A stretch of DNA of 61,339 nucleotides, the filler included. It is 5 parts of 5 records of this genome, joined end to end, with 100 filler letters (N's around TTAATTAATTAA, not from the genome) between each part and the next. Parts side by side here need not be neighbours in the genome. Positions count along the whole stretch, not along the records: positions 13,140 to 35,698 come from SRR20825006_510; 4 more parts are not named here. The stretch is one strand, 5' to 3'. The notes under the pieces were generated by a model. That model saw only the letters and a program-made list of their open reading frames with translations. It made no database searches and was not told the origin of the DNA. This document shows positions 1-61,339 of the stretch, in pieces. The position numbers and the translations under genes were made by a program. How positions within the stretch are numbered: position 1 is the first letter of the stretch; each line of letters starts with the position of its first letter.

Positions 1-956
1 CCCACTTGGCAGGAGGCCCTCAACTGCCTCACTCCAGCATTGAGGCGCTACATCAAGCCTGCGGGGCGTTGCGCAAGTGGCGTGAAGAAAATGCCCTGAT
101 CATGCCCGAGCAAGCAGATTTTCACTATGACTTGGACGAGCAGGGCCGCATCACCGCCATCGTCCGCCAGGATCGCAATGACGCCCACCGCTTGGTAGAA
201 GAATGCATGCTCGCCGCCAACCGCAGCGCCGCATTATGGCTGCGCGAAAAGCGCGGCACCGACCGTGCGTTATACAATGGTCACGCCGGATTCAGAGAAG
301 AACGCCTCGAGAGTATCGGCAAGCTGGTCGACCACGCCCTGCCAGAATATAGCGACGCGCCGGTTCAGGAACTCGACGGCTACCGGCGCGTATTGAGCGC
401 CGCGTCTAAGGCAGATAGCCCACTGCCGCTGCGCAGTATTATGGCTCGCATGCTTCAGCCGGGGGAGCTCAGCGCCGAACCACGCCCACATTTTGGCCTG
501 GGCTTCGATTGCTACAGCACCTTCACCTCGCCGCTGCGTAAATACAACGACTTGGTTGTACAGCGCTGCATTCGCGCCTGCCTGGACAACACCAGCGGCG
601 GCGACTTGAGCGACGATGCCATTGCTCAACTGCAAGAAAAGCTGCGCAATGTGCGCCAAGCCAGCCGGCAAATGGAACAATGGCTACAGTACCAGTATCT
701 GGCCAAACAGCCCTCGGAGCAGACCTACGCGGGCCACATTGCCCACCTCAATGGCGGCGGCTTTACCGTCGAGCTCCACGATAGCGGTATCAGCGGCTTC
801 GTTGAGGCTCGATCGATTCCGGAAAAGCTCAGTTTCGACGCCGACACCCTGCGCCTTTATAACGATCAGCAAAACTATCAACTGGAACAGGCAGTTACGG
901 TGAAAGTGGCCGAGATCGACCCCTTCCAGCGCAAGTTACTGTTCACACTCGCCTGA
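1..956 (+). CDS. RNB-domain 3'-5' exoribonuclease (RNase II/R family), 5'-truncated
   Basis: AHRLVEECMLAAN and HFGLG..YSTFTSPLRKYNDL RNB motifs; C-terminal S1-like domain; the frame runs to the window edge. Confidence 0.9.
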   Translation, partial: HLAGGPQLPHSSIEALHQACGALRKWREENALIMPEQADFHYDLDEQGRITAIVRQDRNDAHRLVEECMLAANRSAALWLREKRGTDRALYNGHAGFREERLESIGKLVDHALPEYSDAPVQELDGYRRVLSAASKADSPLPLRSIMARMLQPGELSAEPRPHFGLGFDCYSTFTSPLRKYNDLVVQRCIRACLDNTSGGDLSDDAIAQLQEKLRNVRQASRQMEQWLQYQYLAKQPSEQTYAGHIAHLNGGGFTVELHDSGISGFVEARSIPEKLSFDADTLRLYNDQQNYQLEQAVTVKVAEIDPFQRKLLFTLA

Positions 957-978
957 GCACCAGCGCGAGTGACGCCCC

Positions 979-2373
979 TTAAAACTCCGCGTGCCTCGGT
1001 ACGCGGGGGAAGGGAATCGCATCGCGGATATTGTCCATGCCGGTGATGTAATTCAACAGCCGCTCAAAACCCAGGCCGAAGCCAGCGTGAGGCACGGTAC
1101 CGTAGCGGCGCAGGTCACGATACCACTCCAACCCTTCCAACTGTTGATCCTTCATGCGTTGATCGAGAACGTCCAGGCGCTCCTCACGCTGGCTGCCGCC
1201 GATAATTTCACCAATGCCCGGTGCCAGCACATCCATGGCAGCTACCGTTCTGCCATCGTCATTCAGGCGCATGTAAAACGCTTTTATATCTTTCGGGTAG
1301 TTACTGACGATTAGCGGCCCACCCACATGTTGCTCACAAAGATAGCGCTCGTGCTCGGATTGCAGGTCTCGCCCCCATTCCACCGGGTAGTCAAAAGAGG
1401 CCTTCGCTGATGTGAGTATTTTCACCGCCTCGGTGTAATCCATGCGCGCAAACTCACGCTCAGACACCGCCTGCAAGCGCGACAGCACCGTATCGTCGAT
1501 ATACTGATTAAAGAAGGCCAAGTCGTCTTCGCAGTGCTCCAGCACCTGCTTAATCAGGTAGCGCAAAAAGTCTTCTGCCAAGGCGGCATCGTCGTCAAGG
1601 TTGGCAAAAGCGACCTCGGGCTCAACCATCCAAAACTCTGCCAGGTGCCGGCTGGTATTTGAGTTTTCCGCGCGAAAGGTCGGCCCAAAGGTATACACCT
1701 TGCTCATCGCCAGGCAGTACGCCTCGGCATTCAGCTGCCCCGATACGGTAAGAAATGCTTCCCGGCCAAAGAAGTCCTGACTGAAGTCGACAGCGCCATG
1801 GTCATCGCGAGGCAGGTTTTGCAAATCAAGCGTGCTAACACGAAACATTTCTCCGGCGCCCTCACAGTCACTGGCCGTTATCAGCGGCGTATTAATCCAC
1901 TGAAAGTCGCGCTCAAAGAAGTAGCGGTGCACCGCATTGGCCAGCACCGTGCGCACACGCGTGATCGCGCCAAAGGTATTAGTACGTGGACGCAAGTGCG
2001 CCACCCCACGCAGGTATTCAAAACTGTGACGCTTTTTGGCGATAGGGTAAGTATCGGGGTCGTCGACCCAGCCGTAGACCTCGACCTCCTCCGCCTGAAT
2101 TTCCACGCTCTGCCCCTTACCCTGAGAGGCGACTAGCGTACCGACAACGCGCAGCGAACAGCCGGCCGTTAAGCGCTGCACATCCGACTGGTAATTAGCC
2201 AACTCGCCCGGCGCCACCACCTGCAAGGCGTGCTGGGTAGAGCCGTCGTTCACCGCCAAGAAAGAGAAGCCCCCCTTGGAGTCACGACGACTGCGCAACC
2301 ATCCCTTTATCTCGACCGTTGCACCCAGCTCTACGCTACCGCTAAGTAGCTTTTTAACCGACGTTCCCAGCAT
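979..2373 (-). CDS. asnS: asparagine--tRNA ligase
   Basis: N-terminal OB fold; [28 protein letters not shown] and GFGLGFERL class II motifs. Confidence 0.97.
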
Positions 2374-2505
2374 ATCCCTCCCCTGAACGCGTCATAACCG
2401 CGCAATTTCTCAAGCAATAAAGCAAATAGTTGGCTATTGTGCATCAACCATCTTTTTCCTGTAAGACGTAACAGCTAAAGTTGCCCCCTTGGCAGGAAAG
2501 ACCCT

Positions 2506-3240
2506 ATGCAGATCGAAAATTTTGTCGCCCACCGTGGCTGGCGACGGCACTTCCCAGAAAACACCTTGCTGGCACTGCGCGAAGCGGCTCGCGTGGGCGC
2601 GGTTAAGCTCGAGCTAGATGTGCAGCTCAGTGCTGACGGGACACCGTTTATCTTCCACGACCCAGCGTTAACACGTTTGTGCCAACAACCCGGCATGATC
2701 TGGGACTATACGGCGGCCGAACTTGCAACGATGTCAGCCTACGAGCCCGAGCGCTTTGGAGACCAGTTCAGAGGCACGCCGCTCAGCCCCCTACAGGCGG
2801 TGACCGATTTACTCGACGACTACCTGTCGGTAGATATTTATGTCGAGCTGAAAGGGGAAAGTCTCGCCCAGTTTGGCGCAAACGCCATGGTCAGCGCGGT
2901 CACGCAAGCCCTGCAGGGCTACCAACACCGCTGCGTGCTCATCAGCTTTGAGCTCGACGCCCTGCTGGTTGCCAAGAACAACGGTTGGCAGCGGTGCGGC
3001 GCGGTTTTCGACTACTGGCCGGACTGGCAGCTGGCGTCGCTGGCTGAATTGACGCCTGAAATTGTGTTTATGGACCGCAACTGCGTCCCCGTAGAGACCG
3101 ATCTGCGCGCCCTGCCGCTACCGCTGCTGATCTATGAGGTAGGCAGCGCCCTGGAGGCCCGCGACTGGTTCGAACGCGGAGCCGCCGGAATAGAAAGTTT
3201 TAATATTGGCGAAGTATTACAGGAGCTCCACCTTGTCTAA
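2506..3240 (+). CDS. glycerophosphodiester phosphodiesterase family protein
   Basis: VAHRG..PENTL, ELDVQLSADG..HD, VELK motifs. Confidence 0.9.
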   Translation: MQIENFVAHRGWRRHFPENTLLALREAARVGAVKLELDVQLSADGTPFIFHDPALTRLCQQPGMIWDYTAAELATMSAYEPERFGDQFRGTPLSPLQAVTDLLDDYLSVDIYVELKGESLAQFGANAMVSAVTQALQGYQHRCVLISFELDALLVAKNNGWQRCGAVFDYWPDWQLASLAELTPEIVFMDRNCVPVETDLRALPLPLLIYEVGSALEARDWFERGAAGIESFNIGEVLQELHLV

Positions 3241-4411
3241 CGATATCCACACCGAAGTTGCCATCATTGGCGGCGGCGTTCAGGGCGCAGGCATTGCCCA
3301 AGCCGCAGCGGCGGCGGGCTACGACAGCTGTATTTTCGAGCGCGCAACCTGGGCGGCAGGCACCTCTCAGCGCTCAAGCAAATTAATTCATGGCGGTCTG
3401 CGCTATCTGGAAACGGCGCAATTCTCCCTGGTGTTCCACAGCCTGCGCGAGCGCGCTCAGCTGCTGCGCAACGCGCCAGAGCTTGTTCGCCCGGTACCCT
3501 TTTATATTCCCATTTATAAAAATACCTCGCGCCGCCCCTGGCAAATTCGCGCCGGCTTAACGCTCTACTACTTGTTGAGTGGCGGCGGCCCACTGGGGCA
3601 TTTCCGTAAACTGAAGAAAGAAGAGTGGCACAACCTTGATGGTCTGGATACCAATGGCCTGCAGGCGGTATTCCAATACTGGGACGGTCAAACCGACGAC
3701 CGGCTGCTAACCGAGGCTGTTGTCGACTCCGCCGCGCAACTGGGCGCGCAAACTTTCACGGGCTGGGAGCTGTTAGAAGCCAAAAAGAACGAAGATGGCT
3801 ATTCGCTGACCTTCAACACGGCTGACGGTGAGCGCCGCTGCCATTGCAAAAGCCTGGTGAATGCCACCGGCCCTTGGGTAAATCAAACGTCGCAGCGCAT
3901 CGAAAACGCAGCGATGACCGAGGAGATCGAACTTGTGCGCGGCAGCCATATTGTGGTCGATAAACGCCTCGGGCGCGGCGTCTACTACATGGAGGCTCCC
4001 AGCGACCGGCGCGCCGTTTTTGCCATGCCCTGGGGCGAGCATACACTGGTTGGCACCACCGAGATCATTCACCGCGATGGCCCAGATAATATCGCGCCAA
4101 GCAACGATGAAATCACCTACCTTCAAGATACGCTCAGCCACTTTTTCCCGGGTGAGAAACCCGCGCTTATCGACGCATGGGCAGGGCTGCGCGTTCTACC
4201 GCGCTCGGACGACAGTGCCAACAAACGCCTGCGCGACACATTCCTAATGTGTGACGACGAAAATAGCCCGAAAATTCTGTCGGTATACGGCGGCAAGCTC
4301 ACCGCCTATCGTCACACGGCAGAGCGAGTGCTCGGGCTGCTGAGCAAACGCTTAGGCCCCCGGACACCGCGAGCAGACACCCGGCGCACGCCCCTCGCTC
4401 CCCGGCAGTAA
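3233..4411 (+). CDS. FAD-dependent glycerol-3-phosphate dehydrogenase/oxidase
   Basis: IIGGGVQG, GTSQRSSKLIHGGLRYL, GGKLTAYR; TTG start at 3233 after AGGAG, overlapping the upstream stop. Confidence 0.88.
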   Translation: MSNDIHTEVAIIGGGVQGAGIAQAAAAAGYDSCIFERATWAAGTSQRSSKLIHGGLRYLETAQFSLVFHSLRERAQLLRNAPELVRPVPFYIPIYKNTSRRPWQIRAGLTLYYLLSGGGPLGHFRKLKKEEWHNLDGLDTNGLQAVFQYWDGQTDDRLLTEAVVDSAAQLGAQTFTGWELLEAKKNEDGYSLTFNTADGERRCHCKSLVNATGPWVNQTSQRIENAAMTEEIELVRGSHIVVDKRLGRGVYYMEAPSDRRAVFAMPWGEHTLVGTTEIIHRDGPDNIAPSNDEITYLQDTLSHFFPGEKPALIDAWAGLRVLPRSDDSANKRLRDTFLMCDDENSPKILSVYGGKLTAYRHTAERVLGLLSKRLGPRTPRADTRRTPLAPRQ

Positions 4412-4420
4412 ATTGCTTAC

Positions 4421-4450
4421 ATGGGAAGCGGCGACCCCGCCGTTTCCCAT
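4421..4450 (+). terminator. GC-rich hairpin after the G3P dehydrogenase gene
   Basis: ATGGGAAGCGGCG/CGCCGTTTCCCAT inverted repeat 10 nt after the stop; no strong U tract. Confidence 0.55.
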
Positions 4451-4645
4451 CTATTACAGCAATTTAACCCCCGCGACATGATGGCAGGGGCTTAAACAAA
4501 TGATGAACTTTTGCTTAGAATTCATTTAACACACTGATTTTATTATAATTATCTAGCATTCATAAGCTTAATTTTCGCCACCTTAGGCCACACACACGAC
4601 GCCGACTCCCCTCCTCCCTGTAACCCCTGTTAAGCCGCTTTCTCC

Positions 4646-4652
4646 CTATACT
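4646..4652 (+). promoter_or_regulatory. -10 element (CTATACT, RpoS/sigma70-like) for the small-peptide pair
   Basis: CTATACT ~35 nt upstream of ATG 4688; IHF-like site (AATCAGTGTGTTA on minus) at 4527-4539. Confidence 0.45.
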
Positions 4653-4687
4653 GACCCTGTCATCAAGACATTCACAGGAGAAACAAC

Positions 4688-4810
4688 ATGGCTCATACAT
4701 TGACTATCAACGAGATCAACAAAGCAGAAGTGGTAACGGATATCGCAGCCCGTCTTGCACTGGCCAGCATCATTGCCGCCGGCTTTATTGCCAGCATCGT
4801 TGCACTGTAA
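4688..4810 (+). CDS. small membrane peptide, 40 aa (paralog 1): MAHTLTINEINKAEVVTDIAARLALASIIAAGFIASIVAL
   Basis: Hand-translated; CAGGAG RBS; hydrophobic C-terminal half; 18/39 identity to the next ORF; absent from the ORF track. Confidence 0.8.
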   Translation: MAHTLTINEINKAEVVTDIAARLALASIIAAGFIASIVAL

Positions 4811-4843
4811 AAACCACAGCAGCAAAACCGAGAGGATCACACT

Positions 4844-4963
4844 ATGAAAGCGATCACTGCAACTGAAATGAACAATGCAGAAATTTATGCTGACATCACT
4901 GCTCGCGTGAGCTTTATCAGCATTGTCGCAGCGGGGCTTATTGCCTGTTTAATCGCGCTGTAA
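4844..4963 (+). CDS. small membrane peptide, 39 aa (paralog 2): MKAITATEMNNAEIYADITARVSFISIVAAGLIACLIAL
   Basis: Hand-translated; GAGAGGA RBS; ungapped paralog of 4688-4810. Confidence 0.8.
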   Translation: MKAITATEMNNAEIYADITARVSFISIVAAGLIACLIAL

Positions 4964-5150
4964 ACGCTAGCTACTGCAGGCATACCACCTCCAACGCCGG
5001 CAGCTGAGTACAAACCGTCGCCAGTCCATCATCATCGCGACGAAATGCCGCCCGCCACATCGGCGGGCAGTCAATTCCCCGCCACACTTTAACGCCCCTA
5101 CCAGAACGTAGCACCCACGCATTCTCAGGTGCCGCAGTTCGAATTGCCAA

Positions 5151-5927
5151 CTAGACCACCCCGCTCTTGTGGCGGCACAACAAGTGAACATAACGCCCCA
5201 AGGCCCAAAACGGCTCCTGAGCACCATACTGCCAGTCGATTTCAAGCATGTCGTCAACGCTGCGCTCGCGGCGTAATTGTCTGGACATTAGGTCATGGCT
5301 AATGCGAACCCCTCGGCGCGATACCACCTCAAGGCCCACCGCGGAAAGCGCCGCCTCAACATCCTGCGGCCGGCGGGGCGATGGCGGCGTTAAACCTCCG
5401 GGGTGTCCGGCAAAATCCTCGTCACGCAGTTTGTATAAATTGCCCTTAATCATATTGCCCAATACCAATGCATTGAGGTTATAGAACATCAGCGACAGGT
5501 GGCCGCCCTCTTTTATCCCTGCAGCGAGGTGGCGTAGCACTTGCTCCATATCGGCCACCCACTCCAGCACGGCATGACAGATCACCAACTGAAACTGTCC
5601 CTGAGCGGCCATACCTTGGATAGGCGCATGGGACAACGACAACTGCCCTGAGCGGCAGTATGAAGATAGACGCTCCCCTGCCAGATCGAGCATCTCCTGT
5701 GAAATATCATTGAGCTCAAGCCGGTGCCCCTGCTCGAGAAAGACCTCGGCCATTTGCCCTAATCCACCGCCGGCGTCCCAAATGCTTACCGGCTCACCAC
5801 CAAAAAGCGCTGGTAGCTTTTCCTCGAGCTCTCGGCGGCAAATTGCCAGGCGAAGTTGGCCTTTCGGATTGCCATAGATATTGCGCTGAAAGCGTTGGGC
5901 AATTCCGTCAAAGTTTCGGTCGGACAT
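5151..5927 (-). CDS. cmoM: SAM-dependent methyltransferase, CmoM/SmtA-like (tRNA cmo5U34 methyltransferase)
   Basis: MSDRNFD..F..NIYG..KGQLR N-terminus, DAGGGLG, CHAVLEW, LSLMFYN, LGRYVH; true start 5927. Confidence 0.82.
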   Translation of the reverse strand: MSDRNFDGIAQRFQRNIYGNPKGQLRLAICRRELEEKLPALFGGEPVSIWDAGGGLGQMAEVFLEQGHRLELNDISQEMLDLAGERLSSYCRSGQLSLSHAPIQGMAAQGQFQLVICHAVLEWVADMEQVLRHLAAGIKEGGHLSLMFYNLNALVLGNMIKGNLYKLRDEDFAGHPGGLTPPSPRRPQDVEAALSAVGLEVVSRRGVRISHDLMSRQLRRERSVDDMLEIDWQYGAQEPFWALGRYVHLLCRHKSGVV

Positions 5928-6012
5928 TGGGCTAGCGTCAATGCAGAAAATGAGGCGGGCAGTGTAGAAGGTGATCGCCGCGACGGCAATTAAGGAGTAA
6001 ACGCCAGAAACC

Positions 6013-6096
6013 AAAAAGCCGGCGCAAGCGCCGGCTTTCTGAAAATTCGACTTCCACTGTCGCATCCAATCCGTTGAATGCCTTAGTCTTCCTGAC
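6013..6096 (-). ncRNA. Rsm/Csr-type (RsmY/RsmX-like) CsrA-sequestering sRNA, ~84 nt
   Basis: Three stem-loops with GGA in the loop (GUC-AGGAA-GAC; GCAUUCAA-CGGA-UUGGAUGC; CGAC-AGUGGAA-GUCG), then terminator AAAGCCGGCGC-UU-GCGCCGGCUUUUU; upstream -10 and GacA box. Confidence 0.8.
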
Positions 6097-6153
6097 GACT
6101 GCTATTAGAGCAGGCTCGACGTTGGGCCAACAGGCGTTATCACCAGCCCGTGT

Positions 6154-6171
6154 TGTGAGATATATCTCACA
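6154..6171. promoter_or_regulatory. GacA/UvrY-type upstream activating sequence
   Basis: Perfect palindrome TGTGAG-ATATAT-CTCACA resembling TGTAAG-N6-CTTACA; at -75..-58 of the predicted sRNA start; extended -10 TGcTCTAAT at 6112-6104. Confidence 0.75.
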
Positions 6172-6175
6172 AACA

Positions 6176-6376
6176 CTAGGCGTCAATGTCGGGAATCATC
6201 TCGCTGTGCAGGCGTTCGATCGTGTCTTTAATACGTAGTTTTTCTTTTTTTAGGCGCTGCAATAGCAACTGATTTTGCCAAGGGTTCGACGCCAACAACG
6301 AAATTTCTTCGTCTAAGGCGCGATGCCGGCGCTTGAGCAGCAATAGACGCGCACCTGCAGAAAGGCAATTATCCAT
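6176..6376 (-). CDS. YdcH/DUF465 family coiled-coil protein
   Basis: HRALDEEI...LQRLKKEKLRIKD..I...PDIDA signature. Confidence 0.8.
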   Translation of the reverse strand: MDNCLSAGARLLLLKRRHRALDEEISLLASNPWQNQLLLQRLKKEKLRIKDTIERLHSEMIPDIDA

Positions 6377-6590
6377 AGTACGGTCATTTTCCAGGGTTGG
6401 ATCGAAGCCCTTATTGTTACCCCCCCGGCCATGCGAAAACAAGCGCCATCAGGATAAGCCACTGATCTTTTTCGTCACTGGGCAATGATAACTTACGCCA
6501 TTGTTGCCCCCCACGGCCTTGGCAATACTGTAGCGCGTATTCATCGAACGGCACGCCAGCGGGTGTTGCCCTGATTCAGAGGCTTAGGTA

Positions 6591-7718
6591 ATGCAAACCG
6601 AACTATGTAAAAAACTGGGTATCGAGTACCCAATCTTCGCATTCACTCACTGCCGTGACGTCGTGGTGGCCGTAAGTAAAGCTGGCGGTATCGGCGTACT
6701 CGGCGCGGTTGGCTTTTCGCCCGAAGAACTAAAAGAAGAACTTGATTGGATCGACGCCCACATTGGTGACCTGCCCTACGGCGTGGACATCGTTATTCCG
6801 CAAAAATATGAAGGCATGGGCGATATGAGCCCCGAAGAGCTGGAAAAGCAGCTCTGGGATATGGTGCCCGAGGAACACGTGGAGTTCGCACAGAAGCTGT
6901 TGGCCGACCACGGCGTTCCCGAGTGGCCAGACGGTAGCAAGGGTATGGGCCTGCTTGGCTGGACAGAAGCCACAGCCACTCCGCTGCTCAAAGAAGCCCT
7001 CACACGCCCCAAGTGTAAACTGATCGCGAACGCCCTCGGCACACCACCGGCTGACAAGGTCAAAATGATTCAAGACAGCGGCCGCCTGGTTGGCGCACTG
7101 TGCGGCAAAGTTAAGCAGGTAAAAGCTCACCGAGAAGCGGGTCTGGACTTTATCGTTGCCCAGGGCGGCGAAGGTGGCGGCCACACTGGTGATGTTGGCT
7201 CTATCGTATTCTGGCCACAGGCCGTAAAAGCGGCGGGCGACATTCCCGTACTGGCTGCTGGCGGCATTGGTAGCGGCGAACAAATGCTGGCGGCGATGGC
7301 AATGGGCTGCGCTGGTGCATGGAGCGGCTCACTGTGGCTGACCGTTGAAGAGGCGCATGCCGAACCTGCACAGAAAGAGTCATTGCTAAAAGCAACCAGT
7401 GAAGACACTGTGCGCTCACGCTCCTGGACCGGAAAGCCCTGCCGAATGCTCAAGAATGATTGGACCGATGCGTGGTCGACCCCCGGCAACCCTGAGCCGC
7501 TGGGCATGCCGCTGCAAGGCTTGGTTACCGGCGACGGCATTCGTCGCACCGCCAAATATGCCGCAGTCGGCGAATGTCAAAAAGTTGCCTTCAACCCGGT
7601 AGGACAGGTCGTCGGACAAATCAACGAGGTCGAGTCCACCCGCAATGTGGTGTTCCGCCTGATCAACGAGTACGTCGACGCGCTGGATCGAATCAATAGC
7701 TTGATGCCAGACGCGTAA
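6591..7718 (+). CDS. nitronate monooxygenase / 2-nitropropane dioxygenase family FMN enzyme
   Basis: AVSKAGGIGVLG, QGGEGGGH, VLAAGGIGSG motifs. Confidence 0.88.
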   Translation: MQTELCKKLGIEYPIFAFTHCRDVVVAVSKAGGIGVLGAVGFSPEELKEELDWIDAHIGDLPYGVDIVIPQKYEGMGDMSPEELEKQLWDMVPEEHVEFAQKLLADHGVPEWPDGSKGMGLLGWTEATATPLLKEALTRPKCKLIANALGTPPADKVKMIQDSGRLVGALCGKVKQVKAHREAGLDFIVAQGGEGGGHTGDVGSIVFWPQAVKAAGDIPVLAAGGIGSGEQMLAAMAMGCAGAWSGSLWLTVEEAHAEPAQKESLLKATSEDTVRSRSWTGKPCRMLKNDWTDAWSTPGNPEPLGMPLQGLVTGDGIRRTAKYAAVGECQKVAFNPVGQVVGQINEVESTRNVVFRLINEYVDALDRINSLMPDA

Positions 7719-7730
7719 AAGCCCCGAAAC

Positions 7731-7756
7731 AACGGCGCCTTCAAGGCGCCGTTTTT
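7731..7756. terminator. intrinsic terminator between convergent genes
   Basis: AACGGCGCCTT-C-AAGGCGCCGTT followed by a T run. Confidence 0.75.
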
Positions 7757-8381
7757 ACTCCCGTTTTACGCCCTGCTCTGCCAACACCCTTTCCACCGTG
7801 TCGACAATAACCTGGGTCTGACGATCCACCTCGATATTCACTTCGCTGCCCACCACCAGTGCACTTAAATTAGTACTGCGAAGCGTTTCCGGGATCAAAC
7901 AGACGGAAAAAATACCGCGTTCTTTATCCATACTCGCCACGGTCAGGCTGCAACCGTGCAAGCCAATAAAGCCCTTGTGGAACACATATTTACACAAGGC
8001 CTCGGGCAACTGGAAAAACAAACTCACATTGTTTTCAGAACGCTGCACCTCACAGACTTTGGCCCGCCCATCAATATGGCCGGAAATCAGATGACCGCCG
8101 ATTTCCGCCCCCTGCTTAGCGGAACGCTCAACATTGACGCTGTCACCCATTTTTAGCTGCCCCAGCGTGGTGAGCGACAGCGTTTCCTGCATCGCGTCAA
8201 AGTGCACTGTCGGCCCATCGATGCGAGTGACCGTCATACATACGCCATCTAGCGCAACACTGGCACCAATGCTCAGATCATCTTGCAGAGACTCGGGCAG
8301 ATCCACGGCCAGGCGTCGCAAACCCGGCTCATCGATCAAACCACACAGGGGGAAGGCGCCCTGAACAATGCCTGTATACAT
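7755..8381 (-). CDS. ribC: riboflavin synthase (alpha chain)
   Basis: MYTGIV N-terminus, GASVALDGVCMTV, GGHLISGHIDG, IPETL repeat. Confidence 0.93.
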   Translation of the reverse strand: MYTGIVQGAFPLCGLIDEPGLRRLAVDLPESLQDDLSIGASVALDGVCMTVTRIDGPTVHFDAMQETLSLTTLGQLKMGDSVNVERSAKQGAEIGGHLISGHIDGRAKVCEVQRSENNVSLFFQLPEALCKYVFHKGFIGLHGCSLTVASMDKERGIFSVCLIPETLRSTNLSALVVGSEVNIEVDRQTQVIVDTVERVLAEQGVKRE

Positions 8382-8477
8382 CCATCAACTCCTGGCTAGT
8401 GATTGCAGCAATACTACGAATATCGCATTATGCGTGGCCAACAATTATCCGCAAAGTAATAACAACAAGAGGTGCCT

Positions 8478-8750
8478 ATGGGACTCCGTATAATGAACAT
8501 TGCTACACTGGTATTTTGGCTGGCTTTCGTGATCAACTTTTTCCAACCCTTAGCTGGCGACAGCAGCCACTGGATCAATTGGGTCGGCTACGGCCTTTTA
8601 GCCGCTCACTTCTGTGAATGCCTCATCTTCCGCAAAGAGTTGCACCGCGATTACGCCAACAACCTGGCGCTGGGTTACATCACCGTGCTGCTACTTGGCC
8701 TAGGCCGAACGTCGGCGTGGCTGAATGAGCGTAAATCTACCGCAGTCTAA
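8478..8750 (+). CDS. small membrane protein (DUF1145-like)
   Basis: AGAGG RBS before ATG 8478; hydrophobic helices with an AHFCE motif. Confidence 0.6.
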   Translation: MGLRIMNIATLVFWLAFVINFFQPLAGDSSHWINWVGYGLLAAHFCECLIFRKELHRDYANNLALGYITVLLLGLGRTSAWLNERKSTAV

Positions 8751-8825
8751 GTCATCAGCCATAGCCCACAACCCGCGGAACTGCTAGCATTATCCACTTC
8801 GAACAATGTGCAATAGGGCGAGTCA

Positions 8826-9620
8826 ATGAAGCGGGTTATCTTTAACCAAAAAGGTGGCGTGGGCAAAACAAGTATCAGCTGCAACCTGGCAGCTATCAGC
8901 GCCTGGAAAGGCTTTAAAACCCTGCTGATCGACTTGGACATCCAAGGCAACAGCAGCGAGTACCTCGTCGGTGAACAGTTTCGCGACCTCGACGACAATG
9001 CCGCCAGCTTTTTTAAGCAAAAGCTGGCTCTTTTTGGCAAGAGCAAAGACGCGGGAGACTGCGTATACGAAACCGAATTCGACAATCTCTACTTGATGCC
9101 GTCAAGCCCCGAGTTAGCAGTGATCGAGCGCGAACTCGAGAGCCGACACAAAATCTACAAACTCCGCGATGCCCTGCGCGAGCTGGAAAAAGAATATGAG
9201 CATATCTATATCGATACGCCACCCGCATTGAATTTTTACAGCCGCTCAGCCCTGATTGCCGCCGACAGCCTGGTCATCCCCTTTGACTGCGATAGCTTTT
9301 CGCAGGGCGCACTGATGGGCTTACTGGAAACCGTGGAAGAGATTCGCGAAGACCACAACCCCGGGTTGCATTTAGAAGGTATTGTGGTCAATCAGTTTCA
9401 GGCCCAGGCGAGCTTGCCCGCCCAGTTGGTAGACAGCCTGCGTGCTAACGAGCTGCCCGTTTTCGAACAATATCTGAGCAGCTCTGTAAAAATGAAGGAA
9501 TCGCGCAACCGACAATTGCCGCTTGTGCACCTTGCCCCCTCCCACAAACTCACGCAGCAGTTGATTGCACTGCACGACAGCTTGAGCGACAGCGGCAGCA
9601 AGGCCGCACGCCGGGCATAG
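8826..9620 (+). CDS. ParA/Soj family ATPase (no adjacent parB)
   Basis: NQKGGVGKT deviant Walker A, DLDIQGN, IDTPP. Confidence 0.9.
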   Translation: MKRVIFNQKGGVGKTSISCNLAAISAWKGFKTLLIDLDIQGNSSEYLVGEQFRDLDDNAASFFKQKLALFGKSKDAGDCVYETEFDNLYLMPSSPELAVIERELESRHKIYKLRDALRELEKEYEHIYIDTPPALNFYSRSALIAADSLVIPFDCDSFSQGALMGLLETVEEIREDHNPGLHLEGIVVNQFQAQASLPAQLVDSLRANELPVFEQYLSSSVKMKESRNRQLPLVHLAPSHKLTQQLIALHDSLSDSGSKAARRA

Positions 9621-9628
9621 TACTGCGA

Positions 9629-10090
9629 CTAGGGCGTTGCTCGGCCATTGATGCCGACAACGCCCTTCTTGACGACCGTCATATCCCCCAGGCCAAAGTT
9701 GCCCACATCTGCACTCAACTTGAGCTCGTAATCCAGGTCGGCACCAACGTTACTCAGCAAATTGCGCAGTAGGCCAATGCCACTGAGCAGGTTTATACCC
9801 ACTGGCACCTCAATATTGCTCTGGCCATTCGCCGGCACCCGCACTTCTTCATTAAAGCTGCCCGATGCCAGCTTGCTGCCAGCCAGGTGCATTTCATAAC
9901 GCAGCCGTCCCAAATTCAGCTCAAAGCCATTTGGGTTATCCAGCTGCAAGCCCACCAGCAATTGCTGCTGAAGGCCGTTGGACGCACCAACATTAATGCG
10001 GGTTATCGCCACTTCTGGCTTGGTAATAGGGCTAAAACTTGCACAGGCACTCAACAGCAGCGCAATGGCAGCAACAAAGAATTTATTCAC
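9629..10090 (-). CDS. LEA type 2 / WHy-domain lipoprotein
   Basis: Lipobox LSAC; NPN motif. Confidence 0.8.
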   Translation of the reverse strand: MNKFFVAAIALLLSACASFSPITKPEVAITRINVGASNGLQQQLLVGLQLDNPNGFELNLGRLRYEMHLAGSKLASGSFNEEVRVPANGQSNIEVPVGINLLSGIGLLRNLLSNVGADLDYELKLSADVGNFGLGDMTVVKKGVVGINGRATP

Positions 10091-10150
10091 GGAATTTGCC
10101 TTGAAAAGAGAAGGGACGCCGAGCGGCGCCCCAAGCAGAAGCGTAGTGAC

Positions 10151-10822
10151 TTATTGCTGCATGGGCAGCAGTTCAATCTCTACACGGCGGTTTTGAGCAC
10201 GCCCGGAGGCTGTGCTGTTGTCCGCAATTGGGTCGCGAGGACCATAACCTGTTGCGCGAATACGGCTCGACGCAACACCTTGGTTCATAAAGTAACGCGC
10301 GACGCTGCCTGCACGCTGCTCTGACAGTGTCTGGTTAGTCTGAAAACTACCGGTCGAATCTGTGTAACCGTTCACTTGCATCAGCGTTTTATCAAACTCT
10401 TTAGCGACTAGCGCGACGCTGTCCAATACGCTGGTGAAGCCACTCATGATGACGGAACTACCGGTATCAAAGGTGATATTGCCCGGCATAATCAATTTGA
10501 TGGTATCGCCCACACGCTGCACGCCAACGCCAGTGCCTTCCAGGCGGGCACGAAGTTTGGCTTCCTGGCGGTCCATGTAATAACCGTAGCCACCACCCGC
10601 AGCAGCGCCGGCTGCAGCGCCGATCAACGCACCTTTTTTACGGTCTTTCTTACTGGATACTGCCGCCCCCAGTACCGCACCCCCTAGTGCACCCCAGCCG
10701 GCACCCTTAGCGGTATTACTGGCCTTTTCTTCCCCTGTGTACGGGTCGATGCTACACGCAGTGACAAATAGCGCGACGGTGATACATGCAACGAGGCGCA
10801 TGGACTTCTGAATACGGATCAT
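10151..10822 (-). CDS. OmpA-family lipoprotein (YiaD-like)
   Basis: Lipobox VTAC, glycine zipper, GYTDSTG..N..LSEQRA..NRRVEI. Confidence 0.9.
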   Translation of the reverse strand: MIRIQKSMRLVACITVALFVTACSIDPYTGEEKASNTAKGAGWGALGGAVLGAAVSSKKDRKKGALIGAAAGAAAGGGYGYYMDRQEAKLRARLEGTGVGVQRVGDTIKLIMPGNITFDTGSSVIMSGFTSVLDSVALVAKEFDKTLMQVNGYTDSTGSFQTNQTLSEQRAGSVARYFMNQGVASSRIRATGYGPRDPIADNSTASGRAQNRRVEIELLPMQQ

Positions 10823-10958
10823 ATTTCCCCCTAACACTTTGGTATGTCTGTTTTTGCTACAGACTCTGACTCGATAATGGCACAAGCTTTCCAATAAAAA
10901 AGGGCCACTATTCACATCCAGTATTATTACTGTGGCTTATGACAATTAAATAGTAGTC

Positions 10959-13039
10959 CTAGTTCAGCGGTGCGCGCCACTTTCCATCTCGATTGGCATC
11001 AAAGTAAATGGGGTTACTCAGTGCCAGCGGATGCAAACCGGGGTAAAGCTGGCGGTAACGGTCGCCCGCAGGCCCGCTTACCTCTACCACTACCCAGGCA
11101 TCCTCCTCGACCACCAGCTCGATTACTTTGTGGTCGTTAGCCCGGCATGGCAACTGACGATATATGCGACCGTTTACCCAGATTGTCATCTGCTCCAGCT
11201 CGACCCAGGGCGCCGAGCGCAGCTGCACATGCAGCTCTGCCCTACGCCCCGCGAAAGTATCGCCAATACCCGCTTGTTGGTCACCCTCTCGCAGAGTGAG
11301 CGCCATGAACGGGCCGGTCGTCATAAAGCTGCGCCCCTCTGACAGCGCCTCCACCAGCGCTGCCTCGCTGATGGGCAAGCCGCCGGACTCCGGCAGATAA
11401 ATATAATTTCTTGGGATCGCAGCGTGCTGACGACGACCATGGGAGTCGCTATTTCCCGTCGCACCGCGTCGGGCGCCCTGGTTCAGCAGCGAGAACCAGT
11501 CGTCACGCACTGCCTCATACACCGCAAACTCACTGCCGTTGAGCACTTCCAACAAGTCAAAATCAATATCGCGGGCACCGCTGGCCGGGTCCACCTTCAA
11601 CAGGCTGTTATTGTTCTCACTATTCAAGGGCAGTGCAGGATCGTACTCTTTCCCGACAGAAAGGTGCTCGAAAAACGCCAAGTCAGTGTCTAGCGGAGCG
11701 ACAGCCCGTGGATGGTTTAGCTGAAACAGTGCGCCTGGGTCACGACGCTTAACATCGGCAATCAATTCGCGCAGCGCCCTACCTTCAATTTTGGGAATGC
11801 CCCCAGCGTATTGCTCCGGCCGCGCCTGCAGGGGAAATGCATTACTGTGGCCGATTGTGAACGGCGCCTCGGCGGTGTGCGCCATACCCGTGAACTCACT
11901 GCCTACTACAAGCTGCAGCACCCCGTTCAAGCCCATCGCCGCCACCGCATTGCGACCATCGACAATGCGATTGTGCTCTGAAGCGACCAGAAGTTCGGCG
12001 CCCTGCGCGGCAAAGCTGCGCAGACGCTCTTGCAGGGGCAGCACGGAATCAAAGCTGGCGCCACTGTGAACGTGTAAATCAGCGCTTCGCCAGTCTTCGC
12101 TATACCACGCCCGCTGGGGCGGCCGAATAGGCAATTCACTGCGCTGCCCGGCGACAACGGTCAGCAGGTATTCTTCGATGTCATATTCAATTCCGCGCCC
12201 CACCAGCACGCGGTAGTGCCCCTCGGGCAGAGAAATATGCTCGGGGTCAGAGGGAACGCCGGCAAGGTCAATGCGATTCCCCTGGTCTTCATTGCGCAGG
12301 GCAATCCCCCCTTCAGAAAACGCCAGTAAGTCGTCGCCAAACTCGGGGTCGGCCGTGCCATCCACGCCGAAAAAATACAAACTCATGGCAACATTGCGAG
12401 GCAAACTGAGTTCACCATTTTGGGTAAACACCCAACGTCCCGAGTCATTGCGGCTATCCACCACCGAAAGCTCTCTCGCTTTGCGCTGCCCCCAGGGGGT
12501 CACTGCGCTAACCCTGACGCGCTGGGCACGATCGGGCAGGCGCACGCGAAAACTACCATCGGCATTAGGGCGCACCTGCGTTACGGCTCTTTCATGCCGG
12601 TCCCACACCGAAAAGGACACCGCTTGGTGGCTGCTATAGCCGCGCAGCTCGGGACCCCGATAGATCTGGTCGGTGACCGATGCCACGTCGCTGCGCTTGC
12701 CTACCACCACATTAAAATTGGCGAGCAAGCGCTCCTTTTTGTCGATATCCATAAATCGATTCTGCAACATCGACAACCAGTTCAGGCGCTCACTTTGCAT
12801 CCACAACGGGCGGGTCATCCAGCCGTGCATGCTGTAATCGGGAAACACTGCCAGGAACGTAGGCAGCGAGCGTCGCGTGCCACTGGCAGTAATCAGCTCA
12901 GCAGACTCAAGCTGGACGCCATAGCTGACCCCGGCCTCATAGGCGTCGTTGCCAACCAGAATATTCCAGTCTGCGGGCATGAGACCATTGATCAACGAAG
13001 CGGTGTCGTGGCGATCTATCTGCTTTTGTGCAAAGCCCA
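10959..13039 (-). CDS. PHP-domain metallohydrolase (CehA/McbA-like), 5'-truncated
   Basis: ADLHVHS, SEHN, GHSNAFP, NHPR, GNSDSH metal motifs; SNPIY end. Confidence 0.75.
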
Positions 13040-13139
13040 NNNNNNNNNNNNNNNNNNNNNNNNNNNNNNNNNNNNNNNNNNNNTTAATTAATTAANNNNN
13101 NNNNNNNNNNNNNNNNNNNNNNNNNNNNNNNNNNNNNNN
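13040..13139. other. artificial contig spacer
   Basis: 100-nt N run with TTAATTAATTAA. Confidence 0.99.
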
Positions 13140-13144
13140 ACAGT

Positions 13145-13219
13145 GGCCCGTTCGTCTATCGGTTAGGACGTCAGGTTTTCAACCTGAAAAGAGGGGTTCG
13201 ACTCCCCTACGGGCTGCCA
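13145..13219 (+). tRNA. tRNA-Glu (TTC)
   Basis: Cloverleaf: GGCCCGT/ACGGGCT acceptor stem, TCAGG-TTTTCAA-CCTGA anticodon arm, GGTTCGA T-loop, encoded CCA. Confidence 0.97.
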
Positions 13220-13224
13220 CTTGT
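13204..13224 (+). repeat. att core, tRNA side: CCCCTACGGGCTGCCACTTGT
   Basis: tRNA 3' end plus 5 nt; identical to 23820-23840. Confidence 0.95.
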
Positions 13225-13229
13225 CCATA

Positions 13230-14321
13230 TTATTCCTTTACTTTCAGTTGCTTGCCAGAAGTTTTGTCCAACTTGGATTGAAGGTTGGACACGTTTTTCG
13301 CTGTCAGCTTGGCAAATCCGCTGTCAGCTAGGCCGGATCGGTTGGCCTTCTTGGTGTAGGTCGCCGCCTCCTTGGTGTCGGTGTGCGCAAGGTAGGAAGC
13401 GATCTCCCATTCACTGGCCCCAGCGTTCGCCAAGCGTGTTGCACCAGCCTTGCGCAGGCCGTGCAATGATCCGGGAACACCAGCATCTACGCACCGTGCG
13501 CGGAACCAGTTTCCCAGAGACGCCACCTTGTACGGCGCATCCTTGTGGTCCAGCGTGATGAACAGCATCCGGTCGGCTGGCACGTTCAACAATTCCTCGG
13601 CCAGTTCCGGCAGGATCGGCAGATCGGCTGCGACCGATGTTTTGCCGCGACGGTAGGCAATGCGATCAACGCCATCCTTGCGGCTCACCAGTTGCTTGCC
13701 AGCCCGTGCAAGGTCTTGTCGTGCCATGCCCGTGTTCAGCGCCAGCAACAGCACCAACCGCGCTTTGGTCCCCGCACCATGACAAGCAAGAAACCGTTCG
13801 ACCTCATCATCCGTCCATGTGTGATAGCCGTCCGGGTTGGTCTTGCGTTTCTCTGCAAACTTGGCGGGGTTTGGCCCCGTGTAGTCCAGTTTCTTCGCCG
13901 CAAAATTGTACAGCATCGACAAGTTCTTTTTGACTGTGTTCGCCGCCTGCGGCCCGTCCTTCTTCGACATAATCGCTTCGATGTGACGGACCTTGAGCGT
14001 GTCGAAGTGGTATTTGCCCGCTTCAATGCGCAGCCAATCAAGTTCCTGCCGGATCGTGCGGCGTCGGCTGTCAGACAGGTTCTTGAACCGGACGCTGCCC
14101 AGATACTGTTCCACCAGCCATGACAGCGAACCACGGGCAACCGTGGATCGGATCGGGGCTTTGACCCCAGCCAATGCCGCTTCATAGGCGGCGCGAAATT
14201 CGGGGGAACCATAGGCACCTGGCAGATATGTATCGACCGGCGCTTTGCGGAACCGCCACATGACAGTGCCGTGACGGCTCACTGTCCGTGAAACATGGGG
14301 GAAGGGATTGCGGCGGGCCAT
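13230..14321 (-). CDS. int: tyrosine recombinase/integrase
   Basis: Catalytic set present: TGMARQD (R), HGLRK (HxxR), LAHT (H), TYT (Y). Confidence 0.95.
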   Translation of the reverse strand: MARRNPFPHVSRTVSRHGTVMWRFRKAPVDTYLPGAYGSPEFRAAYEAALAGVKAPIRSTVARGSLSWLVEQYLGSVRFKNLSDSRRRTIRQELDWLRIEAGKYHFDTLKVRHIEAIMSKKDGPQAANTVKKNLSMLYNFAAKKLDYTGPNPAKFAEKRKTNPDGYHTWTDDEVERFLACHGAGTKARLVLLLALNTGMARQDLARAGKQLVSRKDGVDRIAYRRGKTSVAADLPILPELAEELLNVPADRMLFITLDHKDAPYKVASLGNWFRARCVDAGVPGSLHGLRKAGATRLANAGASEWEIASYLAHTDTKEAATYTKKANRSGLADSGFAKLTAKNVSNLQSKLDKTSGKQLKVKE

Positions 14322-14500
14322 CAGAGTAAATCATCCGGGTCCGGTGCGACCGACTTGGACGCGCCTTCGATAGAAGTCAGGACAACAATGGTGCCGTCCT
14401 TTTCGATCCGCGCCGCAGCCACAGAGAGACCAGCCGCTAGCATACCTTTGGCGGCGCGCGTCACGTCTGACTGTTTGAATTGTGCGGTGCGGTTGCTCAT
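14321..14500 (-). CDS. 59-aa putative excisionase/recombination directionality factor (MSNRTAQFKQSDVTRAAKG...)
   Basis: Hand-translated; TGATG overlap with the int start; function inferred from position. Confidence 0.6.
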   Translation of the reverse strand: MSNRTAQFKQSDVTRAAKGMLAAGLSVAAARIEKDGTIVVLTSIEGASKSVAPDPDDLL

Positions 14501-15027
14501 TAGTCAGCGTTCAGCGCCAAAGACGCAGCCATAATCGAATGTTTCATGAACATTGCGGATGCAAGCCGTGCAACCATTGTTCCAACTGGCAAGACCAATG
14601 CCGCATCACCAGTGAAACTACCCATTTCGCTCGCATCTCTGAACCAATGGACGACCGGGCGATTGTCCCGGATTTCCACTCGCATGATCGCATCTATGTT
14701 CATCTCGCCAGCAATGACATTTCTGTAAATTTCATCGACATAGGCAAATAGGACGTGAGGCGATTCAGGATCGTCGTCCAACTGAACACCAAACCTAGCC
14801 AGACGATCAAAGATAATGTTCCAGACCAGATGCATCCCGGTGTAATCAACAGAGGCCCGAATGCGGCCGTCCTGCTCACGCATCGCCATCACCTTTCCAG
14901 CCTTCAATCGCGCCCGCAATGTACTCTGGTTAACGCCAATCGTTGCCGCTGCCGACGCCCCCGACTCAAGGACAGTGCCCCAATTCGAATGAAGGAAGGT
15001 CAGTGCTTCTTTGGTAAAATTGTTCAT
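14500..15027 (-). CDS. 175-aa hypothetical protein with an N-terminal HTH-like segment
   Basis: AAGGAG RBS before ATG 15027; ASAAATIGVNQSTLRARLKAG resembles an HTH; TAATG coupling to the next gene. Confidence 0.6.
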   Translation of the reverse strand: MNNFTKEALTFLHSNWGTVLESGASAAATIGVNQSTLRARLKAGKVMAMREQDGRIRASVDYTGMHLVWNIIFDRLARFGVQLDDDPESPHVLFAYVDEIYRNVIAGEMNIDAIMRVEIRDNRPVVHWFRDASEMGSFTGDAALVLPVGTMVARLASAMFMKHSIMAASLALNAD

Positions 15028-15046
15028 GTGGAATCTCCTTTGGTTG

Positions 15047-15080
15047 ACTGTATTTCCATTTAGGTTGACAGTCAACCTAA
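15047..15080 (-). promoter_or_regulatory. sigma70 promoter overlapped by a 21-bp palindromic operator
   Basis: TTGACT(15075-70)-17 bp-TACAGT(15052-47); palindrome TTAGGTTGAC-A-GTCAACCTAA at 15060-15080. Confidence 0.7.
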
Positions 15081-15104
15081 TTAAATTGTCAGTCACCCAA
15101 ACAA

Positions 15105-15341
15105 TCACCCAATGACCCGGCGTTCCGCCGTCTTGATCACATGCTCCAGCATCGCCAGCCCTGTCTTGTCCGGGTTGTGGTAGTCGCCTGCGTCGAAGCA
15201 GGTCGCGTGTGCAATCTTGCGCAGGTCGGCATATGTCACTGGACGGCGATATGCCCGCCACAGACGGAACCGCTGCCACCGGGCGCGAAGTCCCTTTCCT
15301 GTCAAATAGGTTTGACCACGAAATGTAATTGATTTTGTCAT
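15105..15341 (-). CDS. hypothetical protein (78 aa)
   Basis: ATGA overlap with the upstream ORF; lies in the leftward operon. Confidence 0.55.
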   Translation of the reverse strand: MTKSITFRGQTYLTGKGLRARWQRFRLWRAYRRPVTYADLRKIAHATCFDAGDYHNPDKTGLAMLEHVIKTAERRVIG

Positions 15342-15550
15342 GTCAGTTTCCCCGCATCGAAACGATCAAGAAATTCAAAAGCCTGTTTTTCTGCCAAGGT
15401 TGGCGTCAGATCAAAATTGGAGTGTTGGGACAGCGCATATCTCGCAATCGACAGTTCACGAGCGCAGTTGCGCAGCACGTCGATCATGTCTTTAGGTTGA
15501 CAGTTATCGTTCGCCAAAACGGCGTTATTGTCGGTCATGGTGTTCTCCAT
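15338..15550 (-). CDS. hypothetical protein (~66-70 aa)
   Basis: GGAG RBS before the MTDNN start; coupled to its neighbours. Confidence 0.55.
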   Translation of the reverse strand: MENTMTDNNAVLANDNCQPKDMIDVLRNCARELSIARYALSQHSNFDLTPTLAEKQAFEFLDRFDAGKLT

Positions 15551-15553
15551 TGG

Positions 15554-15703
15554 TCAGGTTGCTGGGGTTTCGGTGCGTTCCATCCGTTCGCGGATCGCTC
15601 GGATGATTTCAGAGTTCTGGCTGGACACGTTCGCCGCAGCCTGTGCAGCAATCCAATCCTTTAGGTCAGGGGGCAGACGTAGCTGCAATTGCTTAGGTTT
15701 CAT
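15554..15703 (-). CDS. Arc-family ribbon-helix-helix regulator, 49 aa (MKPKQLQLRLPPDLKDWIAAQAAANVSSQNSEIIRAIRERM...)
   Basis: Hand-translated; GGAGG RBS; LRLP..LK..I...A..N..S.N.EI Arc pattern; absent from the ORF track. Confidence 0.85.
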   Translation of the reverse strand: MKPKQLQLRLPPDLKDWIAAQAAANVSSQNSEIIRAIRERMERTETPAT

Positions 15704-15716
15704 GTCAACCTCCATA

Positions 15717-15794
15717 CATATCACAATGCGACTATCGCAAAGTGCGAGTATTGCGTCAAGAGAAATATCATATCACAAAGCGATGATCGCAAAG
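15717..15794. promoter_or_regulatory. duplicated operator block between divergent Arc genes
   Basis: 26-bp direct repeat, 23/26 identical (15717-15742, 15769-15794), built from ATCRC-AAW-GYGAY-like units; TTGACG-17-GATAGT leftward promoter candidate. Confidence 0.65.
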
Positions 15795-15803
15795 GGATAC
15801 ATC

Positions 15804-16097
15804 ATGAGCGACGAACCATCAAAGAAACAAGACCAGTTTATCGTTAGATTTCCAGACGGTATGCGTGACAAGATCAAGGATGCCGCAGACCAGAACAACC
15901 GCAGCATGAACGCGGAAATTGTTTTGGCGCTGGAAGATTGGTTGACAAAAAATTCCAAAGAACAGATCGAAGCGCAACAACTGCGTGATGCCGCCAAGCA
16001 CATGATGAAGGAACGCAGTATGATCGAAGTTCGGCTTGCCGATATTCTCGCAAGGCTGGACCACATTGAAGCCCGTAGAGAACCTGAGAAGAAATGA
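15804..16097 (+). CDS. Arc-family DNA-binding repressor with C-terminal coiled coil (97 aa)
   Basis: QDQFIVRFPDGMRDKIKDAADQNNRSMNAEIV. Confidence 0.88.
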   Translation: MSDEPSKKQDQFIVRFPDGMRDKIKDAADQNNRSMNAEIVLALEDWLTKNSKEQIEAQQLRDAAKHMMKERSMIEVRLADILARLDHIEARREPEKK

Positions 16098-16324
16098 CGC
16101 CGGACTATCAAACCACTCTGAAAACGAATGATGCCGCCAAACTGCTGGGACGGTTAGCCGCGCGGATTGAAGCTGACCCATACGATTCCGCCAGCCGTAG
16201 TGCTTCCTTGGCAGTTGCCACTGCCATAAGCACAGGGTCCGGTAACATAGTAACTTTGTTCCTCACTGAAAAAGAGAAACAAGCCTGCATAGCCGCTGAA
16301 AGAGATTTTCGAGTAATCAAATAG
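16094..16324 (+). CDS. hypothetical protein (76 aa)
   Basis: ATGA overlap with the Arc repressor gene. Confidence 0.5.
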   Translation: MTPDYQTTLKTNDAAKLLGRLAARIEADPYDSASRSASLAVATAISTGSGNIVTLFLTEKEKQACIAAERDFRVIK

Positions 16325-16491
16325 GCCGGGACCATCCAGCCCCGGCCCAGACCAGCCCCGGTGCAGAACCGTGCTGGCCTCGCGCCACGCCCTCCAAAGG
16401 AATTGAAGGCCGCGCCTTGTCGGGGTTTACCCACTCACCGACGAACGGGGTTGCTTCTGGTCTTATCCCCAAGGCGCAACCCGCCTATCTC

Positions 16492-17568
16492 TTAAATGGC
16501 GGCGTCGCCCTTACCCCAATCCACCAGCTTCAACGCCTGCTCAGGATCGACACCCGCCTCTTTCGCCAGCGCCAGCGTCTGCACAATCGCGCCCAAGGCC
16601 CGCGCACGGCCACCAGCATCGAATGCTTGCAAGGGTCGCATCACATCCAGCTTGACGGGACTGCCCAGCTTTTCGGATGCCTCTTGCGCAATCATCGCCG
16701 CCACCGGCATGAGCGCCCATTGGGCAAGGTGCCTTTGCGCCTCTCTGACCATCGGTCCAGTGGTGGCGATGTTGCTCAGACCGGGCAAAACTCCATAGGC
16801 CATTTCGATGCCAGCCCGTGCCGCCGCCCATGTTTCGCGCGTCATGGCTTTGGACAGATCGGGCGTTACATCCTGAGACTTCCAATCTTGCACAGGTGCC
16901 GCCGCGCCCGCCGCCACCACGTTGACAGATTCGCGGATCAGCACCCGGCCACGATTGCCACGGAACCCACGGGCCAGCGCATCCATGTCTTGCTCAGGTG
17001 CCTCAGGGAATGGCACAATCTGCGAGCCGATAGGCGCGTTGTTGTAGACTTCGGACAGCGCCGTTTCCATCACATGCAACAGACCCGCCGTCAGCCGCGC
17101 CCGCCGCAGAGGCGACGAACCAACATAAGGCATGGTCATTTCCGAGCCGATACGCAGGTGCAGTACCTCGCCCGCCAGGACGGTCATAGTCTGCCCACCG
17201 CCCGCGTCGGGGATGCCGACACGATAGGCGACAGGCTTGGAAAAGCGCGTGGTCAAATCCCAATCCGAGCAAGGCAACAGCCCGTCCTCTTGGATCACAA
17301 ACACCGCTTCACCGCGCAAGGCCAGCGACCGCGCAGCAAGCGCCAGCATGGCCGGGGTCAGCAGATCGGTGCCGTCCACATCCGCCAGCATCAAGCCCCC
17401 TTCCCAGAGGGACACGCAGCCTTGGACACAGCCCGTAAGTTCGGCCACGCCATCAACGCCGCTGATATAATCGGCCCGCGCCGCCATGACTTGGCTGGTG
17501 TATCCGGTACCGCTGGACCGGGTTTCGACTTCGGCAATTTCTTGCACACGTTTCTTGAATGGCCACAT
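16492..17568 (-). CDS. phage portal protein (HK97-like)
   Basis: SLALRGEAV, EVLHLR, GSSPL, AYGVLP pattern; start MWPFKK coupled to the upstream stop. Confidence 0.8.
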   Translation of the reverse strand: MWPFKKRVQEIAEVETRSSGTGYTSQVMAARADYISGVDGVAELTGCVQGCVSLWEGGLMLADVDGTDLLTPAMLALAARSLALRGEAVFVIQEDGLLPCSDWDLTTRFSKPVAYRVGIPDAGGGQTMTVLAGEVLHLRIGSEMTMPYVGSSPLRRARLTAGLLHVMETALSEVYNNAPIGSQIVPFPEAPEQDMDALARGFRGNRGRVLIRESVNVVAAGAAAPVQDWKSQDVTPDLSKAMTRETWAAARAGIEMAYGVLPGLSNIATTGPMVREAQRHLAQWALMPVAAMIAQEASEKLGSPVKLDVMRPLQAFDAGGRARALGAIVQTLALAKEAGVDPEQALKLVDWGKGDAAI

Positions 17569-18113
17569 CACTTTGCCCTCCGATAATTGCGCAGCAGATC
17601 GCCAGCGCCTGAATACTGCATCGCACGCGCCACCCATGCCGGGTTGCGGTTCAACGATTCCTCGATAGGCCCAATGGAAACGGACGTGCTGGACGCCCCA
17701 GCCGTTCCCGGATCGTCTGCCAAATATTCGGCAAGCCGCCGGAAAGCCTCGTTCACGGGCGCAGGCACATCACCAGCGCCAACTTGGGCGGTGACGCGAT
17801 AGAAACCTGCACCTTGCAGACAGATGCCAATAGGCGCGTCCAAGAGCGTGATCGGTTCCCATGCGCCATCAATCCAAAACTCTGCCATCTGCGACACCAC
17901 AGGCGTCAGAGGTGGTGCCCAGATCGCCCCCGTGGTGCCTTCAATGATCCAAGTCACATCGCGTTCAGTGAACCGATAGGCGGTGTAGCTTTCGATCCTT
18001 GCCCAGATCGCATCGGCACTCAGCGCCGCCGCCGCCGTAGACAGGCCAGCAGGCACATCAGGATAAGCATCGGGTGTTTCCTCAATCTGTTTCAAAACGT
18101 CGATCATGTTCAT
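17568..18113 (-). CDS. putative head-tail connector/adaptor (gp6/gp15-like)
   Basis: RIESYT..F.ER, VPAPV.EA..RLAEY, C-terminal LLRNYRR; position in the head module. Confidence 0.6.
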   Translation of the reverse strand: MNMIDVLKQIEETPDAYPDVPAGLSTAAAALSADAIWARIESYTAYRFTERDVTWIIEGTTGAIWAPPLTPVVSQMAEFWIDGAWEPITLLDAPIGICLQGAGFYRVTAQVGAGDVPAPVNEAFRRLAEYLADDPGTAGASSTSVSIGPIEESLNRNPAWVARAMQYSGAGDLLRNYRRAK

Positions 18114-18748
18114 GCCCTCCAACGGTTGCGATGATTGCTGGGCAGAATTACCCCGCCGGGGGTGGCCACGTCCCACGAACGCGACTCAATCTGCGTTTCT
18201 GGATATGCTGGACGGGTCACAATCGACATTTCGTAGAGCAAGGCTGAAAGAACCGTGCGAATGATCGCATTGAACGCCCCGTTTTCAGGGTCAGTGCCTT
18301 CATCCTCAATCATTTCAGGCTGAGGAACGCGCCGCTTTGGGGGCAGACGAAAACCCGGTGAAATACCGATAGCCAAGCCCGCAGCAACCGCCGCAAGGAT
18401 ATCTTTGACATAGGATACCTCTTGCATTTCTTCGGTGATCGTCGCGGTGAAGGTCACGCCCGCATCACTGTCTTGAATGTCCAACGTACCAGAGCGCACA
18501 GACGCCAAGGGCCGGTCATAGCTATGGCCCGCCAGCAGGTGAATGTCTTTCTTGCCGCCGTGGTCGGATGGTGTGTTGATCCGATAGGCAAAGGCGCGGG
18601 GCGCAATCACCTCTTTCTTTGGCCTGCCGGTGCGGCCCCCATCGCTGAGGACCGCCCGTTTGCCGTAGGGAAAAGAGCCTTGCAGCGCCAGCGCGCCGGA
18701 TGCTCTCTTGCGTAGTTCCAGACCGCCGCCTGCAAAGCCCTCCAGCAT
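18110..18748 (-). CDS. HK97-family prohead maturation protease
   Basis: EVIAPRAF, LLAGH, GISPGF, LYEMSIVTRPAYPET. Confidence 0.9.
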   Translation of the reverse strand: MLEGFAGGGLELRKRASGALALQGSFPYGKRAVLSDGGRTGRPKKEVIAPRAFAYRINTPSDHGGKKDIHLLAGHSYDRPLASVRSGTLDIQDSDAGVTFTATITEEMQEVSYVKDILAAVAAGLAIGISPGFRLPPKRRVPQPEMIEDEGTDPENGAFNAIIRTVLSALLYEMSIVTRPAYPETQIESRSWDVATPGGVILPSNHRNRWRA

Positions 18749-20037
18749 TATGCAGCCGCCAATTGAATGTCGTTCAAGATGCGAGTTTGCACCGGACGCG
18801 CCACCGTCTGATCCATCGTTGCAAGCGCTGTAATCCGCAGCCCGCCTGATTGTGCATCGGTGTACACATCACGGATCAGATCCACCGCGCCCCATGTGCC
18901 GACAAAGACAGGTGCAACGCCGCCGGTAGACGTGGACAGGATCATGCTAGTGGCCAAGGGATCACCAGAAGGGGCAGGCAAGCCATTCGACGTGACATTG
19001 ATGTTTTGCGGGAATGTCCCGGTGACACCACGCCCAGCCAAAAGGAATGCAAGTCGATAGTATTCAGTCGTTTGCGTGACTGTGTTCAACGTGCCTTCCA
19101 GCTTGCCGAACAATTCCGGCCGCATCAGAGCGCGAATCTGCCCCGGCGATGTAATCGCGTTCGACGTCATGAACGCCACAACCTCATCCAGAAAGTTCTG
19201 GTACGTCGGTTCGTCACTCACATCGGTTTCAGTGATGCCGTAAGTCGATGCACCTGTGACAATGCCCAGAGGTTCGCCACCGGACCCCGCGCCCATAAAG
19301 ATCGCACGATCCATTTCTTGTGCCATCGCCCCGTTCATGTCTCGACGCACGGCCTGTTCAAGCGCAGCGCCCGATTGTTTGAGCGCCTTGCGGCTGATCC
19401 GCATTTGAATGCCCATCGTGTGATCGGGCTTCATGGCACGGTCAGTGGTGGTGTACTGAGTCGGGCCAGCGACGTTGCCGCCCTCAGTTGATGCCCAGCC
19501 TGCCGAGACGCTGGAAGTCGTCACCGGCCACTCGATTTCGCCGGACCCGATGCTGATCATCTGTGCGCCCATCTTTGCGGCCACACTGTCAGGAAACAGG
19601 CGGTCGATGATCGGGCGGGTCTGGATCGGGTCAGGTGTGCCACTGGACACCGTGTTGCGCACCTCAAGTGCATCCCAAGGAACCGGTATGCCGCGATATC
19701 CCCCTTGGCTGCGCAGCTCAGAAACGATTTCTTGCGTGCGGCCATCCAGTGCGCGGCCCTCATCAAGATTCAGCGCAACCTGGCGCATCTCGAAACCGGC
19801 CATCATGTCCGACCATTCTTTGTCAGAACGGGTTTCCAGTTCGGCCCCGGCGTCCCGGCGTTCCTCATCCTCAGACACCAGAGCGGCACGATACTGCACC
19901 TCTTTGGCCCGATATTCGGTATCCAGTTCGCCCATCTTGCGGGTTTCGTCCTCAGATGGCTTTTCGATGTTCGCCAGTTCCGACAGCGATTGACGGATTT
20001 CAGAGCGGCGCAGTTCCAGCTTTTTAGATGTCAGCAT
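18748..20037 (-). CDS. major capsid protein, HK97 fold with N-terminal delta domain
   Basis: Coiled-coil N-terminus; AGWASTEG, ISRKALKQS, DRAIFMGAG...PLGI. Confidence 0.9.
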   Translation of the reverse strand: MLTSKKLELRRSEIRQSLSELANIEKPSEDETRKMGELDTEYRAKEVQYRAALVSEDEERRDAGAELETRSDKEWSDMMAGFEMRQVALNLDEGRALDGRTQEIVSELRSQGGYRGIPVPWDALEVRNTVSSGTPDPIQTRPIIDRLFPDSVAAKMGAQMISIGSGEIEWPVTTSSVSAGWASTEGGNVAGPTQYTTTDRAMKPDHTMGIQMRISRKALKQSGAALEQAVRRDMNGAMAQEMDRAIFMGAGSGGEPLGIVTGASTYGITETDVSDEPTYQNFLDEVVAFMTSNAITSPGQIRALMRPELFGKLEGTLNTVTQTTEYYRLAFLLAGRGVTGTFPQNINVTSNGLPAPSGDPLATSMILSTSTGGVAPVFVGTWGAVDLIRDVYTDAQSGGLRITALATMDQTVARPVQTRILNDIQLAAA

Positions 20038-20353
20038 TTGTTTTTCCTTTCATGCTCGACAGAAGGTCACGCCATTGCTGGCGCTTTGGAGAAAGCGGGG
20101 TGTGACCCACTTCCAATCTCGTTTTGCGCGCATGACAGCGCCCGCAGAGAATTTGTAAATTCGACAGGGTGTAAGACAGGTCAGGCCGATCCCGGACGGG
20201 CAGAACGTGGTCACATTCCAGCCGCCGCCGTTCGCCGCACTGAACGCACTGCCAGCCGTCACGGTCCAGCGCCTGCATCCGCAGAGCCTTCCAGCGCGGC
20301 CCGCGTGTGACCTTGGCAGAGTGCCGCTTGTATTCGTCGCGCAGCCTGCTCAT
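20024..20353 (-). CDS. HNH endonuclease (HK97 gp74-like packaging factor)
   Basis: RW..LR...L.RD...CVQC, DHVLP, NLQILCGRCHARKT. Confidence 0.92.
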   Translation of the reverse strand: MSRLRDEYKRHSAKVTRGPRWKALRMQALDRDGWQCVQCGERRRLECDHVLPVRDRPDLSYTLSNLQILCGRCHARKTRLEVGHTPLSPKRQQWRDLLSSMKGKTNADI

Positions 20354-20700
20354 GCCGTCACCTGCATGTCGTAACAGATCGTCACGCCGTCCGGCCCAAG
20401 GATGCCAACCCGCTTGATCTCATAGGTCTTGCCACCGATCACCAGCGTGTCAGACTTCATTGGCACCACATCCGCCACGGCCATGAACACGCGCAGATCA
20501 GAAACTCCGATCAGGGTGCCGTCCATGTCCTCGATGCTGTATTCAGTCACCGCGACCACCACCGGATATTCCAGCGGTTCATTCGGTTCGGCGGGTGGAT
20601 CGTCCCACGGATTTTGCGGTTCGTCCGGTTCGGTGGACGGTTTCACCAGCGTTGCCGCCTGCCCGAAACGATTGATCAGTTTCGTGGCTGTTTGCGTCAT
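20350..20700 (-). CDS. putative head-closure/head-completion protein
   Basis: ~116 aa, beta-rich; LINRFG, DGTLI..D, DTLVIGGKTYEI; coupled to terL and HNH. Confidence 0.55.
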   Translation of the reverse strand: MTQTATKLINRFGQAATLVKPSTEPDEPQNPWDDPPAEPNEPLEYPVVVAVTEYSIEDMDGTLIGVSDLRVFMAVADVVPMKSDTLVIGGKTYEIKRVGILGPDGVTICYDMQVTA

Positions 20701-22232
20701 TACCCCCATGCCAGTCGTCCTTTCGCTTGTGTTGGTGCGTGGCTCATTCGGACACCCTGAGCGACGGCCAGAACCGTCGCTGCAACCGGATCAATCCGAC
20801 CCGTAGAGCGGCCAGCGGCCAGCTTGTGATTGCCCGCCGGATCAACCAGCGTGATTGCGTCGGAAAATGCAGAGCGCAGCAGCAGCGACGGCATGGCCTT
20901 CACCTCGCCCTCGAACACGGCACGGCGCAGGCGTTCGCAATCCTCAGAGCCGTCTTTCCATCCGAACCCGCGCCAGATGAACGGCACCCGATCAAGGCCC
21001 GCATCGCGCAGAGCCTCTAGAAATTCAGCGTGGCGGAACCTGTCACCAACGATTGCCACCGGGCTTTGCCCGTCCAGCTTGGTCACAACGTCAGCCATGA
21101 ACCGGGCGACCGGCACAGTTGCGTCACCCATCGTCACCAGTTCGCCACGGTCAGCCATTTCAATGTACCTCTGGCCCACGCCGTCAGCCTGCCCACGATC
21201 CCCAAGACCGGGCTTGCAAGGGAAAGCCCCGACACATTCCAGCCGTGACGTTTCGGGCCAGTACATCGCCGCCGCAGACATTGACCGCGACCCGCCGAGG
21301 TCGATGCCCAGAACAACAGGCCCGGAACGTGGGGGCAGATCGTCGGGCGATACCTCGCAGGACAGCCATTCATCGACGGTCAACAACACCGACCGGTTGT
21401 CAGAGGCGACCCGTTCATTGCGATTAAGGTTTCGGAAGCTGGACAGTGCAGAGCCGCCCCGTGCGATTGCCCGCCGCGCCTGCGCCACCAGCCATTCCGC
21501 AGAGGGGCCAATACCCTCAGACGCGCCGGGGTTCGCCACCAGCAGGCTTGCCAGATCGTCAGGCGGCAAGCCGGGGTCAGGGCGATGTTCTTGCACATAA
21601 GTGCCGGGCGGCGGTTCATCCATCCAGCGTGAAAACGTGTTCGCATCGTCGGGGGCGGATGTGCTGATAATCAAGGCGCGGCCATCGCGCTTGCCCAGCC
21701 CGGACAGGATGGCGTTTTCCAGCGCGTCACCCTTGTCTCGTTCCCATGCAGCACGTTCATCTAGGATTGCCAGCGTCGGCGCACCGCCGAGAATAGACTT
21801 GCCGTCAGCCGCAATCACCCGCGCAAGCCCGCCGCCGTTCTCAGAGGTTTCGACTTCCAGCTTTGACCCGCGCCGGATCGTGAATTGTTCCTGTTCGTTC
21901 TCTGGCAAGCCCTCGATGAAACCCAAGAGGAACCCGAAGGCCGTCTTGGCTTGGTCCCGGTTCCGAGCCGCAAAGATGATTTCACGTTTCGGTTGCGGTG
22001 CAATTTCGCCCATCAGATGCCCTAGAGCGATGCCTGCCGACAGACTGGTTTTCGCGTTGCCGCGACCGATCGACAGAATGCCCGCTTCGATGCCCTTGGC
22101 GAACGCCCCCCGCACGAAGTCTTTCTGATATGTCGCCAGTTTGACCCGCTTGCCCGCCAACCGACCCTCAGGAACGATCAGCTTGGGAAGGAAACGCAGC
22201 GCCGCCGATGCCTCTTTGGATGCCCTAACCAT
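20700..22232 (-). CDS. terL: terminase large subunit
   Basis: YQ motif, Walker A GRGNAKT, Walker B AILDE, IISTS motif III, GIDLG nuclease motif, RIDP. Confidence 0.92.
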   Translation of the reverse strand: MVRASKEASAALRFLPKLIVPEGRLAGKRVKLATYQKDFVRGAFAKGIEAGILSIGRGNAKTSLSAGIALGHLMGEIAPQPKREIIFAARNRDQAKTAFGFLLGFIEGLPENEQEQFTIRRGSKLEVETSENGGGLARVIAADGKSILGGAPTLAILDERAAWERDKGDALENAILSGLGKRDGRALIISTSAPDDANTFSRWMDEPPPGTYVQEHRPDPGLPPDDLASLLVANPGASEGIGPSAEWLVAQARRAIARGGSALSSFRNLNRNERVASDNRSVLLTVDEWLSCEVSPDDLPPRSGPVVLGIDLGGSRSMSAAAMYWPETSRLECVGAFPCKPGLGDRGQADGVGQRYIEMADRGELVTMGDATVPVARFMADVVTKLDGQSPVAIVGDRFRHAEFLEALRDAGLDRVPFIWRGFGWKDGSEDCERLRRAVFEGEVKAMPSLLLRSAFSDAITLVDPAGNHKLAAGRSTGRIDPVAATVLAVAQGVRMSHAPTQAKGRLAWG

Positions 22233-22235
22233 GAT

Positions 22236-22320
22236 TTTTCCCCCAAATTTTTGGGAGAGAGAAAGCAAGACCCCCCACCGCGACCGCAGCCCCTCCCCAA
22301 AAGGGGAGCATTGGGACCTT
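22236..22320 (-). other. putative cos/packaging site
   Basis: GGGGAGGGG..CGCGGTGGGGGG..CTTTCTCTCTCCCAAAAATTT directly upstream of terL; resembles cos regions of HNH-dependent phages (from memory). Confidence 0.45.
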
Positions 22321-22424
22321 ATATGGCGTTGAAGTCAGAGAGAAATTTCCTTCTATGGGATACTGATCTGTCGTCACGACGATCTCCAATATTATACATG
22401 AGTTAGCGTTATGTTGTAACAACT

Positions 22425-22842
22425 ATTTTTCTAGACATACTCCCGCACCCGCTACTGTCCCCCTCTACACAAGGATTAGTTCCTTGCTCGGCTGACAGTC
22501 CTACCTTCCTGATCCGTATCCACGCGATGCCCTGTATCGGGGGCCAGCCGCTGTCCCGCTGGGTTCTCTCCAGCCCCGTCCTTTGCAGCCTTGCGCCGGT
22601 ACGGTCCCCGCACTGAGGCGGTGGGTTTCTTAGTCGCGTTTCTGAGCGGCCTAGTAGGCACTGGTTCCGCTCGGAGTGGGTTAAAAGTTCCCGGATCATA
22701 TCCCCGCCGATTTCGCTCGACGGTCAAAAGCTAGAACGTGGCCCGCGTCCGGTGATGTGCCCCTATGGGTATGCTCACTATGAACGCGGGCTGTTGCTTC
22801 ACCCGTGACGCGACTGCCGCTCTACAGCAGCGCCACGGGCGG
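22425..22842 (-). ncRNA. candidate large structured RNA / replication origin region
   Basis: Continuous series of hairpins; no credible protein ORF. Confidence 0.45.
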
Positions 22843-23094
22843 TTAGCTTTCGATCAAGTCGAAGTCGCCCCCATCGTCGCTGTCAGGCGCGAACAGGTCA
22901 TTGACCAACCCGTGCATGACAGACAGTTGTTTCGTGGAAGGGGTCCAGCCCCGGCGGCGCGACTGTCCTATGACGGACTTCGCAAAGTTCTTGGACCATT
23001 CGTCAGTAGCCAAGCGGGCGACGGTCGGCATGTGATAGATCAGGCGGTCCACTTCATCATCGGCCTGGAAGGGTTTGCGGTGTTGATACGTCAT
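22843..23094 (-). CDS. hypothetical protein (83 aa; DEWSKNFAKSV..Q.RRRGWTPSTKQ)
   Basis: GAGG RBS, ATGA coupling. Confidence 0.7.
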   Translation of the reverse strand: MTYQHRKPFQADDEVDRLIYHMPTVARLATDEWSKNFAKSVIGQSRRRGWTPSTKQLSVMHGLVNDLFAPDSDDGGDFDLIES

Positions 23095-23360
23095 GCCAGC
23101 ACCTCCCCATCCAGAACCCCGAACAGAGCCATAGAGGCCGCGCGATATGCGGTGTCGTCGTCCAGGGTGACCAGAGCCGCGCAGGCCAGCGCCTCGCGCT
23201 CCCCTACGGTCAGACGTGCGGTCAGGACGGTTACGAACCCTTCCCAAGCCTCGGAGTTCGCCACGGTCAGGACGTACCCGAATGCTTTAGCTGCCCGCTT
23301 GTGACGATCCTCTGCGAACAGGTTCATGGCGTTGGGGCGGGGAATGTGGTGGATGCTCAT
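23091..23360 (-). CDS. hypothetical protein (89 aa)
   Basis: ATGA coupling at both ends. Confidence 0.65.
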   Translation of the reverse strand: MSIHHIPRPNAMNLFAEDRHKRAAKAFGYVLTVANSEAWEGFVTVLTARLTVGEREALACAALVTLDDDTAYRAASMALFGVLDGEVLA

Positions 23361-23575
23361 GCCGACTTCCCCCCGATCTTGAAGGGACGCTTGGTCAAAC
23401 CGGCAGTTACCTTTGCATCAGCGATTGCCGATTCACGGCAGGACCAGCGGCGCAGGCGTGTCTTGAGGCTCTTGCCGGGGCAAGGCGTGATCAGCACCAC
23501 GTCGAAGTAGCGGCCCGCCTTATTCACGGTGTAGTAGCTGGTCGCCGCCGTGGGCAGCTTGGTGATGTTGCTCAT
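23357..23575 (-). CDS. hypothetical basic protein (72 aa, MSNITKLPTAA...)
   Basis: ATGA coupling at both ends. Confidence 0.65.
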   Translation of the reverse strand: MSNITKLPTAATSYYTVNKAGRYFDVVLITPCPGKSLKTRLRRWSCRESAIADAKVTAGLTKRPFKIGGKSA

Positions 23576-23840
23576 GCCGCCACCCCGCAGAAATGCCGCA
23601 GGATAATTGCTGGCGCTCCGGCCCATTCCGGGCTATCGTTGCCGGGAAACTCGACCGTTTCTTTACTGCCCTTTACGCCGTTGAACCCTGCAAGGTTCGC
23701 GGCGTTTTTTTTTGCCGGTGTCCGGTTGGGCAAACCGGAATTTTCCCCAATGCTTTCAATGGGGCTGATTTGGTAGGTTGGGATTCCCAACCCGTTGTTA
23801 TCTTTAGGGTAATTTTGCCCCCCTACGGGCTGCCACTTGT
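23572..23840 (-). CDS. att-split ORF: 3' part of a 90-aa frame whose RBS and ATG lie at the other end of the element (13238-13226)
   Basis: In-frame join across the att core in the reconstructed attP; stop coupled (ATGA) to the next gene. Confidence 0.55.
23820..23840 (+). repeat. att core, distal copy
   Basis: Identical 21 bp to 13204-13224. Confidence 0.95.
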
Positions 23841-23900
23841 TCTTCCCTCCACAATTGAGACGCGCACGCCCCCAGGGGCGCGAAATAATGCGCGTCACAC

Positions 23901-24926
23901 CTACCCCGCTTGCTGCGAGGTTGGCTCGTTCGTGTCCAGGCCGCGGCGCAGTGCCGGGCTGTAGAAGGTCTGGCGGCCCCGCCCTGCCCGTTTCGAGGCA
24001 TAGAGCGCCACATCCACGTCATCGAGCAGGCTGCGCATGTCCGCACCCGATCCGGGCTCAAAGAACACGGTGCCGATGCTGGCCGAAATGCAGCAATCGT
24101 TGCCCTCGAACGGCATCGGCACCTCGAGCCGTTTGATCAGGCGGCTGCCGATGCGGCGCAGGGCGGGGATGTCGCGCACGTCAGGCAGGACGATCACGAA
24201 TTCATCGCCGCCCAATCGCGCCACCGTGTCTTCGCTGCGGGTTTCGTCCACCATGATTCGGGCCACGGTTTGCAGCACATGGTCGCCCGCCGCATGGCCC
24301 AGCGTGTCATTGACCAGTTTGAAGAAATCCAGGTCCAGTTGCATCAGCGCAAACTGCGTGCCCCGTTCCAGCGCGCGCGCCATGACGTGATCCATCGCGC
24401 GGCGGTTTTTCAGCCCCGTCAGCGTGTCGGTGAACGCCTGTTCCTCGGCGGCGATCATCGCCCCCTGCAGGCGCAGGTTCAGCTTGCGCCAGGCTTCCAT
24501 CGCGGTTGATTTCGCCTCGACCAGATAGAGCATTTCCGTGGCCAGGTCCGTGGGAGCGAAATCGGCATGGGTCAGGTCATAGGTGCGCACTCCGTCCACC
24601 ACCGAGATGCCAAAGGACAGGTTCACGATCAGCACCCCGTCGGGCCCGCAGGCCACGGCCACGCCCTTGAGTTCGGTCACCGGAGAATCGCGCAGTTGCA
24701 GGTGCAGCTTGATCCCCGCACTGTCGCGCAGGTCGTTCATGCTGGTCACGGTGCGCGGCCGTTTCAGGGCAAACACCTCGAGAAATCGGGCGCCGACCCA
24801 GTCCAGATCGGGGCGCAGTTTGCGCAGGGTGTCGCCCACGTGGATAATGTGGCCCGTGTGATTGATCATCACATGCATCGGGCACAGCACGTCCAGCACG
24901 TCGGACATGTTGTCCGGGCCGGTCAC
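23901..24926 (-). CDS. diguanylate cyclase with N-terminal PAS/HNOBA-like domain
   Basis: TDTLTGLKNRR, DLDFFK..ND..GH, RLGGDEF. Confidence 0.9.
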   Translation of the reverse strand: MTGPDNMSDVLDVLCPMHVMINHTGHIIHVGDTLRKLRPDLDWVGARFLEVFALKRPRTVTSMNDLRDSAGIKLHLQLRDSPVTELKGVAVACGPDGVLIVNLSFGISVVDGVRTYDLTHADFAPTDLATEMLYLVEAKSTAMEAWRKLNLRLQGAMIAAEEQAFTDTLTGLKNRRAMDHVMARALERGTQFALMQLDLDFFKLVNDTLGHAAGDHVLQTVARIMVDETRSEDTVARLGGDEFVIVLPDVRDIPALRRIGSRLIKRLEVPMPFEGNDCCISASIGTVFFEPGSGADMRSLLDDVDVALYASKRAGRGRQTFYSPALRRGLDTNEPTSQQAG

Positions 24927-25510
24927 AGGGCACCCGCGCCCAGGGCGAACCGGCGTCCTTCGGCAAACTCGGTTTCCACAAGCCGGATCGACACCGTTTC
25001 CATGCCCAGCGCGCCGCCCTCGAACTCCAGCAGGGCCAGCACGCCATAATCATCGGCCATGGTGCGCAACAGCCCCATCATCACATGGCCGAAGCTGGGA
25101 ATGCTGGTGCCGCAGATCAGGCCGAAATGCGTGGCGGAATATTCGTGCAGTTCGATATGCGGCAGGATCAGATCGCTGACCGCGAGGCGCGCGCGGTCTT
25201 GCAGATCGTCCAGCGAATGCAGAAGTTCGACAAAGGACACGCCACCAAAGCGCATCAGCCGCCGCAACCCTTCGGTGTTGGGATGGCTGACCAGATATGT
25301 GCCCACGTCCTCCATCAGGTCGGCCTCGCACCGGTTCAGCACCGTGCCCACCGCCGCGATCACCTGCGGCGCCAGCACGTCGTCATAGATCAGCATCGGT
25401 TCGAATTCGACAAAGCCCAGATCGGCCAGAGTTGCAGCCTCTGCCCATTTGTCGGGACCGTAGCTGTCGGTCACAAAGCATTCGATTGCGCGATAAATTA
25501 ACCCATGCAT
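24923..25510 (-). CDS. H-NOX (heme NO-binding) domain protein, atypical
   Basis: MHGLI..F....YG...W, YDD, LRRLMRFGG; translationally coupled to the DGC. Confidence 0.85.
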   Translation of the reverse strand: MHGLIYRAIECFVTDSYGPDKWAEAATLADLGFVEFEPMLIYDDVLAPQVIAAVGTVLNRCEADLMEDVGTYLVSHPNTEGLRRLMRFGGVSFVELLHSLDDLQDRARLAVSDLILPHIELHEYSATHFGLICGTSIPSFGHVMMGLLRTMADDYGVLALLEFEGGALGMETVSIRLVETEFAEGRRFALGAGAL

Positions 25511-25615
25511 GATTTTCTCTTTCCCATTCCCGCAACCGTTATGGCGGGCAAAGGTTAAGATGCCGCAAATAGTTAAGATGTGAGCTTTATTGCTGCTTGC
25601 GGGGGACGCGAGATT

Positions 25616-27172
25616 TCAGAAGTCGGTCGGCGCACCGCCTTCGGATTTGCGACGGGCGACAAAGTCGGACAGTTCCGCGCGAATGGCGTCGTCCATGGGC
25701 TGCTCTTGGAAATTGGCGATGATGTCCTTGAAGATGTGGTGCGCCCGCTCAGGTGTCCAGACGCTGCCCGCAGCCTCCCAGGCTTCGTAGTTTTTCCAAT
25801 CACTTAGGAAGGGTTGGTAAAAGGCGGTCGCATAGCGGTCCTGCGTGTGCTGGATGCCAAAGAAATGGCCCGCGCTGCCCACCGACCTGATCGCATCCAG
25901 CGCGATGTCCTCCGGTCCTGTGGCCCAGAGGGCGGGGTCCAGATACCGCTGGATCTGTTGCAGCACTTCGCAGTCCATGATGAATTTCTCGGGCGAGGCA
26001 ATCAATCCGCCCTCGAGCCAGCCTGCCGCGTGATAGACCATGTGCGACCCTGATTGCACCGCCGCCCAAAGGCTGTTCGAGGTTTCCCACATCGCCTGCC
26101 CGTCGGGCACGTTGGCGGCGCAGACCCCGCTGGAGCGCATCGGCAGCTTGTAGAACCGCGCCAGTTGCCCGGTCATCTGGGTCGCGCGCATGTATTCCGG
26201 CGTGCCAAAGGCCGGAGCCCCCGATTTCATGTCGACGTTCGAGGTAAAGGTGCCAATGGCGCAGGCGGCACCCGGACGGATGATCTGCGCCAGCACCACC
26301 GCGCACAGCGCCTCGGCCAGCGACTGTGCCACGGCCCCCGACATGGTGACCGGTGCCATCGCCCCCGCCAGCGTGAAAGGTGTCACCACCAGCCCCTGAT
26401 TGCGCCGCGCCAGACGCATCCAGCCGTCCAGCATCGGACCGTCATGCTTGAGCGGCGAAGTCGAGTTGATGTTGGTGTACATTTTGGGGCTGGCTTCGAA
26501 TTCGGCGTCGGTCCAGCCGCCTGAAATGCGCACCATTTCCATCACATCCTCGACCCGTTCAGTGCCCAGGCTGTAGGCGTGAGTGACTTTGTCCGTAAGC
26601 GTCAGCGTGTCATAGAGCACGTCCAGATGACGGACCGCGGCGTGGATATCCACCGGTTCGACCGGATAGCCGCCGTTGAAGTGGATGCAGTTGAAATACT
26701 GGCTGAGTTTCAACAGGTTCCGGCACATCTCGCGGGTGCCGGGCACCTTGCGGCCCAGTTCCATATCCCAATAGTTCGGCGGGCTGGACACGTTGCCAAA
26801 GTTCATGTGGCGGCCACCGATGGTGATGGCGCGGGCGGGATTGCGTGGGGTCAGGGTAAAGGTTTCGGGGGCAAGGGCCAGATATTCCATGACCATGTCG
26901 CGGCCCATGCGGACGTGTCCGCCATCAATCGTGCAACCTGCGGCGCGCAGGATGTCCAGCGCCTCGGGGTTCAGGAATTCGATCCCGATCTCTTCGAGAA
27001 TACGCATTGCGCCATCGTGGATGGCAAGAACCCCCTCTTCGCTCAGCGGCTCGACGGGGCGGTCCACCAGCAAGGGCGGGTTCCAGGGCATCTGGTCGAT
27101 CACCTCGCTGCCGCGCCGTTGGGCGGCACCTGCGCGACCACCGTTGCGAGGTCTGCGTGGGGCATCTGGCAT
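25616..27172 (-). CDS. trimethylamine methyltransferase (MttB) family protein, non-pyrrolysine
   Basis: NSTSPL, GAMAPVT, VDMKSGAPAFGTPE, HAAGWLEGGL; no in-frame amber codon. Confidence 0.9.
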   Translation of the reverse strand: MPDAPRRPRNGGRAGAAQRRGSEVIDQMPWNPPLLVDRPVEPLSEEGVLAIHDGAMRILEEIGIEFLNPEALDILRAAGCTIDGGHVRMGRDMVMEYLALAPETFTLTPRNPARAITIGGRHMNFGNVSSPPNYWDMELGRKVPGTREMCRNLLKLSQYFNCIHFNGGYPVEPVDIHAAVRHLDVLYDTLTLTDKVTHAYSLGTERVEDVMEMVRISGGWTDAEFEASPKMYTNINSTSPLKHDGPMLDGWMRLARRNQGLVVTPFTLAGAMAPVTMSGAVAQSLAEALCAVVLAQIIRPGAACAIGTFTSNVDMKSGAPAFGTPEYMRATQMTGQLARFYKLPMRSSGVCAANVPDGQAMWETSNSLWAAVQSGSHMVYHAAGWLEGGLIASPEKFIMDCEVLQQIQRYLDPALWATGPEDIALDAIRSVGSAGHFFGIQHTQDRYATAFYQPFLSDWKNYEAWEAAGSVWTPERAHHIFKDIIANFQEQPMDDAIRAELSDFVARRKSEGGAPTDF

Positions 27173-27266
27173 GGGGTCGTCCTTTGGGCTGCCTGAACCC
27201 AGCAAGCCCCGAAGGCGCGCGGCCTACCCTTCCGTTTGCGACAGTGCGCGTCGCTTTTGGGCAGGT

Positions 27267-27965
27267 TCAGGCCTGCGCGTCCAGCCATGCGGCCAAATGG
27301 CCGATGTCGGGCAGAACCACGTCGGCCAAGGGGGAAAGTGTGGCGGTGTCGGCCAGCCCGGTCAGCACCGCAACCGTGCGCATGCCCGCCGCGCGTCCTG
27401 CATGCAGATCGTGCGTGCTGTCGCCGACCATGACCACCGTGCCGGGTTCAAGCCCCGTGTCCGCGCAAAAGGCCAGCAACTGCCCCGGCGCCGGCTTGCC
27501 GCCATGACCGCTGTCGAACCCTGCGATAAAGTCGAAATAGCCCGAGACGCCCGCGCCGTTCAGATGCGCCCGGGCCGGAACCTGTGCGTCATTGGTCGCC
27601 ACGCCCAGCTTGAGCCCCCGCGCGCGCAGGTCCGTCAGCAACGGGATCAGCGGCACGGCTTCGGCCTGGGGTGCTTTTGCGGCCTCTTCGTTCAGCGTGG
27701 CCAGCAAGTCGGGCATGGGAAGCTCAGGGAAATACGGGGCCAAGGCGGTCGCCACCTCTTGGGCCGTGCCCGCAATCACGATGCTGTCGCGGGAAAAGCT
27801 GCGGGTGTGCAGGTCGAAACCGATGACCGCGCCTGCCTGGGCGGCACGCTCGGTGTCGTTGTCACAGATGCGCAGCAGGAAGGATTCAGCCCAGGCTTCC
27901 CATGTGGCTGCGAAATCGAAAAGGGTGCCGTCCTTGTCGAAGATGATGCCGCGGATCTCGGTCAT
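27267..27965 (-). CDS. HAD-family hydrolase (phosphoglycolate phosphatase-like)
   Basis: FDKDGTL, ATND, KP, VGDSTHD. Confidence 0.88.
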   Translation of the reverse strand: MTEIRGIIFDKDGTLFDFAATWEAWAESFLLRICDNDTERAAQAGAVIGFDLHTRSFSRDSIVIAGTAQEVATALAPYFPELPMPDLLATLNEEAAKAPQAEAVPLIPLLTDLRARGLKLGVATNDAQVPARAHLNGAGVSGYFDFIAGFDSGHGGKPAPGQLLAFCADTGLEPGTVVMVGDSTHDLHAGRAAGMRTVAVLTGLADTATLSPLADVVLPDIGHLAAWLDAQA

Positions 27966-28249
27966 GTCCAGTTCACCTGTTCGCCACCCGGAAGCGCGGC
28001 GCGGGCGCGCATCGGCGTGTCATAGGACAGGCCGGCACTGTCGCAAAAGGCCACAACCCAGACATCGTCCATCATCACGAAATCCAGAACCGAGCCCAGA
28101 AAGGCCGGATCGGTTGCCCCGTTGCGCAGGTCGTCGGCACCGGCCCCGCTGGCCCCTTGGAACACCGGCAACAACTCTTCGTTGCCTGCCAGCCATGCCA
28201 GCGCCTGCAAGGCAACGGTTTCGGCGGAATTTGGCTTGGTCATCTTCAT
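27962..28249 (-). CDS. DUF3572 family protein
   Basis: AETVALQALAWLA...DPAFLGSVLDF; divergent from the PleD-like gene. Confidence 0.8.
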   Translation of the reverse strand: MKMTKPNSAETVALQALAWLAGNEELLPVFQGASGAGADDLRNGATDPAFLGSVLDFVMMDDVWVVAFCDSAGLSYDTPMRARAALPGGEQVNWT

Positions 28250-28353
28250 TCACCCGGTTTGAGGCCAATTTGAAATACTTTCTTAACCATTTGGCGACAG
28301 AAAGGAATAACCACGTAAACGAATGCGCGAATTTCATCGAAGGGGCATCGGTC

Positions 28354-29778
28354 ATGTATGCCAAGATCCTAATCGTGGACGCAATTGCGACCAACCGGAT
28401 CGTGCTGAAGGTCAAACTTGCAGCCGCGCAATATTACGTAATGCAAGCCAGCTCGCTGGCCGATGCGGCGCAGCAGGTTGCGATTTCACCGCCCGATCTG
28501 GTGATTTGCGCCATGTCCCTGCCCGATGGCACCGCCGCCGATCTGGTAAACCTGATGAATGACACGAAATGCGGCAGCGCGGCGCCGGTGATGGCCGTGG
28601 CACCGGGTATCGACGCAGGCGCACGGCTGGACCTGCTGGACGCCGGGGTCGAGGATGTCGTCACCGACATCTATCACGACGCCTTGTTGCTCGCGCGCGT
28701 GCGCAGCATGTTGCGCGCCCACAATGCCGCAACCGAATGGCAGATCCGCGACGACACCACGCGCGCACTGGGGATTGCTGAAAGCAGCCCGCCCTTCCTT
28801 GGGGTGCCTGATATTACGGTCGTCAGCACGAACCCGATGCTCAGCGCCCGCGCAATTGTCGACATGCGTGCCCAGATGACCGCCCGGCTGGTTTCAAGCC
28901 TGCCGGACAAGGCGCTGAAGCGCCATAACCACACCACGATCGATTCCGACACGTATAACACCGACGTTTTCATCCTGTTTGCCGATGGGACCAACGCCGA
29001 AGTGATGCTGTCGCTGTTGTCGTCGATCCGCTCGCATACTGCGACGCGGCACAGTGCGATTCTGTTTCTGTACCCCGAGGACGCGCCGATGCTGGCAGTC
29101 CGTGCGCTGGACTTGGGCGTAAGCGCGCTGACCCACACCAACCCCGACCCGCGCGAACTGGCAATCCGGGTGCGCAAGCTGATGCACCGCAAACTGCAGG
29201 CCGATCAATTGCGCGCCACCGTGCGCACGGGGCTCAAGGCCGCAGTCTGCGACCCGCTGACCGGCCTGCACAACCGGCGCTATGCCCTGCCCCATCTGGC
29301 GCGGCTGGCGGAACGGGCCGGAACCACGGGCCGACCGTTTGCGCTGATGCTGGCCGATCTGGATCATTTCAAAAGCGTCAACGACATTTACGGCCATGCC
29401 ACTGGCGATGCCGTTCTGGTCGAAACCGCCCGCCGTTTGTGCGAAAACCTGCGTGCCGTCGATCTGGTGGCGCGCGTCGGCGGAGAGGAATTTCTGATCG
29501 TCCTGCCGGGCGTCGGCCTGAAGGATGCCCGTCGCGCGGCGCGCCGGATCTGCCGCCACATCGGCAACACGCCTTTCGACACAAGGGGCGGACAGGCCAA
29601 GATCAAGGTCACGGTCAGCATCGGCCTGGCCATCGGCGGATCGCTCGTGGACGCGGCCCAGGCGGCGGAGGACCCTGACGAGGCGGCACGGGCGCTGATG
29701 GACCGCGCGGACAAGGCGCTGTATGCGGCGAAGGTCAAGGGACGCAACTGCGTGACGCTGAGCCGTCCGGCGGCTTGA
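28354..29778 (+). CDS. PleD-like REC-REC-GGDEF diguanylate cyclase
   Basis: KILIVD receiver start; DPLTGLHNRR, RAVD I-site, GGEEF. Confidence 0.88.
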   Translation: MYAKILIVDAIATNRIVLKVKLAAAQYYVMQASSLADAAQQVAISPPDLVICAMSLPDGTAADLVNLMNDTKCGSAAPVMAVAPGIDAGARLDLLDAGVEDVVTDIYHDALLLARVRSMLRAHNAATEWQIRDDTTRALGIAESSPPFLGVPDITVVSTNPMLSARAIVDMRAQMTARLVSSLPDKALKRHNHTTIDSDTYNTDVFILFADGTNAEVMLSLLSSIRSHTATRHSAILFLYPEDAPMLAVRALDLGVSALTHTNPDPRELAIRVRKLMHRKLQADQLRATVRTGLKAAVCDPLTGLHNRRYALPHLARLAERAGTTGRPFALMLADLDHFKSVNDIYGHATGDAVLVETARRLCENLRAVDLVARVGGEEFLIVLPGVGLKDARRAARRICRHIGNTPFDTRGGQAKIKVTVSIGLAIGGSLVDAAQAAEDPDEAARALMDRADKALYAAKVKGRNCVTLSRPAA

Positions 29779-29840
29779 TCCAGATGGGCTGCGCGTCCCG
29801 GCCTGGGCGTCTCTGACAGGATAGAGCGAGAAGCGGCGGC

Positions 29841-30344
29841 TTATTCCTTGGGCGGTTTGGATTTCTTGTCTTTTCCGCGACGCATGAATTCGCTGACATT
29901 ATCGGCATAGGCCGCACGGTCCTCGGGTGACATGGCCGCAACATGGGCCAGCCACGCGGTGTGCGCCGCAGATTGCACGGCAAGAGCTGCGGTGTTCTGC
30001 CGGTTCAGGATTGTCTCCACCTGTGCAGGGTCGAACGGCTCGGCCTTCAGCGCCTCGATCATCGCGGCATAGAGCGCGCGGCGGGCCTGACGGCTGTTGC
30101 TGTCTTTGGGCAACTGGTCGCGCACCGCGCGGAAAATCTCGCGCTGGTCATCACGGGGCAAGGCGCGCACGTAAGGGGTGGCATAGCTGATCATGCCCGG
30201 CCCCCGCGACGGCGGTCCGCCAAAGCGCGCAAAGGTGCCTGCCAGCACCCCGACCACTGCCAGGTTCAAGGCCAGCGAGACACCAAAAGCGATGCGCATC
30301 CAGCGTGGCGCACGGGTGCGCTGTGTTCTTTCGACGTCATCCAT
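29841..30344 (-). CDS. periplasmic heavy-metal-sensor / Spy-CpxP-like membrane-anchored protein
   Basis: SLALNL TM helix, PFD, MSPEDR; in the ECF operon. Confidence 0.7.
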   Translation of the reverse strand: MDDVERTQRTRAPRWMRIAFGVSLALNLAVVGVLAGTFARFGGPPSRGPGMISYATPYVRALPRDDQREIFRAVRDQLPKDSNSRQARRALYAAMIEALKAEPFDPAQVETILNRQNTAALAVQSAAHTAWLAHVAAMSPEDRAAYADNVSEFMRRGKDKKSKPPKE

Positions 30345-30711
30345 CAATATCGGTTCCTTCATCTTCGACCCAGCCATAGGCCAGAACCTCGACGGGCTCG
30401 GCTGTTTCATCCACCTGCTCTGCGACCAGCAGCGTCAGCGCCGCCTGCGGCAGGTAGTCCGGCGGGCTGAGACCGATCCAGAACCCTGCGCATGTGGCGG
30501 CCAGCAGACCACCGACACCCTGCCATCCGCCCATCAGCCCCGTGAACCATCCGCGTGCCCGCCCGGCCACGGCCCCGCCCGGCGCGGGTTGCATCGCCAG
30601 ACCGTCCGCCAGAACCCGCGCCATCAGCGCGTCGGGCAATTGCGGGGTGCCCGCGTCCTGCAGCCACTGGTCCAGTGCTGCATCGGTCGTATCGTGCCTA
30701 TCAGCTGTCAT
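30337..30711 (-). CDS. putative anti-sigma factor
   Basis: LMARVLAD plus one TM helix, directly after the ECF sigma gene. Confidence 0.65.
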   Translation of the reverse strand: MTADRHDTTDAALDQWLQDAGTPQLPDALMARVLADGLAMQPAPGGAVAGRARGWFTGLMGGWQGVGGLLAATCAGFWIGLSPPDYLPQAALTLLVAEQVDETAEPVEVLAYGWVEDEGTDIDG

Positions 30712-31291
30712 CGGAGTATCCCAACGCTTGTTTCTGCGGCGCCAGTGCCGCCTTGAGTGCCCGTTTCCCCCGTGCGGTCAGGCTTTCCACCGCTTCCACG
30801 CCCACGTCCAGAATGTCGGCAATCTCGGGGTTCGCCAAGCCTTCGATGTGGCGCAAGACAACCGCCTGGCGCTGCCGGTCGGGCAAGGTTTGCAAGGCGT
30901 CGGTCAATGCGTCCATGCGGGCGCGGGTTTGCAGCTGCCCTTCTGCGCCGGGCGCCGGATCGGCAGGTTCCGCGATGTCGTCCAGCGCAGGCCCGCCGCG
31001 CCGCTTGCGTAACCGGTCGGTGCACAGGTTGGCCGTGACCCGGAAAAGCCAGGTGGACACCTGCGCGCGGTCGGCCTCCCATTTGGGGGCGATCTTCCAC
31101 AGGCGCAGCATCGCGTCCTGTGCCACGTCCTCGGCCTCGGCGCGGTCGCCCAGAACCCGAAAGGCGTGGCCGAAAACGCGTGGTGTCAACCGCAGGGTCA
31201 ACGTGCGTGTCGCCGCCGCATCGCCACGCGCATAGCGTGCCAAAAGCGTGGCGTCATCGGTCTCGGTGTCCTGATCCAGTGGCATATCCAT
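30701..31291 (-). CDS. ECF RNA polymerase sigma factor
   Basis: AEDVAQDA, TWLFRV..N...D, LPDRQR..HIEGL..EIA. Confidence 0.92.
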   Translation of the reverse strand: MDMPLDQDTETDDATLLARYARGDAAATRTLTLRLTPRVFGHAFRVLGDRAEAEDVAQDAMLRLWKIAPKWEADRAQVSTWLFRVTANLCTDRLRKRRGGPALDDIAEPADPAPGAEGQLQTRARMDALTDALQTLPDRQRQAVVLRHIEGLANPEIADILDVGVEAVESLTARGKRALKAALAPQKQALGYSDDS

Positions 31292-31355
31292 TCCGGTCAG
31301 CGGTAGTGAAATGCAGCCCGCCACACAAGATGCGGCGGGCCTGTGTTGTCACGGA

Positions 31356-31841
31356 TCAGTTGTTCGCAGGCTTGTCGCCCTTGGGACCGTGGCCCTTGCG
31401 CATGTGCTGATCCATTTTCTTGGTCATCTCGGTGAACTCGGCCTCGGAAATGCCGCCGCTTTTGTCAGCATCCGCGCGTTCGAACATTTTCGCGCCGCGG
31501 TCGCCCTTGGGCTTCATTTCGTCCAGGCTCAGCTTGCCGTCCTTGTCCGCATCCAGACGCTCGACCATACGTGCATGGCGTTCCTTGGCACGGGCTGTCG
31601 CGGCGGCCACGGCTTCGTCTTCGCTGAAGATGCCGTCACCGTCGGTGTCGATCGTGGCCATCCGGGCAGCGCCATGCGCCTGCATTTCTTCCAGCGTGAT
31701 CTGACCGTCGGCGTTGGCGTCCAGATCGGAAAAGCTGGGGCGCTCGTGGCGCTCAGATCCGGTGCGTTCGGCCAGCACGGTTGTACCTGTGATCGAAACA
31801 GCGGCACCAATGACCGCGGCGATGAATGTCGTATGTTTCAT
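31356..31841 (-). CDS. secreted EF-hand calcium-binding protein
   Basis: Signal peptide; four DxD/NxDG-like loops. Confidence 0.88.
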   Translation of the reverse strand: MKHTTFIAAVIGAAVSITGTTVLAERTGSERHERPSFSDLDANADGQITLEEMQAHGAARMATIDTDGDGIFSEDEAVAAATARAKERHARMVERLDADKDGKLSLDEMKPKGDRGAKMFERADADKSGGISEAEFTEMTKKMDQHMRKGHGPKGDKPANN

Positions 31842-32068
31842 AAGCTCTTACTCCGGTTTCTTATTCGGAGACGGCGCTGTTCGCCGCCCCTTATGCACAG
31901 TAAAACGGGGCAGCCTGCGCATTCCGTCGGAAAAAGTTTCGCCCCTGTGCAAAAGCCGCAAAGTGCTTTGTTCGATCCCTATGCGCGACATCCCGACGCA
32001 ATGACAAAACGTGCCATTTCAATTCAACCGCGCATGGCTCATCCTCCTTTCAACAAACAGGACGCCTT

Positions 32069-32503
32069 ATGCGCGATGACCCTCAAATGGCTGAACAGAA
32101 CATGGCAGACGTAACAGTGAACGACCCACAAGCCCCCGCCGAGCAGAAAGCCTTTCCTGCCATGGTGCGCGGCTGGCGGAACCGGTGCCCCAATTGCGGG
32201 CAAGGCCGATTGCTGAAGGGATATCTGAAGGTATCGCCCGTCTGCACGGTCTGCCGTCAGGACCTGGCGCAGTTCAAGGCAGAGGACGGTCCGGCCTATC
32301 TGACCATCCTGATCGTAGGGCATTTGATGGCGCCGCTGCTGCATATCGCCTTTGTGACGTGGCGTCCTGAGCCTTTGGTGCTTTTTACGATCTTTGCGGT
32401 TGGCTGTGTCGCCTTGTCGCTTTACCTTCTGCCCAGACTGAAAGGGGCCATTGTCGGCTTCAAATGGGCACGCAAGATGACCGAGGACGCCACACCGGCT
32501 TGA
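32069..32503 (+). CDS. DUF983 family membrane protein
   Basis: RCPNCG.G.L...YLKV...C..C, DGPAY, two TM helices; start uncertain. Confidence 0.85.
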   Translation: MRDDPQMAEQNMADVTVNDPQAPAEQKAFPAMVRGWRNRCPNCGQGRLLKGYLKVSPVCTVCRQDLAQFKAEDGPAYLTILIVGHLMAPLLHIAFVTWRPEPLVLFTIFAVGCVALSLYLLPRLKGAIVGFKWARKMTEDATPA

Positions 32504-32540
32504 TCAGGATCTTGTGCGGCCTGTCGCATGAGGGCCAAAG

Positions 32541-33248
32541 ATGACCGCCGAACCAAAAATTGACAAAACCCAGATCCGCCACGCCGCCACGGTGATCGTG
32601 TTGCGTGACCGCTGGACCAGCCCGCGCATCCTGATGGGGCAGCGCGGGGCCAAGGCCGTGTTCATGCCCAACAAGTTCGTCTTTCCCGGCGGTGCGGTCG
32701 ATCCGGGCGATTACCACGTACCGCTGGCCGGTGCGCTGCCCGAGGGCTGTGCCGCGCGCATCAGCGAGGACAGCGCGCCCGACATGGCGCACGCCCTGTC
32801 CGTTGCTGCGATACGCGAATTGTTCGAGGAAACGGGACAGGTTCTGGGCCAGCCCGGTGACTGGGACACAGCCGTGCCCGAGGACTGGACCGACTTTGCC
32901 GAGACCGGACACGTGCCCCATGCCTCGGCCCTGCAATTCGTCTTCCGCGCCATCACGCCCCCGGGACGCCCGCGCCGGTTCGATGCGCGGTTCTTTCTGG
33001 TGGATGCAGATACGCTGGTGACCGATCCGGACGATTTCTCGGCCGCCTCGGACGAGCTGTCGCATTTGCAATGGGTCGGGCTGGACGATGTGCGCAGCTT
33101 TGACATGCCGTTCATCACCGAAGTGGTGCTGAGCGAGGTCCAGAAACGCGCCCAATCGGTCGAGCCGCCCGAGAGCGTGCCCTTCTTCAAGAACAACGAG
33201 GAAGAGAACCTGTTTCTGCGTCTGCGCGGGCATCTGCCCACCGACTAG
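32541..33248 (+). CDS. NUDIX hydrolase
   Basis: FPGGAVD...AAIRELFEETG. Confidence 0.88.
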   Translation: MTAEPKIDKTQIRHAATVIVLRDRWTSPRILMGQRGAKAVFMPNKFVFPGGAVDPGDYHVPLAGALPEGCAARISEDSAPDMAHALSVAAIRELFEETGQVLGQPGDWDTAVPEDWTDFAETGHVPHASALQFVFRAITPPGRPRRFDARFFLVDADTLVTDPDDFSAASDELSHLQWVGLDDVRSFDMPFITEVVLSEVQKRAQSVEPPESVPFFKNNEEENLFLRLRGHLPTD

Positions 33249-33250
33249 GG

Positions 33251-34153
33251 TCAGATCACCAGCACCAGCGTCAGGATCGACGCGCCCAGCACCGCCATGC
33301 CCGCCCATTCGCGCAGGCTGACCCGTTCGCGGAAGAACAGCACCGTGGCCATCAGGCTGAAGATCAGCTCGACCTGTCCCAGCGCGTTTACATAGGCCAC
33401 GTTCTGCAGGGTAAAGGCGGTGAACCAGCAGAACGATCCCAGCAGTGATGTCAGGCCGATCCACACCGCCACCCGGCGTGCGCGCCAGACGGCTGTCATC
33501 TGGCCTGCTTCGCGCAGGCGCAACCAGACCGCCATGCCAACAAGCTGCATCGCGGTCACGCAGGCCAGCGTCAGCCCCGCCCGCGCCAGCGGGTCCTCAA
33601 GCGGCAATTGCAGCGACGCGCCGCGATAGCACACACCGGAGACCGCGAAGAGGATACCAGACAGCAACCCCAGACCCGCCGCCCGGTTCGCCAGATCACG
33701 CAGGCCCCAGCGCACCAGATCCGGCGGAGCAGACAGCAGCAGCACGCCAAGCAGCCCCAGCGCAATCGCGCCGAACCCCGGCAGGCTCACGCCCTCTCCC
33801 AGCAGCACCCAGCCGACCAGAACGGTCTGGATCACTTCGGTTTTCTTAAAGGTGATCCCCACGGCAAAATTGCGCGCCTTGAACAACAGCACCACACAGA
33901 CCGTCGCCAGCACCTGTGCCAGCCCGCCAAAAGCACCGTACAGCCAAAAGGCCGCCGTGAGCGGTGGCCGTTCCTGTCCCGTGGTCTGAAAATAGGCATA
34001 GGCCAGCACGGCAACCAACGGCGCGGAATACAGGAACCGCGCAAAGGTAGCCCCCGCCGCAGACAGTTGCGTCGTCGCCAGCTTTTTCTGCAAGACGAAA
34101 CGCAGCGTCTGGAAAAACGCCGCAGCAAGGGTGATGGGAATCCAAAGGCTCAT
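33251..34153 (-). CDS. DMT/EamA family transporter
   Basis: About 10 hydrophobic helices in two repeats. Confidence 0.8.
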   Translation of the reverse strand: MSLWIPITLAAAFFQTLRFVLQKKLATTQLSAAGATFARFLYSAPLVAVLAYAYFQTTGQERPPLTAAFWLYGAFGGLAQVLATVCVVLLFKARNFAVGITFKKTEVIQTVLVGWVLLGEGVSLPGFGAIALGLLGVLLLSAPPDLVRWGLRDLANRAAGLGLLSGILFAVSGVCYRGASLQLPLEDPLARAGLTLACVTAMQLVGMAVWLRLREAGQMTAVWRARRVAVWIGLTSLLGSFCWFTAFTLQNVAYVNALGQVELIFSLMATVLFFRERVSLREWAGMAVLGASILTLVLVI

Positions 34154-34240
34154 GCCCCGTCTTGCCGCGAATTCCCTGCCTGCGCCAGACGAAACGTCTG
34201 GACGGCCCCCATCCACGGAATGGCGCTGCGCCGGGCCTGA

Positions 34241-34987
34241 TTACAGTTTGGGGTTCGGGTTCTCGGTGTGCCCGTCCACGGCAATCACCTGACCCGACAC
34301 CATCCGCGCCGCACTCGATCCCAGAAACACCGCCATATTGGCAATGTCCTGCGCCTCGACAAAGGACCGCATCGACGTCCCGGAGGCGTAGCCCTCGTAG
34401 ACCTCGTCGCGGGTCATCCCCTTGGCCTCGGCCTCGCGTTCCAGCACGCCTTCCATGCGCGGGCCTTCGACGCTGCCCGGACAGATCGCGTTGCAGCGTA
34501 TCCCGAACGGCCCCAGTTCCATCGCCAGCGTTTTCATCAGGCCTATCACCCCCCATTTCGCCGCCGCATAGGGCGAGCGGTAGGGATAGCCGAATTGCCC
34601 GGCTGTCGATGAGGTCAGGATCATTGCCCCGCCCCCCGCCTTTTTCATCAGGGGCGCCGCATATTTCGCCGCCAGGAAGGCCCCTTCCAGATTGACGCTG
34701 AAACAGGTGCGCCAGTCATCCAGCGATACGTCCTCGACCGCAGCGGTGGGCCCGGCGATGCCTGCATTGGCACAGACAACATCCACGGTGCCGATCCGGT
34801 CGAACACTTCGCGCATGTGGCCTTCGTCCGCGACATTGGCACCGATCCCGGTCCAGTCTTCGGGAAGGTCCGACAGAGCCGAACTGTCCAGATCGGTCAC
34901 CCAGACGTCGTACCCGGCGGTGTCAAAGGCATCGGCCATCGCGCGGCCGATGCCACGGGCCCCTGCGGTGATCAGAACCCGCCTCAA
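34241..34987 (-). CDS. SDR family oxidoreductase
   Basis: TAGARGIG, NAG, YAAAK, PG. Confidence 0.9.
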   Translation of the reverse strand: MRRVLITAGARGIGRAMADAFDTAGYDVWVTDLDSSALSDLPEDWTGIGANVADEGHMREVFDRIGTVDVVCANAGIAGPTAAVEDVSLDDWRTCFSVNLEGAFLAAKYAAPLMKKAGGGAMILTSSTAGQFGYPYRSPYAAAKWGVIGLMKTLAMELGPFGIRCNAICPGSVEGPRMEGVLEREAEAKGMTRDEVYEGYASGTSMRSFVEAQDIANMAVFLGSSAARMVSGQVIAVDGHTENPNPKL

Positions 34988-35698
34988 GGTCGCTGCCCCA
35001 CCGCACGCCCCATGCCAGCGGGCGCATCCAGCGCCGCGTGCGCGGTGGCGACCCGCTCCAGCGCCGACAGGATATGCGGCGCAGGTTCGGACGGGCGGCG
35101 TGTCTCAAGGCTGACGTGCAGCAGGAAATGCTCGCCCGTCGCCAGCAGGGTGTCACCCTCGTACATCTCGTGGAACAGGTGCATCTTTTTGCCCGCACCC
35201 GACAGCACCTGTGTGCGCACCTCGATGACCGCACCTGCCAGCGCCTCGTTCACGTGGCGGATGTGGGTTTCGGCGGTGAAATAGCTGCCGCCTGCGCTGA
35301 TGTAGTCCGTATCGCAGCCGATCATCTCCATAAAGCGGTCGGTGGCGTCACAGAAGGCCTGGAGATATCTGGATTCGTTCATGTGACCATTGTAATCGGT
35401 CCAGTCCAGCGGCACGGCGCGGTGCACGGTCAGAAGCGGTGCCGACACGTCGTCCAGATCGTCCACCCGTGCCGCCAACGGCGACCCCGCGCGCAACGTC
35501 TTTTCCTGCGCGTTCATCAAAGCACCCGCACCCCAATCCTGCGCCTTCAGCGCGCGCATCATCGCCACAAGGTTGGTGTCACGAATACGCTCAAGCTCGC
35601 GGATCGAATAGGCCCCTGACTGGTTATCGGACTGGCCTGCGATCAAATCCACCAGCTCGTCGGTGAACTCGGGCACATCCATCAGCTTGGTCCACGGC
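34984..35698 (-). CDS. L-carnitine 3-dehydrogenase with C-terminal thioesterase domain, 5'-truncated
   Basis: WTKLMDVPE, IRELERIRD, WTDYNGHMNESRY. Confidence 0.8.
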
Positions 35699-35798
35699 NN
35701 NNNNNNNNNNNNNNNNNNNNNNNNNNNNNNNNNNNNNNNNNNTTAATTAATTAANNNNNNNNNNNNNNNNNNNNNNNNNNNNNNNNNNNNNNNNNNNN
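35699..35798. other. artificial contig spacer
   Basis: N run with TTAATTAATTAA. Confidence 0.99.
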
Positions 35799-36021
35799 AG
35801 ATCGCCTTGCGCGAACGGGACCAATAATGGGCGATGCCGGTTTCCAGGGTCAGCGACAGGGTCTCGGCATTCATGTGCGCGACCATCAGGATGTCCTTGG
35901 TGCCGTCCTCGATGGTGACCACGGTCAGCAGACCATGGGCGTCAAAGCATGGGGCGAAGGTCGAGCCTTCTTCGAGGGCATCGTGATCCAAGGTCTTGGG
36001 ATCGGCAAAGGAGAGGGTCAT
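35799..36021 (-). CDS. hisI: phosphoribosyl-AMP cyclohydrolase, 3'-truncated
   Basis: FD..GL, LMVAHMN, YWSRSR. Confidence 0.88.
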
Positions 36022-36114
36022 GATCGGGCCAAGGGTCAGTGTTTCAGCGCCATCCATAGGCCGCATGGACCACCCGGACAAGCCGGGTGGTGTTGAGCTT
36101 GCGGCGCGATAGGG

Positions 36115-36951
36115 TCAGGGCGCCAGGCCGAACCAAACTTCGACATCGCCGGTTCCGGTACGGGTGTCAAAGCTCGGCCCATAATATTCGATGAAGCTAT
36201 GCACGGCTTCGTTCGGTTCGTGGCCATTGGCGCTCAACCACTGTTCGGCCGCGCCAATGGTCTGGCGCAGGCCCGAAACGTGGCCCGCATGAGTGAACCG
36301 GGCCCAGCGCAGGGGCGGAACCCTTACAAGAGTGATTTCGGGCGGCACCTCGGCGCCTGCGCGCATTTCCACGGCCACAAGATAGTCGAACAGGCCTTCG
36401 GGTGTGATTTCCCCGACCAGGCCATAGGCGGCGCCGGCAATGGCGCCATCGAGATTGCCGATATAGGGCTGGAAGCGCCGCCATTGTTCGGGAATTCCCA
36501 CCGGCATGCTCATCTTGTGCCGGTCGGCAATGCCGGCGAAGTGCATTTCTGGGCGATTTTCGAAGCGGGGCGGGGCAATGGTGGTCGTTGTGGTCGTATC
36601 CATTCTGAGAGGCTCCACGAGCAAAAGTCCTTCAAGACTGCACCTCTGTCGAACCATTTGCGGGGTGACCCCGAACTGATCGCGAAAGGCGCGGGTGAAT
36701 GCCTCATGCGAGCCGTAGCCGGCTTCCAGCGCCACCGACAGGATGTCGGGGGCGCCCTCGGCCAACAGGCGCGCCGCCTCGCTCAAACGTCTGGCCCGCA
36801 GATAGCCCGTCACAGAGTGACCGGTGACCAGGGGAAAGAGCCGAGAGAGATAGCTTTTGGACCGCCCGGTGACCAAGGCCAGCTCATCAAGGTCCAGCGG
36901 CTCGCGCGAGCGGCTTTCAAGAACCCAGAGCATTTCGGCGACTAAGGACAT
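36115..36951 (-). CDS. AraC-family regulator with GyrI-like effector domain
   Basis: GYLRARRLSEAA, GYGSHEAFTRAFRDQFGVTP. Confidence 0.9.
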   Translation of the reverse strand: MSLVAEMLWVLESRSREPLDLDELALVTGRSKSYLSRLFPLVTGHSVTGYLRARRLSEAARLLAEGAPDILSVALEAGYGSHEAFTRAFRDQFGVTPQMVRQRCSLEGLLLVEPLRMDTTTTTTIAPPRFENRPEMHFAGIADRHKMSMPVGIPEQWRRFQPYIGNLDGAIAGAAYGLVGEITPEGLFDYLVAVEMRAGAEVPPEITLVRVPPLRWARFTHAGHVSGLRQTIGAAEQWLSANGHEPNEAVHSFIEYYGPSFDTRTGTGDVEVWFGLAP

Positions 36952-37039
36952 GGCACGGACCCGGTTTGAGGCGGGTATCCTATGCCATGATGGCGACAAG
37001 CGCATTTGATCGCGCTTGTCATCTGATCTGACTGGATCG

Positions 37040-37663
37040 TCAGCGATGGCCGACCATGGCAAAGAACCGGTCCTGTTCCTGCCGGTCCTCGGCGAAAACA
37101 CCGGTGAAGCGGTGGGTGACGGTCTTGACGTCATGGGCCTTCACGCCACGCATGGTCATGCACATGTGCTCGGCTTCGAGCATCACGGCGGCACCGCGCG
37201 GGCCCAGATTTTCATTGATGGCGTCTATGATCTGCGCCGTCATGGTTTCCTGGGTCTGCAGGCGCCGGGCAAAGACTTCGACCAGCCGTGCCAGCTTTGA
37301 AAGGCCGACGACCCCTTCATGTGGGAGATAGGCAATGTGGGCCTGTCCGTAAAAGGGCACCATGTGATGTTCGCAATGGGCGTAGAAGGGGATGCCCTTG
37401 ACCAGCACCAGGTCGTCATAGCCGCCGACCTCCTTGAAGGTCTTGGACAAGACTTCGCCAGCGTCCTGGTCATAGCCGGCAAACAATTCACCATAGGCCT
37501 TGGCCACGCGCGCCGGCGTTTCCAGCAGGCCTTCGCGGCGCGGATCGTCCCCGGCCCAGGCAATAAGCGTGCGCACGGCCGCTTCGGCCTCTTCGCGCGA
37601 CGGGCGTGCAATTGGCTCGTCGGTTGCCTGAAGGGCAACGAGTGGCTTGGCTTGGGCGTCCAT
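37040..37663 (-). CDS. folE: GTP cyclohydrolase I
   Basis: [23 protein letters not shown]. Confidence 0.95.
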
Positions 37664-37813
37664 GGGTGTGGCTCCGTGCTATCCGACCGCTTTCCACTAC
37701 GCCGAAAGCGGCGTGTCAGATCATGACAGGAGCATATTCCCCTGACAGTCCGATGGAGACGACCTATATAGAAGCGGAACGAGACCGGAACAAGAAACAG
37801 AATTGTCGGGATT

Positions 37814-38266
37814 ATGGAGCTAAGCGATCTCTATTCCGAAAAGATCCTCGACCTTGCGGGGAATGCCCCCCAGCCGGGACGGTTGACGACTGCGGACGCC
37901 TCGGCGCGCAAGGTCAGCCGCGTGTGCGGATCGGTGATCGAAGTCGATCTGGTTGTGCGCGATGGCGTGATTGCCGACTATGGCCACGAGATCTCGGCAT
38001 GCGCGCTGGGCCAGACTTCGGCTGCTGTGGTGGCGCGGGAAATCGTTGGGACAACGGTTGGCGACTTCCTCGCGCTGCGCCAAATCATGCATGACATGCT
38101 CAAGTCGGATGGGGCGCTCCCCTCCGGAAAATGGGAAGACCTGAAATATCTCGAACCGGTCAGGGGCTATCCCGCCCGCCACATGTCGACCCTTCTGGTG
38201 TTTGATGCCGTCGCCGCGGCGCTCGAAAAGGTCGAGTCGAACCAATCGGTTGCGGTGACTGGCTGA
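37814..38266 (+). CDS. IscU/NifU-N-like Fe-S scaffold family protein
   Basis: LYS, CGS, ACALGQ, RH motifs. Confidence 0.8.
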   Translation: MELSDLYSEKILDLAGNAPQPGRLTTADASARKVSRVCGSVIEVDLVVRDGVIADYGHEISACALGQTSAAVVAREIVGTTVGDFLALRQIMHDMLKSDGALPSGKWEDLKYLEPVRGYPARHMSTLLVFDAVAAALEKVESNQSVAVTG

Positions 38267-38604
38267 TGGATCGATTCATCACCTTGATGTGGCGAGTCAT
38301 CGACCTGCCGTTCAGGGTCACGGCCATTTTTCTGATCACCCTCTATCGCTACACGCTTTCGGCCTTTGTCGGGCGCACTTGCCGGCATTTGCCGACATGC
38401 TCGGAGTTCACGAGCAGCGCGATCTGGAAATTCGGTTTCTGGCCCGGTGGCTGGATGGGGCTGGCGCGGTTCTGGCGTTGCCGGCCCGGTGGGACACATG
38501 GCTATGATCCGGTGCCGGAGTCCCTGCCGGAAGAGGGGCGGTGGTATCTGCCCTGGCGGTATGGGCGTTGGCGGGGAGAAAAGCATGAGCACGCTAAAGG
38601 GTAG
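38266..38604 (+). CDS. yidD: membrane protein insertion efficiency factor
   Basis: CRHLPTCSE...RFWRCRP.G..GYDPVP. Confidence 0.9.
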   Translation: MDRFITLMWRVIDLPFRVTAIFLITLYRYTLSAFVGRTCRHLPTCSEFTSSAIWKFGFWPGGWMGLARFWRCRPGGTHGYDPVPESLPEEGRWYLPWRYGRWRGEKHEHAKG

Positions 38605-38986
38605 CTGCCTTTGCGGCGCAGTGTCGTATGAAGTCGAAGACGCGTTCGAAGCGGCATTTTATTGCCATTGTTCCCAGTGCCGGCGTGCAACGGGGGCGGC
38701 GTTCAAGCCCATGGCTTCGATCAAGACAGGCAGGCTGCGGCTGACGCAGGGCGAGATGAGCGTCCTTATCTATGGAAATCCCGCGGACACACATGATGTC
38801 CATTGCGGTCAGTGCGGCTCGTTTCTCTATTCGGTGATCGCGCAGAACGGAAACACGCATGTCGCGATGGGCACGCTGGTGGATGATCCGAAGGTTCGAC
38901 CATCGTTTCACATGTTTGTCGGTTCAAAGGCGCCCTGGTACGAGATCACCGACAACCTGCCCCAGTTCGAGGGTTTGCCAGGTTGA
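38585..38986 (+). CDS. GFA/CENP-V family protein
   Basis: GSCLCG, CHCSQCR, CGQCGS. Confidence 0.88.
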   Translation: MSTLKGSCLCGAVSYEVEDAFEAAFYCHCSQCRRATGAAFKPMASIKTGRLRLTQGEMSVLIYGNPADTHDVHCGQCGSFLYSVIAQNGNTHVAMGTLVDDPKVRPSFHMFVGSKAPWYEITDNLPQFEGLPG

Positions 38987-39083
38987 GCGCCAGCTGGAGG
39001 CTGGCATTCGGCTCTTTTCATGCTAAGGCAGCGACCGCGCGCATTGTGGAATGCGTGACAACCCAATTTCATGGAGACTTCAA

Positions 39084-41075
39084 ATGTCGATCAAGGTGAC
39101 TTTCCCCGATGGTGCTGCTCGCGACTATTCGCGCGGCACTACCGGCACCGAGATCGTGGAAGGGATCTCCAAATCGCTGGCCAAGAAAACGGTCGCGATG
39201 CGCTGGAACGGCGTACTTTCGGACCTTTCCGATGCACTGGACGCTGACGGCAGGATCGAATTCGTCACGCGTGATAGTGGCTCGCAGGACGTGCTGGAGC
39301 TGATCCGGCACGATGCTGCGCACGTGCTGGCCGAGGCCGTGCAGGAGCTGTGGCCGGAGACGCAGGTGACGATCGGGCCTGTGATCGAGAACGGCTTTTA
39401 TTACGACTTCTATCGCCCGGCCGGTCCATTTACCGAGGACGAGCTGCGCGTCATCGAAAAGAAAATGGGCGAGATCATCGAGCGCGGCGCTGCCTTCACC
39501 AAGGAAGTGTGGAGCCGCGACCAGGCCAAGGACTGGTTCGAGACCAAGGGCGAAGCCTTTAAGGTGGAACTGGTTGACGCCATTCCGGCCGACCAATCGA
39601 TCAAGATGTATGCTCAGGGGCAGTGGAAGGACCTTTGCCGTGGTCCGCATATGCGTACGGTCAAGGATGTCGGCCAGGCCTTCAAGCTGACCAAGGTGGC
39701 CGGTGCCTATTGGCGCGGTGACAGCAATCGCGAAGTGCTCAGCCGCATCTATGGCACTGCCTTTGCGACCAGGGACGAGCTCGAAGCCTATCTCACGATG
39801 ATGGAGGAGGCCGAGAAGCGCGACCATCGCAAGATCGGCCGCGATCTCGACCTGTTCCACCTGCAGGAGGAAGCGCAGGGCTCGGTGTTCTGGCACCCGC
39901 GCGGCTTCGTGATCTACAATCAGATGGAAGCTTATATTCGTCGGCGCCTGGACAAATCGGGTTATCAGGAGGTCAAGACGCCTCAACTGATGCACGCAAA
40001 ATTCTGGGAACAGTCGGGGCATTGGGGCAAGTACCGCGAAAACATGTTCGTCGTGCCGGACGAAATCCCCAATACCGAGGAAGAAGGTCCAGTCGTTTCG
40101 GGCGATGTCGATTATCTCGCGCTCAAGCCGATGAACTGCCCGGCGCATGTGCAGATCTTCAACCAGGGCATCAAATCCTATCGCGATCTGCCTCTGCGCA
40201 TGGCGGAATTTGGCTGCTGCCATCGCAATGAGGCCCATGGCGCCCTGCATGGGCTGATGCGCGTGCGGCAGATGACGCAGGACGATGCACATATCTTCTG
40301 TCGCGAGGACCAGATTCAGTCCGAGACCGAGCACTTCGTGCATCTGCTGTATTCAGTCTATGGCCACATGGGCTTCGATAATGTCGTGATCAAGCTCGCC
40401 ACGCGTCCCGACAAGTTCGGTGGCACCATCGAGCGCTGGGATGCGGCCGAGAAGGCGCTGGGCGATGCGCTGCGCGCCACCGGCTATGATTTCGAGATCG
40501 CCGAGGGCGAGGGGGCCTTCTATGCGCCCAAGCTGGAGTTCCATTTGAAGGATGCCATTGGCCGTTCCTGGCAGGTGGGCACGCTGCAGCTCGACTATGT
40601 GCTGCCCGAGCGGCTCGACGCGACCTATGTGGCCGAGGATGGCTCGCGCCAATATGCGGTCATGCTGCACCGGGCGATCCTTGGTTCGCTGGAGCGGTTC
40701 ATCGGTATTCTGATCGAGAACTATGCGGGCAAGATGCCGATGTGGCTGGCCCCGACGCAGGTGGTGGTGGCCACAATCGTTTCGGAAGCAGACGAGTATG
40801 CCGAAAAGCTGGTGCGCCAGCTTCGGGATGCCGGCATCAGGGCCGAGATCGACACCCGTAACGAGAAGATCAACTACAAGGTGCGCGAGCACTCGGTGCA
40901 GAAGGTGCCGCTGATGTTTGTCGTTGGTCGACGTGAGGCCGAAGAAGGGACAGTCTCGGTGCGCCGCCTGGGCACGGAAGGTCAGAAGGTCGAGCCCTTC
41001 ATGGACGCGCTGGTGGCCCTGATGACCGAGGCGACCCCGCCTGATCTCAAGGACGCCGCTGAAAAGGCCGCCTGA
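39084..41075 (+). CDS. thrS: threonine--tRNA ligase
   Basis: DLCRGPH, KRDHRK, KPMNCP, HRAILGSLERF. Confidence 0.97.
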   Translation: MSIKVTFPDGAARDYSRGTTGTEIVEGISKSLAKKTVAMRWNGVLSDLSDALDADGRIEFVTRDSGSQDVLELIRHDAAHVLAEAVQELWPETQVTIGPVIENGFYYDFYRPAGPFTEDELRVIEKKMGEIIERGAAFTKEVWSRDQAKDWFETKGEAFKVELVDAIPADQSIKMYAQGQWKDLCRGPHMRTVKDVGQAFKLTKVAGAYWRGDSNREVLSRIYGTAFATRDELEAYLTMMEEAEKRDHRKIGRDLDLFHLQEEAQGSVFWHPRGFVIYNQMEAYIRRRLDKSGYQEVKTPQLMHAKFWEQSGHWGKYRENMFVVPDEIPNTEEEGPVVSGDVDYLALKPMNCPAHVQIFNQGIKSYRDLPLRMAEFGCCHRNEAHGALHGLMRVRQMTQDDAHIFCREDQIQSETEHFVHLLYSVYGHMGFDNVVIKLATRPDKFGGTIERWDAAEKALGDALRATGYDFEIAEGEGAFYAPKLEFHLKDAIGRSWQVGTLQLDYVLPERLDATYVAEDGSRQYAVMLHRAILGSLERFIGILIENYAGKMPMWLAPTQVVVATIVSEADEYAEKLVRQLRDAGIRAEIDTRNEKINYKVREHSVQKVPLMFVVGRREAEEGTVSVRRLGTEGQKVEPFMDALVALMTEATPPDLKDAAEKAA

Positions 41076-41299
41076 TGCCGCAGCGTCCGTCCAATCGTGA
41101 GATGAAGGCGCTCTATCATCTGGGCGAGGCCAATGTGCTTGGCCCAGATGACTTCAAGGATATCGGCGAAAAGGTTTTCGCCGTGATGCTGAAGAAAAAA
41201 TGGGTCGAAGAGGTGGAGCCCGGCAAATTCCGAACCACCGAAAAGGGTCGCGTCATCCATGACGAGGAAGTCTGGTTCGCGGGCCGCTCGAAGCGCTGA
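41075..41299 (+). CDS. small hypothetical protein, possible winged helix (74 aa)
   Basis: TGATG coupling to thrS; KKWVE....FRTTEKG pattern. Confidence 0.6.
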   Translation: MPQRPSNREMKALYHLGEANVLGPDDFKDIGEKVFAVMLKKKWVEEVEPGKFRTTEKGRVIHDEEVWFAGRSKR

Positions 41300-41323
41300 A
41301 GACAAAAAAGGAATGGGTGAGGC

Positions 41324-41755
41324 ATGGCTGAGCCAATTCATATCACCCGCTCCCTCAGTATCGATCCGTCGGAGATCGAGGAGAGCTTTGTGCGCGCCTC
41401 GGGGCCCGGCGGGCAAAACGTCAACAAGGTCGCGAGCGCGGTACAGTTGCGCTTCAATCTTGCGGCCAATACCAGCCTGCCAGAGCCGGTAAAGCGGCGC
41501 GTGGCCAGCTTGGCAGGGAGCCGACTGACCAAGGATGGTGTCATCGTCATCACGGCGAACAGCCATCGCGACCAGCCCCTTAACCGGGCTGATGCTCTTG
41601 AACGCCTGGTGGCTTTGCTGCGCGCGGGCGTGTTTGTGCCCAAGCCGCGAATTGCCACGCGCCCGACACTGGCATCAAAGAAACGTCGACTGGACAAGAA
41701 GACCAATCGCAGCGTCGTCAAGCGCATGCGTTCTCGACCGGGTGACTCAGACTAG
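41324..41755 (+). CDS. arfB: alternative ribosome-rescue peptidyl-tRNA hydrolase
   Basis: GPGGQNVNKV; basic C-terminal tail. Confidence 0.92.
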   Translation: MAEPIHITRSLSIDPSEIEESFVRASGPGGQNVNKVASAVQLRFNLAANTSLPEPVKRRVASLAGSRLTKDGVIVITANSHRDQPLNRADALERLVALLRAGVFVPKPRIATRPTLASKKRRLDKKTNRSVVKRMRSRPGDSD

Positions 41756-41901
41756 TGCCCGTGGATGCTGGTTCGCTATGATCGTGCGTATTACGTCATA
41801 GAACTGATTAGAAAGTGGTGCTTTGCTGGCCGCGGGCGGCCTGGAATCGAAGTGAGCATTCAGTCAGAGCGTCCGGACAGGCTTGAACGGAGAATGACCC
41901 T

Positions 41902-43248
41902 GTGAAAATCGCAGTCGTGGGATCAGGTTATGTGGGGCTCGTTACGGGCGTTTGCCTAGCCGATTTTGGTCATGAAGTCGTCTGTATCGACAAGGATCAG
42001 GCCAAGATCGCGTTCCTCGAAAAGGGTGCAATACCAATCTATGAGCCCGGACTTTCGGAACTGGCCAATGCGAATATCGTGTCGGGGCGGCTCGCCTTCT
42101 CAACCGATCTCGGCGGCGCCGTCAGCCAGGCAGATGTCGTTTTTATTGCTGTCGGCACGCCCAGTCGGCGCGGAGATGGCCACGCCGATCTGAGCTATGT
42201 CTACGCCGCCACTCGAGAAATCGCGCAGGCTCTGTCAGGCTTTACCGTGGTTGTGACCAAGTCCACGGTTCCTGTGGGAACGGGCGATGAGGTTGCCCAT
42301 ATCATAAAGACCGACAATCCGCAGGCCGATGTTGCAGTGGTCTCAAATCCTGAATTCCTGCGCGAAGGCGCGGCTATCGAGGATTTCAAGCGGCCGGACC
42401 GGATTGTCATCGGCATCGACGACGAGCGCGCGCGCGAGGTGATGACGGAGGTCTATCGCCCGCTCTATCTCAATCAGGCGCCGCTGCTGTTCACTGACCG
42501 CCGGACGGCCGAGCTGACCAAATATGCAGCCAATGCGTTTCTGGCGATGAAGATCACCTTCATTAATGAGGTCGCGGATCTGTGCGAAGCCACCGGAGCC
42601 AATGTGCAGGAGGTGGCCCGCGGCATCGGGCTCGACAATCGTATCGGATCGAAGTTCCTCCATGCTGGGCCTGGCTATGGAGGGTCTTGCTTTCCCAAGG
42701 ACACGGCGGCGCTGGTCAAGATCGGGCAGGATTTTGGCAGTGCCATGCGCCTGGTGGAAACCACGGTCTCGATCAACGATCAGCGCAAGCGGAGCATGGC
42801 GCGAAAGATTGTTGCGGCCTGTGGCGGCGATGTGCGTGGGCGGACCATCGGAATACTGGGCCTGACCTTCAAGCCCAATACCGACGACATGCGCGAAGCG
42901 CCGTCGCTTGATGTCATTCGCGGCCTGCAAGATCGCGGGGCCAGGATCGTCGCGTTCGACCCGCATGGCATGGAGGCGGCGCGCGGGCTGACGGAAGATG
43001 TCCAGTTCGCCGACAGTGCCTATGATGTTGCCGATGGCGCTGACGCCGTGGTGCTGATCACCGAATGGAACGAGTTTCGTTCATTGGACCTAGCTCGCCT
43101 CAAATCGGCAATGCGCATGCCTGTGTTCGTGGATCTGCGCAATGTCTACAGGCCGCACGAGCTGCGCCGCCATGGTTTCAGCTATGTCAGTATTGGGCGG
43201 CCAGAGCAGGACCTAAAGGGTTCCGCCCTCACTGACGCGGCCGAATGA
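41902..43248 (+). CDS. ugd: UDP-glucose 6-dehydrogenase
   Basis: GSGYVG, SNPEFLREG, GYGGSCFPKD, FKPNTDDMRE. Confidence 0.93.
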   Translation: MKIAVVGSGYVGLVTGVCLADFGHEVVCIDKDQAKIAFLEKGAIPIYEPGLSELANANIVSGRLAFSTDLGGAVSQADVVFIAVGTPSRRGDGHADLSYVYAATREIAQALSGFTVVVTKSTVPVGTGDEVAHIIKTDNPQADVAVVSNPEFLREGAAIEDFKRPDRIVIGIDDERAREVMTEVYRPLYLNQAPLLFTDRRTAELTKYAANAFLAMKITFINEVADLCEATGANVQEVARGIGLDNRIGSKFLHAGPGYGGSCFPKDTAALVKIGQDFGSAMRLVETTVSINDQRKRSMARKIVAACGGDVRGRTIGILGLTFKPNTDDMREAPSLDVIRGLQDRGARIVAFDPHGMEAARGLTEDVQFADSAYDVADGADAVVLITEWNEFRSLDLARLKSAMRMPVFVDLRNVYRPHELRRHGFSYVSIGRPEQDLKGSALTDAAE

Positions 43249-43262
43249 TGCTATAGAAAGGC

Positions 43263-44276
43263 ATGGGGTTGCGGATTCTCGTCACCGGTGCGGCCGGTTT
43301 CATCGGCTATCATCTCAGTCAGAGCCTGTTGGCGGACGGACATACGGTCCATGGCCTGGATGCGCTCACCAGCTATTATGATCCGGCGCTCAAGCGGACG
43401 CGGCTGGATCTGTTGCAGCGACAGAAAGGCTTTGATTTTGGCCAAGTCGACCTGACCGATGCGGCGGCGCTTGAGGGCTTTGTCGACGAGGCTGGAGCCG
43501 AGGTCGTGTTCCACCTGGCAGCGCAACCCGGCGTCCGCTACAGCATTGAAAATCCGCAGAGCTACATTCAATCAAATGTGGTTGGTACGGCCAATCTCCT
43601 TGAGGCGCTGCGCAAGCATCCGCCGAAGCACCTGATCTTTGCGTCTACCAGTTCGGTCTATGGTGGCAATCCGACGATGCCCTACGCAGAAATTGATCGG
43701 GCCGACTCACCGCTTTCGCTCTATGCCGCGACCAAGAAGTCGGGCGAGGCGCTGGTGCATTCCTATTCGCACCTTTGGTCGATCCCTTCGACCTGTGTGC
43801 GGTTCTTCACCGTCTATGGTCCTTATGGCCGGCCGGATATGGCCATTCTGAAGTTCGCCCATGCCCTTGCTGCGGGCGATCCCATTGATGTTTATGGCCA
43901 TGGGCGCATGCGGCGCGATTTCACCTATGTCTCGGACCTGGTGACGACGATGGTGGCAATCATGGACAGGCCGCCTGTTTTGGGGCAATCGGTGGCTGGA
44001 GACAGCCTTTCGGCGGTGGCCCCATATCGGCTGCTCAATATTGGCGGCGGCCGTCCAGTCGAGTTGATGGATTTCATTGCGGCTCTCGAGCGTGCCATGG
44101 GCATCAAGGCCAAGCTCAATATGTTGCCTATGCAGCCGGGCGATGTGGTTGCTACCCAAGCGGACACGGCGCTTTTACAGACGCTGATCGGCCAGTTGCC
44201 CAATACCCCATTGGACGAGGGGATCGACCGCTTCGTCAGCTGGTTCCGTGACCATGCCCTGAAGACGGCGCGCTAG
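43263..44276 (+). CDS. NAD-dependent epimerase (UDP-glucuronate 4-epimerase-like)
   Basis: TGAAGFIG, HLAAQPGVRYS, YAATK, RFFTVYGP.GRPDM. Confidence 0.88.
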   Translation: MGLRILVTGAAGFIGYHLSQSLLADGHTVHGLDALTSYYDPALKRTRLDLLQRQKGFDFGQVDLTDAAALEGFVDEAGAEVVFHLAAQPGVRYSIENPQSYIQSNVVGTANLLEALRKHPPKHLIFASTSSVYGGNPTMPYAEIDRADSPLSLYAATKKSGEALVHSYSHLWSIPSTCVRFFTVYGPYGRPDMAILKFAHALAAGDPIDVYGHGRMRRDFTYVSDLVTTMVAIMDRPPVLGQSVAGDSLSAVAPYRLLNIGGGRPVELMDFIAALERAMGIKAKLNMLPMQPGDVVATQADTALLQTLIGQLPNTPLDEGIDRFVSWFRDHALKTAR

Positions 44277-44401
44277 ATGAGCCAGTCTAGTCTCAAGTTC
44301 GGAACCAGCGGCTTGCGCGGCCTGGCGGTCGAGTTGCAGGGGCAGGCGGCCCGCCAGTATACGGCGGCATTCCTGCGCTACCTCGGTCAGAATACCGAGG
44401 C
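44277..44401 (+). CDS. phosphomannomutase, 3'-truncated
   Basis: Hand-translated MSQSSLKFGTSGLRG. Confidence 0.8.
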
Positions 44402-44501
44402 NNNNNNNNNNNNNNNNNNNNNNNNNNNNNNNNNNNNNNNNNNNNTTAATTAATTAANNNNNNNNNNNNNNNNNNNNNNNNNNNNNNNNNNNNNNNNNNN
44501 N
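44402..44501. other. artificial contig spacer
   Basis: N run with TTAATTAATTAA. Confidence 0.99.
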
Positions 44502-45400
44502 GTGCTGGTGCCGTGCGCGTTGATGTAATCAACCGGACCCTCGACGTCTTTCAGTGCCATCTGCATGCACCGCACGCCGCCCTCGCCGGAAGGCGCAACC
44601 ATGTCGGCGCCGTCGGATGTGGCACCGTAGCCGACAATCTCGCCGTAGATCTTGGCGCCGCGTGCCTTGGCATGCTCGAGTTCCTCGAGGATGAGGACGC
44701 CGCCGCCGCCGGAGATGACGAAGCCGTCGCGATTGGCGTCATACGCGCGCGATGCCTTGTCCGGCGTGTCGTTATATTTCGAGGAGAGCGCGCCCATGGC
44801 GTCGAACAGGACGGACAGCGTCCAGTGCAGCTCTTCACCGCCGCCGGCCAGCATGACATCCTGTTTGCCCATCTGGATCAGCTCGTAGGCATTGCCGACA
44901 CAGTGCGAGCTGGTCGAGCAGGCGGACGAGATGGAATAGCTCAGACCCTTGATCTTGAAGGCGGTCGACAGGGTCGCGGAATTGGTGCTGCACATGACAC
45001 GCGGCACCATGTAGGGGCCGACGCGCTTCGGACCCTTTTCCCGGGCCGTGTCGAAGGCCTGCATCATGTTGGAGGTGGAGGGGCCGCCGGACCCCATGAC
45101 CATGCCGGTCATCGGGTTGCTGACATCGGCGGTCTCCAGGCCCGCATCCTCTATGGCCTGCTGGGCCGCGATGTAATTGTAGGCCGCGCCGTTGCCCATG
45201 AAGCGCATCAGCTTCCGGTCGATATGTTCCGACGGGTCCAGCTTGATGGAGCCATGGACGTGGGAGCGGAAACCAAGATCGGCATAGTCTGGTGCGAATT
45301 CGATACCGGATTTGCCGGTGCGCAGGGAAGCGGTCACTTCCTCGGCGTTGTTGCCGATGCTGGAGACGATCCCGAGCCCGGTGACGACGACGCGACGCAT
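44502..45400 (-). CDS. fabB: beta-ketoacyl-ACP synthase I, 3'-truncated
   Basis: [23 protein letters not shown]; downstream of fabA. Confidence 0.93.
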
Positions 45401-45401
45401 A

Positions 45402-45935
45402 TCAATTTGCCCCTTCGGTTGCCGTGTTCTGGAAAAGTCCGACGCGAATATCCTTGGCCTCGAAGACCGTGACGCCATCGCATTCAACGCGGCCGTCGGC
45501 GATCCCCATATAAAGCTTGCGCATGATAACGCGCTTCAGATCCAGCGTGTAGGTCAGCAGCTTTGCGGACGGCAGCACCTGACCGGAAAATTTCACTTCG
45601 CCGACCGAGATTGCGCGGCCGGATCCCGGACCGCCCATCCAGCCGAGCGTGAAGCCGAGCAGCTGCCAGAGGGCGTCCATGCCGAGGCAGCCCGGCATCA
45701 CCGGGTCGCCGACGAAATGACAATCGAAGAACCAGAGGTCCGGCTTGATGTCGTACTCGGCCGTGACCGAGCCCTTGTCATAGGCCCCGCCGCTGGTCGA
45801 GAGATTGGTGATACGGTCGAACATCAGCATCGGTGGCATCGGAAGTTGCGCATTCCCGGGGCCGAAAAGCTCTCCCTTGGCGCATTTGATCAGGTCTTCG
45901 TACCCGAAGCTGTTCTTTTCCTTGAAGTCCAACAA
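45402..45935 (-). CDS. fabA: 3-hydroxydecanoyl-ACP dehydratase/isomerase
   Basis: [33 protein letters not shown] start. Confidence 0.95.
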
Positions 45936-46186
45936 TGCCGTTCCTTCCCGTACGCCAGCGCTTGTCGTCAGGCGGGACCCTGTCTGGTCCCATGATAGAC
46001 TGCAACCGCGCGACCGCGCCATCTCTCACATTTCATGCACCGCCTACCCTAAATATGGTGGTGAGTGCAAGCAATCAGGTGGAGTGTGATACCCGATGAC
46101 TTGACATATGGGGCGGATTAACGCTCTTTCTTATGATTGATGTGCCCGAGCGACGAAACCCCGAGAGACCGAATGGAAGACCGGGA

Positions 46187-46636
46187 ATGAGCAGTGCAGA
46201 AACCCCTAGTGAAACGCAGAGCCTGGGCGATATGCAGAGCCTGTCCGGCCGCCTGACGCGGGCCGGATTGCGCCCGACGCGTCAGCGTCTCGCACTCGCG
46301 GACCTGCTGTATGCTGCGGGCGATCGCCACGTGACGGCGGAGCAGCTTCACAAGGAAGCTGGTGAAGCCGGGATCGCGGTCTCGCTTGCCACTGTTTATA
46401 ACACGCTGCACCAGTTCACCGGATCCGGCCTGCTGCGCGAAGTTGTCGTGGAATCCGGCCGTTCGTATTTCGATACGAACACCACGGATCATCATCACTT
46501 CTTCGTCGAGGACGAGTTGCGGCTGACGGATATTCCGGCGGAACGGGTTGGTTTCGTGAACCTGCCGGACGCTCCGGAAGGCACGGAGATCGAGCGGGTC
46601 GACCTGATCATCCGCCTGAAGGCGAAAGAGCTTTAG
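46187..46636 (+). CDS. irr: Fur-family iron response regulator
   Basis: GLRPTRQR, SLATVYNTLHQF, HHH motif; divergent from fabA; start uncertain. Confidence 0.85.
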   Translation: MSSAETPSETQSLGDMQSLSGRLTRAGLRPTRQRLALADLLYAAGDRHVTAEQLHKEAGEAGIAVSLATVYNTLHQFTGSGLLREVVVESGRSYFDTNTTDHHHFFVEDELRLTDIPAERVGFVNLPDAPEGTEIERVDLIIRLKAKEL

Positions 46637-46676
46637 GGCGGATCAAAAGTCCGTGTGTTTCTAGCGCCCTCTGCCC

Positions 46677-47195
46677 CTAGCGCAACGACTCGTCTACCCG
46701 TATTCCCCAGATCGCCGACCTGTGTACCCAGCCGCTGAGGCCGGACACTTCGATCTCGCACCATTCCTGCGCGCAGCTTTCCAGCCAGGCGATCACGCCG
46801 GGCTCCAGATGCGCCACGGCCGGGGAGCTGTCCGCCGACTCACGCCGGAGTGTCCGGTTGCGGCCAATCACCAGCACGGAGCGGCGGCCGGACAGCATGC
46901 TCTGATGCACCCAGCCCTCGGTGCCTTCGAAATCCCGGACCTTCCGCCAGTTCTCGAATTCGGAGACGATCTCGACCGGCATGTTCTCCCGCACGAACAC
47001 CCAGTCCACCGGATAGCGCACGCCGGGGCCGGTCCGGACATTGACCTCTTCCGCCTGGAGCGTGACGTAGCGGGGGATCGGCAGGCCGGTCACGCTGCCC
47101 ACGGTCTCCGCCCGCGCCGCCGTGTTCAGGCCGGCAAGCAGGGATGTTGGCACGATCAGCAGGGCGAGGATCAGCGAGAGCGGTTTCAGAAACAT
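46677..47195 (-). CDS. bacterial SH3-domain exported protein
   Basis: Signal peptide; TGLPIPRYV, VNVRTGPG, two GWVH repeats. Confidence 0.85.
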   Translation of the reverse strand: MFLKPLSLILALLIVPTSLLAGLNTAARAETVGSVTGLPIPRYVTLQAEEVNVRTGPGVRYPVDWVFVRENMPVEIVSEFENWRKVRDFEGTEGWVHQSMLSGRRSVLVIGRNRTLRRESADSSPAVAHLEPGVIAWLESCAQEWCEIEVSGLSGWVHRSAIWGIRVDESLR

Positions 47196-47355
47196 GGTGC
47201 GTATCCCGGAATGAGAGCCCATCCTACCACTACAATTGGGGTGGAGTAAGAGGGCGCGCCGCTATATAGCGGAGATACTTGCCGCTTTGTGGACAATTCA
47301 CCGGGCGCCTGATATTTCCCGGAAGAACAGGGTATCGGGGCGAAGGATAAATCCC

Positions 47356-48342
47356 ATGACAACCAGCAAGCCGCTTGTCATCGTCACGCGGAAGCTACCG
47401 GATCCGGTGGAAACCCGGATGATGGAGCTGTTCGATACGCGGCTGAACATGACGGACGAGCCATTCTCCCGGGATCAGCTCAAGGCCGCCATGGCCGAGG
47501 CGGACATCCTGATCCCGACCGTGACCGACAAGCTCGACGCGAAACTGATTGAGGAAGCCGGCCCGGCCCTGAAGCTGATTGCCTCTTTCGGCACCGGTGT
47601 CGATCATATCGATGTGCCCGCGGCCAAGAAGAAAGGTATCGTCGTCACCAACACCCCGGGCGTGCTGACCGAGGATACGGCGGACATGACCATGGCGCTG
47701 ATCCTTTCGGTGCCGCGCCGTCTGGTCGAGGGCGAAAAGCTGGTGCGTTCCGGAAAATGGGAAGGCTGGGGGCCGACGGTGATGCTCGGGCACCGGATCC
47801 ACGGCAAGCGCCTTGGCATCATCGGCATGGGTCGGATCGGTCAGGCCGTTGCGAAGCGGGCCCGCGGCTTCGGGCTGTCGATCCATTATCACAACCGCCG
47901 CCGCCTGCATCCGGAGACGGAGCAGGAGCTGGAAGCGACCTATTGGGACAATCTGGACCAGATGCTGTCCCGGATGGATATCGTTTCGGTGAATTGCCCG
48001 CGTACGCCCGCCACCTATCACATGCTGAATGCGCGGCGGCTCTCGCTGCTGCAGCCGCACGCCTATCTGGTCAACACCTCGCGCGGCGAGGTGGTGGACG
48101 AGGAAGCGTTGGTGCAGGCGCTGTCTAACCGGGATTTCGCGGGCGCGGGCCTCGATGTTTTCGAGCACGAGCCGCAGGTCGATCCAAAGCTGCTGAAGCT
48201 GTCCAATGTCGTGCTGCTGCCGCATATGGGCTCGGCGACGATCGAGGGACGGATCGATATGGGGGAAAAGGTGATCGTGAACGTGAAGACGTTCGTCGAT
48301 GGCCACCGGCCGCCGGACAGGGTGTTAGAGCTCGAGTTCTGA
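47356..48342 (+). CDS. D-isomer 2-hydroxyacid dehydrogenase (glyoxylate reductase-like)
   Basis: GIIGMGRIG, NTSRG, GLDVFEHEP, PHMGS. Confidence 0.9.
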   Translation: MTTSKPLVIVTRKLPDPVETRMMELFDTRLNMTDEPFSRDQLKAAMAEADILIPTVTDKLDAKLIEEAGPALKLIASFGTGVDHIDVPAAKKKGIVVTNTPGVLTEDTADMTMALILSVPRRLVEGEKLVRSGKWEGWGPTVMLGHRIHGKRLGIIGMGRIGQAVAKRARGFGLSIHYHNRRRLHPETEQELEATYWDNLDQMLSRMDIVSVNCPRTPATYHMLNARRLSLLQPHAYLVNTSRGEVVDEEALVQALSNRDFAGAGLDVFEHEPQVDPKLLKLSNVVLLPHMGSATIEGRIDMGEKVIVNVKTFVDGHRPPDRVLELEF

Positions 48343-48361
48343 GTGCTTCAGCCTAAAGGGA

Positions 48362-48541
48362 TCAGTGACCGAAAAAGGCACTGGCATCGCCGGAGCCAAC
48401 CATCACGCCGACCAGTACCAGGCTGAATACAATGGTGAGGCCGAGAAGGGGCAGACCCCAGGACCCGCTGGCCTGGAGATCGGCTTCGCTTGGCACCACG
48501 CCGTTGCCGCCGTTTCGTTTTTTTGATTTGCGCCCATTCAT
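48362..48541 (-). CDS. small single-TM protein, 59 aa (MNGRKSKKRNGG...LLGLTIVFSLVLVGVMVG...FFGH)
   Basis: Hand-translated; GGGAG RBS; basic N-terminus then a hydrophobic helix. Confidence 0.55.
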   Translation of the reverse strand: MNGRKSKKRNGGNGVVPSEADLQASGSWGLPLLGLTIVFSLVLVGVMVGSGDASAFFGH

Positions 48542-48717
48542 TAGTTCTTACTCTCCCGGATCGCTCCGAACTTCACCCGATTGCGAAATCAGCGATCTCA
48601 TCATTATGCTCACTTGATATGTAAACATATGGTAACCGATCGGATTATTTCCAATCCGTTATCGATTGTTACAGTGGCATATGACACATGCCGATCAGGA
48701 CCGAATTAAGGCGAAGA

Positions 48718-49506
48718 TCAGGCGATTTCGCGGATGGTCGGGTCGGTACCGCACAACGCGCAGCCCGGATCGCGGGCGGCTTTCATCTTCCGGAAGGTCG
48801 GGCCGAGCGCGTCATAGATCAGCAGATGGCCGGACAGGCTGCTGCCGAGATCGAGCAATTCCTTCAGGACTTCAGTGGCTTGCAGCGTGCCGATCACACC
48901 GGCAACAGCGCCCAGAATACCAGCCTCCTCGCAGCGCGGAATCATGCCCGGCGGCGGCTCGGTCGGGAACAGACAGCGATAGCAGGGCTCGCCCTCATGG
49001 CCGGGAACGCCGCCCCGGAAGGTCGCAAGCTGACCCTCGAAACGCAGCAGGGAGCCGGAGACCAGAGGCTTGCCGGAGAGATAAGCGGCATCATTCACAA
49101 GATAACGTGTGGTAAAATTATCACTACCGTCGGCAATCAGGTCATAGTCGGCAAACAGCGTCGCCGCGTTTTCGGCGGTCAGGCGTTCCTCGTACCGGTT
49201 CACCTGGATACCCGGATTGATCCGGGCGACGGACTCCGCCGCCGAGGCGACCTTTGACGTGCCGACCGAGGCGGTGCCATGGGCGATCTGCCGCTGCAGA
49301 TTGGTCAGGTCCACTTCGTCGTCATCGATGATGCCGAGGGTGCCGACCCCGGCCGCAGCGAGATAGAGCAGCAGCGGCGAGCCGAGCCCGCCGGCGCCGA
49401 TGACCAGGACGCGGGAAGCGAGAAGGCGCTCCTGCCCCTCCTCGCCGACCTCGTCCAGAATCAGGTGGCGGGCATAGCGGTGGAACTGCTCGTCATTCAG
49501 TTCCAT
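48718..49506 (-). CDS. moeB: MoeB/ThiF family adenylyltransferase
   Basis: RYARH, GAGGLG, NLQRQ, CYRC, CALC. Confidence 0.88.
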   Translation of the reverse strand: MELNDEQFHRYARHLILDEVGEEGQERLLASRVLVIGAGGLGSPLLLYLAAAGVGTLGIIDDDEVDLTNLQRQIAHGTASVGTSKVASAAESVARINPGIQVNRYEERLTAENAATLFADYDLIADGSDNFTTRYLVNDAAYLSGKPLVSGSLLRFEGQLATFRGGVPGHEGEPCYRCLFPTEPPPGMIPRCEEAGILGAVAGVIGTLQATEVLKELLDLGSSLSGHLLIYDALGPTFRKMKAARDPGCALCGTDPTIREIA

Positions 49507-49511
49507 GCCGC

Positions 49512-50471
49512 TTATTCCCCCAGGCCCTCGAACAGGGCGGTCGAGAGATAGCGTTCGGCAAAGCTCGGGATGATGACGACGATCCGCTTGCCTTCCATCT
49601 CCGGGCGCTTGCCGATCTCGAAGGCGGCGGCAAGGGCGGCGCCGGAAGAGATTCCGGCCGGCAGGCCCTCGATGCGGGCGGCCTCGCGGCTGACGTCAAT
49701 CGCGGTCTCGTTGCTGACCTTGACGATCTCGTCATAGATCTTCGTGTCGAGAATTTCCGGCACGAAACCGGCCCCGATCCCCTGGATCTTGTGTGGTGCC
49801 GGGCTGCCGCCGGACAGCACCGGGCTGGCTTCCGGCTCGACGGCGACGACATGGAGTTTCGGATTGCGCTGCTTCAGCACGCCACCGGCGCCGGTGATGG
49901 TGCCGCCGGTGCCGATACCCGAGACGAAGGCGTCGACATTGCCGCCGGTATCCGCCCAGATTTCCTCCGCCGTGGTGCGGACATGGACATCCGGGTTTGC
50001 CGGGTTGGCGAACTGCTGCGGCATGAAGGCGCCGGGCGTTTTGGCAACCAGCTCCTCGGCTTTCGCGATGGCGCCCTTCATGCCGAGCGGTGCTTCGGTC
50101 AGCACGATTTCGGCACCGAGGAACGCCAGCATCTTGCGGCGCTCGATCGACATGGATTCCGGCATGGTCAGGATCAGCTTGTAGCCCTTGGCCGCCGCCA
50201 CGAAGGCAAGGCCGATGCCGGTATTGCCGCTGGTCGGCTCGATGATGGTGGCGCCCGGCTTCAGCGCCCCCGATGCCTCGGCGGCTTCGATCATCGCCCG
50301 GCCGATCCGGTCTTTCACGGAAGCCAGCGGGTTGAAGAATTCGAGCTTTGCCAGGATGTCCGCCTTGACGCCCTTGGCTGCTGCCAGCTTCGAGACCCGG
50401 ACGAGAGGGGTGGCGCCTATCGTATCGAGGATGCTGTCGTAGATTTTTCCGCGGAATTCTGGTGCGCTCAT
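49512..50471 (-). CDS. cysK: cysteine synthase A
   Basis: [32 protein letters not shown]. Confidence 0.95.
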
Positions 50472-50607
50472 CTGGTGTTCCTCCCTTTGGGATGTGGTGT
50501 CCCGTTCAAGCTGGTCAGTGCCGTCCGCCCCTTAAACAGGCGGTGCGGAAAGAGTGTGTGCGTGTTCGTGCGCCAGCGCCGGATCAGCAGCGCCCGGGCA
50601 GCAGCGC

Positions 50608-51066
50608 TCAGCCGGTGCCGGTGGAGCCGAAACCGCCACTGCCGCGTGCCGTCTCGTCCAGCTCTTCGACTTCCTGCCAGCGCGCCTGGATCACCGGCGC
50701 CACAAGCATCTGCGCGATGCGCATGCCGCGAGTCACGGTGAAGGGCTCCTGGCCGTGATTGATCAGGATAACGCCGATCTCGCCGCGATAATCCGCATCG
50801 ATGGTGCCGGGTGTGTTCACCTGTGTCACGCCATTGCGCAGCGCCAGCCCGGAGCGCGGCCGCACCTGCGCCTCGAATCCCGGCGGCAGGGCAATCGAGA
50901 GGCCGGTCGGAATCAGCATCCGCTCACCCGGCGCAAGAACGACATCCTCTGAGATCGCTGCCATCAGATCCATGCCGGCGCTGTCAGGTGTCTGGTATTC
51001 CGGCAGCGGGAGATCGGCGCCGTGCGGCAGGCGGCGGACGCGGACGTCGACGGTGGCGGTAGTCAT
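50608..51066 (-). CDS. dut: dUTPase
   Basis: [34 protein letters not shown]. Confidence 0.96.
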
Positions 51067-52268
51067 GCCGTGAAATGCTCCGTGATGCGGGTGGCGAGCT
51101 TCACCGCCACTTCCTTCTTGGTCAGGGTGGGCCAGTCCTCGGCACCGTCCCCGGTGATCAGGTGAATGGTGTTGGCATCCCCGCCGAAAGTCCCCGTCGC
51201 CGGGCTGACATCGTTGGCCATGATCCAGTCGCAGCCCTTGCGGGTGCGTTTCTCGGTGGCGTGGGGAATGACGTTTTCCGTTTCGGCTGCGAAACCAATG
51301 ACCAGTGCGGGCCGTTTTCCGTCAAGCCCGGAAACCGTCTTCAGGATGTCCGGGTTTTCGGTCATGGCGAGCGACGGGATATCCCCGCTGCCGTTCTTCT
51401 TCAACTTCTGTGTGGCTTCCTCGGCCACGCGCCAGTCGGCGACGGCGGCGGCGAAGATGGCGATATCGGCGGGCAGGGCGGCTTCGACCCCGGCCAGCAT
51501 CTGCCGCGCGGTTTCGATATGCCGGACGGTGACGCCCACAGGATCGGCCTCCCGCGTCGGGCCGGTGACCAGGGTCACCTCGGCGCCTGCTGCCGCAAGC
51601 GCTGCCGCGATGGCGTGCCCCTGCTTGCCGGAAGACCGGTTTGCGATATAGCGCACCGGATCGATCGGCTCATATGTCGGCCCGCTGGTGACCACGGCGC
51701 GCTTGCCCGCCAGCGGTTTTGCCGCCGGGTCGAGCTGCGCCGCGACAGCTTCGGCAATCGCCGCCGGTTCCGCCATGCGCCCCGGCCCGAACTCGCCGCA
51801 GGCCATGTCGCCCTCGTCCGGTCCGATGAAGGAAATGCCGCGTTCGGCCAGAACCTTCACATTCTCCTGCGTCGCCGCATGGGTCCACATCCGGACATTC
51901 ATCGCCGGTGCGGCCAGCACGGGGGTGTCGGTCGCCAGCAACAGGGTGGAGGCAAGATCGCCCGCCAGCCCGGCCCGCATCTTCGCCAGCAAATCGGCGG
52001 TGGCAGGCGCGACGACGACCAGATCGGCGGAACGGGAAAGCTGGATATGCCCCATCTCCGCCTCGTCGGTAAGGGAGAAGAGATCGGTATAGACCTTGTC
52101 CTCGGTCAGCGCCGAGAGGCTGAGCGGCGTGACGAATTCCTCGCCCGCTTTCGTCAGCACCGCGCGCACGGATATCCCGCGCTTGCGCAGCAGCCGCACC
52201 AGCTCCAGCGCCTTATAGGCGGCGATGCCGCCACCGACGATCAACAGGACTCGCTTGCCGGAGGACAT
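51063..52268 (-). CDS. coaBC: bifunctional phosphopantothenoylcysteine decarboxylase/ligase
   Basis: [34 protein letters not shown]. Confidence 0.96.
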
Positions 52269-52314
52269 GTCCCGACCTTTCAGATGTCTCAGACGAGGCG
52301 GACTCTAGGGCCGG

Positions 52315-52414
52315 NNNNNNNNNNNNNNNNNNNNNNNNNNNNNNNNNNNNNNNNNNNNTTAATTAATTAANNNNNNNNNNNNNNNNNNNNNNNNNNNNNN
52401 NNNNNNNNNNNNNN
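52315..52414. other. artificial contig spacer
   Basis: N run with TTAATTAATTAA. Confidence 0.99.
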
Positions 52415-52793
52415 GGCTGTTGGTGAAAACCAGGGTGAAGGCAATTGGTACGGCTTGGGTACTAATGTTGGCTTTGGCAACTTCACCGTTGGTGGTTCTT
52501 ATGGCCATACCGACGACGATTATGGTCTGAGCTCGCGTGACACTGCCGGCCAGGATCTGGACGCATTTGATATTGGTGTGTCTTACGCCATGGATGCTGC
52601 TGCCGTTTCCCTGACCTATGGTTATGAAGATTTCGGTACCGGTGACGTCAGCGCGGTTGATCTTGGTCTGCGCTATGCTCTTGGTGCTGGCGTTTCGTGG
52701 CGTTCGTCGGTCTTCTGGTTCGATCAGGAGAACGATACCACTGCTGATAACGATGGCTACGGTGTTGTAACCGGTCTGCGTCTCGACTTCTAA
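52415..52793 (+). CDS. porin, 5'-truncated (paralog 1)
   Basis: Amphipathic beta strands, terminal Phe; close similarity to 53341-54396. Confidence 0.85.
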
Positions 52794-52816
52794 TTCATCC
52801 AGAATTAGTACGATTT

Positions 52817-52844
52817 GAAGGGGGCGGTTTTCAGCCCCCTTCTT
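52817..52844 (+). terminator. terminator after porin 1
   Basis: GAAGGGGGC/GCCCCCTTC hairpin followed by TT. Confidence 0.65.
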
Positions 52845-53340
52845 ATTGCCAATCCCGCTCTGTTGTAAAACGCTGAGCGGGATTTTTTATTTAGAAATTA
52901 CCGATGTTCTGTTGGCTGCGGTTGGTTATCTGCGAAAGATATTTTTGCCAATATTAAACGATCTTAACTTGTTTTGTGCTGCGACAATAAAAATTCGCGC
53001 AGGCAGAGGGAATGCCTGCGCGATAATGTCATCTTTGGCCATGTGTGTGGATAGCCATGTTTCCAATGCTTGTTGCTTTGAGCATGTAATTTAAATGACT
53101 ATAGGTCATATAATCGGGCGGATGTGAAATTGCAAAGTCTGCTGGGATAATATCATTGTTCCCAGAGTAATAGGCCTTAATATCTGAGTGTGCTTATTCT
53201 GCCACAAACTTGCGACAAAAAACATTATCTATTCCATTATAATTGACTATTGGTCATTTAAATCGTTTTATCAGTCGGGAGAGTTCGAGCATGTCTATTG
53301 AGACAAATGCTCGGTCCACACGTAAAACCAAGAGGGTAAA

Positions 53341-54396
53341 ATGAAAAAGATATTGATCGCTTCAAGCGCACTTGTTGCTGTTGCGTTTGTCGGCCAAGCT
53401 CAGGCCTCCGAGCCGATTAAATTGTCGGTTGGTGGTTACATGAACCAGTGGGCCGGTTTTGCCGATCAGGAAGTCGGTGATCGCAACAACGCCTTCCAAT
53501 CCGATACCGAAATTCATTTCAAGGGCTCGACCACCCTCGATAACGGTATTGAAGTTGGTGCGGTGGTCGAGCTAGAAGGCGAAACGTCCAGTGACCAGAT
53601 CGATGAACAGTACCTGTATGTCAGCGGCAATTTCGGTCGTATTGAGATGGGCAAAAACGATAGTGCAGCCGATTCGATGCAGATCGTTGCACCAGCAGTA
53701 GGTCCGGTTGGCGTTAACGATGGCGACCTCGACATCTGGGTTAACTCCTATCTGATCGACACCACTGTCCCGAATGGTGATCAGAATCGCGTCACGTACT
53801 TCACGCCGAGTTTCAGCGGCTTCCGCGCTGGTGTATCCTTTGCGGATGATAGTGGTAAAAATGGTTCCTTCGATAAAAACGTCTCGAACGGCGCAATCGG
53901 TGGATTGCATTCCGATACCTCGGGTTCTGGCGACAACATCGTTTCCGGTGCGCTTGAATACATGGGTGATTTCAACGGTATTTCGCTTGGTGTTTCCGCG
54001 ATTGGCGAAAACTGGGGGGAAGGCAATCTTGTTGGTGGCGGTCTGAATGTTGGTTTCGGCAACTTCACCGTTGGCGGCTCCTATTCCCATACCGACGATG
54101 ACTATGGCTTCAGCGAAGGTAGCCGCAATCCGGACGATACCGATCAGTTCGACGTTGGTGTTTCCTATGAAATGGATGCCGCAGCTGTATCATTGACCTA
54201 TGGCTATGCTGAATATGGTAATGGCAGCCGTGGTAACGGTACCGGTGAAATCAGCACCGCCGATCTGGGCCTTGCCTACACCCTTGGTGCCGGCGTTGCC
54301 TGGAAATCCTCGATCTTCTGGTTCGATGACGAAGTCGATGGCGCAGAGGACAATGACGGTTACGGCGTTGTCACCGGTCTGGCACTGACCTTCTAA
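53341..54396 (+). CDS. alphaproteobacterial porin (paralog 2)
   Basis: Signal peptide AQA, DTEIHFKGSTTLDNG, FGRIEMG, YFTP.FSGF, terminal Phe. Confidence 0.9.
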   Translation: MKKILIASSALVAVAFVGQAQASEPIKLSVGGYMNQWAGFADQEVGDRNNAFQSDTEIHFKGSTTLDNGIEVGAVVELEGETSSDQIDEQYLYVSGNFGRIEMGKNDSAADSMQIVAPAVGPVGVNDGDLDIWVNSYLIDTTVPNGDQNRVTYFTPSFSGFRAGVSFADDSGKNGSFDKNVSNGAIGGLHSDTSGSGDNIVSGALEYMGDFNGISLGVSAIGENWGEGNLVGGGLNVGFGNFTVGGSYSHTDDDYGFSEGSRNPDDTDQFDVGVSYEMDAAAVSLTYGYAEYGNGSRGNGTGEISTADLGLAYTLGAGVAWKSSIFWFDDEVDGAEDNDGYGVVTGLALTF

Positions 54397-54418
54397 TTCC
54401 TGGGAATTAGCGTGATTT

Positions 54419-54450
54419 GAAAAGGGCGGTTTTCCGCCCTTTTCTTTTTT
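54419..54450 (+). terminator. intrinsic terminator after porin 2
   Basis: GAAAAGGGCGG-TTTT-CCGCCCTTTTC followed by T6. Confidence 0.85.
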
Positions 54451-54472
54451 GTCCAACATCCGTTGTTCTGGC

Positions 54473-55693
54473 TCAGATCCCGATATCCTGACGCAGAAAA
54501 GCTAAAAAGCGGTCTTTCTGTGCGACAAGGTCGGCGACGCAGGGAACCGGATTTTCGGTCACAAGCCGTTCGGCCAGTGCCCTGTCAGAATTGACCGGCA
54601 GGTTTCCGAGTTCCGACATTGGAAGTCGGAGGCTACCCATGCAGCCGATTTCACCCGATGTGGTTGCGCGCAATTTTGCAAGCCCGCAGGGCGCTTCGCA
54701 GAACTCGCCTTTATAACTGCTTTGCCAAGGGTAAAGGTTGTGATGGCGGCCCTGTAAAACGGTGGCAGAGGCCGAGCTATAGATACCAATGCCGGGCGTT
54801 TGAAACAGCTTGGTGATATGGGCAGGTCCGCTATCGGCCAGCACGACATAATTCTGTTCCCGGATGAAGGACACGAGATTTCCAATGGTTTTGAAACCGT
54901 CAACGACGCGGATATTCGGTGTGTTGAACGACCCGATCGTGTCCTTATATTTCTTCATTACCCCCTGATAGGCGTTGAGGATCAGAGTGGTTTCAAATCC
55001 GGCTTGTGCAAGGAGTTCTGTGGTTTCGTGCACTAGTTCCGGGGGAAGGGTGCGAAGGGGGGATGAGGCCATTGGCAGGATGCCAATTTTCATACCCGAT
55101 GCCAGTTTCGGTGCGCGTTCGGATGCAAGCGGGATCGGCGGAACTCCGAATGCCTCGCAAAGTGCCTCTTCCGGGTTAACCGGCATGGTCGCGATATCTT
55201 TCCAGCCTTCCATCTCGCTGAAATCGATCAGATAGTCGAATGTTTTGAGGCGTTTGGCGGAGATGAAAAGCTGAAAGATCGTGATATCGGGGATGGTGGC
55301 GAATATGTCAGACGCCGTACCGCTATTGAGCACAGCGATTTTCGCGCCGGGATATTTTGTTGCAAAGGCACGCAGAAACAGAACCATGCCGACACAATCG
55401 CCAATCGCATCGTCCGGGATCAAAAACAGGACCCGTTTCCGGTCAAAATCGGTATCGGCCCATGCATCGCGGGCAAGCACATCAGGTTGAACGCTATCTG
55501 ATATGATTTTTACTGATGGCGCATTGGCAAGAATTTGCTGGCGCAAAAGCGATGAGGTGCGTGTCAGATAGGCCGGGCTATTATCCGATGCCTGCACGAG
55601 GTCCGGGCTGACATTGGGCAGGCCGAACTGAAACGGCTGTTTTGATGCAAACCGGGTAAATTTCTTACGGGCGGGATGGTGATGTGCAGGCAT
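54473..55693 (-). CDS. glycosyltransferase family 9 (heptosyltransferase-like)
   Basis: AIGD and DSGPAHI motifs. Confidence 0.72.
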   Translation of the reverse strand: MPAHHHPARKKFTRFASKQPFQFGLPNVSPDLVQASDNSPAYLTRTSSLLRQQILANAPSVKIISDSVQPDVLARDAWADTDFDRKRVLFLIPDDAIGDCVGMVLFLRAFATKYPGAKIAVLNSGTASDIFATIPDITIFQLFISAKRLKTFDYLIDFSEMEGWKDIATMPVNPEEALCEAFGVPPIPLASERAPKLASGMKIGILPMASSPLRTLPPELVHETTELLAQAGFETTLILNAYQGVMKKYKDTIGSFNTPNIRVVDGFKTIGNLVSFIREQNYVVLADSGPAHITKLFQTPGIGIYSSASATVLQGRHHNLYPWQSSYKGEFCEAPCGLAKLRATTSGEIGCMGSLRLPMSELGNLPVNSDRALAERLVTENPVPCVADLVAQKDRFLAFLRQDIGI

Positions 55694-55727
55694 TTTCGGG
55701 CGATCTCCGGTCACCTTTTGCTCGGTG

Positions 55728-56366
55728 TTATGTGGCAGAGAACCCGATCCCGGCCAAAGATGCAACGCCCGATCCCCTTAACAGGGCGACATTGTCGGGT
55801 TTTATGCCGCCAAGGGCAACGGGGATAAGGCCAAGACTGAGGCAAAAAGCAGTTCTTTGAAGGAATATCGAAAACGTCATGCCCGGTTCACCGGGATGGC
55901 TTTGGGTGGCAAAAACCGGCGAGATCAGAACACCATCGGGACGTTGATCGGGTGCGAGAAGTGCCAGCTTGCGCAGCGTTTGCAAGCTGTGGCAGGCGGA
56001 TGTCACAAACATGTCGTGTGGTATTTGCCGATAGATATGTGGTCTTTTCTCGATGCGGTATTCCGGCAAATGAATACCATCGGCATCTAGGCGCAAGGCC
56101 AGTGCAAGATCATCGGCAATCAGGCAAAGGTGACCATATTGGCGACAGGTTCGCCGAACGATGTAGGCAAGGTGTGCGCGGTCCTTGGGTTTGAGCCCGT
56201 AGTGTCGGAAAATTACCATGCTTCTGCGCGGCAGACCGATGATTGCCGGGATCGGATCGGGCATGCGTTTGTCGTCGGTCATCAATATGATCGGCGGGAT
56301 TGGGCAATCAGAACCGCCATTGCGCAAATTGAGTTGGCGTGCCTGCTTTGCCAGTGTGGCATCCAT
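55728..56366 (-). CDS. thiamine phosphate synthase / TenI-like protein
   Basis: ADGIHL, SACHS, SPVFATQSHP, ALGGI. Confidence 0.8.
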   Translation of the reverse strand: MDATLAKQARQLNLRNGGSDCPIPPIILMTDDKRMPDPIPAIIGLPRRSMVIFRHYGLKPKDRAHLAYIVRRTCRQYGHLCLIADDLALALRLDADGIHLPEYRIEKRPHIYRQIPHDMFVTSACHSLQTLRKLALLAPDQRPDGVLISPVFATQSHPGEPGMTFSIFLQRTAFCLSLGLIPVALGGIKPDNVALLRGSGVASLAGIGFSAT

Positions 56367-56421
56367 TGATAGTATCCCGATTCTGTTTCACCGATTCCTG
56401 TACCGATTTGGGCCATCATCC

Positions 56422-57117
56422 ATGAGCGATCAGCATCTGTCATCCGGCAATCCCGACATCGCGGCCAATCTTGCCGAGATCCAGCAAAATATCGATAAAG
56501 CCTGTACAGCGGTTGGTCGCGCACCCAGCGATGTCACCCTGATCTGTGTCAGCAAGAACCACGATGCCGATCATGTGCGACCCGCTCTTGTCGACGGGCG
56601 GCGGGTGTTTGGTGAAAACCGGGTACAGGAAGCAGCAGGGAAATGGCCGGGCCTGAGGGATGAATTCCCTGATATCGAACTGCATCTGATCGGGCCGCTT
56701 CAGACCAATAAGCTAAAAGATGCGGTTGCGTTATTTGATGTGATCGAAACCGTTGATCGTCCAAAACTTGCCAATGCGCTGGCAAAGCATCGCGATACGA
56801 CCGGCGAATGCCCCGATCTTTATATCCAGATCAATATCGGAGAAGAACCGCAGAAAGCCGGAATAGCCCCGGCCGATGCCGATGATTTTATTATCGATTG
56901 CATCGAACGCCTGAAATTGCCGATCAAGGGATTGATGTGCATCCCGCCGGTGGATGAGGAACCGGCATCGCATTTTGCCCTGTTAGGCAAAATTGCCGAC
57001 CGTCATGGTTTGGCCATTCGAAGCATGGGCATGAGTGGCGATTACGAGGCAGCAATCCGGCTTGGCGCGACCCATATCCGTGTCGGGACAGCAATTTTCG
57101 GCTCACGGGGCTATTAA
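56422..57117 (+). CDS. yggS: PLP homeostasis protein
   Basis: VSK, FGENRVQE, HLIGPLQTNK, SMGMSGD, RVGTAIFG. Confidence 0.93.
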   Translation: MSDQHLSSGNPDIAANLAEIQQNIDKACTAVGRAPSDVTLICVSKNHDADHVRPALVDGRRVFGENRVQEAAGKWPGLRDEFPDIELHLIGPLQTNKLKDAVALFDVIETVDRPKLANALAKHRDTTGECPDLYIQINIGEEPQKAGIAPADADDFIIDCIERLKLPIKGLMCIPPVDEEPASHFALLGKIADRHGLAIRSMGMSGDYEAAIRLGATHIRVGTAIFGSRGY

Positions 57118-57313
57118 ATCGCCAGATGAAGCCTTTTAAAGACGGCTGCAACCCTGTTTTTATTGTTTTCGACGCAAATCTGATGCTGTAAACGCCGATT
57201 TTTCTATCTCTAAGGTGTGATTTCGGTCAACTGCCCGAATTTGGCAGAAAATGTGGATAACTGGCCCAGACGTATAAGACGCGCTCAAAGCCGTTTTGTG
57301 ACGAAAAAATCAA

Positions 57314-57348
57314 AAATCCCGCCAAGTGAATTTAGCCCGGCGGGATTT
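57314..57348 (-). terminator. hairpin terminator downstream of the response regulator
   Basis: AAATCCCGCC/GGCGGGATTT with T runs on the minus strand. Confidence 0.6.
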
Positions 57349-57388
57349 CTGCAAATTATTTGTATTTCTGCGGTTTGTCTGGGTCTGG

Positions 57389-58078
57389 TTATGGAACGAG
57401 CTTGTAGCCGCCAGGCTCGGTGACCAGGATCGTCGCGTTTGACGGGTCCTTTTCGATTTTCTGGCGCAGGCGATAAACGTGTGTTTCCAGCGTGTGGGTG
57501 GTGACCCCGGCGTTATAGCCCCAGACCTCGTCAAGCAGGGTTTCGCGTGTGACTGGTTTGTCGCCCGCCCGGAACAGGAATTTAAGGATCGAGGTTTCCT
57601 TCTCCGTCAGACGGACTTTTTTCTCGGTCGTGGTTTCGATCAGAAGCTTGGCACTGGGTTGGAAGCTGTAGGGGCCGATGACGAAAACCGCATCCTCGCT
57701 TTGTTCATGCTGGCGAATATGGGCACGAATACGCGCCAGCAGCACGTTCAGGCGGAACGGCTTGGTGACATAGTCGTTGGCACCCGATTCCAAGCCAAGG
57801 ATCGTATCAGAATCGCTGTCGGCACCGGTCAGCATGATGATCGGGGATTTGACCCCGGCGCGCCGCATCAGTTTGCAGACATCACGACCATCCATATCGG
57901 GCAGGCCGACATCAAGAAGGATAATGTCGTAGTAATTTTCTTTGGCGACTTCGAGGGCGTTTTGGCCACTATTGGCGACGACACATTCGAATTCCTCATG
58001 AAGCCGGAGCTGCTCGGTGAGAGACTGGCTAAGTGCCGCGTCATCTTCGACCACCAGAACCTGTTTACCTGTCGACAT
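57389..58078 (-). CDS. OmpR-family response regulator
   Basis: VVEDD, LLDVGLPDMDG, KPF; winged-helix THTLETHVYRLRQK. Confidence 0.92.
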   Translation of the reverse strand: MSTGKQVLVVEDDAALSQSLTEQLRLHEEFECVVANSGQNALEVAKENYYDIILLDVGLPDMDGRDVCKLMRRAGVKSPIIMLTGADSDSDTILGLESGANDYVTKPFRLNVLLARIRAHIRQHEQSEDAVFVIGPYSFQPSAKLLIETTTEKKVRLTEKETSILKFLFRAGDKPVTRETLLDEVWGYNAGVTTHTLETHVYRLRQKIEKDPSNATILVTEPGGYKLVP

Positions 58079-58314
58079 TCGCCATCCCTTGCTGCTTGCT
58101 AAATCCCGCCTATATTCTGGGCCTGCCGACGGTTCTTTTTGTGGCATTGTTCTCGTAGGCCCACCATATACTTAGGATTAGAGTCTCATACTGCGTTTTG
58201 AAGAACAAACTGTTTTCGCTTTAGCCCATTGACGTGCACCTTATCCAGCCCCATACCGACCGGATCGCGATGTTGTGATCATCCGTGTATGACCCAGAAG
58301 AAACAAAGACTGCA

Positions 58315-59463
58315 ATGACCCAATCTGCTGCCGTGCCATCAAAAGCCAATGTTTCCGCGACCGATCTGGTGACCGTATCGCGTGCTGTTGCCGATTTGCG
58401 GCGCGGTGAAATCGTTCTGGTCCAGGGACAGGCAAATGGCATTGCCCATTGTGTGGCGGTGATTGCTGCCGAACCGCTTTCCGACCACGGATTGGCGCGC
58501 CTTCATGACATTGCTGGCAAAAGCGGAAATACCGCGATTGTTTTGCCGCGCGTGCGGGCCAGATCGCTCGGCAAGACCTGTAAAAACGATCATTTCATTG
58601 CTTTTGTCAGCGCCAAAAAATCCGCTGTTGATGCGAAAGCGTTGGCCGAGATAGCCAATCCGTTGCTGGATCTTGAAAGCATGCCAGCTGGCGCGTGGCG
58701 TCCGGTCAATATGGCCGAAAGTGCGGCCATTCGCCTTGCGAAGCTGGCTCGGTTGCTACCGGCGGTGGTGACAGCACCGGTTGACCCCGAACAGCTTGAA
58801 ATGCTGTCAAAGGCGCAGAACCTTCTGGTGCTTCAGTCCGAGAGCATCAATGGATACGAAGACGCATCGGCCGCAACCCTGCGGCAGGTCAGCGAAGCGC
58901 GCGTTCCGTTGGAAAATGCCGAGAACGCAACGGTTATCGCGTTTCGTCCGGAAGATGGTGGTCAGGAACATCTGGCGATTGTGATTGATGAGCCGGCAAA
59001 AGATCAGCCGGTTTTGATCCGGCTGCATTCAGAATGCTTTACCGGCGATTTGATCGGGTCGCTGAGATGTGATTGCGGACCGCAATTGCGTGGAGCGATT
59101 GCCGAAATTGCGAAAAGCGGGCAGGGCGGAATTATTCTTTACCTGCGACAGGAAGGGCGCGGTATCGGGCTTGTGAACAAATTGCGCGCCTATGCATTGC
59201 AGGACCGCGGTTTTGATACGCTGGATGCCAACGAGGAACTTGGTTTTGATGCTGATGAACGGGTTTATCGGCCAGCTGCCGAAATGCTGCGTCAGATGGG
59301 GTTTGAAACTGTCCGGCTCCTGACCAATAATCCCGAAAAGCTTACCGGGCTTGAAAGCTGGGGCGTGACGGTTGCCGAACGTGTGCCGCACAAGTTTCCG
59401 TCCAATGGTCATAACGAATTTTATCTTCAGACCAAAAAGGACCGCGCCGGCCACCTGTTTTGA
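58315..59463 (+). CDS. ribA: GTP cyclohydrolase II with degenerate RibB-like N-terminal domain
   Basis: RLHSECFTGD..GSLRCDCG.QL, QEGRGIGL, LLTNNPEK. Confidence 0.92.
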   Translation: MTQSAAVPSKANVSATDLVTVSRAVADLRRGEIVLVQGQANGIAHCVAVIAAEPLSDHGLARLHDIAGKSGNTAIVLPRVRARSLGKTCKNDHFIAFVSAKKSAVDAKALAEIANPLLDLESMPAGAWRPVNMAESAAIRLAKLARLLPAVVTAPVDPEQLEMLSKAQNLLVLQSESINGYEDASAATLRQVSEARVPLENAENATVIAFRPEDGGQEHLAIVIDEPAKDQPVLIRLHSECFTGDLIGSLRCDCGPQLRGAIAEIAKSGQGGIILYLRQEGRGIGLVNKLRAYALQDRGFDTLDANEELGFDADERVYRPAAEMLRQMGFETVRLLTNNPEKLTGLESWGVTVAERVPHKFPSNGHNEFYLQTKKDRAGHLF

Positions 59464-59507
59464 GTCGCGCATAACGGAATCCGCCTGATTATGACTGCCT
59501 GATGCTA

Positions 59508-59611
59508 CCCGGCAGAAGATTCCGACAGGCAGTTCTGCGTCAAATTCTCTTTCAATAAATTCCCTTAAAATCAATACCTTAACCAGAAACAAAACTGGCA
59601 CTCCTTTTGCA
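59508..59611 (+). promoter_or_regulatory. sigma54 promoter with IHF site and candidate enhancer
   Basis: TGGCAC-TCCTT-TTGCA at 59596-59611; AATCAA-TACC-TTA at 59569-59581; CCCGGCAGAAGATTCCGAC at 59508-59526. Confidence 0.8.
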
Positions 59612-59637
59612 AAATAGTTGGCAAGAGGAGGACTGAT

Positions 59638-61197
59638 ATGTCGATTGGTGCAGATTGGCGGCAAATATCGCCCGGTAACGGGGCAAGCATCGCAAACGGA
59701 GCGGCAGGCAGCGGGTCTGCTGGATCGAGTGCGGCCGAGCAGCTTGTTGATGGTGTCGAAGAAGGCCGCAGCTTTTCCGAATATATGTTCGGAAAGGACG
59801 GCTTTGAATTCACCGATTTCCTCGATGTGATCAATCCTTTGCAGCATATCCCCGGCGTGGGCATGGTTTACCGCAGCATCACAGGCGACGAGCTTGGCAA
59901 TGGTGCGCGCGTTGTTGGTGGCGGTCTGTTTGGCGGTATCTTTGGTCTGGCCGGTGCGGCGGTTGATGCGGTTGTCGATCTGGCGACCGGTGAAGATACC
60001 GGTGCGCATATCATGGCGATGTTTGAAGGTGACGAGGCCCCGGCAGATCAGCCGATGATGGCCGATGCATCGCTCGAAGGTGGCCCAACTGGCGGGGCAA
60101 GCGATCTTGTCCTGCCGTGGATGGTTGGTGACAGGTCAATGGCCGGCGAGGACGGTTTACCGGTCGATCCCGCCGAACAAGCAACGATTACCGATGCTGC
60201 CCCGGTGGCCGGTGTTGAGACACTGGCGATGAACGAACAACAGGGTACTGAGACCCAAACAGGTACCACGGCATACAATGCGGCTGATCTGGTGACGCCT
60301 TGGGGCGGGGCGGTTAGCAATGCCAATGCCGCAGCTGCCTATGGAGCTGTTAAACCAGTCGCAAGTCCGGCTGTCTCTAATGCTCAAACCCTGACGCAAT
60401 CAATTGCCCGACAGCAGGTCGCACCGTCGGCAGCTTCAATGTCAGCAGGCGATGATCCCGCAATACAGACCGCCCAGCGTCTTTTGGCCAAGGCAGGGGA
60501 TGATGTGGCCGGAACCAATATCGACGCGCAGGATGCCGATCCGGCCGAACTGGCCGTAGCAATTGCACGTGCCGGGCAGAGTGATATTGCATCAAACATG
60601 ACCATGCGCACCGCAGAGGACAGCCGCAATGGGCATCAGGGCATGATACAGCGCGCATCCTTTAGTAGCGAAAATGGTGATACGGTCTGGGCACGAGCGC
60701 AAAGTTCCGGGCGGTTAAGCCGTGGAACATCGCAATTTGGCGTTGCGCCCGAAATTGCTGCCCGGGAGGCAAAATATGCCAAGATCAAGCAGGGTGACGT
60801 AACCAAACCGGCAAATTCACAAGAAGCAGGTTCGGGGCAGCAGGGCCCCTTGAGTGCTGCGGAAATGGCCGCACGGTTTAACGCAGCCCTTGGCCGTGAT
60901 CGGGCGCAAACCATGGCAAATAATGCCGTTGCATCGACCAATGCGGTGGCACAGGACAAGCCGGCATCAGGTCAGCAGATTCAGCGCGATGATAGGGCAA
61001 ATTTGGAGCGCGACATAGCGCGCAATGAAAGCGCAGACAGTGCCGAAATGGTCCATCCATTGATGGAAAAAGCACAAAGCCACAGCAATAGTGACGCCCC
61101 GGTCGGAGTCTGGTTCAGTCAGACCATGATGGACGGGCTTAAGAAATACCAGGCAATGCAGGAAGGTCGCCAGCAGCCCGCGGATAATTCAATCTGA
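59638..61197 (+). CDS. hypothetical protein, 519 aa
   Basis: GAGGAG RBS; structured-looking N-terminal block DFLDVINPLQHIP..YR..TGD with a glycine-rich helix; low-complexity middle; MMDGLKKYQAM end. Confidence 0.8.
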   Translation: MSIGADWRQISPGNGASIANGAAGSGSAGSSAAEQLVDGVEEGRSFSEYMFGKDGFEFTDFLDVINPLQHIPGVGMVYRSITGDELGNGARVVGGGLFGGIFGLAGAAVDAVVDLATGEDTGAHIMAMFEGDEAPADQPMMADASLEGGPTGGASDLVLPWMVGDRSMAGEDGLPVDPAEQATITDAAPVAGVETLAMNEQQGTETQTGTTAYNAADLVTPWGGAVSNANAAAAYGAVKPVASPAVSNAQTLTQSIARQQVAPSAASMSAGDDPAIQTAQRLLAKAGDDVAGTNIDAQDADPAELAVAIARAGQSDIASNMTMRTAEDSRNGHQGMIQRASFSSENGDTVWARAQSSGRLSRGTSQFGVAPEIAAREAKYAKIKQGDVTKPANSQEAGSGQQGPLSAAEMAARFNAALGRDRAQTMANNAVASTNAVAQDKPASGQQIQRDDRANLERDIARNESADSAEMVHPLMEKAQSHSNSDAPVGVWFSQTMMDGLKKYQAMQEGRQQPADNSI

Positions 61198-61220
61198 TTA
61201 CCCGATCATAAAGTATCAAA

Positions 61221-61256
61221 AAAACCCGACAATCGTTTGATGTCGGGTTTTGTTTT
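61221..61256 (+). terminator. intrinsic terminator
   Basis: AAAACCCGACA/TGTCGGGTTTT followed by a T tract. Confidence 0.8.
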
Positions 61257-61339
61257 GATTTGGTAACGAATCCTTGGCGATTTTAGCGATTAAGGAAACC
61301 GACGATTTCCTTGACCTCTTTGAGGATCGGCTGGGCAAT

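Follow-up and report, generated by a model that had tools for sequence, protein, structure and literature searches.

A 10,616-bp island in a tRNA-Glu gene is probably an intact representative of a family of integrative elements, about 10.5 kb long and widespread in Alphaproteobacteria, whose members would behave as capsid-forming phage satellites. The window, meaning the whole 61,339-nt stretch of DNA that was analysed, is a chain of contigs with N44-TTAATTAATTAA-N44 spacers at 13040-13139, 35699-35798, 44402-44501 and 52315-52414, and both att copies of the island lie on a single contig. The tRNA-Glu gene starts 5 nt past a contig junction, so that the host flank to the left of the element is not readable. 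The ends, the integrase and the head module comprise the following features.

13145..13219, plus strand: tRNA-Glu(ttc), integration target (ARAGORN; Rfam tRNA 58.8 bits)
13204..13224, no strand: attL core, 21 bp (exact direct repeat D20)
13230..14321, minus strand: tyrosine integrase, 363 aa (PF00589 2e-11; phrog_1 8.6e-33)
16492..17568, minus strand: portal, 358 aa from ATG 17568 (phrog_12 3.8e-7; TIGR01537; PF04860 36.3 bits, under the cut-off of 39.1)
17568..18113, minus strand: predicted head-tail adaptor, 181 aa (no sequence family match; predicted fold)
18110..18748, minus strand: S78 prohead serine protease (PF04586 1.6e-14; phrog_80)
18748..20037, minus strand: HK97-fold major capsid protein, 429 aa (PF05065 4.6e-16; phrog_617; TIGR01554)
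20024..20353, minus strand: HNH endonuclease (PF01844 1.7e-9; phrog_144 3e-20)
20350..20709, minus strand: head closure (stopper) Hc1 (phrog_161 4.5e-20)
20700..22232, minus strand: TerL, 510 aa from ATG 22232 (phrog_9 3e-56; PF03354, PF20441)
23820..23840, no strand: attR core, 21 bp (D20)

The repeat CCCCTACGGGCTGCCACTTGT is exact at both ends, with a spacing of 10,616 bp, and by our own arithmetic the chance expectation for such a pair in 13.5 kb is about 2e-5; the attL copy overlaps the final 16 nt of the tRNA gene. The integrase retains R201, K227, H287-x-x-R290, H313 and Y322, the residues expected to be catalytic in a tyrosine recombinase. The head genes form a coupled minus-strand operon in the order TerL, head closure, HNH, capsid, protease, adaptor and portal; all are full length, and adjacent genes share 1-14 nt through overlaps of ATGA or TGATG type (ORF starts were trimmed: terL ATG 22232, portal 17568, adaptor 18113, arc1 15703, arc2 15807). 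The first-pass annotation had read the att cores and the integrase as intact and the head module as uninterrupted and translationally coupled, and these readings hold.

Among isolated phages, those of the HK022/HK97 group come closest in TerL, with 30% identity across 95% of the protein, and the HNH endonuclease is a packaging accessory of HK97-type terminases. The portal is conserved in related loci at 49-85% identity. The structural model of Hc1 (pLDDT 78.5) has as its top matches the neck or stopper chains of phiCD508, P1, T1 and SPP1 gp16, with RcGTA ranked only tenth. The 181-aa protein, labelled a connector at first by guesswork, is now supported by its predicted fold as a head-tail adaptor: its AlphaFold model (pLDDT 87.3) finds in Foldseek the neck chains of RcGTA, the Agrobacterium phages Milano and 7-7-1, and T5 as best matches, headed by RcGTA chain 6tba_2A (E 5e-4, TM 0.45), and among relatives its gene and a Phage_connect_1/phrog_442 adaptor gene are mutually exclusive. 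As had been claimed, none of the 21 ORFs of the element has a tail, tape-measure, lysis, primase, helicase or TerS family match in Pfam, PHROG or NCBIfam; in 53 other window ORFs, picked heuristically at 70 aa or more, Pfam at E<=1e-5 likewise yielded no tail or lysis family.

Relatives of the element are common. Of 401 genomes sampled from one family, 43 have a capsid match, so that the conserved tail-less homologues of about 10 kb anticipated in the first-pass annotation do exist, and further relatives were found in Hyphomicrobiales and Caulobacterales-type genomes, the hosts also including Rhodobacterales. The order terL-(hc1)-HNH-capsid-protease-adaptor-portal is kept in 13 of 13 genome loci, 30 of 30 IMG/VR loci and 20 of 20 further genome regions, as counted over loci with at least two of the head genes, several of them cut by contig ends. 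Locus counts include repeats, since L015/L087, L023/L108, L032/L114, L035/L090 and L036/L092 are the same contigs, while L001/L016 and L005/L029 have identical matches and are possibly the same DNA. Some loci lack the adaptor gene or have it in another place, tblastn detects Hc1 in 31 of 109, and L013 is truncated, its portal missing and a tRNA-Met abutting a shortened adaptor gene. Integration sites comprise tRNA-Glu, Asn, Gln, Ser, Phe, Met, Gly, Thr, Cys, Leu, Arg, Lys and Pro as well as tmRNA, and the integrase, of several types, may be at either end of the element. Size is constrained: the 17 delimited copies, on which the size evidence is based and several of which are bounded by att repeats of only 16-19 bp, measure 9,940-11,147 bp (mean 10,470, SD 373) despite differing accessory genes. 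One relative, L041, has a terminal overlap of 132/133 nt, indicating a 9,940-bp circle or concatemer; the overlap contains one mismatch, and tandem or population assembly could explain it. All 30 IMG/VR contigs fetched by capsid are at most 12,350 bp long, a length due in part to assembly and provirus trimming. The closest relatives are not prophages of 35-45 kb, the outcome that would have spoken against the first-pass annotation. No tail or lysis family was matched, and no TerS recognised, in the 146 ORFs of ten att-bounded relatives, in line with the earlier remark that no TerS was visible. TerS is normally needed for HK97-type packaging. That it goes unrecognised in the element and the ten relatives counts against our main reading, as does the unrecognised replication gene of this copy.

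Upstream of terL, a short leader is conserved throughout the family, and the right arm contains a second conserved non-coding stretch.

22235..22320, minus strand: non-coding leader conserved family-wide (alignments, motif scans)
22391..22420, minus strand: sigma70-like promoter GTTACA-18-TATAAT, upstream of leader and terL (10/12 positions, consensus match only)
22843..23094, minus strand: 83-aa ORF (homologues in 8 other loci; no family match)
23091..23360, minus strand: 89-aa ORF (no family or Atlas match)
23357..23575, minus strand: 72-aa ORF, first gene after attR (no family match)
23561..23714, no strand: conserved non-coding stretch (blastn; no Rfam match)

The leader contains an invariant GGTCCCAATGC at 22318-22308, followed by CTTTCTCTCT, and ends at the terL ribosome-binding site. 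It was found in 41 of 47 loci that had been fetched by capsid, independently of the site, and it is non-coding, as judged from in-frame stops in L030; the family alignment revealed no conserved RNA structure. When whole collections were scanned with the GGTCCCAATGC site, matches were essentially confined to this satellite family: the head module is present on each of the 55 new viral contigs, and terL adjoins the site in 45 of 50 new genome loci. The invariant site ahead of terL is a new observation, and the leader may serve in packaging, as a cos site, or in late regulation. The promoter upstream of it is the best sigma70-like match in the element. In the right arm, a homologue of the 89-aa ORF lies directly upstream of an AAA_25 helicase gene in five relatives; the conserved stretch is 83-84% identical in L012, L015, L023, L036 and L038, its 39-nt core (23676-23714) reaches 97% identity in L024 and L040, and the stretch contains a plus-strand hairpin followed by a T-run, with a terminator-like site at 23682-23699.

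The left arm consists of small ORFs and a pair of divergent regulators.

14321..14500, minus strand: 59-aa ORF, coupled to the integrase gene (no family match)
14500..15027, minus strand: 175-aa protein, ORF open to 15279 (no Pfam, PHROG or NCBIfam match)
15105..15341, minus strand: 78-aa ORF (no family match; ATGA overlap with upstream ORF)
15338..15550, minus strand: 70-aa ORF (no family match)
15554..15703, minus strand: arc1, Arc-type ribbon-helix-helix regulator 1, 49 aa from ATG 15703 (PF03869 2.1e-5; phrog_795/228)
15717..15794, no strand: two 26-bp direct repeats, 15717-15742 and 15769-15794 (D14)
15807..16097, plus strand: arc2, Arc-type ribbon-helix-helix regulator 2, 96 aa, divergent from arc1 (PF03869 8.9e-15; phrog_7906 4e-19)
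16094..16324, plus strand: 76-aa ORF (o76), co-transcribed with arc2 (no family match)
16322..16349, minus strand: terminator-like hairpin, 12-bp stem then T-rich tail, between convergent portal and o76 (pattern match only)

The first gene of the leftward operon ending with int is arc1, with a GGAGG ribosome-binding site ahead of its ATG. The paired repeats between the arc genes, each containing a TGCGAT..ATCGCA-type palindrome, are likely operators, and they overlap a sigma70-like promoter by consensus match only (TTGACG-17-GATAGT, 15759->15731). The slot of o76 holds an XRE-type repressor in 18 relatives, and homologues of the 59-aa ORF adjoin the integrase in L063 and L068 (tblastn, 34-37% identity). 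The 175-aa protein, for which a collection of 5.8 billion proteins yielded one homologue, has ESM Atlas neighbours at 0.96 and 0.93, some with MerR_1, and is possibly a MerR/AlpA-like HTH regulator or excisionase, which we offer only as a lead.

One alternative is that the family is a real one but this copy is crippled and non-propagating: its replication module, and with it perhaps a factor for packaging specificity, would have been lost, and it could at best excise. A primase, helicase and initiator are unrecognised here, while relatives carry Prim-Pol with AAA_25 (L024, L032, L065), a D5 type (L041) or AAA_25 alone (L007, L023, L033, L057, L062, L073); the first 43 related loci contain no homologue of any of the seven left-arm ORFs (14321-16324); and in three runs with the element contig depth is about 595-676 over it versus 654-682 over the flank. 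Against this, all core genes are full length and coupled, five of the ten att-bounded relatives (L060, L067, L070, L072, L075) likewise have no recognisable replication gene and still measure 10.2-10.9 kb, and the arrangement of Arc plus int beside the portal recurs in L067, L106, L119 and L123, with no replication gene recognised in L067, the one recurrence examined for them. Moreover, a seawater metagenome run contains a relative that is about 93-98% identical but has other DNA in place of two accessory segments, which argues for an evolving, circulating lineage, and we consider a crippled copy unlikely. No circle or empty-site joint is listed in the three runs, whose contigs drop rare forms. 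The equal depth of element and flank also counts against the main reading, as does the fact that helper, particles, excision and transfer are all unseen.

Less likely still is that DNA-filled heads are made without helper tails, whether by tail-less release and another route of uptake or as a host-domesticated GTA-like module. No helper was identified, and Hc1 is detected in the minority of loci given above. The Rhodobacterales, Hyphomicrobiales and Caulobacterales-type hosts fall within groups known to carry RcGTA-like agents. The element shares with RcGTA its alphaproteobacterial hosts, a predicted small-headed particle of HK97 type and the top match of the adaptor model, but its capsid has no RcGTA sequence match in PDB at E<=0.01, and it differs in having an integrase, att sites, many insertion sites and a specific site upstream of terL, and no tail genes. 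Adaptor and stopper proteins serve to join a tail; over a dozen different insertion sites, together with integrases and att repeats, speak of selfish mobility and not of a fixed host locus; distribution among the 401 genomes is patchy; and the conserved site and narrow size range suggest self-packaging and not random host DNA. That the island arose by a one-off deletion from an ordinary 35-45-kb HK97-like prophage, of which it happens to keep the head module, is very improbable, for although tail-less remnants are common in genomes and truncated family copies such as L013 exist, 17 independently delimited copies of 9.9-11.1 kb share the same order, ten relatives show no tail or lysis gene among their 146 ORFs, the longest contig fetched by capsid or motif (26,790 bp) falls short of such a prophage, and the best capsid identity to an isolated phage is at most 29% (14 matching records in a collection of 50,697). 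The earlier description of the island as a compact satellite and not a decayed prophage thus stands, with "functional" better worded as presumably functional.

The reading of the family as capsid-forming satellites invites comparison with the cf-PICIs, made here through their published descriptions, which divide them into three clades. In the prototype, EcCIEDL933 of E. coli, the order is capsid-protease-portal-connectors-hnh-terS-terL (Alqurainy et al., bioRxiv 10.1101/2022.09.08.507074). Like cf-PICIs, the element is small and integrative and encodes an HK97 capsid, a protease, a portal, two proteins that join head to tail, an HNH protein and a TerL of its own, but no tail protein or holin; as in proteobacterial cf-PICIs, capsid and protease precede the portal. 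Unlike them, the family has terL first, as the first-pass annotation had noted, and no recognised TerS in the ten relatives' ORFs, and the element measures about 10.5 kb where the cf-PICI median is 14 kb (PMC10085698); by the SatelliteFinder model described there it scores 8 of 11 core components, below the minimum of 9. The main texts of the same two sources contain no mention of Alphaproteobacteria. This copy also differs in its Arc repressors and in having no recognised pri-rep; the earlier claim of no Rep, and of Arc instead of AlpA, is right for this subtype and wrong for the family, whose members have P4-type integrases, AlpA/HTH_17-type regulators and primase-helicases. Because genes for a primase or helicase and AlpA-like genes are present in many relatives, the family is closer to cf-PICIs than this copy suggests. 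With HK97/HK022-type cos phages the element has in common its nearest TerL, the HK97-type capsid, protease and portal, and an HNH accompanying the terminase; it differs in the absence of tail, lysis, TerS and full replication and lysogeny modules, in the reversed portal/protease/capsid order, and in a genome of about a quarter of the size. VEIMEs (Eppley et al., PMC9618062) and PICMIs (PMC10803314) are likewise marine satellites that integrate, and they are of similar size or smaller, but PICMIs have no capsid genes.

If the element is such a satellite, its silent state would be that of an island in tRNA-Glu, with the divergent Arc-type repressors acting on the two operator repeats. A helper signal would release the leftward operon, arc1 through int, to drive excision, and the long operon running from right to left would be transcribed from upstream of terL. 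Capsid, protease and portal would then form a small prohead of HK97 type with room for about 10.5 kb; TerL with HNH would cut and package the element, probably starting at GGTCCCAATGC just upstream of terL; and the element's own adaptor and stopper would close the portal and offer a docking surface. Tails and cell lysis would be supplied by the helper, because the element has genes for neither.

A search of the literature found no paper describing this satellite family. Marine and soil Alphaproteobacteria thus apparently harbour a so far undescribed family of tail-less islands, which most likely spreads by borrowing tails from another phage.

The element is bounded by an exact 21-bp direct repeat with a spacing of 10,616 bp, as the first-pass annotation had read its two att cores, and the left copy lies partly within the 3′ end of a tRNA-Glu(ttc) gene, the sole match in an Rfam scan. 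The features discussed here lie in and beside the island as follows:

13145-13219, tRNA-Glu(ttc)
13204-13224, left att copy
16349 to 16322, minus strand, terminator-like hairpin after the portal gene (consensus match only)
22232, minus strand, ATG start of terL
22420 to 22391, minus strand, GTTACA-18-TATAAT, the element's best match to a promoter, at the start of the ~610-nt stretch that precedes terL (consensus match only)
Between the two arc genes, a pair of 26-bp repeats, both containing a TGCGAT..ATCGCA-type palindrome and overlapping a TTGACG-17-GATAGT match
23561-23714, non-coding stretch just inside attR
23820-23840, right att copy
23901-25510, minus strand, H-NOX (HNOB) gene, then an HNOBA-GGDEF diguanylate cyclase gene, directly outside attR

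The window strings together at least five draft-assembly contigs, so that adjacency across its spacers (N44-TTAATTAATTAA-N44 at 13040-13139, 35699-35798, 44402-44501 and 52315-52414) is artificial, and since the contig of the element begins 5 nt before tRNA-Glu, whatever precedes it in the window is no true neighbour. The HNOB and HNOBA-GGDEF genes on the right, transcribed toward the element, form a nitric-oxide-type sensing pair, and the other profiled ORFs of the window are housekeeping genes, with no prophage genes among them. In three runs of one study the element is identical, with the same context and a depth equal to that of its flanks; the contigs of four runs, which by themselves are blind to rare excised forms, contained neither a circle nor an empty-site joint. 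A seawater metagenome run (X4) yielded a relative with ~2-7% differences from the element, its integrase and head genes being 93-98% identical, in which 14504-15103 and 15335-16505 are swapped for 528 and 626 other letters. Such replacement of accessory segments is modular exchange, as one would expect if the element circulates.

Profile searches of the 21 candidate ORFs of the element against Pfam, PHROG and NCBIfam gave the minus-strand order TerL, Hc1 head closure protein, HNH, HK97 capsid, S78 protease, a 181-aa protein and portal, with adjoining genes overlapping by 1-14 nt, and thereby bore out the uninterrupted, coupled head module, terL first and portal last, of the first reading. The integrase is of the tyrosine type, matching PF00589 and phrog_1, and its catalytic residues are indeed intact, with the R-K-HxxR-H-Y set kept. 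No tail, tape-measure, lysis (including holin), TerS, primase or helicase family was matched among these ORFs, as had been claimed, and the att-bounded unit thus lacks the tail, tape-measure and lysis genes by which a complete temperate tailed prophage would be recognized. In ten att-bounded relatives (146 ORFs), there was likewise no match to a tail, lysis or genuine TerS family; the only “small terminase” PHROG match, phrog_4581, was rejected as TerS, as it is the HNH domain that matches. The lack of a recognisable TerS is shared by the element and these relatives, and that of a primase or helicase holds for the element and fails for some relatives.

The 181-aa protein, labelled a connector at the outset, was modelled from 23 family sequences (pLDDT 87.3), and its predicted fold supports that label: Foldseek places it closest to neck chains of RcGTA (E 5e-4), of the Agrobacterium phages Milano and 7-7-1, and of T5, the phage necks scoring almost as well as the top RcGTA chain. 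Relatives of the element may carry instead a 180-aa adaptor gene of the Phage_connect_1/phrog_442 type, located upstream of terL. Among 83 loci examined, 62 have one adaptor type and 15 the other, none has both, and six have neither. From the neck-chain matches and this mutual exclusivity, we read the 181-aa protein as a head-tail adaptor. A direct sequence comparison with the Phage_connect_1-type protein of L041, an IMG/VR relative, gave nothing significant; it is fold and mutual exclusivity that link the two proteins. The Hc1 model (pLDDT 78.5) matches stopper and neck chains of many phages, with RcGTA ranking tenth. PDB sequence searches with the capsid, adaptor and stopper returned marginal matches only.

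We sought homologues of about 10 kb that are likewise tail-less, and found them in numbers. A capsid search recovered 13 loci in species genomes, from Rhodobacterales and three Mesorhizobium, and 30 IMG/VR contigs, all of them at most 12,350 bp long; core genes, where a locus has at least two of them, are always in the same order. Of 401 genomes sampled from one taxonomic family, 43 had a capsid match at E<=1e-30 (40 close, and three with matches of only ~31% identity). The gene order was kept in 20 regions cut from capsid-positive genomes, 13 of which have flanking direct repeats of 16-58 bp, anchored in a tRNA in all but one case. Together with the element, L017, L022 and the circular L041, these 13 regions make up 17 delimited copies with the same gene order, measuring 9,940-11,147 bp (mean 10,470, SD 373). 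L041 itself (10,073 bp) has ends overlapping by 133 nt, 132 of them identical, corresponding to a 9,940-bp circle or a concatemer, and combines the same head module with a D5-type primase-helicase and a Phage_connect_1 adaptor. Conserved size, conserved order and att-bounded, tail-less relatives support the reading of the element as a satellite rather than a decayed prophage. Decay does occur within the family: L013 (1-1375) is a truncated copy with a shortened adaptor gene, no portal gene and a tRNA-Met directly next to it.

The insertion sites of the family comprise at least 13 tRNA species and tmRNA, and its integrases vary both in type and in the end that they occupy. PHROG categories assigned among the 146 ORFs were integrase, excisionase/regulator, primase/helicase, TerL, Hc1, HNH, capsid, protease, portal, adaptor, Arc and anti-repressor. 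By record title, further hosts are Paracoccus, Rhodobacter capsulatus DSM 1710, Hoeflea, Nitratireductor, Ponticaulis, Hyphococcus and a Caulobacterales MAG. The R. capsulatus copy (L147, NZ_QKZO01000003.1), found in the type strain, shows 72% identity for terL and 59% for the capsid. Sulfitobacter sp. F26169L (L007) is, like DSM 1710, a non-pathogenic carrier. Three loci, L074, L075 and L076 (from sampled genomes G165, G393 and G133), have capsids only ~30% identical and the same gene order, and by these capsids form a second, deeper clade; two of them measure 10,813 and 10,385 bp between tRNA-anchored repeats, and this shared architecture and size suggests that the design is old. Isolated phages are distant, with capsids at most 29% identical; the TerL of the element is 30% identical to that of the HK022/HK97 group. 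MT835917.1, whose capsid alignment is the widest among the phage records, was considered as a cf-PICI (capsid-forming PICI) for its size of 15.5 kb and then dropped: 35% GC and an ORF layout with long, unprofiled ORFs following the capsid match point to a fragment of an ordinary phage.

The element has two divergent genes for Arc-type ribbon-helix-helix proteins, and the palindromic repeats between them look like a two-operator switch. No match to AlpA, MerR or HTH_17 was found in the element by profile search at E<=1; for a 175-aa protein, of which a single homologue was found, the ESM Atlas alone gives neighbours that are MerR-like. Behind the portal gene, the slot is occupied by Arc in this subtype and by an XRE-type repressor in 18 other loci, and some relatives have AlpA/HTH_17/phrog_66 genes and primase-replicase genes, so that the initial observation of Arc in place of AlpA/Stl would describe this subtype rather than the whole family. 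The operon led by arc1 contains four small ORFs, then int. In the right arm, three ATGA-coupled small genes encode 72, 89 and 83 aa, the 89-aa ORF having no usable match in an ESM Atlas search, and the ~610 nt between them and terL hold no convincing gene. The non-coding stretch just inside attR is 83-84% conserved in five otherwise divergent relatives, with a 39-nt core 97% identical in two more, and has a hairpin and T-run on the plus strand. Its homologue lies just upstream of replication genes in the relative L024, and between an HTH_17 gene and an AAA_25 helicase ORF in L023; it may serve as an origin or a terminator, or else as a promoter or operator of early genes.

A conserved site, consisting of an invariant GGTCCCAATGC, ~40 variable nt and then CTTTCTCTCT, is present upstream of terL in 41 of the 47 loci fetched by capsid similarity, and is absent from the deeper clade of L074, L075 and L076. 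In the 97 loci with the site, its distance to the terL ATG is 55-91 nt in 85 and 325-613 nt in 12. A motif scan of the viral collection retrieved 57 contigs, 52 of them no longer than 14 kb and the longest 26.8 kb, and all 55 new ones carry the head module. In genomes, the scan gave 51 stretches, 50 of them new, and terL is beside the site in 45 of the 50. The other five comprise three sites at a stretch edge, a short contig without a match (L142), and the chromosome of Pseudarthrobacter sp. N5 (L167), which is the sole motif match outside Alphaproteobacteria, has no family gene beside it and is probably a chance occurrence.

Given where the site lies, just ahead of the terminase gene of an HNH-type system, the leading idea is a candidate packaging (cos) site. 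The alternative is a candidate late-operon regulatory site. An RNA element was dropped from consideration, as RNAalifold on the terL leader gave three trivial pairs and no compensatory changes, and a small coupled ORF (VPMP...FSLPK) or TerS C-terminus was rejected in view of in-frame stops in L030, a related locus, the DNA motif alone being conserved. Taken as a packaging site, the conserved GGTCCCAATGC/CTTTCTCTCT arrangement may define packaging of the family.

Capsid-forming satellites have been described in Gammaproteobacteria, Firmicutes and, more recently, Actinobacteria. We found none reported from Alphaproteobacteria in the literature searched, nor any description of this family, subscription journals being outside the scope of the search and the supplements of the SatelliteFinder and cf-PICI papers being places where alphaproteobacterial cases could be listed. 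By gene content, the closest known kind is the cf-PICI: the element shares with it the integrase, its own capsid, prohead protease and portal (the portal passing PHROG and falling below the Pfam cut-off), HNH and TerL, head-tail connectors (the adaptor by predicted fold, the stopper by phrog_161 and fold), and the lack of tail and holin genes. According to Alqurainy et al. (10.1101/2022.09.08.507074), cf-PICIs make their own small capsids, package only themselves and need only the tails of a helper, and those of proteobacteria have the order capsid-protease-portal-connectors-hnh-terS-terL. The element differs from that order in its terL-hc1-hnh-capsid-protease-adaptor-portal arrangement, and also has neither a recognised TerS nor a recognised pri-rep, and Arc proteins rather than a recognised AlpA/MerR/Stl regulator, much as had been noted initially. 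The SatelliteFinder cfPICI model (PMC10085698) has 11 core components, at least nine of which are required for acceptance (Type C or better), and a median size of 14 kb; our own profile searches find eight of the 11 in the element. With eight components and a different order, the element would work like a cf-PICI and yet falls outside the class as written. Relatives that combine a P4-type integrase and an AlpA-like gene with a primase-helicase are nearer to cf-PICIs, although TerS is still missing.

Other known systems are further removed. An RcGTA-type GTA has its head and tail genes in one cluster, occupies a fixed host locus and is devoid of integrase and att sites, whereas the element has integrase and att but no tail genes, and its family uses many insertion sites. 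VEIMEs (PMC9618062) and PICMIs (PMC10803314) are without capsid genes, unlike the element. The marine “Charybdis” elements proved unrelated, having no HK97 capsid, terminase or portal. We infer that the element forms its own capsid and would obtain tails and lysis from a helper, and that the family is probably a new lineage of capsid-forming satellites without a recognisable TerS.

A bolder reading, which we regard as quite unlikely, would have these elements package themselves without any small terminase, GGTCCCAATGC being read directly by the TerL-HNH pair or by a host factor; in its boldest form, the host's own RcGTA-type GTA, not a phage, would supply tails and lysis to the family. A helper of this kind would account for the persistence of a single family in hosts as varied as Rhodobacterales, Hyphomicrobiales and Caulobacterales-type genomes. 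What keeps the idea open is the lack of TerS in the ORFs of the ten elements together with a family-specific site, the adaptor's best match to the RcGTA neck (with phage necks almost equal, and RcGTA only tenth for the stopper), and the occurrence of L147, which also carries the site, in R. capsulatus. If true, no smaller head-and-packaging unit that specifies itself would be known than this one, packaging itself without TerS.

Among the Alphaproteobacteria are the rhizobia, the roseobacters that abound in the sea, and Rhodobacter capsulatus, the model GTA host. Since about one in ten sampled genomes of one taxonomic family has them, these satellites would move genes on a sizeable scale by a route so far uncounted, and would also give rise to small “viral” contigs in metagenomes from the sea. 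Their tight 10-11-kb size, missing TerS and invariant site beside terL offer handles on self-specified packaging and head size, and the R. capsulatus member makes bench tests practical, for example of GTA tails as helper.

Follow-up and report, generated by a model that had tools for sequence, protein, structure and literature searches.

The island and its genes

The window, a stretch of 61,339 nucleotides, consists of five contigs joined by linkers of the form N44-TTAATTAATTAA-N44. On one of these contigs a cf-PICI-like island of 10.6 kb lies within a tRNA-Glu gene and is flanked by 21-bp direct repeats (13204-13224 and 23820-23840). The tRNA, which is the sole Rfam match over the window, starts 5 nt inside the contig (13140); the window therefore includes none of the host DNA beyond the tRNA. 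The features of the island and its ends are:

13145..13219, plus strand: intact tRNA-Glu (ttc) at attL (ARAGORN; Rfam tRNA, 58.8 bits)
13204..13224, no strand: attL core copy, 21 bp, the last 16 nt of the tRNA plus 5 nt (repeat comparison)
13226..13238, minus strand: 5' piece of the junction gene, AAGGA at 13238-13234 and ATG at 13228-13226 (read from the sequence)
13230..14321, minus strand: tyrosine integrase (int), 363 aa (Pfam PF00589, E 2e-11)
14321..15279, minus strand: two ORFs before int, 59 aa at 14321-14500 and at most 259 aa at 14500-15279
15528..16097, plus strand: Arc-like ribbon-helix-helix ORF (Pfam PF03869, E 6.6e-14, residues 98-143)
15731..15759, minus strand: promoter-like TTGACG-17-GATAGT with TG before the -10 (consensus scan only)
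16322..16349, minus strand: terminator-like hairpin of 12 pairs, after portal (consensus scan only)
16492..22268, minus strand: packaging and head module, terL to portal (Pfam; gene order the same in relatives), made up of the next seven genes
16492-17637, minus strand: portal (Pfam, 36.3 bits, below the cut-off of 39.1)
17568-18176, minus strand: ORF, member of the packaging and head module
18110-18748, minus strand: protease (Pfam Peptidase_S78)
18748-20037, minus strand: major capsid (Pfam Phage_capsid)
20024-20353, minus strand: HNH (Pfam)
20350-20709, minus strand: head-tail gene (PF05354, E 4e-4, weak, below the cut-off)
20700-22268, minus strand: terL (Pfam)
22391..22420, minus strand: promoter-like GTTACA-18-TATAAT, 10/12, in the 570-nt gap before terL (consensus scan only)
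22843..23575, minus strand: three ORFs coupled by ATGA after the junction gene, at 23575-23357, 23360-23091 and 23094-22843
23572..23819, minus strand: 3' piece of the junction gene (16 database relatives; alignment A2)
23676..23713, plus strand: hairpin (23676-23704) plus T9 (23705-13), intrinsic-terminator-like, conserved, inside the small ORF
23820..23840, no strand: attR core copy, 21 bp (repeat comparison)
23896..23898, minus strand: host-derived in-frame GTG, 2 nt past the stop of the host gene 23901-24926

The integrase gene and the two ORFs before it overlap by 1 nt at successive ends. Neither ORF has a family match in Pfam or PHROGs, and relatives of the 59-aa ORF precede int in L014 and L058. 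The promoter-like site at 15731..15759 faces the int operon, opposite the Arc-like gene; this is the sole regulator recognised in the window, and its real start is probably further inside the ORF. All genes except the Arc-like gene and a partner were placed on the minus strand in a preliminary description of this DNA, and the chain of ATGA-coupled ORFs fits that layout. A plus-strand ORF of 179 codons (22765-23304) is probably its shadow.

In size and content the island resembles the cf-PICIs, which are islands of about 10 kb that carry integrase, regulator, HNH, terL, portal, protease, capsid and head-tail genes but none for tails or lysis; the criteria applied here are those of the SatelliteFinder definition, as given in passages of the source paper (PMC10085698). 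Elements of this kind are induced by a helper phage, which also supplies their tails. The integrase is present (PF00589, E 2e-11, 13230-14321), as is the capsid set of terL, portal, Peptidase_S78, Phage_capsid and HNH, with one weakly matching head-tail gene. AlpA, Prim-Pol, AAA_25 and terS were not recognised in the window by Pfam or PHROGs, leaving the AlpA/MerR/Stl, primase-replicase and small-terminase components of the definition without a recognised counterpart there; relatives carry AlpA, Prim-Pol/PriCT_2 and AAA_25. No tail, holin or lysis genes were found among 20 ORFs scanned, and several small ORFs belong to no family. Gene order and integrase orientation in the E. coli type of cf-PICI are unlike those of the island in the window.

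A small ORF at the two island ends

The stop codon of int (TAA, 13232-13230) is separated by 1 nt from the ATG at 13228-13226, which is preceded by the AAGGA motif, as the preliminary description had claimed. While the island is integrated, this frame reads into the tRNA in antisense and is closed by a TAA after 21 sense codons. When the island ends are joined by script, the ATG comes into frame with 23819-23575 and opens an ORF of 90 codons, the TGA of which (23574-23572) shares an ATGA with the next start. Three further ORFs follow, every joint being ATGA, and the second and third of these have relatives in other elements. The integrated frame, the joined ORF and the coupled chain had all been predicted, and each was recovered from the sequence. 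Within the 3' piece, 23724-23575 encodes a conserved core of ~50 aa, and 23819-23725 is a variable linker.

It had also been proposed that integration disconnects all the distal genes from their promoter and first ribosome entry. For the junction gene this is supported, its start codon and Shine-Dalgarno motif being split from the gene body by integration; loss of the distal promoter and a switch over every distal gene are conjectural, and a separate promoter-like site precedes terL. The TATAAT noted upstream of terL is indeed there, as part of GTTACA-18-TATAAT. Coupling to the junction ORF is demonstrable for the ATGA chain of three small ORFs and, in relatives, for a primase/helicase module. 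In the consensus scan, the gene strand had no terminator-like site from int to the junction ORF.

The C-terminal ~50 residues of the product constitute a real protein family, recovered with 16 of 16 candidates at E<=0.01. Further copies were found at 11 viral and 16 metagenome loci, and in 7 of 401 genomes of a family sample and 28 of 401 of an order sample. The family is marked by the motif P-x-I-[IL]-x-x-H-[FW]-x-G near the stop, which the window protein matches, and I40, H44 and G47 are invariant across 17 sequences (alignments A1 and A2). A hairpin-encoding part, 'ENxxA...G', lies ~35 codons upstream of this motif and is present in the window. The overlap of stop and start as ATGA is seen in the window, L012, L014, L007 and L009. 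Over the last 25 codons, all 7 differences between the window and L012 fall at third positions (counted by eye), and in the C-terminal part of alignment A3 the variable columns are spaced in multiples of three (picked by eye). In B-type relatives the gene has ~51 codons and its own ATG inside the element, and the conserved core is thus a gene in its own right. The B-type gene is ATGA-coupled to an AlpA-like gene in L007 and follows int and a regulator in L020; in relatives the small gene heads the replication module. The function of the protein is not indicated by any Pfam or PHROGs match, its best score in the ESM Atlas (0.80) is below the usable level, and its AlphaFold model (pLDDT 65.9, pTM 0.31) is too poor for a fold search. 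On these sequence comparisons the family is a conserved orphan.

attP rebuilt in related elements

Both core copies were found in 14 elements, and attP was rebuilt in every one of them: the island in the window and 13 others. The 14 fall into ~10 classes of att site and frame and are not all independent. In each, an ORF spans the crossover core and is unbroken in the free form alone. The set leaves out elements with no second core copy (L091, L092, L097, L100, L101, L102, L106 and the viral loci), L109, which has a 12-nt repeat only, and the far ends of L041 and L043 (GAPTRTRV type). Nor can int-side junctions be seen in the IMG/VR provirus records L018 and L024, whose sequence breaks off precisely at the integrase stop.

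Such a reconstruction had been suggested as a check on whether the ribosome-binding site, start and frame are conserved, and in this set the start and the open frame are. The int side has an in-frame start in 14 of 14 elements (ATG in 12, GTG in L058 and L093), and none of the identified cores closes the frame. This start overlaps the int stop or lies no more than 4 nt from it in 8 of the 14. A purine-rich, AGG-containing motif is found at most 11 nt upstream of the start in 9/9 elements read, a reading that leaves out L093 and four further elements of the 14; in L089 the motif adjoins the ATG. On the host side, an in-frame ATG before a stop is seen in 2 of 14 elements (Fisher p 0.0004 versus the int side). 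Two database proteins from other groups' calls on metagenome contigs, P0005 and P0010, have N-termini matching the int-side starts of L053 and L055/L090. Thus, molecules or arrays exist in which int side, core and gene are contiguous. Logan contigs of four sequencing runs (X1, X3, X4 and X5) yielded integrated junctions and other host flanks and no attP contig; such contigs drop rare forms.

The host-side sequences also bear on an alternative in which the small gene is real and is translated without excision, from an internal TTG or GTG, a non-canonical codon or a host start, with the int-side start unused or opening a short junction peptide. In-frame TTG codons lie 15 and 34 codons past the core start in the window, both shared with L014, and the host GTG at 23898, raised as a caveat beforehand, is in frame; judging from these codons, the off state in the window may be leaky. 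B-type relatives and L098/L099 have an ATG of their own, and 7 of the first 10 host-side junctions contain an in-frame GTG, TTG or ATG. However, among 19 sequences abutting an att core, 8 have no ATG, GTG or TTG between the core and the conserved part, and no internal start is kept across att types. A host-side stop lies at or beside the core in L017 and L105, and the host-side junctions of L016, L038, L040, L055, L057, L058 and L103 are without any start. The alternative also leaves unexplained the open frame through every core and the in-frame ATG at 12 of 14 int ends, and we regard it as unlikely.

From the core to the conserved part there are no stops in 905 codons of the same 19 sequences, and the other two frames of this stretch contain 26 and 42. 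In the tRNA-Cys core all three frames are used, in different elements. The Phe-type linker has zero gaps over 53 codons in 5 sequences, and the Glu-type linker has a single 2-codon gap. No excess of synonymous change was found in the linker; only its openness, therefore, appears to be under selection.

The hairpin at 23676..23713, on the strand opposite the junction gene, shows covariation among 22 sequences: 97.1% of cells are paired, as opposed to 69.6% when shuffled, and both sides have changed in 7 of 11 pairs. These compensatory changes next to a U-tract favour a reading in which the conserved features serve DNA or RNA, as arm-type integrase sites and as an antisense RNA that stops at the terminator, and the attP frame is a by-product. 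The hairpin would account for the 'KEN...' residues, and the linker is close to neutral at the amino-acid level. By eye in alignment A3, the search for an antisense promoter for this terminator gave an A/T-rich hexamer resembling a -10, at the Ile-Ile codons, and no -35. A nucleic-acid constraint, however, would not bar stops from one frame alone, gives no reason for an in-frame ATG beside ten different kinds of core, and does not fit 25 C-terminal codons that vary at third positions. A role in DNA or RNA as the whole explanation seems very unlikely. That the ORF arose by chance in a non-coding attP arm is hardly credible: the arm is lower in G+C, with palindromes and hairpins, its GC by codon position is unremarkable and it has no Pfam, PHROG or Atlas family, but the protein family, the rebuilt attP starts and the open frame contradict a chance origin.

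Some elements depart from the pattern. In L098 and the identical L099, with the same Glu core, a stop follows 18 codons past the ATG-AAT-AAG start, and the gene has its own ATG. These were the sole match to a Glu-type attP pattern in viral contigs, and were rejected as an attP form, the upstream genes being lambda-like head genes and not int; a Phe-type attP pattern had no match in viral contigs. L049 has a stop within the small gene. The junction in L018 uses the integrase of a neighbouring tandem island, where the coupled ATG is in a different frame, and in GAPTRTRV-type elements (L016, L017, L040 and L041) the integrase is in the reverse direction. In L003, which is without the small-ORF family, the attP ORF has just 52 codons and the first distal gene has its own ATG. 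The arrangement is thus tied to the small-gene family and not to all islands of the group.

Proposed mechanism and known systems

Taken together, a small gene of a capsid-encoding satellite is probably cut by integration and rebuilt by excision, with the attachment site in its 5' part. The comparison of sequences supports a conserved arrangement in which integration parts the gene body from its start codon and Shine-Dalgarno motif. In the circular form the order is int, attP, the small gene, the coupled small ORFs (primase and helicase in relatives), and terL to portal. The ATG of the small gene and its Shine-Dalgarno motif lie a few nt from the integrase stop, and the first codons traverse the att core, the antisense of the tRNA 3' end, before a poorly conserved linker, the conserved core of ~50 residues and a stop overlapping the next start. 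Integration shifts the start to the opposite end of the element, so that in the prophage-like state the gene body would lack a dedicated ribosome entry and the coupled ORFs would be unfed. Excision would restore the gene, and ribosomes leaving int could re-initiate and continue into the replication-leader module. This assumes that the int-side start is used in translation and that transcription of the int operon crosses attP, both of which we infer from the layout. The small protein, or its translation, may then activate replication or later genes after excision, and distal transcription may also depend on excision.

A wider form of this proposal, which we hold tentatively at somewhat under even odds, would cover a whole family of tRNA-targeting islands in marine Rhodobacterales, capsid-encoding and capsid-free members alike. 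Here attP would be an intragenic joint at which ribosomes finishing int re-initiate, the gene would be complete only on excised DNA, its product or translation would license the primase/helicase, and a conserved antisense transcript ending within the gene would be a second control.

In plasmid R1, tap and CopA provide leader-peptide and antisense-RNA control of replication. The island would share with tap/CopA a short ORF ahead of replication genes, with its stop overlapping the start codon that follows and the terminator of an antisense transcript within it; it differs in that its antisense RNA is putative and its peptide is conserved far beyond what coupling needs.

Mycobacteriophage BPs and its relatives have attP inside the repressor gene, and their immunity depends on integration (passages of PMC4557955). 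As in BPs, attP of the island lies within a coding gene of the element, the integrated and free products differ, and recombination sets the regulatory state. In BPs recombination swaps the 3' end and leaves both forms translated, the active, stable protein being the one that integration yields. The island, by contrast, loses the 5' end with the ribosome-binding site and start, and on this layout no product is expected from the integrated form, the gene being made by excision. Host, element type (a satellite) and protein are also unrelated to those described for BPs. The SSV-type 'suicidal' integrases of archaeal viruses and plasmids likewise have the recombination site inside a gene that is fragmented on integration and restored in the circle, and are found only in archaea according to the parts of a review that treat them (PMC8371274). 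They split the integrase itself, whereas the island, in Alphaproteobacteria, keeps its integrase whole and splits the next small ORF. The passages of PMC10085698 that define cf-PICIs mention no gene split at attP.

Excerpts on ICEKp1 describe state-dependent transcription across the joined ends after excision. The same reportedly occurs in ICEclc and Tn916. In these ICEs, as in the island, excision joins the ends and signals at one end serve genes of the other; as far as those excerpts go, the ICEs join a promoter to a complete gene, whereas the island appears to join a coding sequence and its translation start.

Mobile elements need to avoid replication and packaging while chromosomal, and known solutions are repressors or promoters that read across the joined ends. 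In the island the joint would instead be a coding sequence and its translation start, kept or re-invented at ~10 attachment sites. tRNA-derived att cores can accordingly carry coding constraint. The arrangement predicts that gene callers systematically mis-annotate the first gene of such islands, starting it in host DNA or in antisense tRNA, and several database relatives already have starts placed in this way. For the satellite family described here, in roseobacters and Mesorhizobium, the arrangement would be a simple excision sensor, open to testing: if the proposal is true, excision is sensed by translation, and replication and packaging are committed only after exit from the chromosome.

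The island and its split gene

Five contigs make up the window, separated by four N44-TTAATTAATTAA-N44 linkers; as these join separate contigs, genes on either side of a linker are not real neighbours. The contig of interest (13140-35698) starts 5 nt before a tRNA-Glu(ttc) gene. Several high-depth tRNA-Glu contigs are present in the runs that contain the element, which suggests that the contig breaks at a repeated tRNA gene. The att core is a 21-bp direct repeat made of 16 nt from the 3' end of the tRNA and a further 5 nt; its two copies bound a 10.6-kb island.

Features of the window, the island and its small gene
13040-13139, 35699-35798, 44402-44501, 52315-52414: linkers between contigs
13145-13219: tRNA-Glu(ttc), intact
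13204-13224 and 23820-23840: 21-bp direct repeat (att core)
23676-23713, plus strand, opposite the small ORF: hairpin followed by a U-tract (columns 118-155 of A3, the 22-sequence DNA alignment of the small gene)
23575-23357, 23360-23091 and 23094-22843, minus strand: three ATGA-coupled small ORFs
570-nt gap between the coupled ORFs and terL, minus strand: promoter-like site, GTTACA-18-TATAAT
Next on the minus strand: packaging/head module, in the order terL, head-tail gene, HNH, major capsid, prohead protease, unknown ORF, portal
16349-16322, minus strand, beyond portal: terminator-like hairpin
Plus strand, next after the terminator-like hairpin: Arc-like gene
15759-15731, minus strand: promoter-like site directed at a chain of ORFs with overlapping ends, of which the integrase is the last
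14321-13230, minus strand: tyrosine integrase (int), last ORF of that chain

Read on the minus strand from attR to the tRNA, the island begins with the split ORF, followed by the three ATGA-coupled ORFs. No tail or lysis genes were recognised within the island, and AlpA, primase-replicase and terS were not detectable in the window's copy of the element. By the definition in PMC10085698, the island is classed as a cf-PICI-type satellite that encodes a capsid. A 179-codon plus-strand ORF (22765-23304) overlapping the minus-strand coupled ORFs also has tblastn matches in relatives, and is most likely a shadow frame. Two seawater metagenomes (X4 and X5) hold a relative with 92 differing letters over 1,310 compared bases of the int region; its segments between int and portal are replaced (it skips 14504-15103 and 15335-16505), and the host flank beyond attR is different.

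All of the sequence details claimed in the preliminary description are present in the window. The int stop codon (TAA, 13232-13230) lies between an AAGGA motif (13238-13234) and an ATG (13228-13226). In the integrated state, the frame from this ATG continues into the antisense tRNA and comprises 21 sense codons; joining the ends via the core turns it into a 90-codon frame, whose end overlaps the next gene as ATGA. Scoring of the gene strand from int to the junction ORF gave no terminator-like site. As that description had cautioned, a host GTG at 23898 is in frame with the split ORF. The stop codon of host gene 23901-24926 precedes this GTG by 2 nt, and translation of the host gene could in principle be coupled to that of the split ORF. 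The off state of the window's copy could be leaky through the host GTG or internal TTG codons.

Start codons and frames at rebuilt attP junctions

The attP junction was rebuilt by coordinates for every element in which both core copies were found (n=14: the window, L053, L055, L057, L058, L014 with L025, L089, L090, L093, L094, L103, L104, L105 and L108). The att sites are tRNA-Glu, Cys (in three frames), Phe, Arg-tct, Arg-cct (in both orientations), Met and one site without an ARAGORN tRNA, making up about ten att-site/frame classes. The preliminary description had asked whether ribosome-binding site, ATG and frame across the core are conserved in homologous elements. In all 14, a start in the frame of the small gene lies after the integrase stop and before the core. 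This start is ATG in 12 and GTG in two (L058 and L093), the L058 GTG having AAGGAG 10 nt upstream. In eight elements (the window, L014, L053, L089, L103, L104, L105 and L108) it overlaps the integrase stop or lies within 4 nt of it. A purine-rich, AGG-containing motif is found no more than 11 nt upstream of the start in 9/9 elements read (the window, L014, L053, L055, L057, L058, L089, L090 and L094), and adjoins the ATG in L089. The host-side flanks of these 14 junctions have an in-frame ATG ahead of a stop in only two cases (L094 and L104; int side versus host side, Fisher p = 0.0004, 14 elements in about ten classes). In L105 and L017 the host-side stop is at the core or adjoins it.

The database protein P0005 starts like the int-side start of L053, and P0010 like that of L055/L090; thus, contiguous int-core-gene molecules, or tandem arrays, exist in metagenomes. 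Tandem islands are found at tRNA-Cys in L018 (1283-2666) and L053 (G146:C25), where the integrase of one island lies immediately before the core and small gene of its neighbour. The junction that L018 forms with the neighbour's integrase is a hybrid and is out of frame, as would be expected since it is not the element's own attP. One genome carries four motif copies (G552:C1, at 1779163, 2774663, 2811727 and 2852643). No comparable junction gene was found in L003, a relative without this gene family.

A conserved small protein behind an open linker

The last ~50 codons of the junction ORF belong to a conserved family, matched by 16/16 candidate proteins (E<=0.01), with additional copies at 11 IMG/VR loci and 16 metagenome loci. 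Matches were found in 7 of 401 sampled genomes of one taxonomic family and, with a core-only model (E<=0.01), in 28 of 401 genomes of the order. The family has no counterpart in Pfam, PHROG or Atlas, and its AlphaFold model is poor. Comparison of the sequences indicates that it is under protein-level selection. Over the last 25 codons the window and L012 differ at seven places, counted by eye, all of them third positions, and the variable columns of the conserved part in the 22-sequence alignment, picked by eye, have a multiple-of-three spacing. Among 17 aligned cores there is no variation at I40, H44 or G47. The ORF was initially expected to be a chance product of a non-coding attP arm; the conserved family and its protein-level selection reject this. 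Towards their N-termini the database proteins are mutually unrelated, several being translated antisense tRNA there.

Two architectures are seen. In A-type elements, including the window, the small gene directly follows the att core, and the integrase is at the opposite end when integrated. Elements of the GAPTRTRV type carry their far-end integrase on the other strand, preceded by an excisionase-like ORF (L041, 10767-11708). In B-type elements (L007, L020, L021/L095, L022/L023/L051 and L096) the gene has ~51 codons and its own ATG. The small gene of L007 follows int and one other ORF and is ATGA-coupled to an AlpA-like gene, with an AAA_25 helicase and terL downstream, and the order in L020 is int, regulator, small gene, small ORF, Prim-Pol. 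When circularised, A- and B-type elements share gene order, and the position of attP is the sole difference. Prim-Pol/PriCT_2 and AAA_25 follow the small gene in A-type L014 (378-2251), and AAA_25 lies behind it in L055; thus, the small gene heads a replication module. In the window, only the three small ORFs lie behind it (22843-23575), without a recognisable replication gene.

Nineteen A-type sequences with a recognisable core were read from the first codon of the core as far as the conserved motif. Over these 905 codons the frame of the small gene contains 0 stops; the two alternative frames contain 26 and 42, and about 34 would be expected at their mean rate. Twelve more loci, in which the core is not recognisable, are outside this classification. 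No ATG, GTG or TTG occurs over this stretch in 8 of the 19, and candidate starts in the remainder are not conserved across types, two TTG codons being common to the window and L014. One tRNA-Cys core is read in three ways depending on the element (LEASTGIEP..., GGEYRNRTG... and WRRVPESNR...). The Phe-type linker, between the core and the conserved part, has 53 codons without a gap in 5/5 sequences, and the Glu type shows a single gap, of 2 codons. Changes in the linkers are evenly distributed over codon positions. This pattern points to selection on the openness of the linker, not its sequence. There are exceptions: L049 has a stop within the gene, and in L098/L099, with the same Glu core, the junction frame is closed after 18 codons and the gene uses its own ATG. 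The upstream neighbour of the latter is a truncated lambda-like head module with no integrase. In L098 (1-6441, = L099), the Glu-type core in front of a satellite of this family is preceded by lambda-like terminase, portal and truncated protease genes and by no tRNA; the 13 nt ahead of this core are identical to the int end of L014.

The opposite-strand hairpin has standard pairs in 97.1% of pair cells across 22 sequences, whereas shuffles give 69.6% and slid controls 33-49%. Its conservation includes compensatory changes, with 7/11 pairs changed on both sides, and the 21 U-G cells would be mismatches if read on the gene strand. The U-tract encodes the conserved 'KEN' residues. Together, hairpin and U-tract look like a terminator at which an antisense transcript would end within the gene; a promoter that could drive this transcript was not identified. 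In L036/L058, L035/L057, L100-L105 and L108, the hairpin-encoding N-terminal part is fused in frame to the next (o89-like) protein, giving junction ORFs of about 150-235 codons.

Known systems and a proposed mechanism

Among ICEs, Tn916 is reportedly expressed across its joined ends. Such expression is also described for ICEKp1 (PMC13023037). The repressor gene of mycobacteriophage BPs contains attP, and integration removes a C-terminal degradation tag (PMC4557955); archaeal SSV-type 'suicidal' integrases are encoded by a gene that integration splits (PMC8371274). Thus, attP inside genes and expression across joined ends are both already known. In the literature searched, mostly outside subscription journals and without supplements, no satellite or island gene was found to be described as receiving its ribosome-binding site and start codon across attP.

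The anatomy of the split gene and its conservation are established, and the following mechanism is the most likely one. Once the promoter opposite the Arc-like gene is derepressed, the int operon would be read. In integrated DNA, transcription and translation would then run out into the antisense tRNA. In excised DNA, ribosomes terminating at int would re-initiate at the adjacent ATG, translate the core, the linker and then the conserved small protein, and feed the ATGA-coupled genes downstream of it. Dependence of the packaging genes on the excision-joined gene is doubtful, as terL has its own promoter-like site. Candidate roles of the small protein are replication licensing, blocking of re-integration and late-promoter activation.

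Follow-up and report, generated by a model that had tools for sequence, protein, structure and literature searches.

What does a tract of about 420 nt, dense in hairpins, do at the place in a small integrated element where a replication module might be expected? The tract lies at 22425-22842 of the window, by which we mean the whole 61,339-nucleotide stretch of DNA (filler included) that was analysed, and the original prediction suggested speculatively, from the letters alone, that it might be a Rep-less, RNA-primed origin resembling that of ColE1 or a new large non-coding RNA. We conclude that the minus strand of 22436-22793, perhaps to 22840, is very probably the gene of a structured RNA, about 360 nt long, for which no earlier description was found. 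The best explanation of the locus as a whole, namely a new RNA together with a role in the replication or maintenance of the excised element, is one to which we give somewhat less than an even chance.

A satellite-like element and its replication slot

Because the two copies of a 21-nt direct repeat bound 13204-23840, we take this interval of 10.6 kb to be the element (Table 1), with host-type genes (GGDEF/H-NOX, MttB) following from 23901 onward. Its minus strand carries genes for three small proteins, the RNA, terminase, head closure, HNH, capsid, protease, portal and integrase, and a plus-strand ORF encodes an Arc-like repressor. Scans with Pfam and PHROGs recognised no tail genes, small terminase or replication protein in the element; eight small ORFs of the window and two from locus L217 were scanned with Pfam, six small ORFs with Pfam only. 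The earlier statement that the element encodes no recognisable Rep or primase stands within that scope. With genes for capsid, portal, protease and terminase of its own and none for tails, this small island has the gene content of a capsid-forming phage-inducible chromosomal island (PICI), and on the strength of these genes the element resembles a capsid-forming satellite.

The RNA lies 1.08 kb inside this element, at the end of its early side, in the order p83, RNA, promoter-like site, terminase, the terminase beginning about 160 nt past the promoter-like site. The protein p83 has no match in Pfam, PHROG or NCBIfam and no PDB fold match at E <= 0.001; its predicted model has three helices (pLDDT 78), and its 12 database relatives are all unnamed. 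The promoter-like site matched 10 of 12 consensus positions in a scan that found one site against 0.6 expected, and from its sequence and position it is likely to be a regulated promoter of the packaging genes. Most satellite-type loci carry palindromes after the RNA, of three classes and sometimes in two copies, and these are consistent with such a regulated promoter. No promoter-like site was found on the plus strand in 22150-23950, and no intrinsic terminator was found after the RNA. As judged by its conservation in terminase loci that lack the RNA, the terminase leader belongs to the packaging module and moves with it independently of the RNA.

Comparison with relatives bears out the idea that the tract fills the slot of a replication module. 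In locus L001, whose terminase is 93% identical to that of the window, a RecA/RepA-like ATPase is found there instead, and in other relatives the RNA directly follows a gene for the topoisomerase VI-A-like Mini-A, or genes for a helicase, a Toprim primase and RNase H.

Table 1. Positions of the element, the RNA and their parts along the window
Feature	Coordinates	Strand	Remarks
tRNA-Glu	13145-13219		integration site
attL	13204-13224	+	21-nt direct repeat, 3' end of tRNA-Glu; exact repeat of 23820-23840
Integrase	13230-14321	-	
Terminase large subunit	20700-22268	-	phrog_9 3.1e-56; Pfam TerL_ATPase 1.6e-10; likely ATG near 22231
Conserved terminase leader	22200-22318	-	~80% identical in RNA-less terminase loci L001, L004, L022, L023
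Promoter-like site	22391-22420	-	GTTACA-N18-TATAAT, overlaps palindrome GTTACAACATAAC (22408-22420)
Small 3' terminal hairpin	22433-22443	-	GGA..UCU in window, GGC..GCC elsewhere; 74 loci compared
Conserved core	22439-22741	-	~300 nt; sole copy within window; nhmmer E = 9.5e-73 on window
5' extension	22741-22791	-	helix GCCCGCGU/ACGCGGGC, 22784-22791 with 22741-22748, around a variable insert
GC-rich hairpin	22801-22840	-	begins 2 nt past p83 stop codon
p83	22843-23094	-	83-aa conserved protein directly upstream of RNA
attR	23820-23840	+	second copy of 21-nt repeat

Fold and extent of the RNA

All the stems that had been listed in the original prediction are present in the minus-strand sequence of 22425-22842. 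The stem GCCCGTG..CACGGGT is the GC-rich hairpin of Table 1, GCCCGCGT/ACGCGGGC is the helix of the 5' extension (22784-22791 with 22741-22748), CCGTCGA/TCGGCGG occupies 22704-22723 and GAGCGG/CCGCTC joins 22667-22672 with 22644-22649; CCGC/GCGG, CCGT/ACGG and GCTGG/CCAGC are present, as is CAAGGA/TCCTTG inside ACTGTC/GACAGT, and the tract ends as described, its G-rich stretch giving way to A5 and AT-rich DNA. The description of a hairpin-dense tract was right for these stems but missed two long-range helices and both pseudoknots.

Positions 22436-22840 of the minus strand are non-coding and densely folded. The minus strand folds with -172.3 kcal/mol (z = -3.0), a value that none of 100 shuffles reached, against z = -1.3 for the plus strand, for which 13 of 100 shuffles were equally good. 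On the RNA strand G exceeds C (34.9% against 29.3%) and A exceeds U (21.6% against 14.2%). Indel runs relative to the window have lengths that divide modulo 3 as 104/446/120, which argues that the tract is not coding. A protein-coding reading was considered and rejected: only 13 and 28 of 73 relatives, respectively, preserve a single frame across 80% or more of the 96-aa and 83-aa ORFs of the window.

Helices were suggested by RNAalifold and a mutual-information scan and then modelled and counted on 74 sequences. In the MAFFT alignment of these sequences (A5), the core model comprises 70 pairs in 15 helices, the two pseudoknots included. The two long-range helices join 22693-22698 with 22510-22515 and 22634-22639 with 22522-22527. 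Each pseudoknot engages a hairpin loop of its own, the partner being the 3' tail in the first (PK1, 22678-22681 with 22447-22450) and a purine stretch in the second (PK2, 22654-22659 with 22499-22504). The alignments, which were MAFFT- or nhmmer-based, are imperfect at the 5' hairpin, at columns 264-278 and at one pair of a 3' helix.

The original prediction had called for an Rfam search and a covariation test on homologs; Rfam was searched, and covariation was counted on the 74-sequence alignment. Standard pairs fill 89.8% of 5125 cells of the model, compared with 77.8 +/- 0.3% in shuffles, none of 500 of which reached the observed value, and pairing drops to 32-47% when partners are slid by 1-3 columns. 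Changes on both sides were seen in 45 of the 70 pairs (34.9 +/- 2.1 in shuffles), amounting to 545 double-change cells against 163.6 +/- 9.9 in shuffles; these controls are inflated, because the structure was derived partly from the window sequence and the consensus and because the sequences are related. The first pair of PK1 is C-G in 40 sequences and A-U in 34, and thus canonical in 74 of 74, and a pair of PK2 appears as U-A in 35, A-U in 25 and G-C in 12 of the 74. In the hairpin at columns 341-357 every cell is paired, its middle pair being A-U (37), U-A (20) or G-C (17), and all six pairs of the long-range helix at columns 89-94/409-415 show double changes. Length variation is confined to the hairpin tips, and many unpaired nucleotides are conserved. 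We are highly confident, from this comparative evidence, which is stronger than that of the folding energies, that the core is compact, closed by the two long-range helices and locked by the two pseudoknots.

One further helix, closing the 5' and 3' ends, had been suggested by RNAalifold on five sequences and was dropped. On 74 sequences its three registers gave 6-71 canonical combinations per position with many G-G and A-G cells, and the same 3' bases are used by PK1, where 73-74 of 74 are canonical.

The original prediction also held that G-U wobbles favour the minus strand for some stems and the plus strand for others, and this does not hold up in the alignment. Across 47 well-aligned pairs, G-U cells outnumber A-C cells by 83 to 65, and a single pair, misregistered in one subgroup, accounts for 44 of the A-C cells; the remainder is 83 against 21.

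Conservation among related loci stops just past the 3' terminal hairpin. At the other end, at least 20 of 69 loci have a helix of differing sequence at the same spot as that of the 5' extension, 38-59 nt upstream. The support for this extension comes from minimum-free-energy folds of single sequences and is weaker than the evidence for the core. Comparable GC hairpins occur in other loci at the position of the one at 22801-22840, which may be the 5' terminal hairpin of the RNA or a weak terminator of the upstream genes. Given the extents of the core, the 5' helix, the GC hairpin and the 3' hairpin, the 418-nt tract first noticed is essentially the whole RNA gene.

The claim of a new large non-coding RNA fared well, with covariation among homologs and no matching Rfam family. 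No Rfam 15 family falls on the RNA; at the gathering threshold the whole window yields tRNA-Glu only, the best match within 22100-23100 at E up to 10 scores 17.5 bits against a gathering score of 77.9, and none of 20 homologous loci was matched on the RNA. A blastn search with 22200-23100 found no match among phage genomes (50,697 records). The literature searched, main texts without supplements, held no description of the RNA, and the available part of the Minerva preprint (bioRxiv 10.64898/2026.09.22.753630) mentions neither terminase, satellite nor topoisomerase. PMC13669383 proved to have no bearing on the RNA.

Relatives, boundaries and neighbours

Homologs were collected with two independent sequence patterns and nhmmer, a route that misses members lacking both patterns. 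The first pattern, a block of 17 bases, occurs in 102 genome stretches (an estimated 69 or so being expected by chance, with many chance matches in other phyla) and in 23 IMG/VR contigs, most of them 10-12.7 kb long; nhmmer matched 58 of 154 loci strongly, 22 of the 23 viral loci among them. The second pattern added 62 new loci, 50 of which matched, and since the 17-mer is altered in many of these 50, the block falls short of strict invariance. The result is 73 distinct relatives of the core in Rhodobacterales genomes and IMG/VR contigs, or 74 full-length instances including the window. The named carriers (Paracoccus, Roseovarius, Ruegeria, Sulfitobacter, Rhodobacter and others) are all of Rhodobacterales type. 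Among 400 further genomes sampled evenly from the family at least 7 gave a match, and among 400 further ones from the class none did, both counts being lower bounds with only two candidates scored per genome. A partial match was also seen in a metagenome-assembled genome labelled Arachnia (L212).

A search with the terminase found 29 loci in Rhodobacterales-type genomes, only four of which have the RNA tract, and loci with terminases 88-93% identical to that of the window carry different DNA in the RNA slot. The limits of homology were then read from 49 close pairs, defined by at least 85% identity through the RNA centre and not independent of one another. Homology stops between -12 and +30 nt of the RNA 3' end in 19 of them; it continues upstream for 58-1389 nt in 17 of these, and the other two stop at the 5' edge too. 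It extends at least 74 nt further in seven pairs, and in the other 23 the alignment stops inside the RNA. Three loci (L188, L204 and L216) have RNAs that are 86-87% identical within flanks that differ within 60 nt, and little else in common. From these comparisons we regard it as highly probable that the RNA is a sharp-ended cassette of integrative mobile elements of Rhodobacterales. A site-specific process is not needed for this pattern, because crossover within a conserved gene can explain the sharp ends. The 60 nt past the terminal hairpin have a median A+T content of 56%, compared with 36% in the RNA body, and A+T is at least 55% in 41 of the 74 loci and below 45% in 10.

The genes upstream of the RNA recur in a limited set. 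In 39 of 74 loci the RNA is preceded by a co-directional p83 gene, which ends within 130 nt of it in 34, a Mini-A-type protein of about 300 aa (phrog_6247) is encoded upstream in 13, both are present in 7 and neither in 29; eight of these 29 have less than 300 nt of upstream DNA. The ~300-aa proteins have R-x-x-F-Y, a conserved E, DxDxxG and a C-terminal ELDA-type box, and sequence searches of the PDB with Mini-A gave nothing significant. According to the portion of PMC7671362 available to us, these motifs are the marks of Mini-A type IIB topoisomerase-like proteins. In L160 and L220 the order is integrase, AlpA, ParB_N, helicase, Toprim_3 and an RNase H with a zinc finger, followed by the RNA.

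Downstream genes vary. They include head-tail adaptor and terminase, capsid, portal and protease, but also BrxA/BrxB, type I restriction, SocA and SNF2, and a regulatory or trans-acting role fits the loci with such defence cargo equally well. In three Ruegeria genomes the RNA is found at the very end of a 6.5-kb element that has two tyrosine recombinases, a serine recombinase, an excisionase-like gene and ORFs of no known family. Here the RNA is divergent from the neighbouring gene, and homology ends 5-20 nt after it, beside three different host genes. Its position at the end of these elements suggests a stand-alone RNA rather than a leader. Because the Ruegeria elements contain only recombinases, the excisionase-like gene and ORFs of no known family, a replication role is not required there.

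Possible roles and known systems

Our best guess, which we offer tentatively from gene context, is that the folded RNA, by itself or as a ribonucleoprotein (RNP), serves the replication or maintenance of the excised element. This role is favoured because the RNA moves with the early module, replaces a RecA/RepA-like ATPase and often follows genes for DNA enzymes. We propose that the RNA would be made as the tail of the early transcript, or from a promoter of its own where there is no co-directional upstream gene, and that it would act free-standing and folded, as RNA or RNP, rather than as a leader to the genes that follow. Its task would be carried out on the excised element, at or beside the junction with the late or cargo genes, and its partners would be p83, Mini-A or the primase and RNase H where present, and a factor conserved in the host clade.

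Close behind, and doubtful rather than improbable, is the hypothesis that the RNA acts in trans on a machine of the host or a helper phage, as a decoy, an anti-defence agent, a means to hijack helper or gene transfer agent particles, or a ribozyme, its replication-type neighbours being incidental. Such a role would explain why the RNA is highly conserved across elements with differing proteins, some pairs of which share only the RNA, why it is confined to one host clade in the samples of 400, why in Ruegeria it is found on its own at the element end and why so many of its unpaired nucleotides are conserved. However, no target was identified, the RNA resembles none in Rfam, and its position at the early/late junction is constant, often beside genes for DNA enzymes.

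A bolder version of the preferred role, unlikely in our judgement, would make the RNA the nucleic-acid subunit of a new RNP with p83 and, in loci that have it, the Spo11/topoisomerase VI-A-like Mini-A that cleaves DNA or initiates replication, or else a new large ribozyme. That such an RNP would act, in an RNA-dependent manner, at the junction directly past the RNA gene is an unlikely proposition to the same degree.

The ColE1 reading has to be measured against what is known of that system. In ColE1/pMB1, a Rep-less replicon, RNA II is a long folded primer that ends in G runs before AT-rich DNA; the antisense RNA I is transcribed from its own promoter opposite the 5' end of the primer, and replication proceeds by way of a persistent RNA-DNA hybrid that RNase H cuts and Pol I extends. 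By analogy, the G-rich 3' end of the RNA would form a hybrid, be cut by RNase H and be extended by Pol I into the AT-rich DNA. The likeness is that of a long fold in an element without a recognisable Rep, with G runs before DNA that is richer in A+T than the RNA body, in the slot of a replication module and, in L160 and L220, directly behind a gene for RNase H. As stated originally, though, the proposal is not supported. The core is pseudoknotted and conserved in sequence, an elaboration that exceeds the need of priming; the G runs of its 3' end are paired in conserved helices and PK1; the minority of loci below 45% A+T, and the mere 41 that reach 55%, fit poorly with an AT-rich landing site; and there is neither an RNA I- or RNA II-like Rfam match nor an antisense promoter-like site in 22150-23950. 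Moreover, the RNA is found beside replication genes of the element's own (primase, helicase or Mini-A) and at the outer end of recombinase-only elements. An origin of the ColE1 type is therefore unlikely, and the analogy is possible in the loose sense of "works like".

An attenuator had been named as an alternative, and more broadly the RNA could be a cis-regulatory leader of the downstream operon, whether an attenuator, a large riboswitch or a processive antiterminator. In satellite-type loci it is co-directional with the genes that directly follow it, and it has no intrinsic terminator behind it. The genes that follow are unrelated among loci, however, so that no constant downstream gene or operon was found; a promoter-like site and operator palindromes intervene before the next gene, and the attenuator is weakened further by the Ruegeria elements, which end right past the RNA and leave no element gene to control. 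We consider a leader improbable.

A fold in single-stranded DNA instead of RNA, working as the single-strand origin or the primosome site for a rolling-circle or satellite replicon, is very unlikely. Single-strand origins of the ssoA type are non-coding, strand-specific folded cassettes that are exchangeable and narrow in host range, and the tract is likewise strand-specific, cassette-like and limited to a single host clade; the catalytic tyrosine of Mini-A, inferred from its motifs, could also nick DNA. Two pseudoknots and long conserved unpaired stretches are, however, typical of RNA, G-U pairs are frequent, and the Pfam and PHROG scans found no HUH Rep gene.

Least probable of all is that the RNA serves a recombinase or nuclease as its guide or bridge, comparable to the omega RNAs of TnpB/IscB or the bridge RNA of IS110, with the variable DNA past the 3' end as guide: the Ruegeria RNA does read outward at the element end, its 3' boundary is sharp and a Spo11-like Mini-A is a neighbour in 13 loci, but the reading is disfavoured because Pfam scans of the neighbours saw no TnpB, IscB or IS110-type gene and because the longest match of the RNA to attL or attR in the window, on either strand, is 6-7 nt against a shuffled mean of 7.2, to which are added its internal position in the window element and the same boundary expected from crossover within a conserved gene.

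To return to a folded RNA or RNP for replication or maintenance, to our knowledge large RNAs with conserved tertiary-type folds are rare, and comprise ribozymes, riboswitches, RNP scaffolds and the unexplained GOLLD/ROOL/OLE class. With 74 distinct sequences, good support for both pseudoknots and a defined genetic location in small mobile elements of marine Rhodobacterales, the RNA can be taken into experiments at once. Its carriers include culturable type strains, namely Sulfitobacter mediterraneus DSM 12244 (L042), Paracoccus sediminis DSM 26170 (L014, L080), Tropicimonas isoalkanivorans DSM 19548 (L033) and Citreimonas salinaria DSM 26880 (L096). The RNA may account for the persistence of small satellites that lack a replication gene and may point to a partner for the Mini-A proteins; it also marks a cargo junction at which defence systems and packaging modules are swapped. 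If the new RNP were real, the orphan Mini-A family would gain both a partner and a function.

Three known systems help to place the RNA. The first is the Mini-A family itself, whose phrog_6247 profile and published motifs are matched by the ~300-aa neighbours in 13 loci, with the difference that the element of the window has no Mini-A; the available portion of PMC7671362 describes no RNA partner for these proteins. The second is the capsid-forming PICI. As far as the available descriptions of these islands go, the window's island resembles them in its size (about 10.6 kb) and in having integrase, capsid, protease, portal, head closure, HNH and terminase genes without tails, and differs in that no AlpA, pri-rep or small terminase was recognised in it, in its gene order (terminase, head closure, HNH, capsid, protease, portal) and in its Rhodobacterales host. 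The third is the group of large ornate RNAs of prophages and mobile elements, of the GOLLD, ROOL and HEARO types (bioRxiv 10.1101/2024.12.08.627333, in the part available). Our RNA matches none of their covariance models, is smaller, at about 300-400 nt, and among the samples searched is found only in Rhodobacterales, yet like these RNAs it is a large folded RNA carried on mobile DNA and discovered by comparison.

The island carrying the RNA

The structured RNA of the window lies in an integrated island with genes for capsid, protease, portal, head closure, HNH and large terminase proteins; neither tail genes nor genes for a small terminase or for replication were recognised in it. Gene order within it is unusual, running terminase, head closure, HNH, capsid, protease, portal. 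An Arc-like ORF in the island is likely a repressor, with the direct repeats that adjoin it as its operators. Near attR, the second of the 21-nt repeats bounding the island, a further stretch recurs over 66-95 nt at 84-97% identity in two database loci, L013 and L025, and from this stretch to the terminase the DNA of both loci is unlike that of the window. We hypothesize that this stretch may be an early control region.

Features of the island and of related loci
Feature	Location	Strand	Remarks
Integrated island	window 13204-23840		10.6 kb; site tRNA-Glu
ORF with Arc-like ribbon-helix-helix domain	window 15528-16097	+	Pfam 6.6e-14
Two 26-nt direct repeats	window 15717-15794		52 nt apart; adjoining Arc-like ORF
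Terminase leader	window 22200-22318		
Palindrome 3' of RNA	window 22408-22420		
Conserved stretch near attR	window 23572-23655		
Rfam serC leader	L037 3065-3116, L047 595-646, L091 3023-3074	opposite RNA	
Partial second RNA copy	L068 972-1055		model positions 189-268
Ruegeria element	L217 6738-13237, L218 7920-14417, L219 1223-7730		6.5 kb

Upstream neighbours of the RNA

In ten loci the gene for Mini-A, a topoisomerase VI-A-like protein, ends at a constant distance of 85-88 nt upstream of the RNA core; three further loci have a distance of ~360 nt, and p83, a conserved 83-aa protein, is encoded in between. Loci with Mini-A upstream include L007, L021, L040, L047, L056, L088 and L102, among others. 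In eight loci without a co-directional upstream gene (L174, L181, L189, L198, L203, L204, L213 and L216), a motif of the ATCAATACACTTAG / TCGATACACTTGG type is conserved ~115-125 nt ahead of the core; it is a candidate for the RNA gene's own promoter or binding site. The serC leader is found 0.8-1.1 kb upstream of the RNA in L037, L047 and L091, and the elements in these loci may have a common integration site near serC.

Other elements and copies

The Ruegeria element encodes three recombinases, two of the tyrosine and one of the serine type, and the RNA is its outermost feature. Its other end adjoins, in L218, a tRNA-like fragment and a second integrase island. The partial RNA copy in L068 lies 220 nt 3' of the full copy and upstream of BrxA/BrxB.

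Terminase leader and palindromes

The terminase leader, of which a CTCCCC..GGGGAG hairpin forms part, shows ~80% conservation in loci that have the terminase and no RNA, and could be a cos site or a late leader. Directly 3' of the RNA, in the window and at the equivalent place in the related loci, are palindromes of three classes (GTTACA..TAAC, TAGGTAA..TGACCTA and TTGCGAA..TTCGCAA types), in some cases in two copies; these look like operators belonging to different immunity groups.
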